Counted from the stretch's first letter, positions 1 through 64,000 are shown. The stretch is 64,000 nt of DNA from Raja brachyura (GCA_963514005.1 OY740788.1:88660001-88724000), one strand, 5' to 3'. The notes: generated by a model from the sequence alone, not told the origin. Program-made: numbers and translations.

Positions 1-248
1 TCGGCTGCCTGCCCCTCTTTCGGGCCTACGTCCGTGCACGTGTGTCCCTGGAGAGGGAACACGCGGTGTCCATGGGGACTCTGGAGGCCTTCCGCTGGTC
101 ACCGCGTGGGGTTGAGGCGATTATAAATAATGATTGTACTGTTGTACTACAATGATCTGTTCGTTATAGTGTGATTTTGATTATGTTTTGATGTATTGTA
201 TTTTATGATTGTGTTGAATAAAGTTTTTGAAATGGAAAAAAAAAAAAA
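1..248 (+). mobile_element. 3' end of an L1/Tx1-type non-LTR retrotransposon (ORF2 C-terminus, AATAAA, poly-A tail)
   Basis: Frame 3..155 reads GCLPLFRAYVRARVSLEREHAVSMGTLEAFRWSPRGVEAIINNDCTVVLQ*, which resembles Tx1-clade ORF2 C-termini. It is followed by a T-rich 3' UTR, AATAAA at 217-222 and an A-run at 236-248. Confidence 0.6.
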
Positions 249-445
249 GAGAGAGAGAGTCGTGAACAGGGAGAAAGTTGCAATCAGTTGCAATCATGAT
301 TTTAATATCAGTTGCGAACCAAGTTAGCATCACTTTTACATGAGGTTATCTAATGACCAAGGATGAATGTATTTTAAGTTGAAACACATACAGTATTTAG
401 CACCCCCAACATTAGTGTTCATCTATTGATATTTTCCCTTTCAAG

Positions 446-790
446 TTGCAAACCCTCCGATCCTGATCCAATTCCCGAGGCTGGAGCGTGTCACTGAGGG
501 TCACACGGCACGGTTATGCTGCTCCATGGAGAACGCTGAAGTGGGAAACACTGACGTCCACTGGTACCGAGAACTACCCGGGCAGGACATGGAGTGGGTT
601 TTAACACACGAGGCAGGAGGCAGCGTACGAAGGAGACCAGGCTTCACTGAGCGGTTCCAGCCGTTCAAAGACGTCTCCAACAGCAGCTTCATCCTGAATG
701 TCACAAACGTGATGCTGAATGACTCTGCCGTCTATTACTGCACAGTGTGGGGAGATATCAGAGGGAATGGGACCCAGCTCAACGTAACCA
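446..790 (+). CDS. IgSF receptor exon: VJ-type Ig V domain A1 (phase 1/1)
   Basis: Acceptor ttttccctttcaAG|TT at 445/446; donor ACCA|GTGAGT at 790/791. Translation ANPPILIQFPRLERVTEGHTARLCCSMENAEVGNTDVHWYRELPGQDMEWVL...DSAVYYCTVWGDIRGNGTQLNVT shows the B-strand Cys, C-strand WY, DSAVYYC and a J-like GxGT-x-L-x-V in one exon. Confidence 0.9.
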
Positions 791-2673
791 GTGAGTACAA
801 ATTATAGTTGGTTTTATTCACCTATGTGTAACTATATTGGGTGTAATTCACTTCCCTTGAATTGGCACATGTACCGGGAGTACTGAAAGAATAAGGAGAT
901 CGTACTGGAGCTTTGATTCTGGAGACCAAAACATTGTGGCCCCTCACTAATGGTGAGAGCACTGATATGGTAACTGATGTCAGATCTGGGTTGTGGGAAA
1001 CAAACGTCAATGTGCAGTGTGTTCTTCATTGTAGAGAAACCTAGAAACATTGTTGAGTGTAATAGCAGGGCACCGCTCACAGCTGTTTGAGTTAAGGTAC
1101 CAGAGAGCAGGACGACAACTTGTCATGGATTGAGATGAAATAATGTTGCATCCTTATATCAATGGTTCATTGGTTCAATAGTTCTTTATTTGTCACGTGC
1201 AACTGTGCATATATTGCACATGCTGGCACCGCCATGTTTTGGCGCCTTCACTCAAAGTGCAACGTTCGGTCAGCCCACAGCTCGATGTACTGGAGTAGTT
1301 CCCACAAACCAACGTCCCTCTCCTCTCCTCTCCTCTCCTCGCCCGGCCATCTTTCTGCCCGGGGGTGCATCCAGCAGCCTAACTGGAGGCTCTGGAGACA
1401 TTTCCCTGGTTCTAGCTCACACCGGCCCTTGCTCCTTGTGTCTGACGTCTCCAGCTCTCTCCCGGTCATGCCAACAGATGAGCCTTTTGACAGGCTCCCA
1501 GTCCCGCCGACCGGCGAACCTTCAGGCTTGTTTTCAACCAGGAATCACTGATACTTGTACCAGTCACAGAGAAGAGGCAACAACAACACTGTCACTGGAG
1601 CCAAGGCCAGGGATCTGGGACTGGCTGAGAAGAAACAGGTTACACGTTGATCACCTGTGTTCATGCCCTCCCTCAGGCTGACAGATCATTGTTGTCTGGA
1701 TCTGAGTCTTTGCTCATCTGCATTGTGTTGATGCGGGCCCCTAATCCACATTAAATAGTGGGAAGCACAGTTGAAATTCCCCCTCAATATCATTTCCATG
1801 TTCCAGTGAAGTAGATAACTCATTGCACCATCGGCAGTAAAGGAAAGATAAGAATCCGACACAAAGGCAGAAGAATAGGGTTGGTGTAATTACAGAGTCA
1901 ACGTGGATGTATGAAATGGACATCATGGGTGAGTAATCTTTTAAAGCTCACGTTGTTAGATGTTTGTGACGAGCAAAGTAGGGTTGTGTTTGTCAATGAG
2001 CCATGCGGAGACAGTAGCTGTAGACGAGATCGACCATTATTCATCACAAGCAGACACGTAGATGGGAGAATCTCCTGGAGGAACTGGAATGAACAGCAGG
2101 TATTCAAACTGAGAGGCTGTGACTAGTGAGAGGTGGTGCAGGGTTTGGTGCTGGGACCCTCACTGTTCACAATCGAGGATGAGGAGACCAAGTATAACAT
2201 ATCCTGGTTAGTTGGTAGGCGATGCAACATGTGAGGAAGCTGCAGGGGGCACAGACAAGTATAAAGAGCAGGACAAGCCAGATGGACTATATCTTGGAAA
2301 AATATAATTATTCACTTCTGCAGGAAAATGGACACGCAAAGTATTTTTGACCGTTGTGAGACTGTAATGTCAGAAGAATCTGGGTGTTCTTATGCACAAA
2401 ATAACTTAAGATCAACATGTAGATAGAATGAGCAGTTTGGAAGGCAAACAATATATTAAAAAGCAAAAGGCACAAGTTGTTGGAGTAACTTAAAAGGTCA
2501 GCCAGCAAGTCCGGAGAACATGGATAAATCTGACATCCTCGATAATCTTACTCTTCAATTATCCTGAGCCTCACTGGGAAGTATGTGATGGTATTCAAAT
2601 TTTAGAGACTGTTACACACTAAATGCTGGAGAAATATGATGCCTTCCATTGAGCTCCATGTATATTCACACAG

Positions 2674-3021
2674 ATCCCCTGGATGATCCGGTCCTTATCC
2701 AGTCTCCGTCAGTCAGCAAGGTGGCAGAGGGTGTAACTGTGCAGTTGCAATGTGCCTTGCACAATGCCAGTGTGAATGACACTGACGTCCACTGGACCCA
2801 GCAGCGACCTGGGAAAAACAGCGAGTGGGTAATGAGCCACTTTGTGGATGGCAACGTCACCAGGTCCGGCTGTATCTCTGACCGCTTTAAGTCTTTCAGG
2901 AATGCCATGAGCAACAGTTACATTCTGACCATCGCCAATGTCTCCATCAATGATACTGCTGTCTACAACTGCAGTGTGTGGAGTTACATCTATGGAGCAG
3001 GGTCCCAGCTCAATGTAACTG
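2674..3021 (+). CDS. IgSF receptor exon: VJ-type Ig V domain B (phase 1/1)
   Basis: Acceptor cacacAG|AT at 2673/2674; donor ACTG|GTAAGT at 3021/3022. Translation PLDDPVLIQSPSVSKVAEGVTVQLQCALHNASVNDTDVHWTQQRPGKNSEWVM...DTAVYNCSVWSYIYGAGSQLNVT, with J-like YGAGSQLNV. Confidence 0.9.
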
Positions 3022-5050
3022 GTAAGTCATTGTTTGTCTTCACTGACGATAACAACAGCTCACACTTCAACCTTCACACAATGACTCACCGACACATGGG
3101 AATTCTGTACCACTCCCAGTAAAACAGAGAGTGGAGAAGTTATCCTTGGTGTGTAAAGTGCAACAGCAAGGAAATAGATACATGTGCAAAAGGACGAGTA
3201 CAAGGGAACAAAAATCAAAAGTGTAAAAAGTCTCCGCAAATGGTTTGTGGATGAACAACCCTTTGGGTTTGAGTTGTCAGAGATGGAAGATATTACCAAC
3301 TAACAGCATAAAGTCAAATGGTCATAATGTGTGGGAACGTGCTCTTCTGCCCAACTTGCCCACACCGACCAACATGTCCCAGCTACACTAGTCCCATCTG
3401 CCTGCATTTGGCCCATCCCTCAGAGTAAGGAGAGAAAGAGGATAACTGTATATGAGTTGTTAAAAGGAATAGATTAGCGCATAAAATCCAAAAGATGTAT
3501 AAGTACATGGGAGAAGAAATATTACCAAATTCTTAGGAAAAAGCCAAGCTTGAGGTTATGAGTTTGAGTTTAGTTTATTGTCACGTGTACCGAGGTACAG
3601 TAAAAAGCTTTTGTGGGCTAACCAGTCAGCGGAAAGACAATACATAATTACAATTGAGTCATCCACAGATACACGATAAAGGGAATAAAGTGATTAACGT
3701 TTAGTGCTAGATAAAGCCAGTGAGTCCGATCAAAGATAGTCCAAGGATCTCCAATGTAGATCTTAGTTCCAGAGGAACTCAGCAGGTCAGCCAACATCTG
3801 GGAAGGTAAATGGATTACAAAACCTACACCAAACCCAAGCCAATTAGGAGCAGACGAGGGCATTCGATCCAATTTGAGATTCCTGCTACCAAGACAGATG
3901 TGTACAGCAATTCGTTCTTCTTAAAGCATGGAATAATCTTCACCCTACCATAGTTACCCAAACAGATGCAACTACATTTAAAGTAGCTCTTTCTTCCCAA
4001 AGACCCTTTCTGGCTTAAGTCCTCCCTCCACTACCTCCAGTTTAAATTCCAATTTGGAATATTTTGGAGGACCAAGATACCAAGAACCAAGACAGACAGT
4101 GTTTTGGGTCAAGACCTCTTCAGACTGATGGAGTAGGAGAGAGCTCGTGGAAAGCGGTGAGGGAGGAGGGGTGGGGCAAGAGCTTGCAAGTAACAGGTGG
4201 ACTCAGATATGGAAGGGTGGATTGTCAGATGAATGAGGTGCAGGAGGGATAGGGGGCGATATTAACAAAGACTGGAGGTGATAAGCAGAGAAGACAAAAG
4301 ATTACAAATAATGAAATCTGATAAAGAAAATAAAATGTGGAACAAGAGGGCGGATGGGGAGGTAGACCGGAAGGGGGAGGGGGGGAGGTGTGGCAAATAT
4401 AGGAACCCAGAGGGGCTAGGAGTGGGTAATCAATAGTGAGAGGTTTTTTAATCTGCACCTTCTTTGTTGCTTGTCAAGTGCCTTCTGAAAGTCCAGATTC
4501 ACATCAGCTAGTTTTCCTTTATCTGTGCTGCCAACTACGATCTGAAATAATTAGCTGAGTTGTGGAATATGATTTCCTTTACAAACACCTTTTGACTCCA
4601 CCCAGTCCTGATATATTCCAAATGCCCCACTTACTTAATAATAAATTAATAATTGATGACAGCTCTTCCCTCATCCACGCTTCCCCTCATAATCTTGTGT
4701 GCTGATCTACACTCCCAACTCATCCCTCACTTGCTGTGCTTCTTGCTTTAAAGTAAATACAGTTAAACCTACTGGTCCTCTCATGCTCCTTTTCCATTTT
4801 CTACATATGAGTCCGCTGTCATTCTGGGTCCCAACCCCATGTCTCACTAGTATAAACTCTCTTGAGTAGCAAGAGAAAACCTCTCCACAAACCCATTTGT
4901 TTAGCCCCATGCACAGGTTATATAATATTGCAGGGTCACTGAACTCAGTAACATTGCTCTGGTTTTAAGTATCGCAAGAACCCATTCCTGTGCTGTACAC
5001 ATCTATGGCCCTAATCAAAAGGATTCCATTTTGCATGCTATAGAATGACT

Positions 5051-5170
5051 TCTTCTTGCGTATGGTGTGCACAGCCTAACAAAACACTACATCTAATTGT
5101 TTGTGCATGTCAGATTGATTGCATTAGTAGAAACAGGGTGGACCACGTGATGGTTGCAATCTCCCACCCC
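5051..5170 (-). mobile_element. Short 5'-truncated non-LTR retroposon tail with 11-bp target-site duplication
   Basis: Flanked by ATAGAATGACT at 5040-5050 and a second copy split by the DIRS insertion (ATAGAAT 5171-5177 / AATGACT 9753-9759). It has an AAG-type tail on the minus strand. Confidence 0.55.
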
Positions 5171-5174
5171 ATAG

Positions 5175-8100
5175 AATAGTAAGATTAAACGAGTTTACCA
5201 GTTTGAAGTTTGATCTTTATTTTATGAGGAGTTACGATGAGCGATTACGTGAAGAAGGTCGCCCCCACACATGCACGTCAATCTTCAAAGCAGCGGTGTG
5301 AAATCACAGAGAAGAGTTGTTGAACTAAAATAGTAAGATTAGATTTGACTAGAACTTACAGAAAGATCTTTATGTTACAAGGGTCAGGAGCGGAGGGCAC
5401 GTAATCACTCATCGTAACTCCTCATAAAATAAAGATCAAACTTCAAACTGGTAAGTTCTCGTTTAATCTTACTATTTTACTTCAGAGTCACATGAGTGAC
5501 CACGTGAAGACTTTGAAGCTCTGTGATTTCATGCCAAGGAACTAGTCCACGCGTCACAACTGCATCAATTGACCAGGACCTGTGAGAAAATTAATGCATT
5601 CAAACATGACATGGTTAAACAATACTAATGCGTTAATAACAAAAGAAATTAACAGTGACCCTTCTCACCCAGGGGGAAACTGTGAAACAGAACTTAAAAC
5701 AGAATCAGCAAAAATCCCCGGTCTGGCGATAGGCTTGTTATAAAACCTTTGGTACGTGCACTCATTCGACCATCCCGCAGTTGCTAGAATGTAGTCGCGA
5801 GGGACGTCCATATCCCTTGCTGCAGATGTCGATGCAGCCCTGATGGAATGAGGTTTAAAAGTGGCAGTGTCCACTCCTGCACACACCAGAACCTGTTTAA
5901 TCCATCTAGAGATGGTCTGCACTGTAACCTTTTATGAGGTTTGGTATAACTAACAAAAAAGGAGAGTTCCAGGCCTCTCTCAGTATGTGTGACACTACAC
6001 ACAATCGTGGATCTGAGGGGTATGCCATAAAACTCAATTTGAGCCCCAGTTTCCCTGGCCTCCTCTGCTTAATGAGATCATGAACAAAAAAGGTGATGCT
6101 ATTACAAGATGTACCCATACTGTCCAGTCTGAGTTTATGTAATGTCTGGACCCGTTGTGTTGAGGCCAGCACCATGAGCATGACTACTTTGAGTGTAAGA
6201 TGGTGCAGAGACAGAGATGAAGCTGGTTCCCATTGAAGGAGCAGCGCGAGAACCACGCTCACATCCCATATATGTGTGTACCTGGGCCTAGGGGGAGTGG
6301 AGTTAAAATTGCCCTTCATAAACTTAGTTATTAAAGGGTGAGATCCTACTGTGTGGTTCCCTTACCCCAGCCATAAATAATTTGACAAAGCACTCCGGGC
6401 ACTGTTAATGACACTGTAACTGAGCTTGTTATCATGAAAAAGTGACAAAAGAAACTCCAAAAACGTCCGTGATAGAAGCCGTGTCATATGAAATATTAGA
6501 GCGGGAACAGTACATCTCCCATTTCCTTATGTGAGTGATGTACTGTTTCTGTGTGCACTTCCTCCAGGCTGCAGATGACATCCATCGTACGGTCTGAAAG
6601 CCCGAGCCCCAGGAACGGTCTCCTCAGAATCTGCAAACCAATAAATTTATACGGTCATGAAGAGGGTGGCTTTCCCCTGTCACCCAGGGTTCCCGCTGAT
6701 TTCTGCTCTTGGGCACTGCCATAAAAGACTGTGTAATTAAAGCTAGAACCACTGGGAACCAATGCTGAGTCGGCCAGTCTGGTACTACCAAAATGCCAGA
6801 GGCGGAGTCTTGCTCGATTTTGGCCAAACATCGACTAATGAGACAGAATGGGGGAAAAATATACAAATATTTCCCACCCCAGTGTAGCGAGAATGCATCT
6901 ACTGCTACGGCCCCTGGGTCTGGCTCCCATGACACGTAAATTGGTAACTGATGATTAAGCCTGGATGCAAACAGATCAATGTCCGGTATACCATAACGAA
7001 GGACAATACCATTAACCACTTCGTGATACAACATCCATTCCTTACTGTCATTGAACTCTCGTGACCTGGTGTCTGCCATCGTGTTATATCTACTTGGTAA
7101 GTAGATAGCTGAAACCCAGATGTTTCTCGCAATACACCAGGGCCAGATGAGATTAGACAATTTATCACAGGATGCAGACTTACTGCCACCTATGTGATTA
7201 ATGTACGCTACTACTGTAGTATTGTCAATCTGAAGTTGGACATGCACATGATGCATGTTGGTACAAAAAGCCTTTAAGCCATAGAGTGCTCCCAACAACT
7301 CTAAGTAGTAAATACCGTGTGACTGAAGCATCGACGATTCCTGCAGATCCCATCTGCCACCTCAGCTCGAGACGGTATTAGTAGCACCCCAACCTAGCAC
7401 ACTGGCATCAGTCTGCAGGATAACTGATGGTGTATCGACCAAAATAGTACTAGGACAACACTGAATATTGGTAACCCACCATTGTAACTCAGCCAGGGCT
7501 TCAGCAGGCAATTGCATGGGTCTATCAAAGCAACCTCTATGAAGCTTGAGTGCCTGTTCCTTTGCACGCTGTACGATTTGGTAGTGCAAAGGCCCGAACT
7601 GAGCAGCTGGGAAAGTAGCCACTAATTTTCCAATTATGCTAGCCACATGTCTAATAGAAGGCTGATTATTAACAATGAGTTTCCTGCAGGCTTCAATTAA
7701 CTCTAATTGCTTGCCCCAAGGCCGAGTCAGTGACAAGTGTACTGAGTTAATGGTGAATCCCAAATAGTCAATTATCGCAGATGGCACCAATTTAGACTTA
7801 ACTGAATGGATTAAGAACCCCAGTTTCTTAAAAACTAGTTTTGTAGCTGAGACAGATCATTCAACTAATTCCAAAGTCCTCCCAATGACTAAGATGTTAT
7901 CCAAATATGCCATGCCTATATGTTTCTGTGCCCTGAGTAGCCCCAGAACTGGTTTTAGCAATTTAGTGAATAGTCTGGGGGCTGATGTTAATCCATTTGG
8001 CAATGCTTTAAACCACCACAACTGCTCCATCTAGTTAAACTTCAAAAATCTCCTGTGATCTTCATGAATGGTCACTGAATAGTAAGCAACTTTGAGGTCA

Positions 8101-9755
8101 ATGCTCGCCATGTAGCATCCCTTGGAAAGCAGTTGTTTTCCAGTAACAAACTTTTCCATTTTGAAGTGTTTATACTGCACAAAGGTGTTAAGCTCTGTCA
8201 AATCAAGGATAATTCGACATCCTCCATCCTTCTTTTGCCTAGTAAATATATTGGACACAATGGTGAGGCTCATGACTCGACCTCTCAATTACCCCTTTCT
8301 TGAACAAAGACTAACGTTCTCCTTGTGCACTCGGTGTATGCTGAGTGGGTGGAGGCGAGTCAGAAATGAATTTAATTTGGAAACCTTGTATACTGTGCAG
8401 TATAAACGGGTCAAATGTTATCCAATGCCATTCATGTAAGAAAAACTGCAATCCCCCCAACTTGTAATTGATCCATCGCAGGCTCAATTACCTTAGTAGT
8501 TACCGGTGGTATGGTCTCTGCTTCTGCCCGCGAGAACTGGGGGGTAGGGCTGTTGGAGGATGCCATCCCCGCATCTTGAACATGGTCCGGTTTGGGCCCT
8601 GCCCTAAAAGGCTTCTGTGCTTGTTGCTCGGAACAACGTCCACCATATCCGGCGAACCGTCTGGTATGGAGAGGAGGGTAGGGGTACTGTCACCGGAAAG
8701 ATGATACCTTGGGAGGTGCCTTCATAAGGCCAACGGTTTTAGCCTCCTCATCCAGCTCCTTTACCAGTTTAAACAGGTCTTCTACGAACAGGAGGTTTGC
8801 GGTTTGCACATTCCCCGGCTTGCACAGCCCAGCAAATGTTGGGTTTAGAGCAGGATGGATGGCATTCTTCCCGAGGCAATTAATTTCAAAATGTGCATTG
8901 CACATTAATGCCACCGCGTCCTGCTGAGTATCAGAGAAGGGCGCCCCATCCACTGACCTGGCAAAGGCCATTATGCCCGAAGCAAATTTTTTGAATTTTT
9001 ACCTCTTGGGCTCTAACGTGTCCAATGTGTCCAAGGGATAGCAAATCTGGATGCCATAGGGGGTACATCCGATGTTTGCCCCTCATGCCATGAAGCATGC
9101 TGCCCAACTGTGCCTCCGTACTCTGGGTCAGTATAACACTGACCTCGTACGCTCCCCTCATCAGAGAGGGGGATATTCTAAATATCTGACACAGGTGCTG
9201 CTGCCTCGGGTTCTGTGTAATCCCCGGGCTCCAATAGCTCCCTCCATTGGAGCATATCGTGCTGGAGTAACCTCTCCACTAGGTTCTCCATGCGGGTCAG
9301 CCTGCCAATAACGCTGACCATAGAAGGAGGGGGAATTTCCACCTCCTGGCCCGACTCATCTGAGTCCAGGGCCGTCACAGATTTTCTGGTGGCTTTCCTC
9401 CCCCGTGGAGTAGCCAAGGCGCTTTCTGGCAGCACCAAGTCTGTAGCCACTGGCTGCTCTGCCAGCGACCCTGAAGGCGAATTTGGGGCCACGGTCTCCC
9501 GCAGTCGGTTTCGTTGCGGCCCGCCTCTTTACCTTGGACATGTTCTCCCAAAGTCCAATCCTGAAAGGCAAGCAAATAACCCAAACCGGAAGCAACGAGC
9601 TAAGTTATAAACACTTACCTGAGCGTTTAAAACTTACCGCTGGAAGGAGCAACGTGCCCGCCAGTCAGTCGTTGCGCAATGCGACAGATATAATGACGCG
9701 CATGCGTGGGGACGGTCATCTTCACGTGGTCACTCAAGTGACTCCGAAGTAAAAT
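5175..9755 (-). mobile_element. DIRS1-like tyrosine-recombinase retrotransposon, full length but frameshifted, in the intron between Ig exons B and A2
   Basis: Minus-strand fragments: gag-like ORF (~9550-8500), RT (KKDGGCRIILDL, MASIDLKVAYY; ~8300-7500), RNase H (LQTDASVLGWG, IDNTTVVAYINHIGG), Dam-like methylase (DLFASRLN...DAFSLHW...YIFPPF; ~7000-6624) and tyrosine recombinase (QRVQTL, HSIR, GWS...FY; ~6580-5665). Imperfect ITRs and an internal complementary region at 5398-5510 are present. Confidence 0.92.
5398..5510. repeat. DIRS internal complementary region (ICR)
   Basis: 5398-5476 is the reverse complement of the left terminus 5175-5251. 5475-5510 is the reverse complement of the right terminus ~9719-9754. 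Confidence 0.88.
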
Positions 9756-9852
9756 GACTAAAACAATTCTAATAATTTAGTGCTAGATTCTGTGCACTCT
9801 TTCAGCATGGTTGTGCTGAGGTTTTTTTAAGAAGACATATTTTCCATTAAAG

Positions 9853-10197
9853 TTGCAAATCCTCCGATCCTGATCCAATTCCCGAGGCTGGAGCGTGTGA
9901 CTGAGGGTCACACGGCACGGTTATGGTGCTCCATGGAGAAAGCTGAAGTGGGAAACACTGACGTCCACTGGTACCGAGAACTACCCGGGCAGGACATGGA
10001 GTGGGTTTTAACACACGAGGCAGGAGGCAGCGTACGAAGGAGACCAGGCTTCACTGAGCGGTTCCAGCCGTTCAAAGACGTCTCCAACAGCAGCTTCATC
10101 CTGAATGTCACAAACGTGATGCTGAATGACTCTGCCGTCTATTACTGCACAGTGTGGGGAGATATCAGAGGGAACGGGACCCAGCTCAACATCACTG
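9853..10197 (+). CDS. IgSF receptor exon: VJ-type Ig V domain A2 (phase 1/1), near-identical to A1
   Basis: Acceptor tttccattaaAG|TT at 9852/9853; donor ACTG|GTAAGT at 10197/10198. It is 345 bp like A1, with 9 substitutions counted by eye. Confidence 0.9.
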
Positions 10198-10714
10198 GTA
10201 AGTTCAGTTAACACAATACTCAATGATTTCCGTTAGTGAAAATATAGAGCATGTCAGGGGTGGGATAGTGGTTTTGCGTGTTCATTTTTATTTCAATTTA
10301 CAATATTTACAATATTAAAAGCATTGATCTTTTAGTTTTTATAGTTATACAGCGTGAAAACAGGCCCTTCGACCCAACTTGCCCAAACCGATTCATTTTC
10401 ATGTATTTATTTATGCTTTCTAATGAATTAGATCGACAAATACACACCTGATGGCTATTTGTGGAGCATCACTTTTCTGCCCCAGCTCCTAACTCCAAGC
10501 TTACAGTCACACTTTACCTTATTAAAAGGGCCACTAGGGGCGCCACATTGATGGCAGCCTCTGCCTAAAGTCTCTCTGTTTTTCTCTCTTTTTTAGTTTT
10601 AGTCAGTTTTTTTTAGATTACTTTAGCTTTTCTATGTGGGGGAGTGGGGTAAGGTAAGGAGGAAACCTTTTCTGGCGAGTCACTTCCTGGCGAGGACGGA
10701 GTCACAGATGGAGC

Positions 10715-12370
10715 AGCAGGACACCAGACGCCTGTGGCAGGGGCTACGGACAGTAACCAACTACCAGAGCAGCCCCCCTCAACCGGAAGTGCCGGCACCT
10801 CCCTAGCTGATGACTTGAACTCCTTCTACGCTCGTTTCGAGTCGGGCAACATCACCCCAGGTTTGCCGGCTAACAACAACACCGCCAGCGTGCTGGCTAT
10901 CGAAGCTGAAGAGAGGTCCATCGCTGGGGATGTGCACACATTCTCGTTGTTCGAGCACGATGTGAGGAGGCCTCTGACACGGGTGAAATCGAGGAAAGCT
11001 GTAGGCCCAGATGGCATCTCGGGGCGAGTACTTAAGTCCTGTGCTACGCAGCTAGCTCCGGTGCTCACTACTATATTCAACCTCTCCCTGGCCAAGTCCG
11101 TGGTCCCTGCCTGCTTCAAAAAATCCACCATTGTACCTGTACCTAAAAATGCCTCCCCAGCCTGTCTGAATGACTACCTACTGATGGCCCTCACCTCGGT
11201 AGTCATGAAATGCTTTGAGAGGCTGGTGAAGAAGCACATATGCGCATCTGCGCCTTCCTCCCTCGCAACATTTGCATACCTTCCGAACAGATCCACGGAC
11301 TATGAGGTCTCCCAGGTTCTGCACACCGCTCTCTCTCACCTTGACAGCCAGAAGGGGGCTATGTGAGGATGCTGTTCATAGACTTCAGTTCAGCCTTCAA
11401 CACGATAGTCCCCACCAGACTGGCCGAGAAGCTGCTGGAATTAGGGCTCAACACCCCCCTGTGTGCTGGGCCCTGGACTTTCTCACCGCCAGGCCCCAGG
11501 TAGTCAAGATGGGAGGGGCTACATCGAATTCCCTCACCCTGAGCACAGGATCCCCCCAGGGTTGCGTCCTCAGCCCCCTATTGTACTCCCTGTACTCACA
11601 TGACTGTGTGGATAGGTTCAGCTCCAACTCGATAATCAAGTTTGCTGATCGCACTGTGGTGGTGGGCCTGATCTCAGACAACGATGAGAAGGCCTACCGG
11701 GAGGGGGTGGCTGATCTGGCACTCTGGTGTCAGGACAACAGCTTACTCTTGATCATCAAAAAATACTAAGGAGCTGGTCGTGGACTTTAGGAGGGCACAT
11801 CATCCGAGAACGTACACACCATTGAGGATAAATGGGATACTGTGGATAGGGTGAGCTGCTTTAAATACCTGGGAGTCCACATCTCTGAGGATATGACATG
11901 GACATCGCACGCTGCCGCAGTGGTGAGTAAGGCAAGGCAGCGCCTTTACCGCCTCAGGCAATTGAGGAAATTCACGCTGTGGAAAGCATCTTGTCCGGAA
12001 ACATCACAGTTTGGTTTGGGAACTGCTCTGCCCAGGACAAGAAGGCTCTGCAGAGAGTAGTGCGTTCGGCCGAACGCACTATGGGGACTTAACTCGCCCA
12101 CCTGCAGGAACTATACATCAGGAGGTGCAACTCCAGAGCCAACAAGATCATGGGAGACCCCTTCCACCCCAGCAATGGACTGTTCCAGCTGCTACGGTCA
12201 GGTAAACGCCTCCGTTGCCATGCTGTGAGAACGGAGAGGATGAGAAGGAGTTCTTCCCAGAGGCCATTCGGCCCGTAAACTCCTATCTCACCAAGGACTA
12301 ACTCTACTGGACCAATAAACTGTTGTGTGGTGTCTTTTTAAAATTGCTGTTTTTTTCTCTTTTTTCCTCC
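10715..12370 (+). mobile_element. Rex1/Babar-like LINE, 5'-truncated and frameshifted
   Basis: RT motifs [63 protein letters not shown] across ORFs 10734-12205; AATAAA near 12314. Confidence 0.8.
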
Positions 12371-12714
12371 CAAATGGTGGAGGCAAATATAATAGTGGTG
12401 TTTAAGGGACTTTAGAGAGTTTTAGTTTGGCACCCATAAAAATGCAGTATATTGAGGGATATGTTTTACATGTCGGTAGAGAAGGTTAGGTTAATTTTAC
12501 AAAGGGCCGGTTCTATATTTCCTGATGATACTGTTATAGATCTAACCAAGCACTTTCTGCTCTCTTTCTCCCTCACATCCCCCTTTCTTCCTTCCCCCCT
12601 CCCCGCTCCCCTCCTCTGTTCCCCACCTGCACTCCCCTCCCCCTTTTTCCCCTCCCCCTCCATTCCTTCCTCTGGCTTCAGAACTTCAATCATTTTGTCC
12701 CACATGGGCATGGA

Positions 12715-13607
12715 TATGAGTGACTGGGACGTTGTAGCCAAGACTGAAACCTGGTTAAGGGAGGGGCAGGACTGGCAGCTCAATGTTCCGGGGTACAGGA
12801 GCTTCAGGAGAGACAGGGATGAGGGAAAAAGAGGATGGAGGCTGCATTGTTGGTTAAGGAGGATGTCACGGCTGTGGTCAGAGGTGACATTACGGACGGT
12901 CCGTCTAGTGAGGCTCTATGGGTGGAGCTGAGGAACAAGGAAGGGATGGTCACCTTGTTGGGGGTGTACTACAGACCCCAAATAGTCAATGGGAATTAGA
13001 AGAACAAATGTGCCAGGAGATTGCAGACAGCTGCAGGTCAAATAAGGTTGTTGTAGTAGGGGATTTTAACATTCCCGATATAGACTGGGAAAATCATAGC
13101 GTGAAGGGTTTAGATGGGGTGCAATTCATCAAACGTGTTCAGCAGAGTTTTCTTAAGCAGTATGTGGAGGCCCCCATACATGAGAGGGAAAAGCTGGGTC
13201 TAGTATTGGGAAAATGGGCAGGGCAAGTTAATGAAGTGTGTGTGGAGGAGCCTTTAGGACCAGAGTTCGATTATGTTTAAGATAGTTATGGATAGGGACA
13301 GAGAGGGTCCACGTGTTAAAATGCTCATCTGGGGTAAGGCCAACTTTGAGGGTCTCGCTAAAGTTGACTGGAGCAGGTTATTTGAGGGGAAAGGAACATC
13401 GGCCAAGTGGAGTGAAGGGCAAAGCAGGCAAACGTAAGGAAGCTTAGCTGTCGAGGGAAGTTAAAAACAAGATTGAAGCAGGGGACAGGTTTAGGCAGCT
13501 GGGATCAAGTGCATCCCTGGCGGAGTTTCGGGAACTAAGGAGTAAACTAAAAAAGGAAATCAGAAAGGCAAAAAGGGGCCAGGAGATAGCTCTGGCGGGT
13601 AGCATTA
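12715..13607 (+). mobile_element. CR1 LINE fragment (endonuclease region), left part of a copy that resumes at 17096
   Basis: APE-like motifs ETWL, GVYYRP, VVVGDFNIPDIDW. The CR1 sequence continues across the TIR insertion (...GGTAGCATTA | ATTAAGGACAATCCC...). Confidence 0.75.
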
Positions 13608-14094
13608 GCAGAGCTGCCAAGTAGTGCGGATTTTCCGTATTTTGTATGGAAATGCGATACGAATACTGAAGTACGATTTTTGTGTTGTTAAATACGGATT
13701 TTAAATACGTTCAGTTCAGTCTGAAGAAGGGTCTCGACCAGAAACGTCACCCATTCCTTCTCTCCAGAGTCACTGCCTGTCCCGCTCCAGGTTTACACAG
13801 AGTGCTATCAGTTTAACGCGTGGGAATTTAAACAAAGAGCTGTCGGCTGTGCGCTATGGGTTCTAAATATAGTGCTACCGGCTGGAGCGCTCCAGGCTTT
13901 ACACATCGCGCTATGGGTCACAGACTGTTCAGGAACATTCTCATATAACAATGAGTCTTTGGAATTCTCTTTGAGCCTTTCATTATTTTTCAGGCAGTGG
14001 TAGAATTCTGGATAAGCCTAGTGGTGAAAGGGATACCAGTGGGATTGCAATTACATTGGGATTGGCCTTGATTTTACAGAACGGTGGGTGGGCT

Positions 14095-14300
14095 CAAGGG
14101 GGAGAGAGGGAGGGAGAGAGGAAGAGGGGGAGGGAGGAGAGAGGAAGAGGGGGAGAGGGGGAGAGAGGAAGAGGGGGAGAGAGGAAGAGGGGGAGAGAGG
14201 AAGAGGGGGAGAGGGAGAGGGAGAGGGGGAGAGGGAGAGGGGGAGAGGGAGAGGGGGAGAGAACGAGGGAGCAGAAGGAGGGAGAGAGAGGAAGGAGGGG
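14095..14300. repeat. GA-rich purine tract running into an assembly gap (N 14301-14429)
   Basis: Almost only G/A; it produces spurious ORFs. Confidence 0.9.
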
Positions 14301-14530
14301 NNNNNNNNNNNNNNNNNNNNNNNNNNNNNNNNNNNNNNNNNNNNNNNNNNNNNNNNNNNNNNNNNNNNNNNNNNNNNNNNNNNNNNNNNNNNNNNNNNNN
14401 NNNNNNNNNNNNNNNNNNNNNNNNNNNNNTCTACGCCATCATCTGGTGCTGAAAGCAGGAAGCAGCCGTTCAAACAGCAGTTTACAGAGAGGTGGCAATG
14501 AATGCACTGTTAAGTAGACAGTGCATTAAG

Positions 14531-16897
14531 AGAGAGCAGGCTATTCTAGACTGGGTATTGAGTAATGAGGAAGGGTTAGTTACCAGTCTTGTTGTGAGTG
14601 GCCCCTTGGGCAAGAGTGACCATAATATGGTTGAGTTCTTCATTAGGATGGAGAGTGACAAAATTAAGTCAGAAACAAGGGTTCTGAACTTGAACAAAGG
14701 TAACTTTGAAGGTATGAGATGTGAATTGGCCAAGATAGACTGGCAGGTGATTCTTAAAGGGTTGACAGTGGATGTGCAATGGAAGGTATTTAAAGACTGC
14801 ATGGATGAAGTACAAAAGTTGTTCATACCAGTTTGGCAAAAGAATAAATCGGGGAAGGTGGTGCATCCATGGATAACAAGGGAAATCAGGGATAGTATAA
14901 AAACAAAAGATGAGGCATACAAATTTGCCAGAAAAAGCAGCCTACCGGAGGACTGGGAGAAATTCAGAATCCAGCAGAGGAGGACAAAGGGCTTAATTAG
15001 GAAAGGGAAAATAGATTATGAAAGGAAACTGGCAGGGAACATAAAAACTGACTGCAAAAGTTTTTATAGATATGTGAAGAGAAAGAGACTAGTTAAAACA
15101 AATGTTGGTCCCTTGCAGTCAGAAACAGGTGAATTGATCATGGGGAACAAGGACATGGCAGACCAATTGAATAACTACTTTGGTTCTGTCTTCACTAAGG
15201 AAGACATAAATAATCTGCCGGAAATAGCAGTGGAACGGGGGTCAAATAAGATGGAGGAACTGAGTGAAATCCAGGTTAGCCGGGAGGTGGTGTTGGGTAA
15301 ATTGAACGGATTGAAGGCCGATAAATCCCCAGGGCCAGATAGGCAGCATCCCAGAGTACTCAAGGAAGTAGCCATAGAAATAGTGGATGCATTAGTGATA
15401 ATTTTTCAAAATTCCTTAGATTCTGGAGTAGTTCCTGAGGATTGGAGGGTAGCTAATGTAACCCCACTTTTTAAAAAAGGAGGGAGAGAGAAAGCGGGGA
15501 ATTACAGACCAGTTAGTCTAACATCGGCAGTGGGGAAACTGCTAGTCAGTTATTAAAGATGGGATAGCAGCGCATTTGGAAAGTGGTGAAATCATTGGAC
15601 AAAGTCAGCATGGATTTACGAAAGGTAAATCATGTCTGACAAATCTGATAGAATTTTTCGAGGATGTAACTAGTAGAGTGGATAAGGGAGAACCAGTGGA
15701 TGTGTTATATCTAGACTTTCAGAAGGCTTTCGACAAGGTCCCGCATAAGAGATTAGCATATAAACTTAAAGCACACGGTATTGAGGGTTCAGTATTGATG
15801 TGGATAGAGAACTGGCTAGCAGACAGGAGGCAAAGGGTAGGAGTAAACGGGTCCTTTTCAGAATGGCAGGCAGTGACTAGTGGGGTACCGCAAGGCTCAG
15901 TGCTGGGATCCCAGCTATTTACAATATATATTAATGATTTGGACGAGGGAATTCAATGCAACATCTCCAAATCTGCAGATGATACCAAGCTGGGGGGTAT
16001 AGTTAGGTGTGAGGAGGATGCTTGGAGGCTGCAGGGTGATTTGGATAGGCTGAGTGAATGGGCAGATGCATGGCAGATGCAGTATAATGTGGATAAATGT
16101 GAGGTTATTCACTTTGGTGGCAAAAACATGAGGGTAGACTATTATCTGAATAGTGGCAGATTAGGAAAGGGGGAGATGCAACGAGACCTGGGTGTCATGG
16201 TACACCAGTCATTGAAAGTAGGCATGCAGGTGCAGCAGGCAGTGAAGAAAGCAAATGGTATGTTAGCATTCATAGCAAAAGGATTTGAGTATAGGAGCAG
16301 GGAGATTCTACTGCAGTTGTACAGGGTTTTGGTGAGGCCACACCTGGAGTATTGCGTACAGTTTTGGTCTCCAAATCTGAGGAAAGACATCCTTGCCATA
16401 GAGGGGGTACAGAGAAGATTCACCAGACTGATTCCTGGGATGTCAGGACTTTCATATGAGGAAAGATTGGATAGACTCGGCTTGTACTCGCTGGAATTTA
16501 GAAGATTGAGGGGGGATCTTATAGAAACTTACAAAATTCTTAAAGAGTTGGACAAGCTAGATGCTGGAAGATTGTTCCCGATGTTGGGGGAGTCCAGAAC
16601 AAGGGGTCACAGTCTAAGGATAAGGGGGAATTCCTTTAGGACCGAAATGAGGAAAACATTCTTTACACAGAGAGTGGTGAGTCTCTGGAATTCTCTGCCA
16701 CAGAAGGTAGTTGAGGCCAGTTCATTGGCTATATTTAAGAGGGCGTTAGATGTGGCACTTGTGGCTAAAGGGATCAGGGGGTATGGAGAGAAGGCAGGTA
16801 CGGGATACTGAGTTGGATGATCAGCCATGATCACATTGAATGGCGGTGCAGGCTCGAAGGGCCGAATGGCCTACTCCTGCACCTATTTTCTATGTTT
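14531..16897 (+). mobile_element. CR1 LINE (young, 5'-truncated ORF2 with one frameshift near 15550)
   Basis: ORFs 14492-15556 and 15576-16811 contain KSPGPD, NYRPVSLTS, LDFQKAFD, GVPQGSVLG and KSADDTKL (degenerate FADD). 3' tail GGGCCGAATGGCCTACTCCTGCACCTATTTTCTATG. Confidence 0.92.
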
Positions 16898-17095
16898 TCT
16901 AAGTAAGGTGTGTAGAAGACATGTCACTTGGTAGCAAAGTTATGCATTCTTGTACTCTTACATGGGTATGGCAGCACATAAAAAGCTTTTTGTTCAGCAA
17001 AGTGGCACTGCATAAAAATACTGATTTCCTCGGCAAAATACTGATTTTCAGGTACTAGAATACTGAAATGCTATGACAGAACTTGGCAGCTCTGC

Positions 17096-18925
17096 ATTAA
17101 GGACAATCCCAAAATACTTTATGGGGGGAATTAAGGGGGAAAAGGGTAACTAGAGAGAGAGTGGGACCTCTCAGGAATCAAAGCGGTCACCTCTGTGCAG
17201 CTACAGGAGACGGGCAAGATCATAAATGAGTATTTCTCCTCTGTATTTACTGAGGAGAAAGACAGTAAGATGGAGGAACTTGGAGCAGCCACTGGAAGAG
17301 AAAAAAGTGGAGCAGTCAGGGTTACCGTCAAAGAATTAAGGGACAGATGTTTAGGGGTAACATGAGGGGGAACTTCTTTACTCAGAGAGTGGTGGCTGTG
17401 TGGAATGATCTTCCAGCAGAAGTGGTGGAGGCAGGATCGATTTTAACATTTAAAAGTAAAGTGGATAGGTATACGGACGGGAAGGGAATGGAGGGGTATG
17501 GTCTGAGTGCAGGTAGATGGGACTAGGGGAAAATAAATGGTCAGCACGGACTGGAAGGGCCGAGAAGGCCTGTTTCCGTGCTGTAATTGTTATATGGTTA
17601 TATAAGTACTGACGGTACTGTCGTGTTTGAAGGTAGACAAATCTCCAGGGCCAGATCCGATATATCCGCTTTTGCAGTGGCAGCACCTAGACTATGGAAA
17701 AAGCACCCCTCTTCCAATCAGAACTGCCCCCTCCATCAACAGTTTTAAAGCATATTTCTATTCACAAGCGTTACTTGAGGTCCTCATGCATGTATTTATG
17801 TATGTATTGTTAGATCTATGTACCTCTGTTTGTAGTACGTTAGTATCTGCACAGATGTAAAGCTCTTTGGTCAATGAGAGTTGTTTTAAATGTGCTATAG
17901 AAATAAAATTGACTTGAAGGCATTACGGGAAACTGTAGAGGAAATTGCGGGAGCCCTGGTTGAAATTTACGAGTGCAGGAGAGGTGCCGGAAGACTGGAA
18001 GGTGGCAAATGTTCTGCCTCTTTTCAAGAAGGGCTGCAGGGAAAATGCTGGGAACTATAGGCCGGTGAGCTTAACATCTGTAGTGGTATGTTACTGGACT
18101 GTATTCTGTGGGATAGAATGTACGGGCATTTGGATCTGCATTGGCAGATAACGGATAGTCAGCATGGTTTTGTACGTGGGAGGTCGTGTCTCACAAATCT
18201 GATTGCTTTTTTTGAAGACGTGATCAAAAAGGTTGATGTGGGCGGAGCTGTGCATGTTGTGTACATGGACCTACACAGTTAATGGCAGGTCTCTGGGTAG
18301 TGTGGTGGACGGATCTAGGAGTGCAGGTGCATGGTTCCTTGAAGGACGAGTCACAGGTAAACAAGGTGGTCAAAAAGGCTTTTGGCACTTTGTCCTTCAT
18401 CATTCAAAGTATTGAGTGTAGAGGTTGGGAGGTCATGTTGCAGTTGAATAAGTCGTTGGTGAGACCGCATTTAGAATATTGTGTTCAGTTCTGGGCACCA
18501 TGTTATAGAAAATACATTGTCAAGCTTGAAAGGGTTCAGAAATATTTACAAGGATGTTGCCAGGACTAGAGGGTGTGAGCTACAGGGAGAGGTTGAGTAG
18601 GCTGGGTCTCTATTCCATGAAGCGTAGGAGGATGAGGGGAGATCTTATGGAGGTATATAAAATCATTGGAGGAATAGATTGGGTAGATGCACAGAGTCTC
18701 TTGCCCAGAGTAGGGGAATCGTGGACCAGAGGTCATAGGTTCAAGGTGAAGGGGAAAAGATTAAATAGAAATCCGAGGGATAACTTTTTAAGAAACAATT
18801 AGGCAGGTACATGGATAGGACAGGTCTGGAGGGATATGGGCCAAGCGCAGGCAAGTGGGACATGTTTGGCCGATGTGGGCTAATTGGGCTGAATGGCCTG
18901 TTTCCACACTAATCACTCTATGACT
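17096..18925 (+). mobile_element. CR1 LINE continuation, itself interrupted by a CR1 3' fragment (~17335-17602) and an L2 3' fragment (~17668-17916)
   Basis: RT motifs KSPGPD, NYRPVSLTS, SQHGFVRGRSCLTNL, LVRPHLEYCVQFW. The inserts resemble the tails of the copies at 22811-23755 and 27864-29012. Confidence 0.75.
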
Positions 18926-19577
18926 CGATAACAATTACCTGTTTTTTTCATCTCTGGCCTTTGTCCAACCATCTACCTGTCAAACCCCCTCACCTGTATT
19001 ACCTATTACCTGCCATGCTTGGTCCTGCCCATCCTCTCTTCTAGCTTCCTATCCTCCCCCCGCCCCCTCCCCACACACACAATCAGACTGAAGAAAGATC
19101 CCGACCCGAAACGTCGCCTATCCATATTCTCCAGGGATGCTGCCTGACATTGTGTCATATTTTGCAGGCAGAGGGGATTAGTTTAACTTGTCATCATATT
19201 CAGCACAGATGCAGCCTGTTCCTGTGCTACACTGCTATACAGTTCTATGTTTTATTACAGACATTCACTTTGTTCCACCCCCTGCCCTCCCCCAGGTTCC
19301 TGGCTACTTAGACCAACCTGGTCTCGCAGACCAACCCGCTTGCTCAGTTCTGATGAAGGATTTTCAACTTGCAGCGTAGATTGCATCTCTCCCCACAGAT
19401 GCAACCTGATCTGCTGAGTGTGTTCACCATTTTCTGTTTTTTATCCCAATCTGGGTTGCTTTGGAGAATGCTATGATGGGGCATCGATGATGGGGCATCA
19501 AGCCTGTGTGTTTGCTTAAAATGGGAGAAATAAACACAGGTTGCATCTAAACTCTATAAACCTTTCATATTTTTCAG

Positions 19578-19722
19578 AACAACCATATGAAAAGTTGTCT
19601 TTGAAAATCTTGGGCGCTATTGTAGCCTGTGTGCTCTTCATCCTCCTATGCAGCATCTTAGCAATAGCAGTGTGCTATATGAAAAAATGGGTGTGCTTTC
19701 AACACATATTTAAACCCGAAGG
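19578..19722 (+). CDS. IgSF receptor transmembrane exon (phase 1/2)
   Basis: Acceptor tttttcAG|AA; donor GG|GTAAGT. Translation EQPYEKLSLKILGAIVACVLFILLCSILAIAVCYMKKWVCFQHIFKPEG: a ~24-residue uncharged hydrophobic helix followed by KK. Confidence 0.88.
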
Positions 19723-19854
19723 GTAAGTAAAATGTATTTTCACATCTTGCTTTAATATAATATTGAATTAAGCATGGTGGGCGCAGGCGTTGAATCCAGC
19801 AAAGATCGGAGGAAAGAGTCGTGGAACTTGGAAGTTTCGTGGGGTGGAACAGTT

Positions 19855-20160
19855 CTGGCACGGGTACAAAGGTAGGGTTGCTGCCTGACAGCGCCAGAGA
19901 CACGGGTTTGATTCTGACTATGGGTGCTGTCTGTTCAGAGTTTGTCTGTTCTCTCCGTGACCTGCATGGGTTTGCTCCGGGTGCTCGTTTCCTCATACAT
20001 TCCAATGAAGTACAGGTTTGCTGGCTAATTGTAGGTAAAACAGTAAATGGTCCTAATGTGTAGGATAGTGTTATTGTGCGGGAATCGCTGGTCGGAGCAG
20101 ACTCAGTGGGCTGCAGGGCCTGTTTCCACGCTGTATCTTAAACTAAATTTAACTAAAACT
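19855..20160 (+). mobile_element. HE1-like tRNA-derived SINE
   Basis: tRNA-like head (GGTAGGGTTGCTGCCTGACAGCGCCAGAGAC...) and CR1-like tail (GGGCCTGTTTCCACGCTGTATCTTAAACTAAA). Confidence 0.7.
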
Positions 20161-20494
20161 TCAGTTATGTGGAGGGACTGGAGAGGCTGGGTCCCAATGT
20201 CAGCACATCCATCCTCAGATATAAGGCCCAAACTGCTCATAATACGCCAAACACGGTCTGAGCAGTGCCTCATTAAGCCTCAGCATTACAACCTATTTGG
20301 TATTGTAGCCCTCAAAATAAATGCTAGCTTTGCATTCACCTTCCTTACTACTCATTCCACTTGTAAAGTAATCTTTTGTGAATCCTGCACCAGCTCCCAA
20401 GTCCCTTTGCACCTCTGATTTCTGAATTCTCTCCCCATTTAGAAAATAAGACAATTTTATATGATATTTGAACAGCCCGCCACATTGCGGACCT

Positions 20495-20790
20495 TGCTTT
20501 AAACTTTAGAGATATAGTGTGGGAATAGGCCCTTCAGCCCACTGAGCCCAGTGATCACTAACACTATCCTACTCCCTGGGGCAAATTTACAATTTGTACC
20601 AAAGACAACTCATCTGCAAACCTGCACATCTTTGGCGTGACGGAGGAAATTGGAGGACCCGGAGAAAACGCACGCAGGTCACGGGGAGAATGTACAAGCT
20701 TTGTATAGACAGCAGCCGTAGTCAGGATCGAATCTGTGTCTCTAGCGCTGTAAGGCAGCAACTCTACCGCTGTGTAATTGTGGCGCCACT
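20495..20790 (-). mobile_element. HE1-like SINE (inverted relative to 19855-20160)
   Basis: Reverse complement of the same head and tail sequence. Confidence 0.7.
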
Positions 20791-21055
20791 TTTTGTTGTC
20801 TGTGGCTGTAAAGCTCAAATGCTGTAACACCACATTTGTTTCTCGTGTCTTTCATCTTTGCACCACCTGTTGTACTTGTATCGGCTTTGATTGTATAGTA
20901 TGATTTGACTGGATAGCATGAAAATAAAACTTCACTGTACCTCGGTACACATACGAACAATAAACCAAGACCAATGCAGTCTCGTTGTTGTTCTTCAGAG
21001 ACATTCAACAAATATAAATAGTTCACTGACAGTGTGTTCTATATCATTTCGCTAG

Positions 21056-21099
21056 GAACTCTACTGAAGACCTGAACACAGTCTATTCGACAGTTACAG
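21056..21099 (+). CDS. IgSF receptor cytoplasmic exon 1 (44 nt, ITSM TVYSTV)
   Basis: Acceptor atttcgctAG|G; donor ACAG|GTAAAA. In frame with the phase-2 TM exon, reading (G)NSTEDLNTVYSTVT. Too short for the ORF track. Confidence 0.8.
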
Positions 21100-22469
21100 G
21101 TAAAAAGTTAATTTCAGTGCTCATATTGGGGATTGCTTCAAATGTTGGCTATGTTCAGTAATGATTCCAAATGTAAGAACATAAGAAACAGTCAAGAAAG
21201 TCGCCCATTGTTGCACCATTCTCAACTTCAACTATTCAACCTCTATGGCTTTTCAATTCCTTTAAACACACTCAACAAATTAGCTTCACAGTTCTCCGAC
21301 AGAGAAATGCACATATTCAAAGCACTCTTCAAAGAAAATTCTTCACAACTTAGTCATGGTGCACTAACCATATCTGAGTGAACCTGTGGAACAATCTTAT
21401 TCAAGCACTCAAGGTCTCCATCAAGGCAAATGAAATAGAGTTTTGGTCGATGTTTTGGGTCGTGATTATAGAGAGCAGATAGCAAACAGAAAGAGGTGAA
21501 GGGGCGGTGTGAGGCAGGGCAGGCAGTAATAGATAGAAACACAAGAAGTGGGGAAAGGGGCAGATGAGCCAAGTGGGAGCAGATGGTGGGAATAGAGGCT
21601 GAAAGTTACTGTGGAAACAAGAGATGCTGGAATCCTACAGATGTTGGAATCTGGAAAGTCAGAAGGTGATATGCGGAAACAATGGTCCAATAGTGCTTTT
21701 ATTGTCACATTTGCAAAGTGCTAACACAATGAAATTATTTATCATACAAACAGTCCAGTAGAATGTAGCCGATCCCTAATTAGCAAGTGTACAGATATAG
21801 TCTACTGGGCCCGCATGCAACAGGTGCCATCTAGTGGTGCTATTTTCAAAGTCCTCGCTCTAGTTCTGATGAGCAGTGCCTGTTCCAGGCAAGTCCCAGG
21901 CTGTTGGAGATCTCCAGCCATTTCGTTCCTTCGACGCCACGCTACCTGATCAGATTCCAGCATCTGCAGTCTCTGTGTCCCTTGGAGAGCAGCCTACCAC
22001 CAAGTACTGCTGCCTCTGCCCTCCTCCACTAAATGGACACAACATCAGTCTTAAACGAATTATTGGATATATATCAATTCCTGCAGCCTCTCGAAAGATG
22101 CCTGCTGTAAGTGACAAATTAATGGCAGAATGGCAGAAAGACCAACATTAACACAGACTCTCAAATTTTAATCCATTTGATAGTGGCTGAATTTAAATCT
22201 ATGATAGTGAACTAAAGGGCATATGTCCATGAATTAATTAAATGATAATCCTTTACATTCAATTGAGAAGTTTACGGATCCACCAAAAGGCAGCTTCTAC
22301 AATACTGCACTGAAGCATAGGCCTACGCAGTTTGTCTTAACTCCCTAAAAAGGGCCTGATCCACAGCCTGCAGACTCCAGAACTAAGCCAGACGTCTAGC
22401 CTTTAAGGCATATGTGAGCCTTGTCATGCCCCTGTCAACAGTGAGAAACTCTTCATACACATGACATCA

Positions 22470-22730
22470 CGATGGTGCAGTGGTAGAGTTGCTGTCTTAC
22501 AGCACCAGCGACCTGGGTTCAATCCTGACTACGGGCACTGTCTGTACGGAGATTCACATTCGCCCTGTGACCATGTGGGTTTTCCCAATTGCTCTGGTTT
22601 CCTCCCACACTTCAAAGACGTACAGGTTTGTCCCTAGTGTGTGGGATAGTGTTAGTGTACGGGGATTGCTGGCCGGTGTATACTTGGTGGCTGAAGGGCC
22701 TGTTTCCACGCTGTATGTCTAGACTAAACA
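22470..22730 (+). mobile_element. HE1-like SINE
   Basis: GGTGCAGTGGTAGAGTTGCTGTCTTACAGCACCAGCGACCTGGGTTCAATCC (A/B boxes) plus a CR1-like tail. Confidence 0.7.
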
Positions 22731-22810
22731 TATGTGTTCTGCAGAATGTTGCAGCTATCTGAATGCACTGGATAAGGGATGGCAATAAGTTTGTATGAAG
22801 GGGTGAAGGG

Positions 22811-23755
22811 GTGGTAAATTGGATTAGTAAGTATGCAGATGATACCAAGATAGGGGGTGTTGTGGATAATGAAGAGGATTTCCAAAGTCTACAGAGTGAT
22901 TTAGGCCAGTTGGAAAAATGGGCTGAAAGATGGCAGATGGAGTTTAATGCTGATAAATGTGAGGTGCTACACCTTGGCAGAACAAATCAAAATAGGACGT
23001 ACATGGTAAATGGTAGGGAATTGAAGAATACAGTTGAACAGAGGAATCTGGGAATAACCATGCATAGTTCCTTGAAGGTGGAATCTCATATAGATAGGGT
23101 GGTAAAGAAAGCTTTTGGTATGCTAGCCTTTATAAATCAGAGCATTGAGTATAGAAGCTGGGATGTAATGTTAAAATTGTACAAGGCATTGGTGAGACCA
23201 AATCTGGAGTATGGTGTACAATTTTGGTCGCCCAATTATAGGAAGGATGTCAACAAAATAGAGAGGGTACAGAGGAGATTTACTAGAATGTTGCCTGGAT
23301 TTCAACAGCTAAGTTCCAGAGATAGGTTGAATAAGTTAGGTCTTTATTCTCTGGAGCGAGAAGGTTAAGGGGGGACTTGATAGAGGTCTTTAAAATGATG
23401 AGAGGGATAGACAGAGTTGATGTGGACAAGCTTTTCCCTTTGAGAATAGGGAAGATTCAAACAAGAGGACATGACTTTATAATTAAGGGACAGAGGTTTA
23501 GGGGTAACATGAGGGGGAACTTCTTTACTCAGAGAGTGGTAGCGGTGTGGAATGAGCTTCCAGTGGAAGTGGTGGCGGCAGGTTCGTTGGTATCATTTAA
23601 AAATAAATTGGATAGGCATATGGATGAGAAGGGTATGGAGGGTTATGGTATGAGTGCAGGCAGGTGGGACTAAGGGAAAAAAGTTGTTCGGCACGGACTT
23701 GAAGGGCCGAGATGGCCTGTTTCCGTGCTGTAATTGGTATATGGTTATATGGTAT
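22811..23755 (+). mobile_element. CR1 LINE 3' fragment
   Basis: ISKYADDTKIGG and LVRPNLEYGVQFW; tail (TATATGGT)n. Confidence 0.85.
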
Positions 23756-23824
23756 ACTGCACTATGATTTCATTTTGATTATCACCCGTATGTGACAACT
23801 CAACAGATTCTTATTTGATTTCAG

Positions 23825-23868
23825 TTGAAACCAAGACCAATACAGAACCAGCCCCCAATGTCACTATG
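23825..23868 (+). CDS. IgSF receptor cytoplasmic exon 2 (44 nt, phase 1/0)
   Basis: Acceptor ttatttgatttcAG|TT; donor ATG|GTAAGT. Reads (V)ETKTNTEPAPNVTM and bridges the phase between the flanking exons exactly. Confidence 0.78.
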
Positions 23869-24109
23869 GTAAGTACCAGACATAAATACAAACTGCTGGA
23901 GCAACTCGGTGGGTCAGGCAGCATCTGCGGAAAGAAATGGACAGGCGACATTTTGGCCCATGCCTTTAAATGAATGCCATTACTTCCTTTTTAGACCTAT
24001 ACAAGCCATCTCAGGTTTACAAGTGTCCACCTTACTCCCTTAACATTAGAACCAACTTCCATAAATATCAATACATTCAAAGTCTTACGTACATACATCA
24101 CGTTCATAC

Positions 24110-25120
24110 CTGTGACTAGTGGTGAGCCACAGGGTTCGGTGCTGGGCCCGTTACTGTTTGCCATCTACAGCAATGATTTGGATGAGAATATACAGGGCAT
24201 GATTAGCAAGTTTGCTGATGATACAAAAGTTATTGTTTTGCAGATAGTGAGGATGGTTGTGAACGATTGCAGCAGGATCTGGATCGATTGGCCAGGTGGG
24301 CGGAGGAATGGGTGATGGAATTTAATACAGAGAAGTGTGAGGTGTTGCATTTTGGGACGTCAAACTAGGGCAGAACCTACACAGTAAATGGTAGGCCTCT
24401 GGGTAGTGTTGTAGAGCAGAGGGATCTAGGAGTACAGGTGCATGGTTCCATGAAGGTCGAGTCGCAGGTAGATAAGGTGGTCAAAACGGCTTTTGGCACT
24501 TTGGCCTTCATCAGTCTGAGTATTGAGTACAGAAGTTGGGAGGTCATGTTGCAGTCAAGACGTTGGTGAGACCGCATTTAGAATATTGTGCTCAGTTCTG
24601 GGCACCATGTTATAGGAAAGATGTTGTCAAGCTTGAAAGTGTTCAGAAAAGATTAACAAGGATGTTGCCAGGACTAGAGTGTGTGAGCTGTAGGGAGAGG
24701 TTGAGTAGGCTGGGTCTCTATTCCATGGAGCGTAGGAGGATGAGGGGAGATCTTATAGAAGTATATAAAACCATGAGAGGAATAGATCGGGTAGATGCAC
24801 AGTCTTTTACCCAGAGTAGGGGAATCGAGGACCAGACATAGGTTCAGGGTGAAGGGGAAACGATTTAATTGGAATCCAAGGGGTGACTTTTTCACACAGA
24901 CGGTGGTGGGTGCATGGAACAAGCTGCCAGAGGAGGTAGTTGAGGCTGGGACAAGCCCATCGTTTAAGAAACAGTTGGACAGGTACATGGATAGGACAGG
25001 TTTGGATGGTTATGGACCAAGCGCAGGCAAGTGAGACTGGGGTAGATGGGACATTGTTGGCTGGTGTGGGTGAGTTGGGCTAAAGGGCCCGTTTCCACTG
25101 TATTACTCTATGACTATAAC
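24110..25120 (+). mobile_element. CR1 LINE 3' fragment
   Basis: [34 protein letters not shown]; tail TCTATGACTATAAC. Confidence 0.85.
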
Positions 25121-25304
25121 TAGTTTGCTCCCTTTTCCCCTTTTGCTAATTGCTCTTTCTTATTCATCTTGTATATTTATGATGCCATTCGTTATAAACT
25201 GTGATGGTATGGAGTGATTTTGTGTATTTTCTGACTGATGAACAAACTCAGCTTATGGATTCAGCAGTCTCTTGTGCCATTTACATTCTGTTTTTCTGTT
25301 ACAG

Positions 25305-25421
25305 TCGGCGGAATCGGAGATATTCTATGCTGATATTCAGTTTGTACGACAGAATGCCAAAGCTCCAACCTTAGCAGTCAGCGAGGGGACAACCGAATAT
25401 GCTGCCATCAAACGTGCATAG
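25305..25421 (+). CDS. IgSF receptor terminal coding exon (ITIM IFYADI and ITSM TEYAAI)
   Basis: Acceptor tttttctgttacAG|TCG; reads SAESEIFYADIQFVRQNAKAPTLAVSEGTTEYAAIKRA* with stop TAG at 25419-25421. Confidence 0.88.
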   Translation, partial: SAESEIFYADIQFVRQNAKAPTLAVSEGTTEYAAIKRA

Positions 25422-25737
25422 TGACTGACTAAATGTCACCCCTCAGGGTTCTTCTGGCTGGTATCTGTCAACGCACAGAACTCCCGAATGTCACAGATCT
25501 TCGTTCTGGTTCTTAGGCAAATGCCTCAATATTTTCTTCATCTTAATCTCACATAAAGTGATAGCCGACAGGTTGATCTACTGTCACATTTATTATATTA
25601 ATGTAGTTTCCCAGTCTACGCAACAACTCACAACTCATACATTCGCAGTTTCCTTTGTTATAATTTAAGACTCTAGTTTCAGATCAAAGCAAATAATTTC
25701 AATTTACATCACTCACTCTTCCCAAAGCTTTATATGT

Positions 25738-26386
25738 AACTAGACCAAGTGCAGACCTGTTGGGTCTGGTCCCCGAACGTGCTTCAGACCCCGAGTACGG
25801 GAGGGAGGGGGTGAGGGGGAGGGGGCGGGGAGGGTGGGAGGGTGCGGGGAGGGGGTGAGGGGGAGGTGGCGAGGGAGGGAGGGGGAGGTAGGGTGGGAGG
25901 GAGCAGGGAGGGAGGAAGGGAGGGTGGAAGGGAGGGGGAGGGGGGGTAGGGGGGGTAGGGGTTGAGGGAGCGGGGGGAGGGGGTGTTGTTACCGAACTGA
26001 ACTCACTGTGGAATGAATCCATTAACGGAGCCACTCTGCTGCTGGATTGGAAGTTGTCCCTGCCTTCCCTCTGGCTGACAGGCCGCGCAGCTCTGTAACG
26101 CTGGTTGAAGGCGAAGATCGGCTGTTCCCCCGCTGTCTTTCGGAGCACAGCGAAAAGCAGCGGTGGAAGAGGCGGTCTTTAGCTTCAGCCAGCGTGAGAG
26201 AGGCGGCCTCGGGGTGGGGGTGGGGGGGGGGGAGTGGAGGAAGTAAAATCGGCAGCGAAATAAGCCGGGTGGTAGCAGTGAAAATCGCCAGTGAAATAAA
26301 AAAACTGGTGGCGTTTTTGGAGGAGACCGGGCTGCAGCAGCCGTTATGGTGGCTGGCCAGCAGGAGGCCACAAAATGAGTGAGTGT

Positions 26387-26429
<43 letters not shown>

Positions 26430-26597
26430 TATAAAAAATTATGTACATAAAAATTGGATCCGTGAATGTAAAAGTGTAATGTCTAGCAAAATGGAAAATG
26501 TGAGTTTGAGTGTGTGGTTTTGGCGAACCATGAAATCAAAGGCCAAATCTGACAGCAATAACACACAAACACACAGAGTTTTAAAAGTATATAGATT
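25738..26597 (+). mobile_element. Putative non-autonomous Helentron/DINE-1-like element with internal G-rich tracts
   Basis: Starts AACTAG followed by a hairpin CAGACC-tgttg-GGTCTG, and ends ACACACAAACACACAGAG...TATATAGAT. The assignment rests on terminal structure only. Confidence 0.35.
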
Positions 26598-27089
26598 AAC
26601 GTAAAGACGTACAAGTTTGGAGGTTAATTGACCAGTAAAATTGTAAATTGTCCCTAGTGTTTGTAGTGCGTGGGGATCACTGGTCAGCGCAGATTCGGGA
26701 GGTCCAAACGGCCTGTTTCCGTGCTGCATCTCTAAACTAAACTATTAACAAACCTTTTCTCATTGCAGGTAACGAGTTGAAATTAACCTTTCCCTTTGTT
26801 GATTCTTCAGCATGCCGATACAGAATATCATCTTTTACACGTGCTGCAAATTCATCTATACGATTAGTGCTAATTTTATTTCCCAGACCCGATGTGAATT
26901 AAAGTCCCAAGATATCACTATGATGCGTTGCTGCATTACCCTCTCAACTTGATTTCCCACTGATCAGTGGTCAGATAAACTGACTACAAATTAATTAGTC
27001 ATTTCCATCTTAATATGCCTAATTTCACCCATTACCTGTTCATTATCCTCTATTTATGCTCATAAATTACCTACAATACCGTGACCTTT

Positions 27090-27430
27090 AGGACAAAAGG
27101 GATAGGAAAAGAATTAGGCCATTCGGTCCGTCAAGTCTACTCTGCCATTCAATCATGGCTGATCTCTCCCTCCTAACCCCATAACCTCTGACACCTGTAC
27201 TAATCAAGAATCTATCTTTACTTTGCCAAAAACATCTCCACAGACTTGGCCTTCACAGCCTTCTGTGGCAAAGAATTCCACAGATTCACCACCCTCTGTC
27301 TAAGGAAATTTCTCCTCATCTCCTTCCTAAAAGAACGTCCTTTAATACTGAGGCTATTACCGCTTGTCCTAGACTCTCCCACTAGTGGAAACATCCTCTC
27401 CACATCCTCTCTATCCAAGCCTTTCATTAT
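27090..27430 (-). mobile_element. CR1 LINE 3' fragment
   Basis: RMFPLVGESRT...RRNFLRQRVVNLWNSLP on the minus strand. Confidence 0.75.
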
Positions 27431-27863
27431 ACAGAGTAATACAGTTTCATTGAGGTCCCCTCATTCTTCTAAACTCGGTGTGGTAAATCTACAGAAGCCA
27501 CGCTCATGCTCATGGCAGCTGAAAATCAAAATATATGTTCATCTTTCCACATTGTGCTTCATACATCTTAAAGAATGTAAATATTTATTGTCAAGTACAG
27601 TTTCTATTCATTAAAACCATGTTTTAAAGTGTGCTTTAAAGTATTATAATAGTCTAAATTGTGCTGTTGCAATGTAAGAAAATGTATATTATTTTACAAA
27701 CTTTATGAAATATTACTGATTGAATGAAGGTGATCCCCGTGTTGTAGGAGGTTGCATTTCCTGGACAACAGTCCATATCACCAATTTCCGTACTGTCATC
27801 CACGCATGCATCAAGAAAGCAGAGTTGAAACAAGGTGAATTTTGTGTTGATTAGTTACTACTA

Positions 27864-29012
27864 GTCAAGTCAAGTCACTTTTATTTCTGTAGCACATTTA
27901 AAAAACAACTCTCGTTGACCAAAATGTTTTACATTGGTGGAGGTACTAACGTTATACAACAGTGGTTCATAGATGAAGTACATACATAAGTACAAACATG
28001 TAGCCCTCCCTCAGAGGACGTCAAGAAAGGCTTGAGAGTAAAGATGAGTTTTAAGTCTCGACTTAAAAGAGTCGATGGAGGGGGCAGTTCTGATGGGAAG
28101 AGGGATGCTGTTCCACAGTCTAGGAGCTGCAACCGCAAAGGCACGGTCGCCCCTGAGCTTATGCCTAGACCGCGGGATGTTCAGCAACCCCAAGTCGGCC
28201 GATCTGAGGGACCTGGAGGTGGTGCGGTGGGTGAGCAGACTTTTAATGTAGGTGGGGGAAAGCCCATTGAGGGCTTTGTAGACAAAGAGGAGGGTCTTGA
28301 AATTTATTCGGAACCGCACAGGGAGCCAGTGGAGAGAGGCCAGGATTGGGGTGATGTGGTCCCTTTTTCGGGTGCACGTCAGGAGTCTCGCTGCGGCGTT
28401 TTGGACCAGTTGCAGGCGGGACCGGGAAGATTGGCTGATGCCAGTGTAGAGGGAGTTGCAGTAATCTAGGCGGCAGGAGATAAATGTGTGGATGATCTTT
28501 TCTAGGTCATCAAACTGGAGGAATTGTTTTATTTTAGCTATCATCCGAAGCTGGAAGAAGCTAGCTTTTACCACGGCATTGACTTGTTTGTCAAATTTCA
28601 GTGCTGACTCAAATATCACGCCAAGGTTTGTGACGTGAGGTTTGAGTAGTGGGGTAAGGTTTCCAAGGCTGCCTGCTATCATTTTGATTGAGTCCGAGGG
28701 GCCGAGAAGGATGACCTCAGACTTACTCTCGTTTAGTTGGAGGAAGTTCTGGGCCATCCAGCACTTTATATCCTTGAGGCAGCGGGTAAGGTTAAGCAGA
28801 ATTGATTGTTTTTTGGGCTTCAGGGGGAGGTACAGTTGTGTATCGGCTGCGTAGCAATGGAAGGAAATGCCGTGCCTTTCAATGACTTGGCCTAAGGGGA
28901 GCATATACAGGGAGAAGAGAATGGGGCCAAGGATGGAACCTTGTGGAACCCCACAGCGGAGGCTAGCTGGGGAGGAGAAAGAGTTGCCTATGTTAGTAGA
29001 GAAACTCCTACC
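27864..29012 (-). mobile_element. L2-clade LINE 3' part (RT C-terminus)
   Basis: ORF 28011-29111 contains CGVPQGSILGP, FHCYAADTQLY, RLDYCNSL, LQLVQNAAAR, LHWLPV, RAFAVAAPRLWN; tail (TTGAC)n at 27864-27877. Confidence 0.88.
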
Positions 29013-29426
29013 TTTGAATGTCCCAGCTACATTCAGACTGGGCATCACAAGAATTAGCACTACTGGTTTGGATGTGAGGGTCCAATGAGAGAACATTGTT
29101 GTGACGGACAATCTGAAGTATGCTGCATTGCACGAGACCTCCTGCGATCACCTCCTGCACATTGTGTGGTGTGTATTATGCTTGTAAGTGATTCGTTTTT
29201 TCCTTGTGTGCATTATGTACAAAAAATACAAAGTATTGATTTTTACAACATAGGCCTGTAAATATTAACAAAACTGTCAGAATATCTTAGCTTAATAAAA
29301 TAATAAAATTCTGAGTGCAATTTTTTGTTCATTAAATGCTGAGATTTGGTGTTGATAGAAAGCCAGATTGGTTGCTGTTGTATTTACAGTATACAGTAAA
29401 TGGCAGGACTTTTAGGAACATGGATG

Positions 29427-30130
29427 TGTTAATCCTGGCTAAATTGGACCAGTCAGGACTTCAAAATGGGGTTAAGCGGGAGATTTGGCAGCAGGGCTTG
29501 CTGGGAGATTTGGTCAAATTGGGATCGCTCTCTGCAGAGCTGGGACAAGCTGCAAGAGGTGCCAGAGAGTCTGGAACTTAGATAAAATTCATAGGCAAAG
29601 GATAGGAAGTCTTGCAAGCCTTGTCAATCTGATACCAAATGCATAGAATGGATTGGGTGGTTGCAAACTAGATATACATTTTGTAAATATCTTGTAAATA
29701 ATGTTGCAGCATCTGACTCGACTGGATCTTTATTGGATGGTTCTGTTCATCAGGGTAAATGTTTCAATAGTTGACTACATTTCAAAGTCAGTTGTGAATA
29801 CAATGTATTGAACTGTTGTATCATTGGGTTAGGGAAACGGCAGTTATGTATGGGGTTAATGGATATCTGTAATTGGGTAATTGTACGACAACCCCTGTGA
29901 TCACGAGGCTCAAGGTCGATCTTCTGGAGGAACTTCTGAAGTCTCTGTCTGCGCGAGGCCTAGAGGGCTTGAACAGATAGACACAGGGATCGAACCCACG
30001 GTGGGGGATAGGTACAGTGTGTGATTTGTGACGCGCTTTTGGTAAAATAAAATTTAGTTAATTCAAGTGCTTGATTCAGTGTTTTTACTGAAATTAGACT
30101 GGGGGGAAGCTCAGAAACCAGCAATTATCA
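29427..30130 (+). mobile_element. Solo LTR (704 bp) inserted in an old CR1 fragment
   Basis: TG...CA termini (TGTTAAT...ATTATCA), 4-bp TSD GATG at 29423-29426 and 30131-30134, and AATAAA at 30046-30051. CR1 sequence continues on both sides. Confidence 0.75.
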
Positions 30131-32364
30131 GATGTACAGAGAGATCTTGGAGAACGTCCATTGCTCCCTAACATTGGCAACATAAATAAGGTGGTAAAGG
30201 AGGCGTACGTTTATACTTGCCTTCATTAATGAGAGCTTTTTGTATTGAAGTTGGCAAGTCATACTGGGGCAGTATAATGCATTGGTTATGCTGCATTTGG
30301 AGTACTGTGTGCAGTCTGGTCCCGATGCTGCATGGAGCTGCCAATCTATCATCAGAGTTGACAACTATCCTTTCACCAACATTACAGGCTGGGTTCCATT
30401 TGTAGAAACCAGGCCATATCGCAGTTTCTCATAACACAAAGCAATGTCAACGGTGCATGCATCAAGAAACTTAAGGTGAAAAATATTAGTTGTGCTGATT
30501 TATTTACTTGTTTCCCACATAAATTCTGTGAAAACAAAGCACGTTCCATATCTTCAATCTTTGGTACTGATTTGTGAATTCCATCAGGCTGCATTTCCAT
30601 AATCCAACAGAGGTGGCGATGTTGAACGCAGATACACTAGTTCAGTGGGTATTTAAATATGCAGGAAATGCAATTTATTCTCATAATTTTATTAACCTCA
30701 ACCTTCAATAATCCATGGGAAATAGTCCAAGCACCACGATGTTGTCCGGATCAGAGGGCTCTAGCTATAAGCATAGGGTGGACAAACCTGGATTGTTTTC
30801 TCTGGAGCATCGAAGGATGAAATGAGAACTGATAGAAGTTTATAAAATGATGGGAGGCATAGCTAGGGTGTACACAGAGCCTTTTCCCAGAGTCTAAATG
30901 TTAAATACCAGAGGGCATTCCCACCTGGAAGCCTTGTAAACGCAACTCATGGATCTGCTTTAAGGCAAGATGGTAAAATTAAAAATAGATTTATGGGACA
31001 AGTGTGTTTGTTTGCATGGGGTGTGGTGGGAACCTGCTGCCGGGAGTGGTGGTAGAAGATATGATAGGAATGTATAACAGGCATTTAGACAGAAATGTGA
31101 ACATGCAAGGAATGCAAGGACACATACCATGTGCAGGTAGATAGGGTTGGTTAAAATTGGCATTATGGCCGGCATAGACCCAGTCGACCGAAGGGCCTGT
31201 TCTTGTACTGTACTATTCTGTTCCACACTGTGTATGCATCATGTTGGCATATACGTGGATAGTTGGGGGAGAAATTTCTGACAAGTCGGATTCCATGATT
31301 TTATGAGCACAGGCTTAAAAATGTAAATGACACAGAGCGGTACATTCCAGAAATGTGTAACAATAGGCAGGTCAAATTTACGAAGGTGTTGCTCTGCCGA
31401 GTTGAGTTGCTTTAGAATGGCATCTTACTGGTCTAAATCACTGTAGTTTCATGAATTACTTTGCAATATTAACCATGGCACCTATTAGATCTGGTGACCA
31501 TCCAAATGGTAATATGCTTGAATGACCATTTGATTCTCGTGAATTAAAATTGCCACAGACGGCTGCGGAGGCCAAGCCATATTTTGAAAGCAGTCATAGA
31601 TTCTTGATTAGTACGGGTGTCAGGAGTTATGGTGAGAAAGCAGGCGAATAGGGTTGAGGGGAAAAGATAGGTCAGCCATGATTGTATGGTGAAGTTTACT
31701 TGCTGGGCTGAATTCTTCCCCTATCACTTATGAACATGTGTTTGGAATCAGATGTAGAATGATTTAATCAGTGTAATAAGGATTGAGGTGGCTTCTCTCT
31801 TAGCTTGAGATGTGGAAACACCCCCACCTGCTGCTTCCTATCTAAACCGCACACCATCCAGACATGGAAACACACCAGGGGTCCTTCACAGTCACTGGGT
31901 CCAAATCCTGCACTCCCATCCCAACAGCACTGTGGGAGCGCCCTTTACCGCAAGAACCGCAGCAAGTGAAGAGGCAGCACACCCCTTCCTTCTCGTGGGC
32001 AATTAGGGATGGGTGATAAATCCTGAAAAATGAATTAAAATATTAATTTCCAAACTCAAGTTTTATTTTTCAATTTTTTATTTAAAATTATAAAGTTTCA
32101 TGAAATGTACAAAGAAGGCCGTCAGTCATCCCATGTCACAACTGCCAGGCAAAAGGTTTAAAACTGGGACCCTTGCATGCAGCCCAATAGTATATGAACC
32201 CACCTCTGCTCCACATTGCCCTTGTCAGAACAGTGCCAACGATCCGTGTGCAGAACACACATTATTCCAGGGCACAATTATTATGAATTTGGAAACAATT
32301 CATTGTATGGATCACTTACAATGATCAAATGGTTAGCAATGCTCCAGAACCAGCAAGAAAAGGG

Positions 32365-32660
32365 GCAACATGGTGCCGCAGCAGAGTTGCTGCCTTACAG
32401 CGCCAGAGACCCGGGTTCGATCCTGACTACGGGCGCTGTCTGTAAGGAATTTGTACTTTCTCCCCTTGACCGTGTGGGATTTCCCTCGGGTGCACCGGTT
32501 TCCTTCCACACTCCAAAGATGTACAGGTTTGTGGGTTAATTAACTTTGGTTGTAAATTGTTCCCAATGCGTAGGATAGTGCTAGTGTACAGGGTGATCAC
32601 TGGCCGGCGCGGACATGGTGGGCTGAAGGGCCTGTTTCCACTCTGTAGCTCTAAACTCGA
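32365..32660 (+). mobile_element. HE1-like SINE
   Basis: GAGTTGCTGCCTTACAGCGCCAGAGACCCGGGTTCGATCC head and CR1-like tail. Confidence 0.75.
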
Positions 32661-35600
32661 AGAAAGACAAGATGGTCTCAGTGTTGGAACCAAATTTCAC
32701 AACACCATGGAGCAGAGTAGCTCTGGAAACACTCAGAGGGTAACGTGGTGTAATCCCTCCAACCCTGAACCTTATTATCACTATTAACAGGATGGAGCCT
32801 GTTTAATACTCGGTGAGTTCTGGATCTGTGGTTTCACTTCCCAATAACCCGCACGGCTGATCCTGCAACCCTTTACACCACAGACTCCCAGAGTTGGACA
32901 TGCACACAGCTCTGTTGGTGCATCTCAATGGTCTGGAGTTCACATCAGAAACTCCACAACTGTGGAGAGGAAGTTTCCACTAGTGGGAGAGTCTAGGACC
33001 CGAGACCATGGCCTCATAATAAAAGGTCGTACCTTTAGAAAGGAGACAATGAGGAATTTTTTCAGTGAATCTGTGGAATTCATTGCCAGACGGCTGTGCC
33101 GACCAAGTCAATGGTAATTTTTAAGGTGGAGATTGACATTCTTGATTAGTAAGGTTGCCCAGGGCTATGGGCAGAAGGCAGGAGGAGCATGGGGTTAAGA
33201 AGGAAAGATAGATTGAATGGCAGAGTAGACGATGGGCCGAATGGTCTAATTCCTATAACTTATGGATGTCCATAAGCACCAGAAACGAGAGGAAATCTGA
33301 CAGTTTCCCAGTTAACATCACAAGTGCATACTTAGTCACAACTGCTCACACCCACTCCTTTTGTCTTCATTCTATATAAAATAAGCAAGTCAATGTCATT
33401 GCTGTTTATTCAAAGGCTCTATCAGAATCAGAATGATTATAATTCCCTTGAGACAGTAATTAAGCTTCATCTTCCTGTACACACCCGTGGCTCCGAGCTG
33501 AAGTCAGACCACTGATCAGCCCTGATCCCTCACCTCATTTCATTCATGTTGCCCTGTCAGAAGACAGAAAGGAAGTCTGAGGGAGAAAGCTGAAGAGAAT
33601 CTTCTCACCAGTTACCAGCTTGGAGCAAGGATTTTAAACAGAAAAACCCTGGAGCTTTCCATACAAATTAATATGGGTGTCAGGGATTACGGGGAGAAGG
33701 CAGGAGAATGGGGTTGGGAGGGAAAGTTAGATCAGCCACGATTGATTGCACGACGGAGTAGACTTGATGGGCCGAGTGGCGTAATTCTTTTCCTACACTC
33801 TATGAACAACAGTACCACGACTGAACCTGAACCTTCACCACACACACACAATCACTGCCATGCTCTGAAGGATGACTGGGTGTGACCAAGAAAATGTTGG
33901 CTATGCCGGCGACGCCCATATGCCACAACACAATGGGAATGTAACAACAATGGAGCTGTGTGTATGTTATATGCAAACAACAGTCACCAGCAGGGGAATC
34001 CTGACTGGTTGCATCATGCCCTGGTAACAGCAATTCCAATGCACAGGATCGCAAGTGGCTGCAGTGAGGGGTGGACTTGGCCCCGTCCATTCCAGGCACT
34101 GTGCCCCACTCCATCCAAAACCTCTACACGTGTAGGCTCGTTCCACCCCGTGAAACCCTCTCATCTCGCTGCTACTTTCAGGCCTGAAGTCCCACACCAC
34201 CAGGTTCAGGAGCAGCTACTTCTAACAGGTTTTGAACCAACCCGAACAACCCTAATCCCACCTCAGACACAGAACCACGTCCTGCAAAATATTGGACCAT
34301 GTTTTTCCTTGGAATTGGGTCAGGAATTACACAAGAAACAGGATCAGCCATTTCCTTATTGGCTGTGGAAAGAAGCTCAAGGGGAAAGATGCTGTCATTG
34401 ACATTCACGGGGGATGTGATTTAATGGCTAATCCTGCATTTGTTGCCAATCCCAGAGTAGCCGAGAATACGTCATTGCAGAGGGCAATTACAAATCAACC
34501 ATTTTATGTGGATCTAGAGTTACATATACACCAGTCTAGGTGAAGACTGCAGTTCCTATGTTCTATACCCACGAGAGACATAGAACATAGCACGTAATAA
34601 ACAGTACAGCACTGGGAGAAGTCAATATCTGTGCCAAACATATTGCCAAGTTAAAATAATCACCCCAGCCTTTATGTGATCCAAATCCCTCCATATTGTG
34701 AATATGTGCATATCTAAAAACCTCTTGACAACCACTGTCCTCTCTGATTCCACCACCACCAAATAAAAAACATACCCCTACGCATCTCCTTTAAATCTTC
34801 CCTCTGGCATTAATGCTACATGCTCTAGTTTTTGACAATCCTGCCTTGGAACAAAGGTTTTGACTGCCTACCCTATCTATGCCTCTTGTAATTGTATAAA
34901 TTTATTTCAGATCACCTCTCAGCCTCTAATCTCCAGATAAAAGAATCCAAGTTTGTCCAACCTCTCCTTATAATTAATACTCTCTAATCCAGGCAGAATT
35001 ATATTCAAGCTCTTATGCATTCTCCAAAGCCTTCCTGTAATGTGGAAGCCAGAACTGTACACAACGGTGAACCAGTGGCTTTTTACAATATTCCGGTATT
35101 TACACGATTACCTTCACTGATATTACCAATACATTCCATATTCTTCTAACCTGCTGTGGTGGGATTTGAACGTGCCTTCTGCTCAATAGTTGGGGCCTCT
35201 GCATGCCAGTCCATTAAGTTAATCACTATACTACCTACGGCACATTCCAGGCCGTGTGACTGCAATTCACAACAAGGGTGACAGGAAGACCAGCAATCTG
35301 CCTTAATGGGGAGCGTAAAAGTGAAATAGAAACTGAAAATGCTGGAAACACTCAGAAAGCCATACAGCATCTGCGGAGGTAGAAACAGGGTTAACGTTTT
35401 GGGTCCAAGACCCTTTGTTGGAACAACCAATGAAAGAAAAGCTAGATTTAAACAGCAGATATTGGGAAAATGGAACCCGGTTCAATGGTCAGCATGGAGG
35501 TGTTGGACTGAAGGGCCTCTTTCTGTGCTGTTTGACGTTGAATGCAGAGGACAAAGTAGATATTTGTTTTCACTTAATAATTAACAAAATCAGGATGGCT

Positions 35601-36325
35601 AAAATGAAACAGAGTCAAAATACTTTAAATCGGCGACGTCTCATATGGCCTGGAATAATGGCCTGGTATTCCCTGTGTAAGTGTCACTTCTGTCAGTGCG
35701 TTTCCTGACAACTGGCAGCAACTCCCGGGACTGCAGCAAGCGTGGAGTTCCCGAGCTTCATCGTCCTTCCTACAGCACTGCACTCATGGTCTGTGGACAC
35801 ATGGAGGCCCACCATCTTTCAGACACTTGCACCAGAGAGCCCCTGGCAAACCGAGCTCGCAAGGAGTTCTAGAAAAAGCAGTCCAGGTTCATCCAGTCTC
35901 CACTCCAACCCTGGCTCCAACTGCATGCATGGCACAGGTATACTGTTGGTGATGCAGCTGGGAGATGCCTAGGACCACGGCCAAGCCTCCAAGAGACGGT
36001 GAGAAGGTATCTATCTCATGAGCGGCCCTGCTCAGTTTGGTTTGGAGAGCAAGGTCCAGAAATGAAGAACTTTATAGGCTATACAGAGGAAGTACTCTGA
36101 AGGATCTCCCAGCCAATGCATTGCAGCTGGTCCAGCTGCCCCAGAGATTGTCCTAACCCCGTCAGCAGGCAGGCAGGCAGCCGGAATATCATCACTGTCC
36201 GTGTCCGCAGGTCCCACAGATCCACTCAGTCCTGATCCTGGGGAGGTTTCTCTTTCATGGGGACCAGTGCAGGGAGGTGGGCTCCGGGACCCCACCCGTC
36301 TACGCCAGCCAGCCCGCCCCAGCGC

Positions 36326-36437
36326 TCAGTCGTGGAAGCGCTGACAGGCCTTCTTCCACCTGCAGGCCGTGCACCACTGGCTGCGGTTCTCCACGCCATA
36401 GACCTTGCGGCACTTCTTGGCCTCACCGCGCACCTTC
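36326..36437 (-). CDS. znf395: ZNF395-like coding exon 8: C-clamp (CRARF/CR3) domain and stop
   Basis: [36 protein letters not shown]; acceptor CAG at 36440-36438. Paralogue identity within ZNF395/ZNF704/SLC2A4RG is not certain. Confidence 0.9.
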
Positions 36438-36649
36438 CTGTCAACCGGAAAAAATACCAGAGTTACCACAGCCCAGTTAAACATTGAGGTTTCCAAATTT
36501 AAGTAACCACCAAAACAACCCTCCCCTCAACCCCCCCTATCTTACTCCACACCATCCCCCCCACCTGGACTTGCACCTATTTCTCCCATCCCACATTCCT
36601 TCCCCTTGCTTCACAACTTGTAACTCTTCAATCCTTTAATCTCCAACCA

Positions 36650-36960
36650 AACACGGACACAAAATGCTGGAGTAACTCAGCAGTACAGGTGTCATCTCTG
36701 GAGAAAGGAAATAGGTGACGTTTCGGGGAAAGACTCTTCTTCAGACTTTGTTCCAACCATCTACCTATTCAAACCCACCCCCACGACTGTGTCCACTCTG
36801 CCATGCCTTGACCTCTGTCGTGCTCTGTCCTGCCTCTGCCCCGTCCAGCTCTCTTGCCCCAACCTGTCTTTACAATCGGTCTGAAGAAGGGTCCCGAACC
36901 GAAACGTCACCTGTCCATGCTCACCAGAAATGCTGCCTGACCTGCTGAGTTACTCCACAC
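36650..36960. mobile_element. Penelope-like terminal-repeat remnants in inverted arrangement, with hammerhead-like motif
   Basis: 36655-36747 (minus) and ~36870-36960 (plus) are inverted copies of CTGAAGAAGGGTC..GACCCGAAACGTCACC...GATGCTGCCTGACC.GCTGAGTTACTCCA. Confidence 0.5.
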
Positions 36961-37070
36961 TGTGTACTGTGACCCACTAACACCTCTCCTGTCCCCTGCC
37001 GTGTGGTCCGGGTGCCCACTCACCAGCCCCTCTGTCTCACAAACCCTGCAATATACCCCCGTTCACTTAC

Positions 37071-37189
37071 TTGCCTCCGTGGAATATCTGCGGTGACGAT
37101 GCGAAGATGACATGGGGCTTGAACACAGCCACTTGCGGCTGGCTGGAGAGACTGGCAAAGGTGAAGGTGCGGGTGTGCTCTGGAGACAC
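37071..37189 (-). CDS. znf395: ZNF395-like coding exon 7
   Basis: VSPEHTRTFTFASLSSQPQVAVFKPHVIFASSPQIFHGG(K); phase 0/2; donor GTAAGT. Confidence 0.8.
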
Positions 37190-37484
37190 CTGTGGTGGAA
37201 GGAGACAGACACACAGTAACTCAGCGGCTCTGGCAGCAACCCTGGAGAACAGGAATCGGTGACGTTTCGGGGCCAAAGGTGTGAGTACGCACCGGGGACC
37301 TCTCTCCCCCAAAGTGAATATACCAGGGTCTAATCCTGACACCCCAGGGTCTCTCCCCGAAGTGAGGGTACTGGGGTCTCCCCTCTCACGTCTAGCCCTG
37401 CCCGATGCAGGAGGACACCAGGCTTGTAGACGAGAACGGGAAGGAGAGGACACTCTGCCGCGACTGTTAGGCTGCTGGTCCTAC

Positions 37485-37749
37485 CTGGTAGGTGTGGTCC
37501 ACGTAGACCTGCCTCAAGCAGCTTGGGGCCGATCGGCTGAGAAGGGGCGTGCTGCGGGCCAGGGCGTCTGGAAGCACATCTGGGCTGCTGAGGGGCTGCG
37601 GGCTGACTGCCAACTGCTGGCACTGTGGAGGGGTGAGAGGAGGAGTGCAGTGCTGGCTGCTGGGGGCTTCAGAGACGGTCTCCACATCCTCCACGATCTC
37701 GGTGTAATAGAAATCCTCCTCACCATCACTGTGCTCCGTGTCACTGCGG
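37485..37749 (-). CDS. znf395: ZNF395-like coding exon 6
   Basis: RSDTEHSDGEEDFYYTEIVEDVETV...VYVDHTYQ, containing the family motifs EEDFYYTE and DHxYQ; phase 2/0. Confidence 0.88.
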
Positions 37750-39499
37750 CTGTCAGGGGCAAAGCATCAGGGATGACATCTGAAACTCTGGAGTACAGTC
37801 ACCACCCCAAACCCCATCTACAGAGACCTAGGAAGCTCAGCTTGTCTCCATTGACTCTCACCAACCTCTATAGATGCACCATAGAAAGCATCCGATCGGA
37901 ATGTACCAGGTTGAGTTTGAGTTTAGTTTATTGTCACGTGTACCGATATCATCATCATCATCGTTGAAAACATCCATGGGCACAGTGCCTTATAAAGCTA
38001 TGTATGACAGTGATTGCAGTTTCTACTGGAGTGCGGATGGCCGTTGGCTCGCTAGGAGCTCATCCGCCCTTTGACAGGTCTTGTTTTTGGTCTTGCTGGG
38101 GGTCCACAGCCCCCTCCTCACCTGGCAAACCAGGTGGGGAAGACGGTTTAGTCGCCGACTATCCGAACATGGAGCAGGTAGAACGGGGTTACATGGCAGT
38201 GGGAACTTCCTCATGAGGTACAATGAGATGCTCTTGTTGCGTGCTAACCAGTCGGCAGAAAGGCTATGCTTGATTACAAATCGAGCCATCCGCTGCTTAC
38301 GGGAATATCGGTTAGCACACAATAAAGTCCAAAGTGGGAGAGGAGAGGGAACCGGTGTTTTGCCTACTGCAAAACCCAAGGTCAGCAGTAGGAGGCACCC
38401 TCAGGACACAAGGGTGGACGGGCAAGGAGAGGGACGTCACATTCAGGGAAGGCGATGGCTAGAGGCCCGCAGCAGCCTGGGGCTCGCCTGGAACGGGCAC
38501 CGCTCATAAGAACCAGAACGCACACTAGACCTTGAGAAATGGCGCCAAAACCTGCCACCTCTTGCATGTGGGCTCAGTGGATACACTTTATGTACACTTT
38601 GCTCATCAAGGCTTAACAGTCAGTTTATTGTCACATGTGCCAATTAGGGTACAGTAAAGTTTGAGTGACCGTACAACATAGACACATAAAATAACATTTA
38701 ACATAAACATCCACCACAGCGGCACCACGCATCCCTCACTGCGATGGGAGGTAATAAAGTCCAACCTTCTCCTCGGGGATGTTCTTATGTATGGCAAGAC
38801 TTTTCTGAACTGTATGTAAGAAAATAATTTCACTGTGTGTTTGCACATGTGATAAATAAATAAACGCACTACTACTACTACCAGTTTGACTTGGCAACAG
38901 CTCGTTCAAGACCACAAGAAGTTGCAGCGAGTTGTGGATGCAGCCCAATCTATCAAACAAAACACCCTCCCTCCCTCCCTACCCCATCCTCCCTCAGTAG
39001 AACACATGCTGCCTCTGGAAAGCTTCAAACATTATCAAGGACCACACACTTTTGCCACAACTGTCAGGCTGAAGGAACACAAACTTGACAGCACCGACCC
39101 ACTACCTTCCCACTGTCATTACATTACAGTACAGAATGCATAATAAACTCGGCATGAATTCTCAATGTCAGAACTGATACCGAAGAGGAGTTGAGTCCCG
39201 TGTGGATCAGCTATGATCAGTGAATAGTATGACAGGCTTGAGGCTGACTGTTCTTGTTCCTATTTCTTGTGTTCTTGACGGTCACTTTCCATTTGCACTC
39301 AGTTCCTTCAATCGGTGCCATCTACCCCTGCACATAATCACGTTTACTAAAGGTTGCCACTTTTGTATAGTTCCATTCATCTGCTATGCCCCCAACCAGT
39401 TCCAAAGAGATCCGACCCACTTTTTCCTCAAGTCCACGAGGAACTGGTTTAATTGAGTTTAGAGATGCAGCATGAAAACCTAGATGTCTGACCACGGAT

Positions 39500-39990
39500 G
39501 TGTGCACTGGGATTGTGTCGAGGGAGTTTCACTCGGATTAATCTGTGCCTTGCGAGTGTGTGATGGGACAATGTAGAAGGAGCTTCATATGGCATTTGAT
39601 CCTGGAAGGGTTTAATGGGAAGCTGCAAAGGGAATGTTACTCTATGACGAACCCATGGCCTGGGAGTGTGTAGCAGGCAGGATTGAGGTATCTTCACTAC
39701 ATCTGCCCCTGGAAGTGTGTGATGAGATGGTGTAGAGGGAGATTCACTCTGTGTCTGAACTATGGCCTGGGTGAGTGTGACAGGCAGCATTGAGGGGTCT
39801 TCACCGTGTCTGACCCTGGAAGTGTGTGATGAGATGGTGTAGAGGGAGATTCACTCTGTGTCTGAACTATGGCCTGGGTGAGTGTGACAGGCAGCATTGA
39901 GGGGTCTTCACCGTGTCTGATCTTGGAAGTGCGATGGGATGGTGTAGAAGGATCTCCACTCCTGTGCTACACCAGAGTTTTATGTCCCTG
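39500..39990. repeat. Minisatellite with ~107-bp higher-order unit built from ~53-bp subunits
   Basis: CTGGAAGTGTGTGATGAGATGGTGTAGAGGGAGATTCACTCTG... recurs at 39709 and 39816, with degenerate copies on both sides. Confidence 0.75.
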
Positions 39991-40047
39991 GGAACATTGA
40001 CTAGGTTCCACACACCCTGCCCTTTCTCTCCCCGAGCAGTGCCTTAC

Positions 40048-40148
40048 CCGAGGTGTATGGTTCGAATGTGTCTCCGTATTCCCACAGTGGATGAAAGGCA
40101 TTTCTGGCAGTGGGGCCACATACAGCGATACAGGAGTTTCAGCGAGTT
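40048..40148 (-). CDS. znf395: ZNF395-like coding exon 5: C2H2 zinc finger
   Basis: NSLKLLYRCMWPHCQKCLSSTVGIRRHIRTIHLG; phase 0/2; canonical AG and GTAAG splice sites. Confidence 0.9.
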
Positions 40149-41265
40149 CTGCGAGAGAGGACAGGCAGAGGGCATTAGGCACCTGAAAACGATCTCCACA
40201 TTTAGCTGAGGTAGCACCACGTATCCCCACCATTGTGGCCACTGACTGAAACCCTCACCCCAGCTGCTTCACTCGACTCCCGACCCTCCAGCACGTACCT
40301 GAACTCCTTCCAGCCAGGATGTCGCCATCCTCTCCCACAGAGCTCCTGCTCCACAGTACACGGCCCTCCCACCCAGCGCACCGTCACTTCTAGTTCCTCA
40401 GAGGTTTGAGGAGATGCAGCAAGTTGCTAAATACGCTTATCAAACGTCTGCAGGTGTATAGTGGTGAGCATGGTCCACATAGTGTAGCTAATCATTTATG
40501 GTAAATGTGTATATAGATTCAGTCAAGGTCATCGAGCATGGAAATGGGCCCTTCGGTCTAACTTGCCCATCCCGACCAAGATGCCACTCTACACATAACA
40601 TGTGCCCAAACTTGACCCATATCCCTCCAAACCCTTTGTATACATGTACCTTATGTTTAGAGATACAGCATGTAAACATCACTTCAACCCACCCAGTGCA
40701 CGGTGCCCAATAATCACCCCGTACATTGGCTCTATCCTACATACTAGGGACAATCTACAGACGCTAATTAACCTGCAAAGCTGTATGCCTTTGGAGTGTG
40801 GGAGGAAACTGGAGCATCCGTAGAAAACCCACAGTCACAGAGAGAATGAACAACCCCTTTACAGACAACACCCGTAGTCAGCATCAAACCTGGGTCCCTT
40901 GCCCTGTGATGCAGCAGCTCTACATTTGCACCATTGTGCCCCCCCCCCAATTTCCTTCATGTTATTGTACCTGGCTCAACCCCTTCCTCTGGCAGCTTGC
41001 TCCATATACCCCTCACCCTCCGTGTGAAAAATGTGGGCTTCATGTTCTCATGAAATCTTTCCCGTCTCACCTTAAATCATATCCTCTAGTTCCACCCTGG
41101 GGAAAAAGACTGCACATTCACCCCATTCATTCCTCTCCTGATGTTACACGTCTCTACAAGTCGTTACTGTGCGTGTAAAGCTTCAGCCAGCAAGAATTTC
41201 ATTCTCCTGATGTATATAGTGTGTATAAAGACTCTCGACTCCATGACACCAGCTGTAATCCGTAC

Positions 41266-41450
41266 CTTCCTTTTCCGAGGAGCTGGCTCCTCCGGCAGCA
41301 AGGGATGTGGGAGGTGGAAGTCTAGACCGTCATCTCCCTGCCCTGGAGCGAGGGCCTGGGAAAGTGGTGGGGGTGAAGGAGACGAGGAGTTACTGCTCCT
41401 ACAGTCACTGTTGCTCCCGTTTCCCACCTCGATCCCAGAGTCTGCCAACG
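41266..41450 (-). CDS. znf395: ZNF395-like coding exon 4 (Ser-rich, NLS PRKRK)
   Basis: LADSGIEVGNGSNSDCRSSNSSSPSPPP...EEPAPRKRK; phase 1/0. An alternative in-frame acceptor lies 9 nt downstream (start 41441). Confidence 0.82.
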
Positions 41451-42684
41451 CTGCCATAGGGAAAAAGCAGACAAGAAGGTTACTTCACAGCGATGTGTGC
41501 GAGCAGGCAGGGCTTAAGTGTGACCAGTTTGTGCGAACAGGCAAGTGTGATCACGTGTATTGACAAACATGTGTAGACGCGTGTGGGCGTGTGTGTGTGT
41601 GAGGGGACAGTCCGTCGAGATGTAGTCACAGGCCCTTTAGCCCACCGAGTCTTTACTGACCACCAACTACATACGAGGCGACAAAATCACTGGCCTGCAT
41701 TTCTCTGGGATACAAGAGGAAACCGGACCATCCACAGTCGCTGGGAGAACGTGCAAACTCCACATTGACAGTGCCGGGGGGTCAGGATTGAACCAGGGTC
41801 GCTGGAGCTGTGTGGCAATGCACCCATCGATGCACTTTACTAGGCACAGTCCAGGATTTTGCCACGGTCAAACTCTTGGGGAGATTGGATGCAACACGAA
41901 TTTGACCGTTGGTTCAGGTCGAGGCAGGGGTGCGACCATCAGGTACACGGGGAATAACTCACAGCAGCCAGCAGACCTCCCAAGCTGGAGACCCCAAAAG
42001 GAATGGGCAATGCTCCTGGGCCTGGCCAAGCTGAACATTTGTGGGTCATTGTGGGTCAATGTCGCTCTGCCTGAGCTGACTGCCTGCCCCTTTTGCCGGT
42101 GAAGTCCGTGCCTGGGTGTCCCTCAAAAAGGTACACGTGGTGTTCACGGGCACCATTTCCGGGTCCGTTGGGCTCCGTTGGGGGGGGGGGGGGGTGAATG
42201 CATCCTGGACCAGGACTGTAATATTTAGAAAAATAGGCTGTGGAGGCCAAGTCAATGGATATTTTCAAGGCAGGGATAGATTAATTCATGATTAGTCTGG
42301 GTGTCACGGGTTATGGGGAGAGGGCAGGAGACAGATAGATCAGCCATGATTGAATGGCGGAGTAGACTTGATGGGCCGAATGGCCTAATTCTGCTCCTAT
42401 CGCATATGAACATGAATATTTGGTTATTTTTGTATTTGCTGATGGGTGTGTTGGTTTGTTTTGTAAGTTTTATTGTGGTAAATAATTGAATACATTTATT
42501 TTTTGGTAAAAAAAGAGGAATGGACACCCCCAGGGGGACCCCACACACTCACAGGAGGAACCCGTCAACATCCCTGCCTGCGTACATGCGTTATGTGATC
42601 ACATACACATGCATCCGTGCACACACTGTTGACACAGGAGCCCACATCAGTGGGTGGGCAGGGGGATCACGCTGGTGGCCCTAC

Positions 42685-42788
42685 CTGGAGCCAGGCTGCT
42701 GAGCGGAGGGTTGAGCCGGGGACTGCAGGACAGGCTGCTGAGCACCATCGCCGCCATGATCTCGTCCATGTCGACGGCGCCCGAAGTC
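42685..42788 (-). CDS. znf395: ZNF395-like coding exon 3 (conserved region CR1)
   Basis: TSGAVDMDEIMAAMVLSSLSCSP family motif; phase 2/1. Confidence 0.9.
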
Positions 42789-43714
42789 CTGCCAGGGACA
42801 GAGCGGGGAGTTAGAGGAACTGCGGAGAGCTCAGAGATCACCACACACCAGCTGCCCGCCCAGTGGCACCAGCTGCCCGCCCCAAACTTGCCACACAGCA
42901 TGGAGGAAAGCAGAGTGGCTTGTGAGCCTGGGAGCCATTAGACCCCCCCAGCTCCAATTACCAGGACCCCATTTATTCCCCCCCCCCCCCTCCCCGCCAC
43001 CCGCCCCCTCACGCTACATTCTTTGGGACTCCATTCGACCCCCCCCCCCCCCCCAACTCTGCTTAGTCTCCTCATCACCTCCAATTCTTGGGACCCCATT
43101 ATTCCCTCTCTCACCCTCTCACAGCTACCTCTTCACCCTCTGATATTTGGGATTCCATTAGACCCCCCCTCACCTTCTAGCACCCCCCACCCGCCTTCAT
43201 AGGAATCCAATATCCACTCCCTCATCCCCTCATAAGCCCACAGCCACCCCCTCACTGATCTCTGGGATACCAATAGACCCTCCATAGACCCCCTTTAGCC
43301 ACTCCTTCACCACTTCCTGGGAACCCAATATCCCCTTCCCCCATCTCCTTAGATACCTCCTCTCCAATCACTGGGACCCCCATTAGACCCTTCTAGACAC
43401 TTGCACCCCCTCCAGGAATCCCTTAGCTAAACCCTGACCACCCAATCTCTAACACATCCATGAACCCACCCCTCATCCTACAGAGCCCCTCAAACTCTCT
43501 CTGTAAGCCCCCCCCCCCCCCCCACCCACTCCTTCCTCTCCCTCTGACTCCCACAGATGTCCAGCATTGGCAGTGAAGGTTTGCAGCCTCGTCCTCTCCT
43601 CTTGGACCCAAATGAGCCACAGTGTCCACATTCCCTTCCCTCCCAGACTCCTGCCACACCACCCATTCCCACCTCCAGTCCCACCACAAATCTCCCCTCC
43701 GGCCGCTGACCTAC

Positions 43715-43947
43715 CTTGGGGGCACATCGATGGTCTGAGAGGAGGGGACGCTGGGAGAGGCTTTGGTGTGCTCCCTCTCCTGCTCCTGGAGGCGGGGGGA
43801 CCTGCGGCTCTCGCCCAGCCGCACGTCCTCTGCCCGCCGTAGGGAGCGCAGGTCCAGCTCCCGGACGTAGACCCGGACCTCGTTGTCCACATGGTTGTGT
43901 TGCTCCACCACTCCTGGGTACTCACGGCCACCGTGCGTCAGGTATAC
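43715..43947 (-). CDS. znf395: ZNF395-like coding exon 2
   Basis: VYLTHGGREYPGVVEQHNHVDNEVRVYV...SSQTIDVPP(R); phase 0/2. Confidence 0.85.
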
Positions 43948-45061
43948 CTGGGGGTGACAGAGGAAGGTCATCTTCAGCAACCAGGGCAGGGTGGCTTACA
44001 GACATCAGATCAGGGGAAGAGGCACGGGGAGAGGAGTTAGGCAGGGGTATGAATGATGGGGTGTTGGGGTCTCACCTGTGGTGGGTTGTGTCATGTTTTG
44101 TTGAGATTGATGTTATATTTACAAGTTATTCACATTTTTAGCTTTACAAAATCCCACTTTGAGAAGGATTTCTTCACATCTGAACTGGTAGCAGCTATGA
44201 CATCACAATCAGATTGTAGCCCTACTGGCTACAATGATGCTATCCCAGGACACCGAGTCCTTGGCAGCAAATGTCCTTCAGGGGAAGAATCTGCCAGCCT
44301 AACCCAGCACATATGTGACTGCAAAGCCTTTTATTGCTCTCTAAATTGAAAGTTTAATGATAAGATTTGGATAACAAAAGATGATATCAAATCACATTAA
44401 AGAATCAAAAAAAATATTAGTGCAATTGCATTTTTTTTTAAATGAGAGAGCCGACCAGCACAGTTGGGGGCTATAGATGAGTGGTGGAATATTGCATTGA
44501 GGAATGGGTTGTGTTGGGGAACAGGTGAGTGGTGGAATCTTACGTTGGGGAATGGGTTGCTTTGGGTGACCAGGCCACCCTTGGGGGCTATGGGTGAGTG
44601 GTCGAATATTGCATTGATGGAATAGGTTGCGTTGGGGGACCAGGCCTCCCATGTGACANNNNNNNNNNNNNNNNNNNNNNNNNNNNNNNNNNNNNNNNNN
44701 NNNNNNNNNNNNNNNNNNNNNNNNNNNNNNNNNNNNNNNNNNNNNNNNNNNNNNNNNNNNNNNNNNNNNNNNNNNNNNNNNNNNNNNNNNNNNNNNNNNN
44801 NNNNNNNNNNNNNNNNNNNNNNNNNNNNNNNNNNNNNNNNNNNNNNNNNNNNNNNNNNNNNNNNNNNNNNNNNNNNNNNNNNNNNNNNNNNNNNNNNNNN
44901 NNNNNNNNNNNNNNNNNNNNNNNNNNNNNNNNNNNNNNNNNNNNNNNNNNNNNNNNNNNNNNNNNNNNNNNNNNNNNNNNNNNNNNNNNNNNNNNNNNNN
45001 NNNNNNNNNNNNNNNNNNNNNNNNNNNNNNNNNNNNNNNNNNNNNNNNNNNNNNNNNNNNN

Positions 45062-45560
45062 TAGAGGGAGAGGGGGGTAGAGGGAGAGGGGGGTAGAGGG
45101 AGAGGGGGGTAGAGGGAGAGGGGGGTAGAGGGAGAGGGGGGTAGAGGGAGAGGGGGGTAGAGGGAGAGGGGGGTAGAGGGAGAGGGGGGTAGAGGGAGAG
45201 GGGGGTAGAGGGAGAGGGGGGTAGAGGGAGAGGGGGGTAGAGGGAGAGGGGGGATAGAGGGAGAGGGGGGATAGAGGGAGAGGGGGGATAGAGGGAGAGG
45301 GGGGATAGAGGGAGAGGGGGGATAGAGGGAGAGGGGGGATAGAGGGAGAGGGGGGATAGAGGGAGAGGGGGGATAGAGGGAGAGGGGGGATAGAGGGAGA
45401 GGGGGGATAGAGGGAGAGGGGGGATAGAGGGAGAGGGGGGATAGAGGGAGAGGGGGGATAGAGGGAGAGGGGGGATAGAGGGAGAGGGGGGATAGAGGGA
45501 GAGGGGGATAGAGGGAGAGGGGGATAGAGGGAGAGGGGGATAGAGGGAGAGGTGAGGTGG
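45062..45560. repeat. G-rich tandem repeat (TAGAGGGAGAGGGGGG 16-mer switching to a 17-mer) after gap N 44659-45061
   Basis: Seen directly in the sequence. Confidence 0.92.
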
Positions 45561-46247
45561 GAGTGGGGGGGAGGTCAGAACTGGGGGAAGTGGGGGATAG
45601 AGGGACAGGAGGGGGTAGGGAGAGGGGTATGGAGGGAGGTAGGGGAAAGGAGAGGGAAGGTGAAGAGGAAGTGGAGGGAGTGCTGGGGATGAGGGAGAAT
45701 GGAGAAGGATAGGGGTATGAAGAGGGATGGCGAGGCGCAGTTGGGGGAGGGCTGCCATGACTCGCGTCAAAGGGGATCTCTGGCATCACAACGGGAACCT
45801 ATCAGCCGTGAGTGCGCAGTTGGGGATTATGGGTCAGTGGTGGAATATTGCCTTGGGGATGGGGCCCAACGGGTCCCACTTGGTTTAGTTATATAAATAA
45901 TTATCAGGTCTCCCTTCAATATCCAACACTCCAGAGGAAACAAACTAAGTTTGTCCAAACTCTAAAGCCTCTACATCCTGCCTTTAATGGGACAACCAGA
46001 ACTGCGTACTCCACATGCGGCCTAACCAAACTTTTATAAAGCTGAAACTCAGCTTTTTGAGTCTTGNNNNNNNNNNNNNNNNNNNNNNNNNNNNNNNNNN
46101 NNNNNNNNNNNNNNNNNNNNNNNNNNNNNNNNNNNNNNNNNNNNNNNNNNNNNNNNNNNNNNNNNNNNNNNNNNNNNNNNNNNNNNNNNNNNNNNNNNNN
46201 NNNNNNNNNNNNNNNNNNNNNNNNNNNNNNNNNNNNNNNNNNNNNNN

Positions 46248-46460
46248 CGAACTTACCTTGGACTTCGCTCCAAGTTCGCCCCGCATTCCGCCACTGACCC
46301 GACCTCCGCGCGGCCTCTGCTGCCGGTTTGGTTGCGCTTGCCGGCGCATGCTGGTGGGAACGGCCCTGTACAGGGGATCACCCGACCTCCGCGCGGCCCC
46401 CGCTTCTAGTTTGATCGCGTTCATCGCATAGAGTTGCATGCTGGTGGGACAGGCCCTTTA
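46248..46460. mobile_element. Right end of a probable PIF/Harbinger-type MITE (left part lost in gap N 46067-46247)
   Basis: Ends GGTGGGACAGGCCCT followed by TTA, with internal subterminal repeats (ACCCGACCTCCGCGCGGCC twice). Confidence 0.4.
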
Positions 46461-46575
46461 TACTCAATGCCCATGCTGGCTTGATTCCTACTGCCCTCAG
46501 TTCCTCTAGCTTGAGCTCCTGCCCCCTCCCCCCCCACCACAAGTAGATGACCCACAGACGTCAGGGCAGGCTTAC

Positions 46576-46827
46576 CTTCTGGCCGGGCTGGAGTTTGAAG
46601 TGTGTCACGCTCTGGAAGCCTGGGCCAATGATGTTGTCCTCGCTGTACTCCATGAAACGGCCATCCTCAAACGATACAGTATACGAGGTGTTGCCGCTCC
46701 CACTGTCCAGCCGGAATGCTTGGATCAGGCCAGGGATCAGCATCCCATCACCGGAAGGGCTGGGGGTGTGGACGGGGGCGCCCAGCAGGGAGCGCTTTCC
46801 CAGACGTCTAGACAGCACGCTGACCAT
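46576..46827 (-). CDS. znf395: ZNF395-like first coding exon
   Basis: ATG at 46827-46825: MVSVLSRRLGKRSLLGAP...IIGPGFQSVTHFKLQPGQK, like the ZNF395 start MASVLSRRLGKRSLLG. An upstream acceptor at 46836-46834 implies a non-coding upstream exon. The eight exons total 1371 nt, or 456 aa plus stop. Confidence 0.88.
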
Positions 46828-47084
46828 TCTGCCCTGCAGCAAAGAGAGTAAACACAGGGCACAGTGTTAGGCTTGGGCTGGACAATCAACAAACTCCTGC
46901 ATCCAGCCCACATCATCTAACTTCAGACGGGACCCTCAGTGGCATGTTAGGGGCAGCATAGTGGTGCAGCAAGTAGAGCCACTGCCTCCCGGTGCCCGTG
47001 ATCCAGGTTTGATTACAACTTCCTGTATTGTCTATGTGGAGTTTGCATGCTCTCCCCATGACCAGCGTGAGCTTGCCCCAGCTT

Positions 47085-49657
47085 GGAGGATGTGGAATCA
47101 ATACGGGTAGAGCTGCGAAACACTAAGGGGCAGAAAACATTAGTGGGAGTTGTGTACAGGCTACCTAACAGTAGTAGTGGGGATGGCATTAAATTAAAAT
47201 TGAATCTGAATCTGCATCTGAATCTGAATCAAACAGGAAATTAGAAATGTGTGCAACAAAAGTAAAATAGTTATAATGGGTGACTTCAATCTACATATAG
47301 ATTGGGTGAATGAAATTGACAGGGATGCTGAGGAAGAGGATTTCTTGGAATGTATGCGGGATAGTTTTCTAAGCCAACATGTAGAGGAACCAACGAGAGA
47401 TCAGGCTATTCTAGACTGGGTAATGAGTAATGAGGAAGGGTTAGTTAACAGTCTTGCTGTGCGTGGCCCCTTGGGCAAGAGTGACCATAATATGGTTGAG
47501 TTCTTCATTAGGATGGAGAGTGACATAATTAATTCAGAAACAAGGGTTCTGAACTTAAAGAAAGGTAACTTTGAAGGCATGAGACGCGAATTGGCCAAGT
47601 TAGACTGGCAATTGATCCTTAAAGGGTTGACAGTGGATGTGCAATGGAAGACATTTAAAGACTGCAGGGATGAACTACAACAATTGTTCATCCCAGTTTG
47701 GCAAAATAATAAATCAGGGAAGGTAGTGCATCCGTGGATAACAAGGGAAATCAGGGATAGTATCAAAACAAAAGATGAAGCATACAAATTAGCCAGAGAA
47801 AGCAGCCTACAAGAGGACTGGGAGAAATTCAGAGTCCAGCAGAGGAGGACAAAGGACTTAATTAGGAACGGGAAAATAGAAAACTGGCAGGGAACAAAGA
47901 AGTTTTTATAGATATGTGAAGAGAAAAAAGATTAGTTAAAACAAATGTAGGTCCCTTGCAGTCAGAAACAGGTAAATTGATCATGGGGACAAGGACATGG
48001 CAGACCAATTGAATAACTACTTTGGTTCTGTCTTCACTAAGGAAGACATAAATAATCTGCCGGAAATAGCAGGGGACTGGGGGTCAAATAAGATGGAGGA
48101 ACTGAGTCAAATCCAGATTGGCTGGGAAGTGGTGTTGGGTAAATTGAATGGATTAAAGGCCGATAAATCCCCAGGGCCATATAGGCAGCATCCCAGAGTA
48201 CTCAAGGAAGTAGCCATAGAAATAGTGGATGCATTAGTGATAATTTTATTTTGGGGAATTACTGACCAGTTAGTCTAACATCGGTAGAGGGGAAACTACT
48301 AGTCCATTATTAAAGATGGGATAGCAGCACATTTGGAAAGTGGTGAAATCATTGGACAAAGTCAGCATGGATTTACGAAAGGTAAATCATGTCTGACGAA
48401 TCTGATAGAATTTTTCGAGGATGTAACTAGTAGAGTGGATAAGGGCGAACCAGTGGATGCGTTATATCTGGACTTTCAGAAGGCTTTCGACAAGGTCACA
48501 AATAAGAGATTAGTATACAAACTTAAAGCACACGGTATTGGGGGTTCAGTACTGATGTGGATAGAGAACTGGCTGGCAGACAGGAAGCAAAGGGTAGGAG
48601 TAAACGGGCCCTTTTCAGAATGGCAGGCAGTGACTAGTGGGGTACCGCAAGGCTCAGTGCTGGGACCCCAGCTATTTACAATATATATTAATGATTTGGA
48701 CAAGGGAATTGAATGCAACATCTCCAGGTTTGCGGATGACACGAAGCTGGGGGGCAGTGTTAGGTGTGAGGAGGATGCTAGGAGGCTGCAGGGTGACTTG
48801 GATAGGCTGGGTGGGTGGGCAAATGCATGGCAGATGCAGTATAATGTGGATAAATGTAAGGTTGTCCACTTTGGTGGCAAAAACAGGAGGGTAGACTATT
48901 AGACTAATGGTGGCCGATTAGGAAAAGGGGTGATGCAACGAGACCTGGGTGTCATGGCACACCAGTCATTGAAAATAGGCATGCAGGTGCAGCAGGCAGT
49001 GAAGAAAGCAAATGGTATGTTAGCATTCATAGCAAAAGGATTTGAGTATAGGAGCAGGGAGGCTCTACTGCAGTTGTACAGGGTTTTGGTGAGGCCACAT
49101 CTGGAGTATTGCGTACAGTTTTGGTCTCCTAATCTGAGGAAAGACATTCTTGCCATAGAGGGAGTACAGAGAAGGTTCACCAGACTGATTCCTGGGATGT
49201 CAGGACCTTCATATGAGGAAAGACTGGATAGACTCGGCTTGTACTCACTAGAATTTTGGAAGATTGAGGGGGGATCTTATAGAAAATTATAAAATTCTTA
49301 AGGGGTTGGACAGGCTAGATGCAGGAAGATTGTTCCGATGTTGGGGAGGTCCAGAACAAGGGGTCACAGTTTAAGAATATGTGGGAAATCTTTTAGGACC
49401 GAGATGAGGAAAACATTTTTCACACAGAGAGTGGTGAGTCTCTGGAATTCTCTGCCACAGAGGGTAGTTGAGGCCAGTTCATTGGCTATATTTAAGAGGG
49501 AATTAGATGTGTCCCTTGTGGCTAAAGGGATCAGGGGGTATGGAGAGAAGGCAGGTACAGGATACTGAGTTGAAGGATCAGCCATAATCATATTGAATGG
49601 CGGTGCAGGCTCGAAGGGCCGAATGGCCTACTCCTGCACCTATTTTCTATGTTTCTA
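47085..49657 (+). mobile_element. CR1 LINE (same subfamily as 14531-16897) inserted into an HE1-like SINE
   Basis: Endonuclease motif VIMGDFNLHIDW through RT RFADDTKL, with several frameshifts. The SINE head lies at ~46955-47085 and the SINE tail at ~49660-49870. Confidence 0.9.
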
Positions 49658-50429
49658 TTCCCCCACATCGCGAAGACGTGCGTGTCAGTAGGTTAATTGG
49701 CCACTATAAAATGTCCCCTCGTGTGGAGTTGGGTGATGTTGTTGGGGGGAGTTGATCGGAATGAGGGGAGGATAGAATGGGATTAGCGTGGGATCAGTGC
49801 AAATGGGTGGCTAATGGTCAGCACAGCCGCAGTGGGCAGAAGGGCCTGTTACTGTGCTGTGGGACTCTGATAGTCAACTTTCATCCATGTGCATATATCA
49901 AAGCCAAGACCAAGCCAAGGCAGCCTGACTTAAACCCACACCAGCCCGCAAGTTACATCACATCTTGGTTTGAGAACAGGTCAGCCCAAATCTGCAAGAG
50001 ATTGCAGAGAGTTGTGGATGTAACAGTCCAACAAATAGACCAGACTCCTCACCACTGACTCCATCTACATATCACAATGTGTCAGAAAAGCAGCCAACAT
50101 AATCAGACATCCCACTCTGGTCACGCCTTCACCATACAGCTTGAAAGCATGCACCACCAGACTCAGGAAAAGCACCTTCCTCTTAGTAATCAGGCTGCTG
50201 AACTCGATACCATAAGCTGGGGCACTTTTCCAATTCACCTCCACCCTATTGAGACCATTGGATTGTCTATTGAGCTGGTGCGCTACAATGCTGAGAACTA
50301 TATTCTGTACTCTGCATCTTCCCCTTTGCTCGACAGTTGTATTAAAGTTTTACTTGATTGTATTTATGTCTCTGTCTGGATAACACGCATTTCACTGTAC
50401 AGTACATGTGACAAGAGGAAAGCTGAATC

Positions 50430-51272
50430 TAAGATAAGATGCATTTATTTGTCCCCTGTGCCAATTGGCACAGCAAAATTAAACCACCATACAGACATAC
50501 AGTAAAAATAAAGAACACAACATGGAGTAGATAGAATTCAACATAAAACAGGATCAAAGTTTCCCGCTGTGAGGGAAGGCACCAAAGTCAGTCTCTTCCC
50601 AATGTTCCCCACTGTTCCCCCGTGGTCAGGGCCTCCCTGAGCCCCCTGCAGTCGCTGCTATGGGCGGCCCGATGTTCAGGTCCCGCTCCCCGGGGTGATG
50701 CAAGTCCGACATCGGGGCTGGGCGATGTCCTCAGCAACCTGGACCCCGAGTCGGCCCCCTCCTACCGGAGTCCGCGGCTCCCAAAGTCCGCAGGCCGTGC
50801 CGGGTGGAGACGCAACACTGGAGGCCCTCGGCAAAGGGCCCAGGACTCCACGATGACGGTCAGCGCCGCCCGCGTTGGGAGCTCTCCCAACCAGAGCTCC
50901 ACGATGTTGGAGCAGCGGCCCAACGCTCCGGAGCTTCAACGGCGACCCAGGTAGGCATCGCCCGCTCCGTGGTGACTCCAGCACCGCCGCCGCTGATGCA
51001 GCTCTGGTCCGGTTCCTGGTCCCCGGCAGGGAAGGCCGCTCCGATCCAGGAGGTAGGCCGCGAGGTGGGGGGCGAGGACACGACTCGGAGAAATAGTCAC
51101 ATCCCCGCCAGGAAGCGACTGGGAAACAGTTTCCCCCTTACCCTGCCCCCCTCCCCCACATATAAAAGTTAAAGGTTCCCCCAAAAACAAACTTTAAACT
51201 GACTAAAAATAAAAAAGATGGAAAAACAAACGGGCTGCAGGCAGTGGCAGCTGGCAGTCCAGCGCCCCTAGC
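50430..51272 (-). mobile_element. Non-coding GC-rich interspersed repeat, related to the fragment at ~10535-10715
   Basis: 51090-51270 resembles the reverse complement of 10536-10700. The minus-strand end carries AATAAA followed by short tail repeats. Confidence 0.45.
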
Positions 51273-51679
51273 GTCCATCTAAATCTAAATCTAAACAAAT
51301 ACCATTCTGTCTATCATCACCCTCCTCCTTTACTAGGGCGAGGCCAAACACAAACTAGAGGAACTGCATCTTATAAGGTGCCTGGATGGTCTTTGTAGAT
51401 GGCATGGACTCTCAATTCTCCAATTTCAGGTAACCCTCTCCCTCCGTCCCCTTCGCCTTCTGATCTCAGGACCCATCTCCCCCTTCTTTTCAACCACAGT
51501 CCCCAGCTCCCTGACATCTAGTTTCTTTCCACTCCTCCACCCACCCCCATCAGTCCATCACCCATGCACTCTTCCCACTGGTTCCCCTCTTCTCCCCCCT
51601 CACCCCCCAAAAACTGTTCCCACCTTCCCAGTCTAACTCCCTTATTTGGTTCCATCATCAGCACAATGCCACAATGTCG

Positions 51680-51962
51680 GCACAGTGGCGAACCGGTAGA
51701 GTTGCCGCCTGGCAGCAACAGAAACCAGAGTTCAATCCTGACCACAGATGCTGTCTATGTGGAGTTTGTATGTTCTCGTTGTGACCACCTGGGTTTTCTC
51801 CCACACTCCAAAGACGTACAGGTTTGTAGGTTTATTGGCTTCAGTAAAAAATGTAAATTGTCCCTAGTGTGCAGGACAGTGCTAGTGCATGGGGTGATGG
51901 CTGATTGGTGCGGCCTCGATGGGCCAAAGGGCCTGTTTCCGCGCTGTATCTCTAAAGTCTAG
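51680..51962 (+). mobile_element. HE1-like SINE
   Basis: Same head and tail as the other copies. Confidence 0.7.
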
Positions 51963-54411
51963 ATCTGCAGCCCTTCTGCACCACTCACCTCTCAGCCTCT
52001 GTCAATGTTCTCACCTTCCTTCCCACCATCACCTAACTCCATCTGCTGAGCAGGCTCTCCTTATCCCAATCTACCTATTGCTTTCCAGCTCTTGATCCAC
52101 CCTCTGCCCCACCTCGTTGTACACATCCCCCCCACCCACTCTGTTGGTCCTGCTGAAGGATCTCAACCCAAAGTGTCAATCATTTTGTTTTTCCTCCCCC
52201 CCACCTATACTGCCTGATCACGAGTTCCTCCAGCATAATCGTTACTCCAGATCACCCATTTGCAGCCCCTTGTATCTCCAGAGGCAACCAATCCCAGCCA
52301 TATCCTCATCAGGATTCAGAAAATGAACAAATAAAACCAAGGATGTAATTCCCTATCATGTTGCCCATGATCTGATCAGTCATGGCTTTCACCCCATAAC
52401 TGGTTCTCAGCCTCTTACATATGGAGGCTGTGACTCCTCTGGAGCATTCCCGACAATGAACATTCCCCATTCTCTCTCCCAGCCACCAGGTCTGCTGGTA
52501 CTTCTCCCCACCCTGACGATTAATTCTACAGCCCCACCACTATGTGCTCTGTTCCAACGCGGCCATTTAGACGTTGGCACACAAGGAAATTAAAATTCGC
52601 ACCTCTCACCCACCGCTAACATCCTCTGGTTTTACATGCACTAGGAGGCACTGGCACGCCTCAAATTCTGGTCTATGACAACCCCCAGTATCTAGGTTCT
52701 TCCCTCCATTTATCTCCTCCATTGAAGATTCCAACCTCCACCAATTGGGAAAGATGGGCGGAACCACAGATACTGGTTTATACCGAAGATAGACACAAAA
52801 TGTTGGAGTAACTCAGCGGGTCAGACAGGATCTCTGGAGACAAGGAATAGGCAATGTTTCGGGTCGGAACCTTATTCAGGTATTCCACTAAAGACAATGG
52901 CGAGTGACGTGGAGAGGCAGGGTGAAGAAGCATTTGGCACACTTGTCTTCCTTAGGATAGGTGTCAAGTGCAAACTTTTGCACATAAGAATGAAGCCGTA
53001 AAATTTTAGGTGAGACCTTACTTGGTCATTTTTCCAGGATTGACGGTTCTAAAACTAAGGTTAAGGAAAGAGGGGAGAGATTTAAGGGGGACCTCTGGGG
53101 CAACTTTTTCCACTTTGAGAGTAGTTGTTACTTGGAATGAGCTGCCAGAGGATGGTATGGAAGTGGATACACCTAAGACTTTAAAAGATATATGATAGGA
53201 ATGGTTTAGAATGAATATGGGGCAAATGCAGGCAAACAGGACTAGCCCAGTAAGCGAACTGGGCATGCATGGACAAGGAGTGCCAAAGGAATTGTTTCCA
53301 TCCTGTACAGCTCTGTGATGTATTTGGTTAACAAAACAATAGTAATTTTTCTGGCTTATTAACGGCCTGTGGTCGATGCCCATTGTGCAGACTATGTGCA
53401 TTCACCCTTCATGATTTTATACATCTATACAAGATCACCACTGAGGCTCCAAAGCATAAAGTCCCAGCCTTCCCAACTTCTTCCTGTAACTCAATCACTG
53501 GAGTTCTCAAAGTAGCATTGTGATACTGGCTGAAGATTCAGTTCAGTTATTGTCACATGCAAAGAGGTACAGTGAAAAGCTTTTGTTGCATGCGAACCAG
53601 TCAGTGGAAAGACAATACATGATTGCAGTTGAGCCACTTACAGTGTATACGTTAGATACATGATGAGGGAATAACATTTAGCACAAGGTAAAGCCAGTAA
53701 AGTCTGATTAAACATAGTCCGAGGGTCACCAATGAGGTAGATAGTAGTTCAGGACTGCTTTCTTGGGAGGGCATATAATCTAGAAAGCCTTTCAAATGAG
53801 ACTTTGAAATAAAAAGAGGATGATTACAATGCAGAGGTGAAATACAGACCTCCTAACAGGAGCTTCCCACAGGAATAGATGTGTAGGCAATCAGGGAGAG
53901 GTGAAAGAGCAAAAAGGTTCTAGTCAAGGCGATTTCAACTTTGCAATATTAACTGAAATCATTTGGTGTGAGAGGATTGGAGGTATTTGATTTTTTAAGT
54001 TTGAGGCAGTATGCGAATAGTTCAATTAGAGAAGGGGCAAGAAACCAAATCCTACGAAACAAACACAAAAATAGACACAAACATCTGGGGTAACTCAACG
54101 AGTCGGAAAACTTCTCTGAAGAAAAGGAATAGGTGATGTTTCGGGTCATAGAAACATAGAAAATAGGTGCAGGAGTAGGCCACTCAGCCCTTCGAGCCAG
54201 CACCTCCATTCAATATAATCATGACTGATCATCCAAAATCAGTACCCCTTCCAAGACCCTTCCAGGTAACAGTGGGAGAACATTTTGGTGAAATCGACCA
54301 AAACTCCACAAAAGCATTCCCTTCCCCAGTAGGACTATCCATGCATTGGCCCAGACTTAAACACCCATCTCCTTGAAGGCTTGCATTTGGTGGAGGGGAC
54401 AGGCCTATTTC

Positions 54412-55162
54412 AATATAACCATATAACAATTACAGCACGGAAACAGGCCATCTCGGCCCTTCAAGTCCGTGCCGAACAACTTTTTTCCCTTAGTCCCACC
54501 TGCCTGCACTCATACCATAACCCTCCATACCCTTCTCATCCATATGCCTATCCAATTTATTTTTAAATGATACCAACGAACCTGCCGCCACCACTTCTAC
54601 TGGAAGCTCATTCCACACCGCTACCACTCTCTGAGTAAAGAAGTTCCCCCTCATGTTACCCCTAAACCTCTGTCCCTTAATTCTAAAGTCATGTCCTCTT
54701 GTTTGAATCTTCCCTATTCTCATAGGGAAAAGCTTGTCCACATCAACTCTGTCTATCCCTCTCATCATTTTAAAGACCTCTATCAAGTCCCCCCTTAACC
54801 TTCTGCGCTCCAGAGAATAAAGACCTAACTTATTCAACCTATCTCTGTAACTTAGCTGTTGAAACCCAGGCAACATTCTAGTAAATCTCCTCTGTACCCT
54901 CTCTATTTTGTTCGCATCCTTCCTATAATTGGGCGACCAAAATTGTACACCATACTCCAGATTTGGTCTCACCAATGCCTTGTACAAATTTAACATTACA
55001 TCCCAGCATCTATACTCAATGCTCTGATTTATAAAGGCTAGCATACCAAAAGCTTTCTTTACCACCCTATCTATATGAGATTCCACCTTCAAGGAACAAT
55101 GCACGGTTATTCCCAGATCCCTCTGTTCAACTGTATTCTTCAATTCCCTACCGTTTACCATA
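54412..55162 (-). mobile_element. CR1 LINE 3' fragment, near-identical to 22811-23755
   Basis: ORF 54490-55215 matches the translations of 22811-23673 almost residue for residue. Confidence 0.9.
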
Positions 55163-56454
55163 TCCGAGTCGGGAATTGGCAAAAGCAGACTGGGAGCGGG
55201 TACTCGGGTATACATCTACTGCCAGCAGTGGGGAGAGTCAAATGGAGGGAGTTCTGGGCCAATGCATTCCCATAAGGGAGAAAATGGGTTATGGGGAGAA
55301 AGGGGTTGAGAAGGAAAGACAGATCAGTCATGATTGAATGGCAGAGTCGACTAATTCTGCTCCTACAATTTAGGAACATGAAAAGTCAAAAAGAGCAAGT
55401 CTGAGGAACTCAAAAATAACGAAAAGGAAGCAAATGGCACGAGAGTACTAAAAACACGAGAACCCCTACAGGAGTGTAGAAAGCATGTGGGGGAGGGGCT
55501 TAAAATACATTTGACGGGCAAAGAAGAGTTACAAAATGTCACTAGCAGATGAGTTTTAATTTAAATTAAAATATCATGGCTTTTATATGTATCTTAACAG
55601 CAAAGGGGAAACTAGGGAACGAATAACTTCCATTAGGGACCAACGGAGCAATCCATGCATGGATCCAAAAGCCCTGGGCTGGGAGACATCTTAGATGAGC
55701 ACAGATCATCCTTATTCAATGAGAGCGACCACTGACTGGTAGGTGGAGAATTCAGGGAGGGGTACTCTGGAATGCCAGGACGCTATCATTGAAAGGAAAA
55801 TGGGCGTCTGGATGGGTTTAAATGTGGGAAATTCCACACGGGTGGGAGAGTGAGGGAGAGGTTCTTGGTTCCTTGGTCCTCTAAATGATTCCAAATGGAA
55901 TTTAAACTGGAGGGAGAGGGGGAGGGGGAGGGGGAGGAGTGGGGGTAGGGAGGGAGAGACGTGGCCGGTGTAGGCTTGTGTCTGCTGATGGCGTGGTGCA
56001 AGAGTGGGGGAGGTGCAAGAGGAACCGGGATCTTGGAGAGTTGTACAACTGACCGAGACAGGGGCGGTTCAACGGGCCAGAGGGGATCTGTGCAGGGGAA
56101 TGGATGGACGGCGATTCGGTTCGCGGCGCGTCCGTGGCTCCAGACCACCGAAGATAGACACGAAACGCTGGAGGAACTCAGCCGGGCAGGCAGCATCCAT
56201 GGAGAGAAGGAATGGGTGACGTTCCGGGTAGGGACCCTTGGACTTCCCTTCCTTCTCCCTCCACAGATGCTGCCTGACCCGCTGAGATCCTCCAGCAGTT
56301 TGTCTCTTGCTCAAGATTCCAGCATCTGCAGTCTCTTGTGTTTGTATGGGCGAGGTACAAATGTCATTGACCCAATGCCTATGTTCCACAGATGCTGCCC
56401 TTTCTGCTTTCTGTTATTTTTTTCTCATCAGATTTGCAGCGCCTGGAGTTGGGG

Positions 56455-57365
56455 TTTTTGGAGGGAGGGGGGGGGGGGTCTGGTAGGGGGAGAGGGGGGG
56501 GGTCTGGTAGCGGGAGAGGGGGGGTCCGGTGGAGGGAGGGGGGGTCCGGTGGAGGGAGGGGGGGTCCGGTGGAGGGAGGGGGGGGGTCTGGTGGAGGGAG
56601 GGGGGGGGGTCTGGTGGAGGGAGGGGGGGGGGGTCTGGTGGAGGGAGGGGGGGGGTCTGGTGGAGGGAGGGGGGGGGTCTGGTGGAGGGAGGGGGGGGGT
56701 CTGGTGGGGGGAGGGGGGGGGTCTGGTGGGGGGAGGGGGGGTCTGGTGGGGGGAGGGGGGGTCTGGTGGGGGGAGGGGGGGTTTGGTGGGGGGAGAGGGG
56801 GGGTTTGGTGGGGGGAGAGGGGGGGGTTTGGTGGGGGGAGAGGGGGGGGTTTGGTGGGGGGAGAGGGGGGGTTTGGTGGGGGGAGAGGGGGGGTTTGGTG
56901 GGGGGAGAGGGGGGGTTTGGTGGGGGGAGGGGGGGGTCTGGTGGGGGGAGGGGGGGGTCTGGTGGGGGGAGGGGGGTCTGGTGGGGGGAGGGGGGTCTGG
57001 TGGGGGGAGGGGGGTCTGGTGGGGGGAGGGGGGTCTGGTGGGGGGAGGGGGGGACTGGTGGAGGGAGGGGGGGCCTGGTGGAGGGAGGGGGGGCCTGGTG
57101 GAGGGAGGGGGGGCCTGGTGGAGGGAGGGGGGGTCTGGTGGGGGGAGGGGGGGTCTGGTGGGGGGAGGGGGGGCCTGGTGGAGGGGGGGGGGGGTCTGGT
57201 GGAGGGGGGGGGGCCTGGTGGAGGGAGGGGGGGCCTGGTGGAGGGAGGGGGGTCTGGTGGGGGGAGGGGGGGGCCTGGTGGAGGGGGGGGGGGCCTGGTG
57301 GAGGGGGGGGGGGTCTGGTGGAGGGGGGGGGTCTGGTGGAGGGAGGGGGGTCTGGTGGAGGGGAC
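56455..57365. repeat. G-rich minisatellite (GGTGGAGGGAGGGGGGGTCT variants), predicted G-quadruplex former
   Basis: Seen directly; units of ~18-22 bp. Confidence 0.92.
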
Positions 57366-57369
57366 TTTA

Positions 57370-58010
57370 CACGGCAGCCCTCGGCCGGACAGGAGCCGGT
57401 GCGGTGGGCGTGGGATCGGGGATGTGTACCGGACTGGGGTGGCCCGGCACCCGGCTACTTGCCTTTTTCTGGAGACGCCGCTGCAAGGGCTTGTGCCGCT
57501 CTCCGGACACCGTGTCCGTCCACTCTATCGGGACACCGAGCGGTCACTTTGATCGATCGGTCGGTCACTCCCTGCGAACACCTTTCCCGACGACTCTGCC
57601 ACTGTTGCCCTCTCTGTTTGTTCCTGCCACCCGGTCTCTGCAACAACCCGCTCGATCTGAATCGCCCGGGACTCGCCGGCTTTAACTGGGGCCAGATGTG
57701 GTGGGGGTGGCCACAAGAAATCCCGGAGTGGTTCTCGGAAATAATTCGGATTTACGCGTAACCCGCCGAAATCTCGTCATCCCTATCAGAACACTCGTAA
57801 ATAGATTTAGAAAAAACACGAAGAAGATTAAAAGAAAGTGAAAGAAAATGTGTGTCCGCACCAGCTGTTTCAAGAACAAAAACCTCTATGATTGCGGATC
57901 CGGGGAGTGAGGAACTCCGTCCCGCGTATTGTAGGTGATTTGTCCAAATCCAGTTGTAAACAGCGGAACCACGAGGCTGGGGCTGGTGGACGGAGTAGAA
58001 CAGGGGGCGG
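57370..58010 (-). promoter_or_regulatory. CpG-rich unique segment: candidate promoter or 5' UTR exon of the ZNF395-like gene
   Basis: Locally CpG-dense, non-repetitive, and upstream of the first coding exon, which has an acceptor. A candidate donor AAG|GCAAGT lies at 57463/57462 on the minus strand. Confidence 0.4.
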
Positions 58011-58053
58011 GTTGGGAATGTGTGTGTGTGAGTGAGAGAGGGAGTGTGAGGGT

Positions 58054-58089
<36 letters not shown>

Positions 58090-58984
58090 GTGAGAGAGAG
58101 TGAGTGTGTATGTGAGAGAGAGGGAGTGAGTGGGAGAGTGTGAGTGTGGGAGGGAGGTAGAGAGCGGGGTAGGGAGTGTGATTGGGAGGTGAGAGGGTGA
58201 TGGGGAGGTGAGGGGCTGGGGAAGCGGGGAGGGAGAGAGTGTATTGGGAATAGAGGAGGGGGGATAGTGGAGGATGGAATAGACGGTCAATGAGTGTGAG
58301 GGGGGAGGGGGGAGGGGGTGGGAGAGAGAGCGTCTGGGAGAGGGGATGGAGAGGACATAAGAGAGAGAGAGATTGACTGGGAAATACGAGAGAGCTCGTT
58401 ACATGGATGAGAAAGGGAGTCCTGGGATGGGAACAAGAATTGCAGGGGGAATGGATGGGAAAGGGATAAATCAGGGCTGAAGGCGGCTTTGGGAAGGATT
58501 GTGATGCTGTGTTGGGAACATGGGTGTTTTGGAATGGGATGTGGCCGACAGTGCAGAAAGGAGCGTTAATTGATGGAATCCCTGGCCGGATTGAGAGTGA
58601 CTGTGGCCGGATAAACCCTTGTTGTTTGTAAACATAGAAGCAGAGTAGCGTTCGCCGCGCTGAGGTTTAATGTCAGCATGATATTTCCGCGGTTTCGGTG
58701 TTTACGAGGCCGGGTTCCAGGGGCTGGAGTACAGGTTGTGTCCCGGTTGCGGGGAGGACGCCAGATCCGTGCAGTCCGTGTTCTTTTTGCGGGACATGGA
58801 CTTCTTGGCTCCTCCCTCCCCTGGCGCCGGCAGGAACACGCTCGCAGCCTACGTGCCAAGTCTCACATCGCGGCCTCATGCCGCCCTCCCAGTGTACAGT
58901 GTACAGGGAACACTGGGTGTGTGCTGGGGCATGTGTGCTCAAAGATCCTATAGCAAGCTCCGCTGTAAGATCATTGGGCGTGCT

Positions 58985-60005
58985 CACACACACAGACCCA
59001 GGCACAGACCCACACACTCCCCCAGATACAGACCCAGGCACAACCCCACACACTCCCCCACACACAGACCCAGGCACAACCCCACACACAGACCCAGGCA
59101 CAGCCCCACACACACACCCAGGCACAACCCCACACACAGACCCAGGCACAACCCCACACACAGACCCAGGCACAGCCCCACACACTCCCCCCCCCCCCCG
59201 CCCCCAGATACAGACCCAGGCGCAACCCCACACACTCCCCCAGATACGGATCCAGGCACAACCCCACACACAGACCCAGGCACAACCCCACACACAGACC
59301 CAGGCACAGCCCCGCACACAGACCCAGGCACATCCCCACACACAGACCCTGGCACAACCCCACACACAGACCCTGGCACAACCCCACACACAGACCCAGG
59401 CACAGCCCCACACACAGACCCAGGCACAGCCCCACACACAGACTCAGGCACAACCCCACACCCCCCCCCCCCCCCACACACAGACCCAGGCACAGCCCCA
59501 CACACAGACCCAGGCACAACCCCACACACAGGCCCAGGCACAACCCCACACACAGACCCAGGCACAACCCCACACACAGACCCACACAGACCCAGGCACA
59601 ACCCCACACCCCCAGGCACAACCCCACACACTCCCCCACACACAGACCCAGGCACAACCCCACACACAGACCCAGGCACAACCCCACACACAGACCCAGC
59701 AACAACCCCACATACTCCCCCCCCCCCAGACACAGACCCAGGCACAACCCCACACACAGACCCAGTCACAACCCCACACACTCCCACAGACCCAGGCACA
59801 ACCCCACATACAGACCCAGGCACAACCCCACACACTCCCCCACACACAGCCCCACACACTCCCTCACACACAGACCCAGGCACAACCCCACACACTCCCC
59901 CACACACAGACCCAGGCACAACCCCACACACTCCCCCACACACAGACCCAGACACAACCCCACACACTCCCCCAGGCACAACCCCAGATACCCAGGCACA
60001 ACCTC
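58985..60005. repeat. 24-bp minisatellite (CACACAGACCCAGGCACAACCCCA)n
   Basis: Seen directly; it is the source of the long HTDPGTTP and TQAQPH ORFs. Confidence 0.92.
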
Positions 60006-60504
60006 AGGCACTACTGTCGACACGCACCTACACATATTGCCACCCAGACCTTGTCCATCCCACTCCCCGTAACTCATTTAGAGCCATTGACTCATGCAGT
60101 ACAGAAACAGGCCCTTTGGCCCATATCATCCATGCTGGCCAAGATAGCCATCTACGAGATCTTATTGTGCCTGCGTTTCACCTACAGTTCTCTAAACATT
60201 TCCTACCCATGTACCTGCATAAACATATTTTAAAAGTTGTTATTGTACCTGCTTCCTCTGGCAACTCGTTACAGAAACACACCATACTCTGCGGGGAAAA
60301 GGTTGCCCTTGTGTGCATTCACACTATCTATTCCCCTCCAGATTGTATAAACCTCTATAAGATCAGCCCTCCGTCTATAGCATTGCAAGGAATAAGGTCT
60401 TATCCTGCCTTTCCTCTCCCCATTATCCAGTGCCTTGAATCATGGCAACATCTTTCTCATTTTTGTTTCTACACTCTTTCCAACTTAATTATATATTTCC
60501 TACG

Positions 60505-60797
60505 ACTTTAGAGTTTAGAAATGCAGCAATAAACAGGCCATTCAGCCCACCGAGTCCGTGCCGACCAGCGATCATCGCATACACACTAGAGACCATTTAC
60601 AAATTTACCTAACACAATTAACCTACAAACCTGTACATCTATGGAGTGTGGGAGGAAACCAGAGCACTCAGAGAAAAAAACCATGTGGTCACGGGACGAT
60701 TGTACAAACTTCGTACGGACAGCACCCGTAGTCAGGATTGAACCGGGGTCTCTGGTGCTGTGAGGCGGCAACTCTACCGCTGCGCCACTGTGCCGCC
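60505..60797 (-). mobile_element. HE1-like SINE
   Basis: Reverse complement of GTGGCGCAGCGGTAGAGTTGCCGCCTCACAGCACCAGAGACCCCGGTTCAATCC. Confidence 0.72.
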
Positions 60798-63375
60798 CCT
60801 AGTGGTGGTGACCAAAACTGAACAAACCACTGCAAGTGTAGCCTCAACGACGTACAACTCCAACATAAAATCCCAACTTCTATACAATGAAACCATAAAG
60901 TGCTGGAGTAACTTAGTGGTTCAGGCAGCATCTATGGAAAATGTGGATGGGCACCGTTTGGGGTCGAGAGCCTTCTTCACTCTGTCTTCAATACTCAATG
61001 CCATTCCCCATGAAGGCCAGCATGCCAGATGCCATCTTCATCACACTGTCACCTGTGACGCCACTTTCAGAGAACTATATTTTGTACTTTTAGGACCCTC
61101 TGATCTGCAAACCTCCCCAGTACGAGACCATTCACTGGGGAAGTCCTATCCTGGTTTGATGTCTCAAAATGCAAGACCTCATACTTATCTGAATTAAAAG
61201 CTACAAGCTACAACCTACTTGAAAGCCACGACCGTTGATGTCCTCAGAAATCCGGATGGTCATTTTCTTCAGGAGCTGCAGTTGGACACTCTTCCCACTG
61301 GTGTAGTCCAGGGGGACATTGGATGATTCCCTGATTTCCCACAGCCTGCAGGAGAAGCGTACCACTGCCCCGACTACCCCCCAACTGCAGTAANNNNNNN
61401 NNNNNNNNNNNNNNNNNNNNNNNNNNNNNNNNNNNNNNNNNNNNNNNNNNNNNNNNNNNNNNNNNNNNNNNNNNNNNNNNNNNNNNNNNNNNNNNNNNNN
61501 NNNNNNNNNNNNNNNNNNNNNNNNNNNNNNNNNNNNNNNNNNNNTCATTTACCATATTGTTTACAGTGTACTATGTTTACATATTCTGTTGTGCTGTTGC
61601 AACTATGAATGTCATTGTTTTATCTGGGACAGACGACAGTAAAACCCTGTCACTGTCTATACCGACAATAAAACACAAACTTTACTGTTCTTACCTTTGC
61701 CTCTGTAGCCTCTCGAGTCCATGCCTCAGTGCTTACCCTCAAAAGCAGCACTTGGAACTAAAACGCAGCCACTCGCACCATGGCCACTCCACTACTCCTT
61801 GCTTTAGTTTCATCAGCTGATATGCCTCATAATTAGTCAATTCAAATGCTTCCTTGGCCCTGCTCCAAATTAGAAAAAAATCCTTACTGCTGTTATGCTC
61901 CACCTCCTGGCTGGAAAATCACAAGGCCAGTTCACTGACGGTGCTCATTTCTACCAACATGTCCTGACATAACCCCAGACATTTGACCCATCAGTCATTC
62001 AGGCTCACTCCCAGCCATTTACTGCCTCATAAACCACTCATAGACTGCACACAAATATCCGCCAACATCCACCAAACAACTTGCAACATACGTACAGATA
62101 ACGTATAAAGAGCATACGAGCATGCCACAAGGGACTATGCATGATCTAAGTGAGTCAGAGTCATACACTTACAGTAGACAGCATGGAAACAGGCCCTTCG
62201 GCCCAACGCTTCCATGCTGACCTGGTGCCTAACCAAGCAAATCCCATTTGCCTGTGACTGGCTCACATTATTCCAAACTACTCCAAGCCTCCTTTAATCC
62301 AGAGAAATAGATCTAGCCGAGCCAGCCTCTCTTTCTAACTCAAAGGTTCCAGACCCATGTACCTGTCCAATATATTTTAAACGTTGCTGTACCCATGTCT
62401 ACCACTTCCTCTGCAACTCGTTCCTTTACTCACAACCGTAAGTGTGTAAAGGATTTCCTCTCAGGTCGTTATACCCTCTCTTTAAATCTATGCACTCATG
62501 TGAGATTTAGCCTCCCTCATCCTAGGAAAATTGCCCTCATGATTTTATACCCCTCTATAACATCACCCCTCAGCCTCCAGAGCAGGGCTGGGAATCTTTT
62601 CATGTTGGAATGCTGCATTAAGTTAGCTGTAATCTGACAAGGCCGCAGCCAAGAAACCTCAATAGCATATACATTACATTAAAATGTACATTATTTTGTA
62701 AAAGTTTGTGACATGATGGGCTGTTAAGCAGACAGAATTTTAAAAAATAGTCCAACAAATACGTTGTTTAACTCTTCTCATATTCAACTGCAAACGGAAA
62801 GCCACGTGCACCGCTATCAAAAGTTGATAATACTGAAGACTGGACGGCCAGCGGACTCTCGCCGACATTTTCTCTGTCGTCAACCAGCCTCAGGCGGTGG
62901 AGGCGCCAGTCAGGCAGGGAGGTTCACGTACATTCTAGACTCGCATTAGAACTAAATCATGAACATAACAGATTTACTAATGTTTTAATTGTGGCCGTCA
63001 GTCGGGGAAGATTATTTAGTTGAATCTTCTTTTACGCTTTGGTATTTTAAATACTTTCATTTTAAGATTTAAATAAAAATAATAAAAGACGAACAAAAAC
63101 ATATTCATAAAAATAAAAGGATTTGTTCTACAAAATTTGGATTTATTCAAAAGGCCGCACTTAATAGCCTCTCCAGCCTCTCTTTATAAATCAAATCCTC
63201 CAGACCCAGTAACACACTCGTAAATCCTTTTTCCACCTTTCCATTTTTACGATATCCTTAATATACTAGCAGGGCAATCAGAACTCTACACAGCACTCCA
63301 AATGTGGCCTTACCAACGTCTTGGACACCTGTACCATGATATCTAAACACAATGATCAATGAAACTTTATTTAAG

Positions 63376-64000
63376 AATAGAATAGTTTCATTATTGTCAT
63401 TGTAACATGAACCATGTACAACAAAATTTAAAAATGTCAGTGCACCATTCAAAGCATAAAAGCTAACGATACATACAAGGTAAAATATTAAAAAAGATAA
63501 ACAACTAAAATAAATATGAAATATGAAAACAGCACGCATAAACACCCAACCCTACATCCTTCTGTCGATTTCACAGTGTACCAACCACAGTCCCTTAGTC
63601 CCCGCGTTCCTTGGCGGCTACATTTAGTGCCTTTATAGCAGTGGGGTAAAAACTGTTTTTAAGTCTGTTTGTCCTTGTCCTTGTAGATCTGTACCGTCTG
63701 CCTGGCGGCAACAGTTCAAACAGGGAGTGTCCGGGGTGGGAAATGTCCTTTATAATATTCTGGGATTTTTTGATGCAGCGGGAACTGTGTAAGTCCTCCA
63801 AGGTAAGGAGAGGGCAGCCGACAATCCTCTGGGCGTTGTCAATGGCCCTCTGGAGCGCTTTCCTCTGAGCCGCTGTGCAGCTGGTGTACCACACGCATAC
63901 ACAGTATGTTAGGATGCTCTCAATGGAGCACCGATAAAAGGACAGCAGCAGTCTCTGTGTGATGTTATTCTTCCTGAGCACCCTCAGGAAGTGCAGTCTC
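63376..64000 (-). mobile_element. Rex1/Babar-like LINE 3' end (continues beyond the window)
   Basis: ORF 63595-63981 contains FYRCSIESILTYC, HPGHSLFELLPPGRRYRS and RLKNSFYPTAI. Confidence 0.8.

What the first reader, a model, noticed from the sequence alone, without database searches (positions are those of the whole stretch)
19578..25421. Cytoplasmic tail hidden in micro-exons: ITSM-ITIM-ITSM with tandem-SH2 spacing
Seen: the tail MKKWVCFQHIFKPEGNSTEDLN-TVYSTV-TVETKTNTEPAPNVTMSAESE-IFYADI-QFVRQNAKAPTLAVSEGT-TEYAAI-KRA* is assembled from two 44-nt exons and a 117-nt exon that the ORF track misses. The last two tyrosines are 24 residues apart. Known: TxYxxV/I is the ITSM bound by SAP/EAT-2 and SHP-2. 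The IFYADI...TEYAAI pair resembles SIRP-alpha ITYADL...TEYASI and the PD-1 ITSM TEYATI, where similar spacing engages both SH2 domains of SHP-1/2. Inference: this is an inhibitory or switch receptor. The TM has no charged residue, so DAP12/FcR-gamma coupling is unlikely, and four TM or juxtamembrane Cys residues are palmitoylation candidates.
Basis: partly seen in the sequence, partly recalled or inferred. Interest (0 to 1): 0.7.

Follow-up and report, generated by a model that had tools for sequence, protein, structure and literature searches.

The report
Shark-ray paired antibody-like immune receptor
This skate gene encodes a cell-surface protein with four antibody-like domains and a tail that likely switches immune cells off, and it sits in a cluster with sister genes whose tails would likely switch them on, a shark-and-ray receptor family that appears not to have been described.

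Summary
The exons are real: 145, 44, 44 and 117 nt, with AG/GT ends, in one frame. One public run fits their splicing (inferred). RefSeq models of other sharks and rays already carry the same tail, so the small exons are ordinary. The distal ITIM and ITSM are conserved: both tyrosines in 31 of 31 complete tails, 23-24 residues apart. The first 'ITSM' is weaker, 22 of 31. The larger finding lies outside the given coordinates. The tail ends a 599-aa receptor with four germline-joined VJ domains. It lies in a ~0.5 Mb cluster beside ZNF395 holding three inhibitory-tail genes and four genes with a different TM exon. One of those four keeps an intact ITAM split by the typical phase-0 intron. The outermost domain varies in its CDR-like loops and is a recombination patchwork shared between both gene kinds. 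The V domains are most like Ig light chain sigma-2, but the tree is weak. Verdict: inhibitory member of a paired-receptor family, not found in 10 literature searches. Signalling and ligand are untested.

The parts
446..790 (+). VJ domain 2 of 4 (stalk type Vc), 345-nt phase-1 exon. The leader exon (G000:C8:88613204-88613252) and outer domain Va (G000:C8:88647703-88648065) lie upstream of the window.
2674..3021 (+). VJ domain 3 (type Vb), 348-nt exon, with an N-glycan sequon just before the second Cys
9853..10197 (+). VJ domain 4 (type Vc), 345-nt exon; 97% identical to domain 2
19578..19722 (+). TM exon, 145 nt, no charged residue in the core, four TM or juxtamembrane Cys
21056..21099 (+). cytoplasmic exon 1, 44 nt, with Y542 in TVYSTV (variably kept)
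23825..23868 (+). cytoplasmic exon 2, 44 nt, spacer without Tyr
25305..25421 (+). last coding exon: ITIM IFYADI (Ala at +1, Phe at +5) and ITSM TEYAAI, 24 apart, then stop
25422..25720 (+). 3' UTR (at least this far), on the same X1 contig as the last exon

Best explanation
The gene encodes a type I membrane protein with four VJ-type Ig domains and a conserved ITIM+ITSM tail, and it likely acts as the inhibitory member of a paired immune-receptor family, with the phosphorylated tail predicted to recruit SHP-1/SHP-2. Shown: gene structure, tail conservation, sister genes with an intrinsic ITAM, and loop-focused variation of the outer domain. Inferred: the outer Va domain binds the ligand through CDR-like loops while the glycosylated Vb/Vc domains serve as a stalk. 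A Src-family kinase would phosphorylate Y569 and Y593, and the tandem SH2 domains of SHP would bind them; Ala at +1 points to SHP-1. The ITAM sisters would signal through Syk/ZAP70 against ligands that exploit the inhibitory receptor. Gene conversion would keep the two kinds of binding domain alike.
For: One open 599-aa frame with all phase-1 V exons. Distal motifs: YAxxxF in 31 of 31, ITIM consensus in 17 of 31 (28 if Met is allowed at -2), TxYxx[IV] in 27 of 31, spacing 23-24 in 31 of 31. A second inhibitory tail type keeps the 24 spacing in 9 of 9. PD-1 has Y223/Y248 (PMC7078208, abstract start in listing). Ala at +1 favours SHP-1 (PMC8631942 passages). Phe at +5 aids SHP-2 binding, and the SHP binding sites are conserved in sharks (PMC12151841 passages). 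ITAM YxxL/I-x6-8-YxxL/I occurs in 19 of 23 third-type tails. In this genome the gene with TM at G000:C8:88250732 has a YxN motif and an intact ITAM whose first YxxL is split by a phase-0 intron; PMC2832619 (passages) calls this split characteristic of ITAM exons. Six Va copies: loops pN 0.205, framework 0.021; ten Vc copies pN 0.011 < pS 0.054. 70 of 153 site pairs fail the four-gamete test, and the intact ITAM gene equals one inhibitory gene across the C-C' and CDR2 segments.
Against: There are no binding, phosphorylation or cell-type data. Excess of pN over pS in the Va loops is not significant (0.205 vs 0.167; 17% of bootstraps pN<=pS), so conversion or relaxed constraint could explain the variation. 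Three of the four ITAM-type genes here are broken as assembled: a frameshifted TM exon, a stop inside the ITAM, and missing ITAM exons. The abstract start of PMC7078208 says only the PD-1 ITSM is indispensable, so spacing does not prove two-site binding. The 85 homologues include isoforms and near-copies and are not independent. Splicing rests on one run of unrecorded kind.
Confidence: 0.78

Rival explanations
1. SLAM-like switch receptor: SAP/EAT-2 binds the first motif (TVYSTV) and turns the receptor activating in SAP-positive cells.
For: The motif fits TxYxxV and has a hydrophobic residue at -1, the feature needed for CD150-type SAP binding (PMC12151841 passages). It is kept in 22 of 31 tails.
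Against: It is lost or altered in 9 of 31, including both named skate orthologues (P0024, P0025) and one paralogue here. The ectodomain is not CD2/SLAM V+C2. SAP in skates was not tested.
Confidence: 0.1
2. It is the cartilaginous-fish SIRP-alpha orthologue, a 'self' sensor for CD47.
For: VJ-type V domain. ITIM-ITSM pair resembling SIRP-alpha with the same 24 spacing (SIRP motifs recalled). Several RefSeq models are auto-named SIRP-alpha-like.
Against: No C1 domains: C1-set hits have no stretch passing and lie on V domains. One motif pair rather than two (recalled). Activating sisters use their own ITAM, not a charged TM (0 of 66). The neighbours are a CHRNA2/4-type gene, ZNF395, a HlyIII-family gene and MCM3; SEP-domain genes, the family of the SIRP neighbour NSFL1C (recalled), are on C4 and C22. 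No SIRP sequence was in my tree.
Confidence: 0.07
3. The tyrosines are mainly YxxPhi trafficking signals of an adhesion or uptake receptor.
For: All three fit Yxx[ILV]. The -2 residue of the ITIM is non-canonical Cys in the second tail type.
Against: Fixed spacing, Ala+1/Phe+5 and T-E-Y-A conservation, and ITAM sisters, fit SH2 docking better.
Confidence: 0.05

Closest known systems
CEACAM1/CEACAM3 paired receptors
   Same: Inhibitory and ITAM-bearing sisters with different tail exons, phase-0-split ITAM, a YxN motif as in marsupials, and N-domain homogenised by conversion (PMC2832619 passages)
   Different: Ectodomain is made of disulfide-bonded VJ domains only; CEACAMs have a Cys-less N domain plus C2 domains (recalled). 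Works like, not related by ectodomain.
SIRP family
   Same: VJ V domain, ITIM-ITSM pair, variable outer domain
   Different: No C1 domains, intrinsic ITAM instead of DAP12 coupling, different neighbours
PD-1 / BTLA
   Same: Tail logic: ITIM with Phe+5 followed by TEYA-type ITSM about 25 residues later
   Different: CD28-family genes have one V domain (PMC11599192 passages); this is a multi-V multigene cluster
Ig light chain sigma-2 (sigma-cart, type I, NS5)
   Same: Closest V domains: 35-42% mean identity against 33% or less for the other 19 outgroup rows. Same CDR1 length 8 and W41-C104 span 59. Germline-joined in several lineages (PMC5985310 passages).
   Different: No C1 domain, membrane-bound with a signalling tail, tandem V exons, J-region Phe replaced in the Vc domains of this gene (Arg)
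NITR (teleost) and MDIR (skate)
   Same: Multigene activating/inhibitory IgSF receptors of fishes
   Different: NITR has V+I domains (recalled). MDIR is CD300/TREM/pIgR-like (PMC3031540 passages) with extra cysteines (recalled). Neither architecture is seen here.

Membership tests
ITIM/ITSM inhibitory receptors (functional class) | ITIM [ILVS]xYxx[ILV] and ITSM TxYxx[IV] in a cytoplasmic tail, conserved | tested here: met
ITIM/ITSM inhibitory receptors (functional class) | Phospho-dependent SHP-1/SHP-2 recruitment and inhibition | not testable with these tools
   needs biochemistry
Paired receptor family | Linked genes with near-identical ectodomains and opposing tails | tested here: met
   3 inhibitory-tail and 4 ITAM-type genes (1 intact) in the cluster; Vc 94-99% identical
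SIRP | VJ domain followed by C1-set domains | tested here: not met
   Only V exons mapped; C1-set scores on 3 homologues have 0 passing stretches
SIRP | Location beside NSFL1C | tested here: inconclusive
   SEP-domain hits on C4 and C22, not C8; which of them is NSFL1C was not checked; synteny recalled
CD28/PD-1 | Single extracellular V domain | tested here: not met
   Four V domains here; most homologue models show two or more
NCR3/NKp30-like | MHC linkage and charged TM (recalled) | tested here: not met
   MHC class I hits on C25 and small contigs, none of 12 on C8 (best candidates only); charged TM 0 of 66
NITR | V plus I domain ectodomain | tested here: not met
   All domains V-set with 2-3 Cys
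NITR | V domains form one clade with NITR V | tested here: inconclusive
   AU p=0.26, not rejected; the two NITR-like rows were labelled by my recall
MDIR / CD300 / TREM | Second disulfide in C-C' strands, no J motif (recalled) | tested here: not met
   Two Cys per domain (three in Vb) and GxG J motif; no MDIR sequence was compared directly
Ig light chain sigma-2 | VJ joined to a C1 constant domain, secreted | tested here: not met
Ig light chain sigma-2 | V domain of sigma-2 descent | tested here: inconclusive
   Best tree joins the family, a coelacanth VJ-C1 and sigma-2 at only 68/28; loop lengths match in 21 of 27 stalk domains, 7 of 8 sigma-2 rows and 1 of 19 other rows; lambda rejected, p=0.007
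SLAM-type switch receptor | SAP binding to a TxYxx[IV] motif | not testable with these tools
   Motif present at Y542 but kept in only 22 of 31

The most novel reading that the evidence does not exclude
An early cartilaginous fish took a germline-joined sigma-2 antibody light-chain VJ exon, multiplied it and fused it to ITIM/ITSM and ITAM tails. That would be an antigen-receptor part turned back into an innate paired-receptor family, whose outer domain is still diversified in its CDR loops by gene conversion: a shark-and-ray counterpart of KIR/SIRP/NITR-type receptors.
Probability: 0.35. Interest if true: 0.8.

Novelty: new variant of a known kind. Interest (0 to 1): 0.55.

Why it matters
Few paired inhibitory/activating receptor families are known in cartilaginous fish, the oldest lineage with antibodies and T cells. 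This cluster supplies candidate NK or myeloid regulators across sharks and rays, with related V domains in a chimaera, at one locus. It uses its own ITAM rather than an adaptor. Its V domains sit next to sigma-2 light chains, so it makes a long-standing question testable: did VJ-type innate receptors give rise to antigen receptors, or were they derived from them? The small exons and the motif match alone are ordinary.

Tried and rejected
No RNA holder was listed for the last exon; this is no evidence either way. Read laying covered only 19450-25720, so splicing of the V exons was not examined. A near-length homologue search with one V domain found nothing. PDB sequence and fold searches returned antibody and TCR V domains (top Z 17.2, rmsd 2.0, 111 aligned, model pLDDT 94). 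SIRP, NKp30 and CD8 were not among the rows shown, which does not exclude them. Atlas hits were generic V-set, ITIM-receptor and light-chain clusters, leads only. The SH2 search of the genome gave 62 unlabelled matches and did not identify SAP or SHP genes. The first 62-row tree left the base unresolved; the 40-row tree left out 21 family rows and one long TCR-beta row. The CDR2 column printed was miscalculated and is not used. For synteny, only the 150 longest of 1022 candidate ORFs were scanned. Ten literature searches showed no description of this family. Two recalled DOIs (reviews of innate receptors and shark NCR3) were not held, and the original MDIR paper was not seen, so absence from print is not established. 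No supplements were read; those of PMC11599192 and PMC12151841 might list shark V-domain genes. Earlier-findings look-ups returned nothing. No complex prediction was run.

Full report
Observation. The motif pattern alone is within chance for a 64-kb window: 16 single ITSM matches against 25.6 in shuffles, and 1 tandem against a mean of 0.25. It is real because it is conserved. Two paralogues in the same genome keep all four exons. Of 85 homologues found with one V domain, 34 carry this tail type, 9 a second inhibitory type, 23 a third type, and 19 no classifiable tail. Among the 34, two are truncated and one (P0041) failed my pattern and was dropped; it has both distal tyrosines but not the first. 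The 31 counted come from 17 named species and include isoforms.

Splicing. In run X1, whose kind is not on record, a 625-letter contig at depth 42.4 matches from 25304 and carries 159 letters that do not fit the intron. That equals the two 44-nt exons (one base shared) plus 72 nt of the TM exon, ending just past a variant at 19650. The same depth appears at 19717 and 21083, and 0 at the listed intron places beside them, where X5 and X6 show cover. The joint rows were cut from the output, so this is an inference.

The gene. The window is G000:C8:88660001-88724000 in a 2.7-Gb genome. The closest named proteins are from skates, at 92-94%. A leader exon and an outer V exon (Va) lie 47 kb and 12 kb upstream; three more V exons lie in the window. 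Together they give an open 599-aa frame with 21 N-glycan sequons in the ectodomain. Each V exon ends in a GxG J-like segment, so V and J are joined in the germline. The predicted Va fold (pLDDT 94) matches antibody and TCR V domains (Z up to 17.2, rmsd 2.0).

The tail. In the 31 tails the second tyrosine is always followed by Ala at +1 and Phe at +5. The third fits TxYxx[IV] in 27, and the spacing is 24 (22 tails) or 23 (9 tails). The first motif keeps its Tyr in 26 and the full TxYxxV in 22. PMC8631942 (passages) shows that Ala at +1 of an ITIM promotes SHP-1 binding. PMC12151841 (passages) reports Phe at +5 aiding SHP-2 binding, conserved SHP sites in sharks, and that Glu at -1 makes a SAP switch unlikely; Glu at -1 holds here in 26 of 31. 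PMC10231330 (passages) says linker length matters for SHP-2 activation, while PMC7078208 (abstract start) finds only the PD-1 ITSM indispensable. So the distal pair is the likely signalling unit and two-site binding is inferred.

The cluster. Across about 88.18-88.69 Mb there are three genes with this tail and four with a different 135-nt-type TM exon. The latter lead to a YxN motif and an ITAM whose first YxxL is split by a phase-0 intron, as described for ITAM exons (PMC2832619 passages). One such gene is intact. One has a frameshifted TM exon, one a stop within the ITAM, and one lacks the ITAM exons as assembled. In other species 19 of 23 third-type tails hold a full ITAM, and 0 of 66 TMs hold a charged residue.

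Diversification. Six Va copies (a seventh, more distant one was left out) are 80-91% identical. Change is concentrated in the loops (pN 0.205, pS 0.167) against the framework (0.021, 0.006). Upstream intron distances are 0.016 or less among four of five copies. Ten Vc copies are under purifying selection (pN 0.011, pS 0.054). The loop excess of pN is not significant. 70 of 153 site pairs are incompatible, with segments shared between ITAM-type and inhibitory genes, which points to gene conversion.

Origin. Mean identity of 35 family domains is 35-42% to sigma-2-type light-chain V and 33% or less to the other 19 rows. One cluster member is named Ig sigma-2 by its source; other class labels are my recall. 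The loop-length pair CDR1 8 / span 59 occurs in 21 of 27 stalk domains, 7 of 8 sigma-2 rows and 1 of 19 others; PMC5985310 (passages) gives CDR1 8 as fixed for sigma-2. In a 40-row tree the family is one group (92/88), but its link to sigma-2 has only 68/28. Lambda is rejected as sister (p=0.007) and NITR is not (p=0.26). Related V domains exist in Callorhinchus. Among the best 150 representatives I saw no clear bony-vertebrate member, but names were looked up for only 20.

Locus. The neighbours are a CHRNA2/4-type gene, ZNF395, a HlyIII-family gene and MCM3. In 6 of 6 shark ZNF395 rows with a contig length, it equals the contig length of a family member of that species, so the chromosome is conserved. 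MHC class I and SEP-domain genes lie elsewhere.

Known or new. RefSeq has the gene models under automatic names (uncharacterised, SIRP-alpha-like, pIgR-like, Ig heavy chain-like). Ten searches found no description of the family. Passages read from PMC4016189, PMC6795676, PMC11599192 and PMC3031540 do not mention it, but key subscription papers were unavailable. It works like CEACAM1/3 or SIRP pairs, yet fails their membership tests.

Verdict. The switch reading is weak. The paired VJ-receptor family around it is the finding worth following: new variant of a known kind, interest 0.55.

Noticed in passing
G000:C8:89235640-89241351 (L020, L051): About 550 kb downstream, a Vc domain 92% identical to this gene's runs without an intron into a 1904-codon frame of Asn/Gly/Ser-rich repeats with no Pfam match; a divergent V exon lies 4.7 kb before it. 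A bamboo shark protein (P0098) has the same V-plus-repeat layout, suggesting a conserved V-tipped, mucin-like family member.
   Followed up: partly
window 43714-46866, minus strand: Exons of ZNF395 (DUF4772), the next gene downstream.
   Followed up: yes
P0006, P0014, P0089 (bamboo-shark-type models): Hybrid tails: the TM of the second inhibitory type followed by a YxN motif and ITAM or ITAM-like tail, suggesting tail swapping between members.
   Followed up: no
window 2674-3021 and homologues: Vb domains carry an N-glycan sequon just before the second Cys in 19 of 37 cases, and the Vc domains here have Arg in place of the J-region Phe. Both would hinder antibody-like V-V pairing, so the stalk domains are probably unpaired (my Vc class includes some mis-sorted domains).
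   Followed up: partly
window 19578-25421: Skipping either or both 44-nt exons removes both distal motifs; one Mobula model (P0003) ends exactly where skipping the first, or reading into the intron, would stop. A CEACAM1-short-like isoform is possible.
   Followed up: no
window 6627-7856 (-), 14453-16700 (+), 28014-29147 (-) and others: Introns and flanks are filled with retroelement-like reading frames and repeats.
   Followed up: no
L061-L066 (G000 C29, C47, C30): Many germline-joined light-chain VJ exons of sigma-2 and lambda type elsewhere in the genome.
   Followed up: partly
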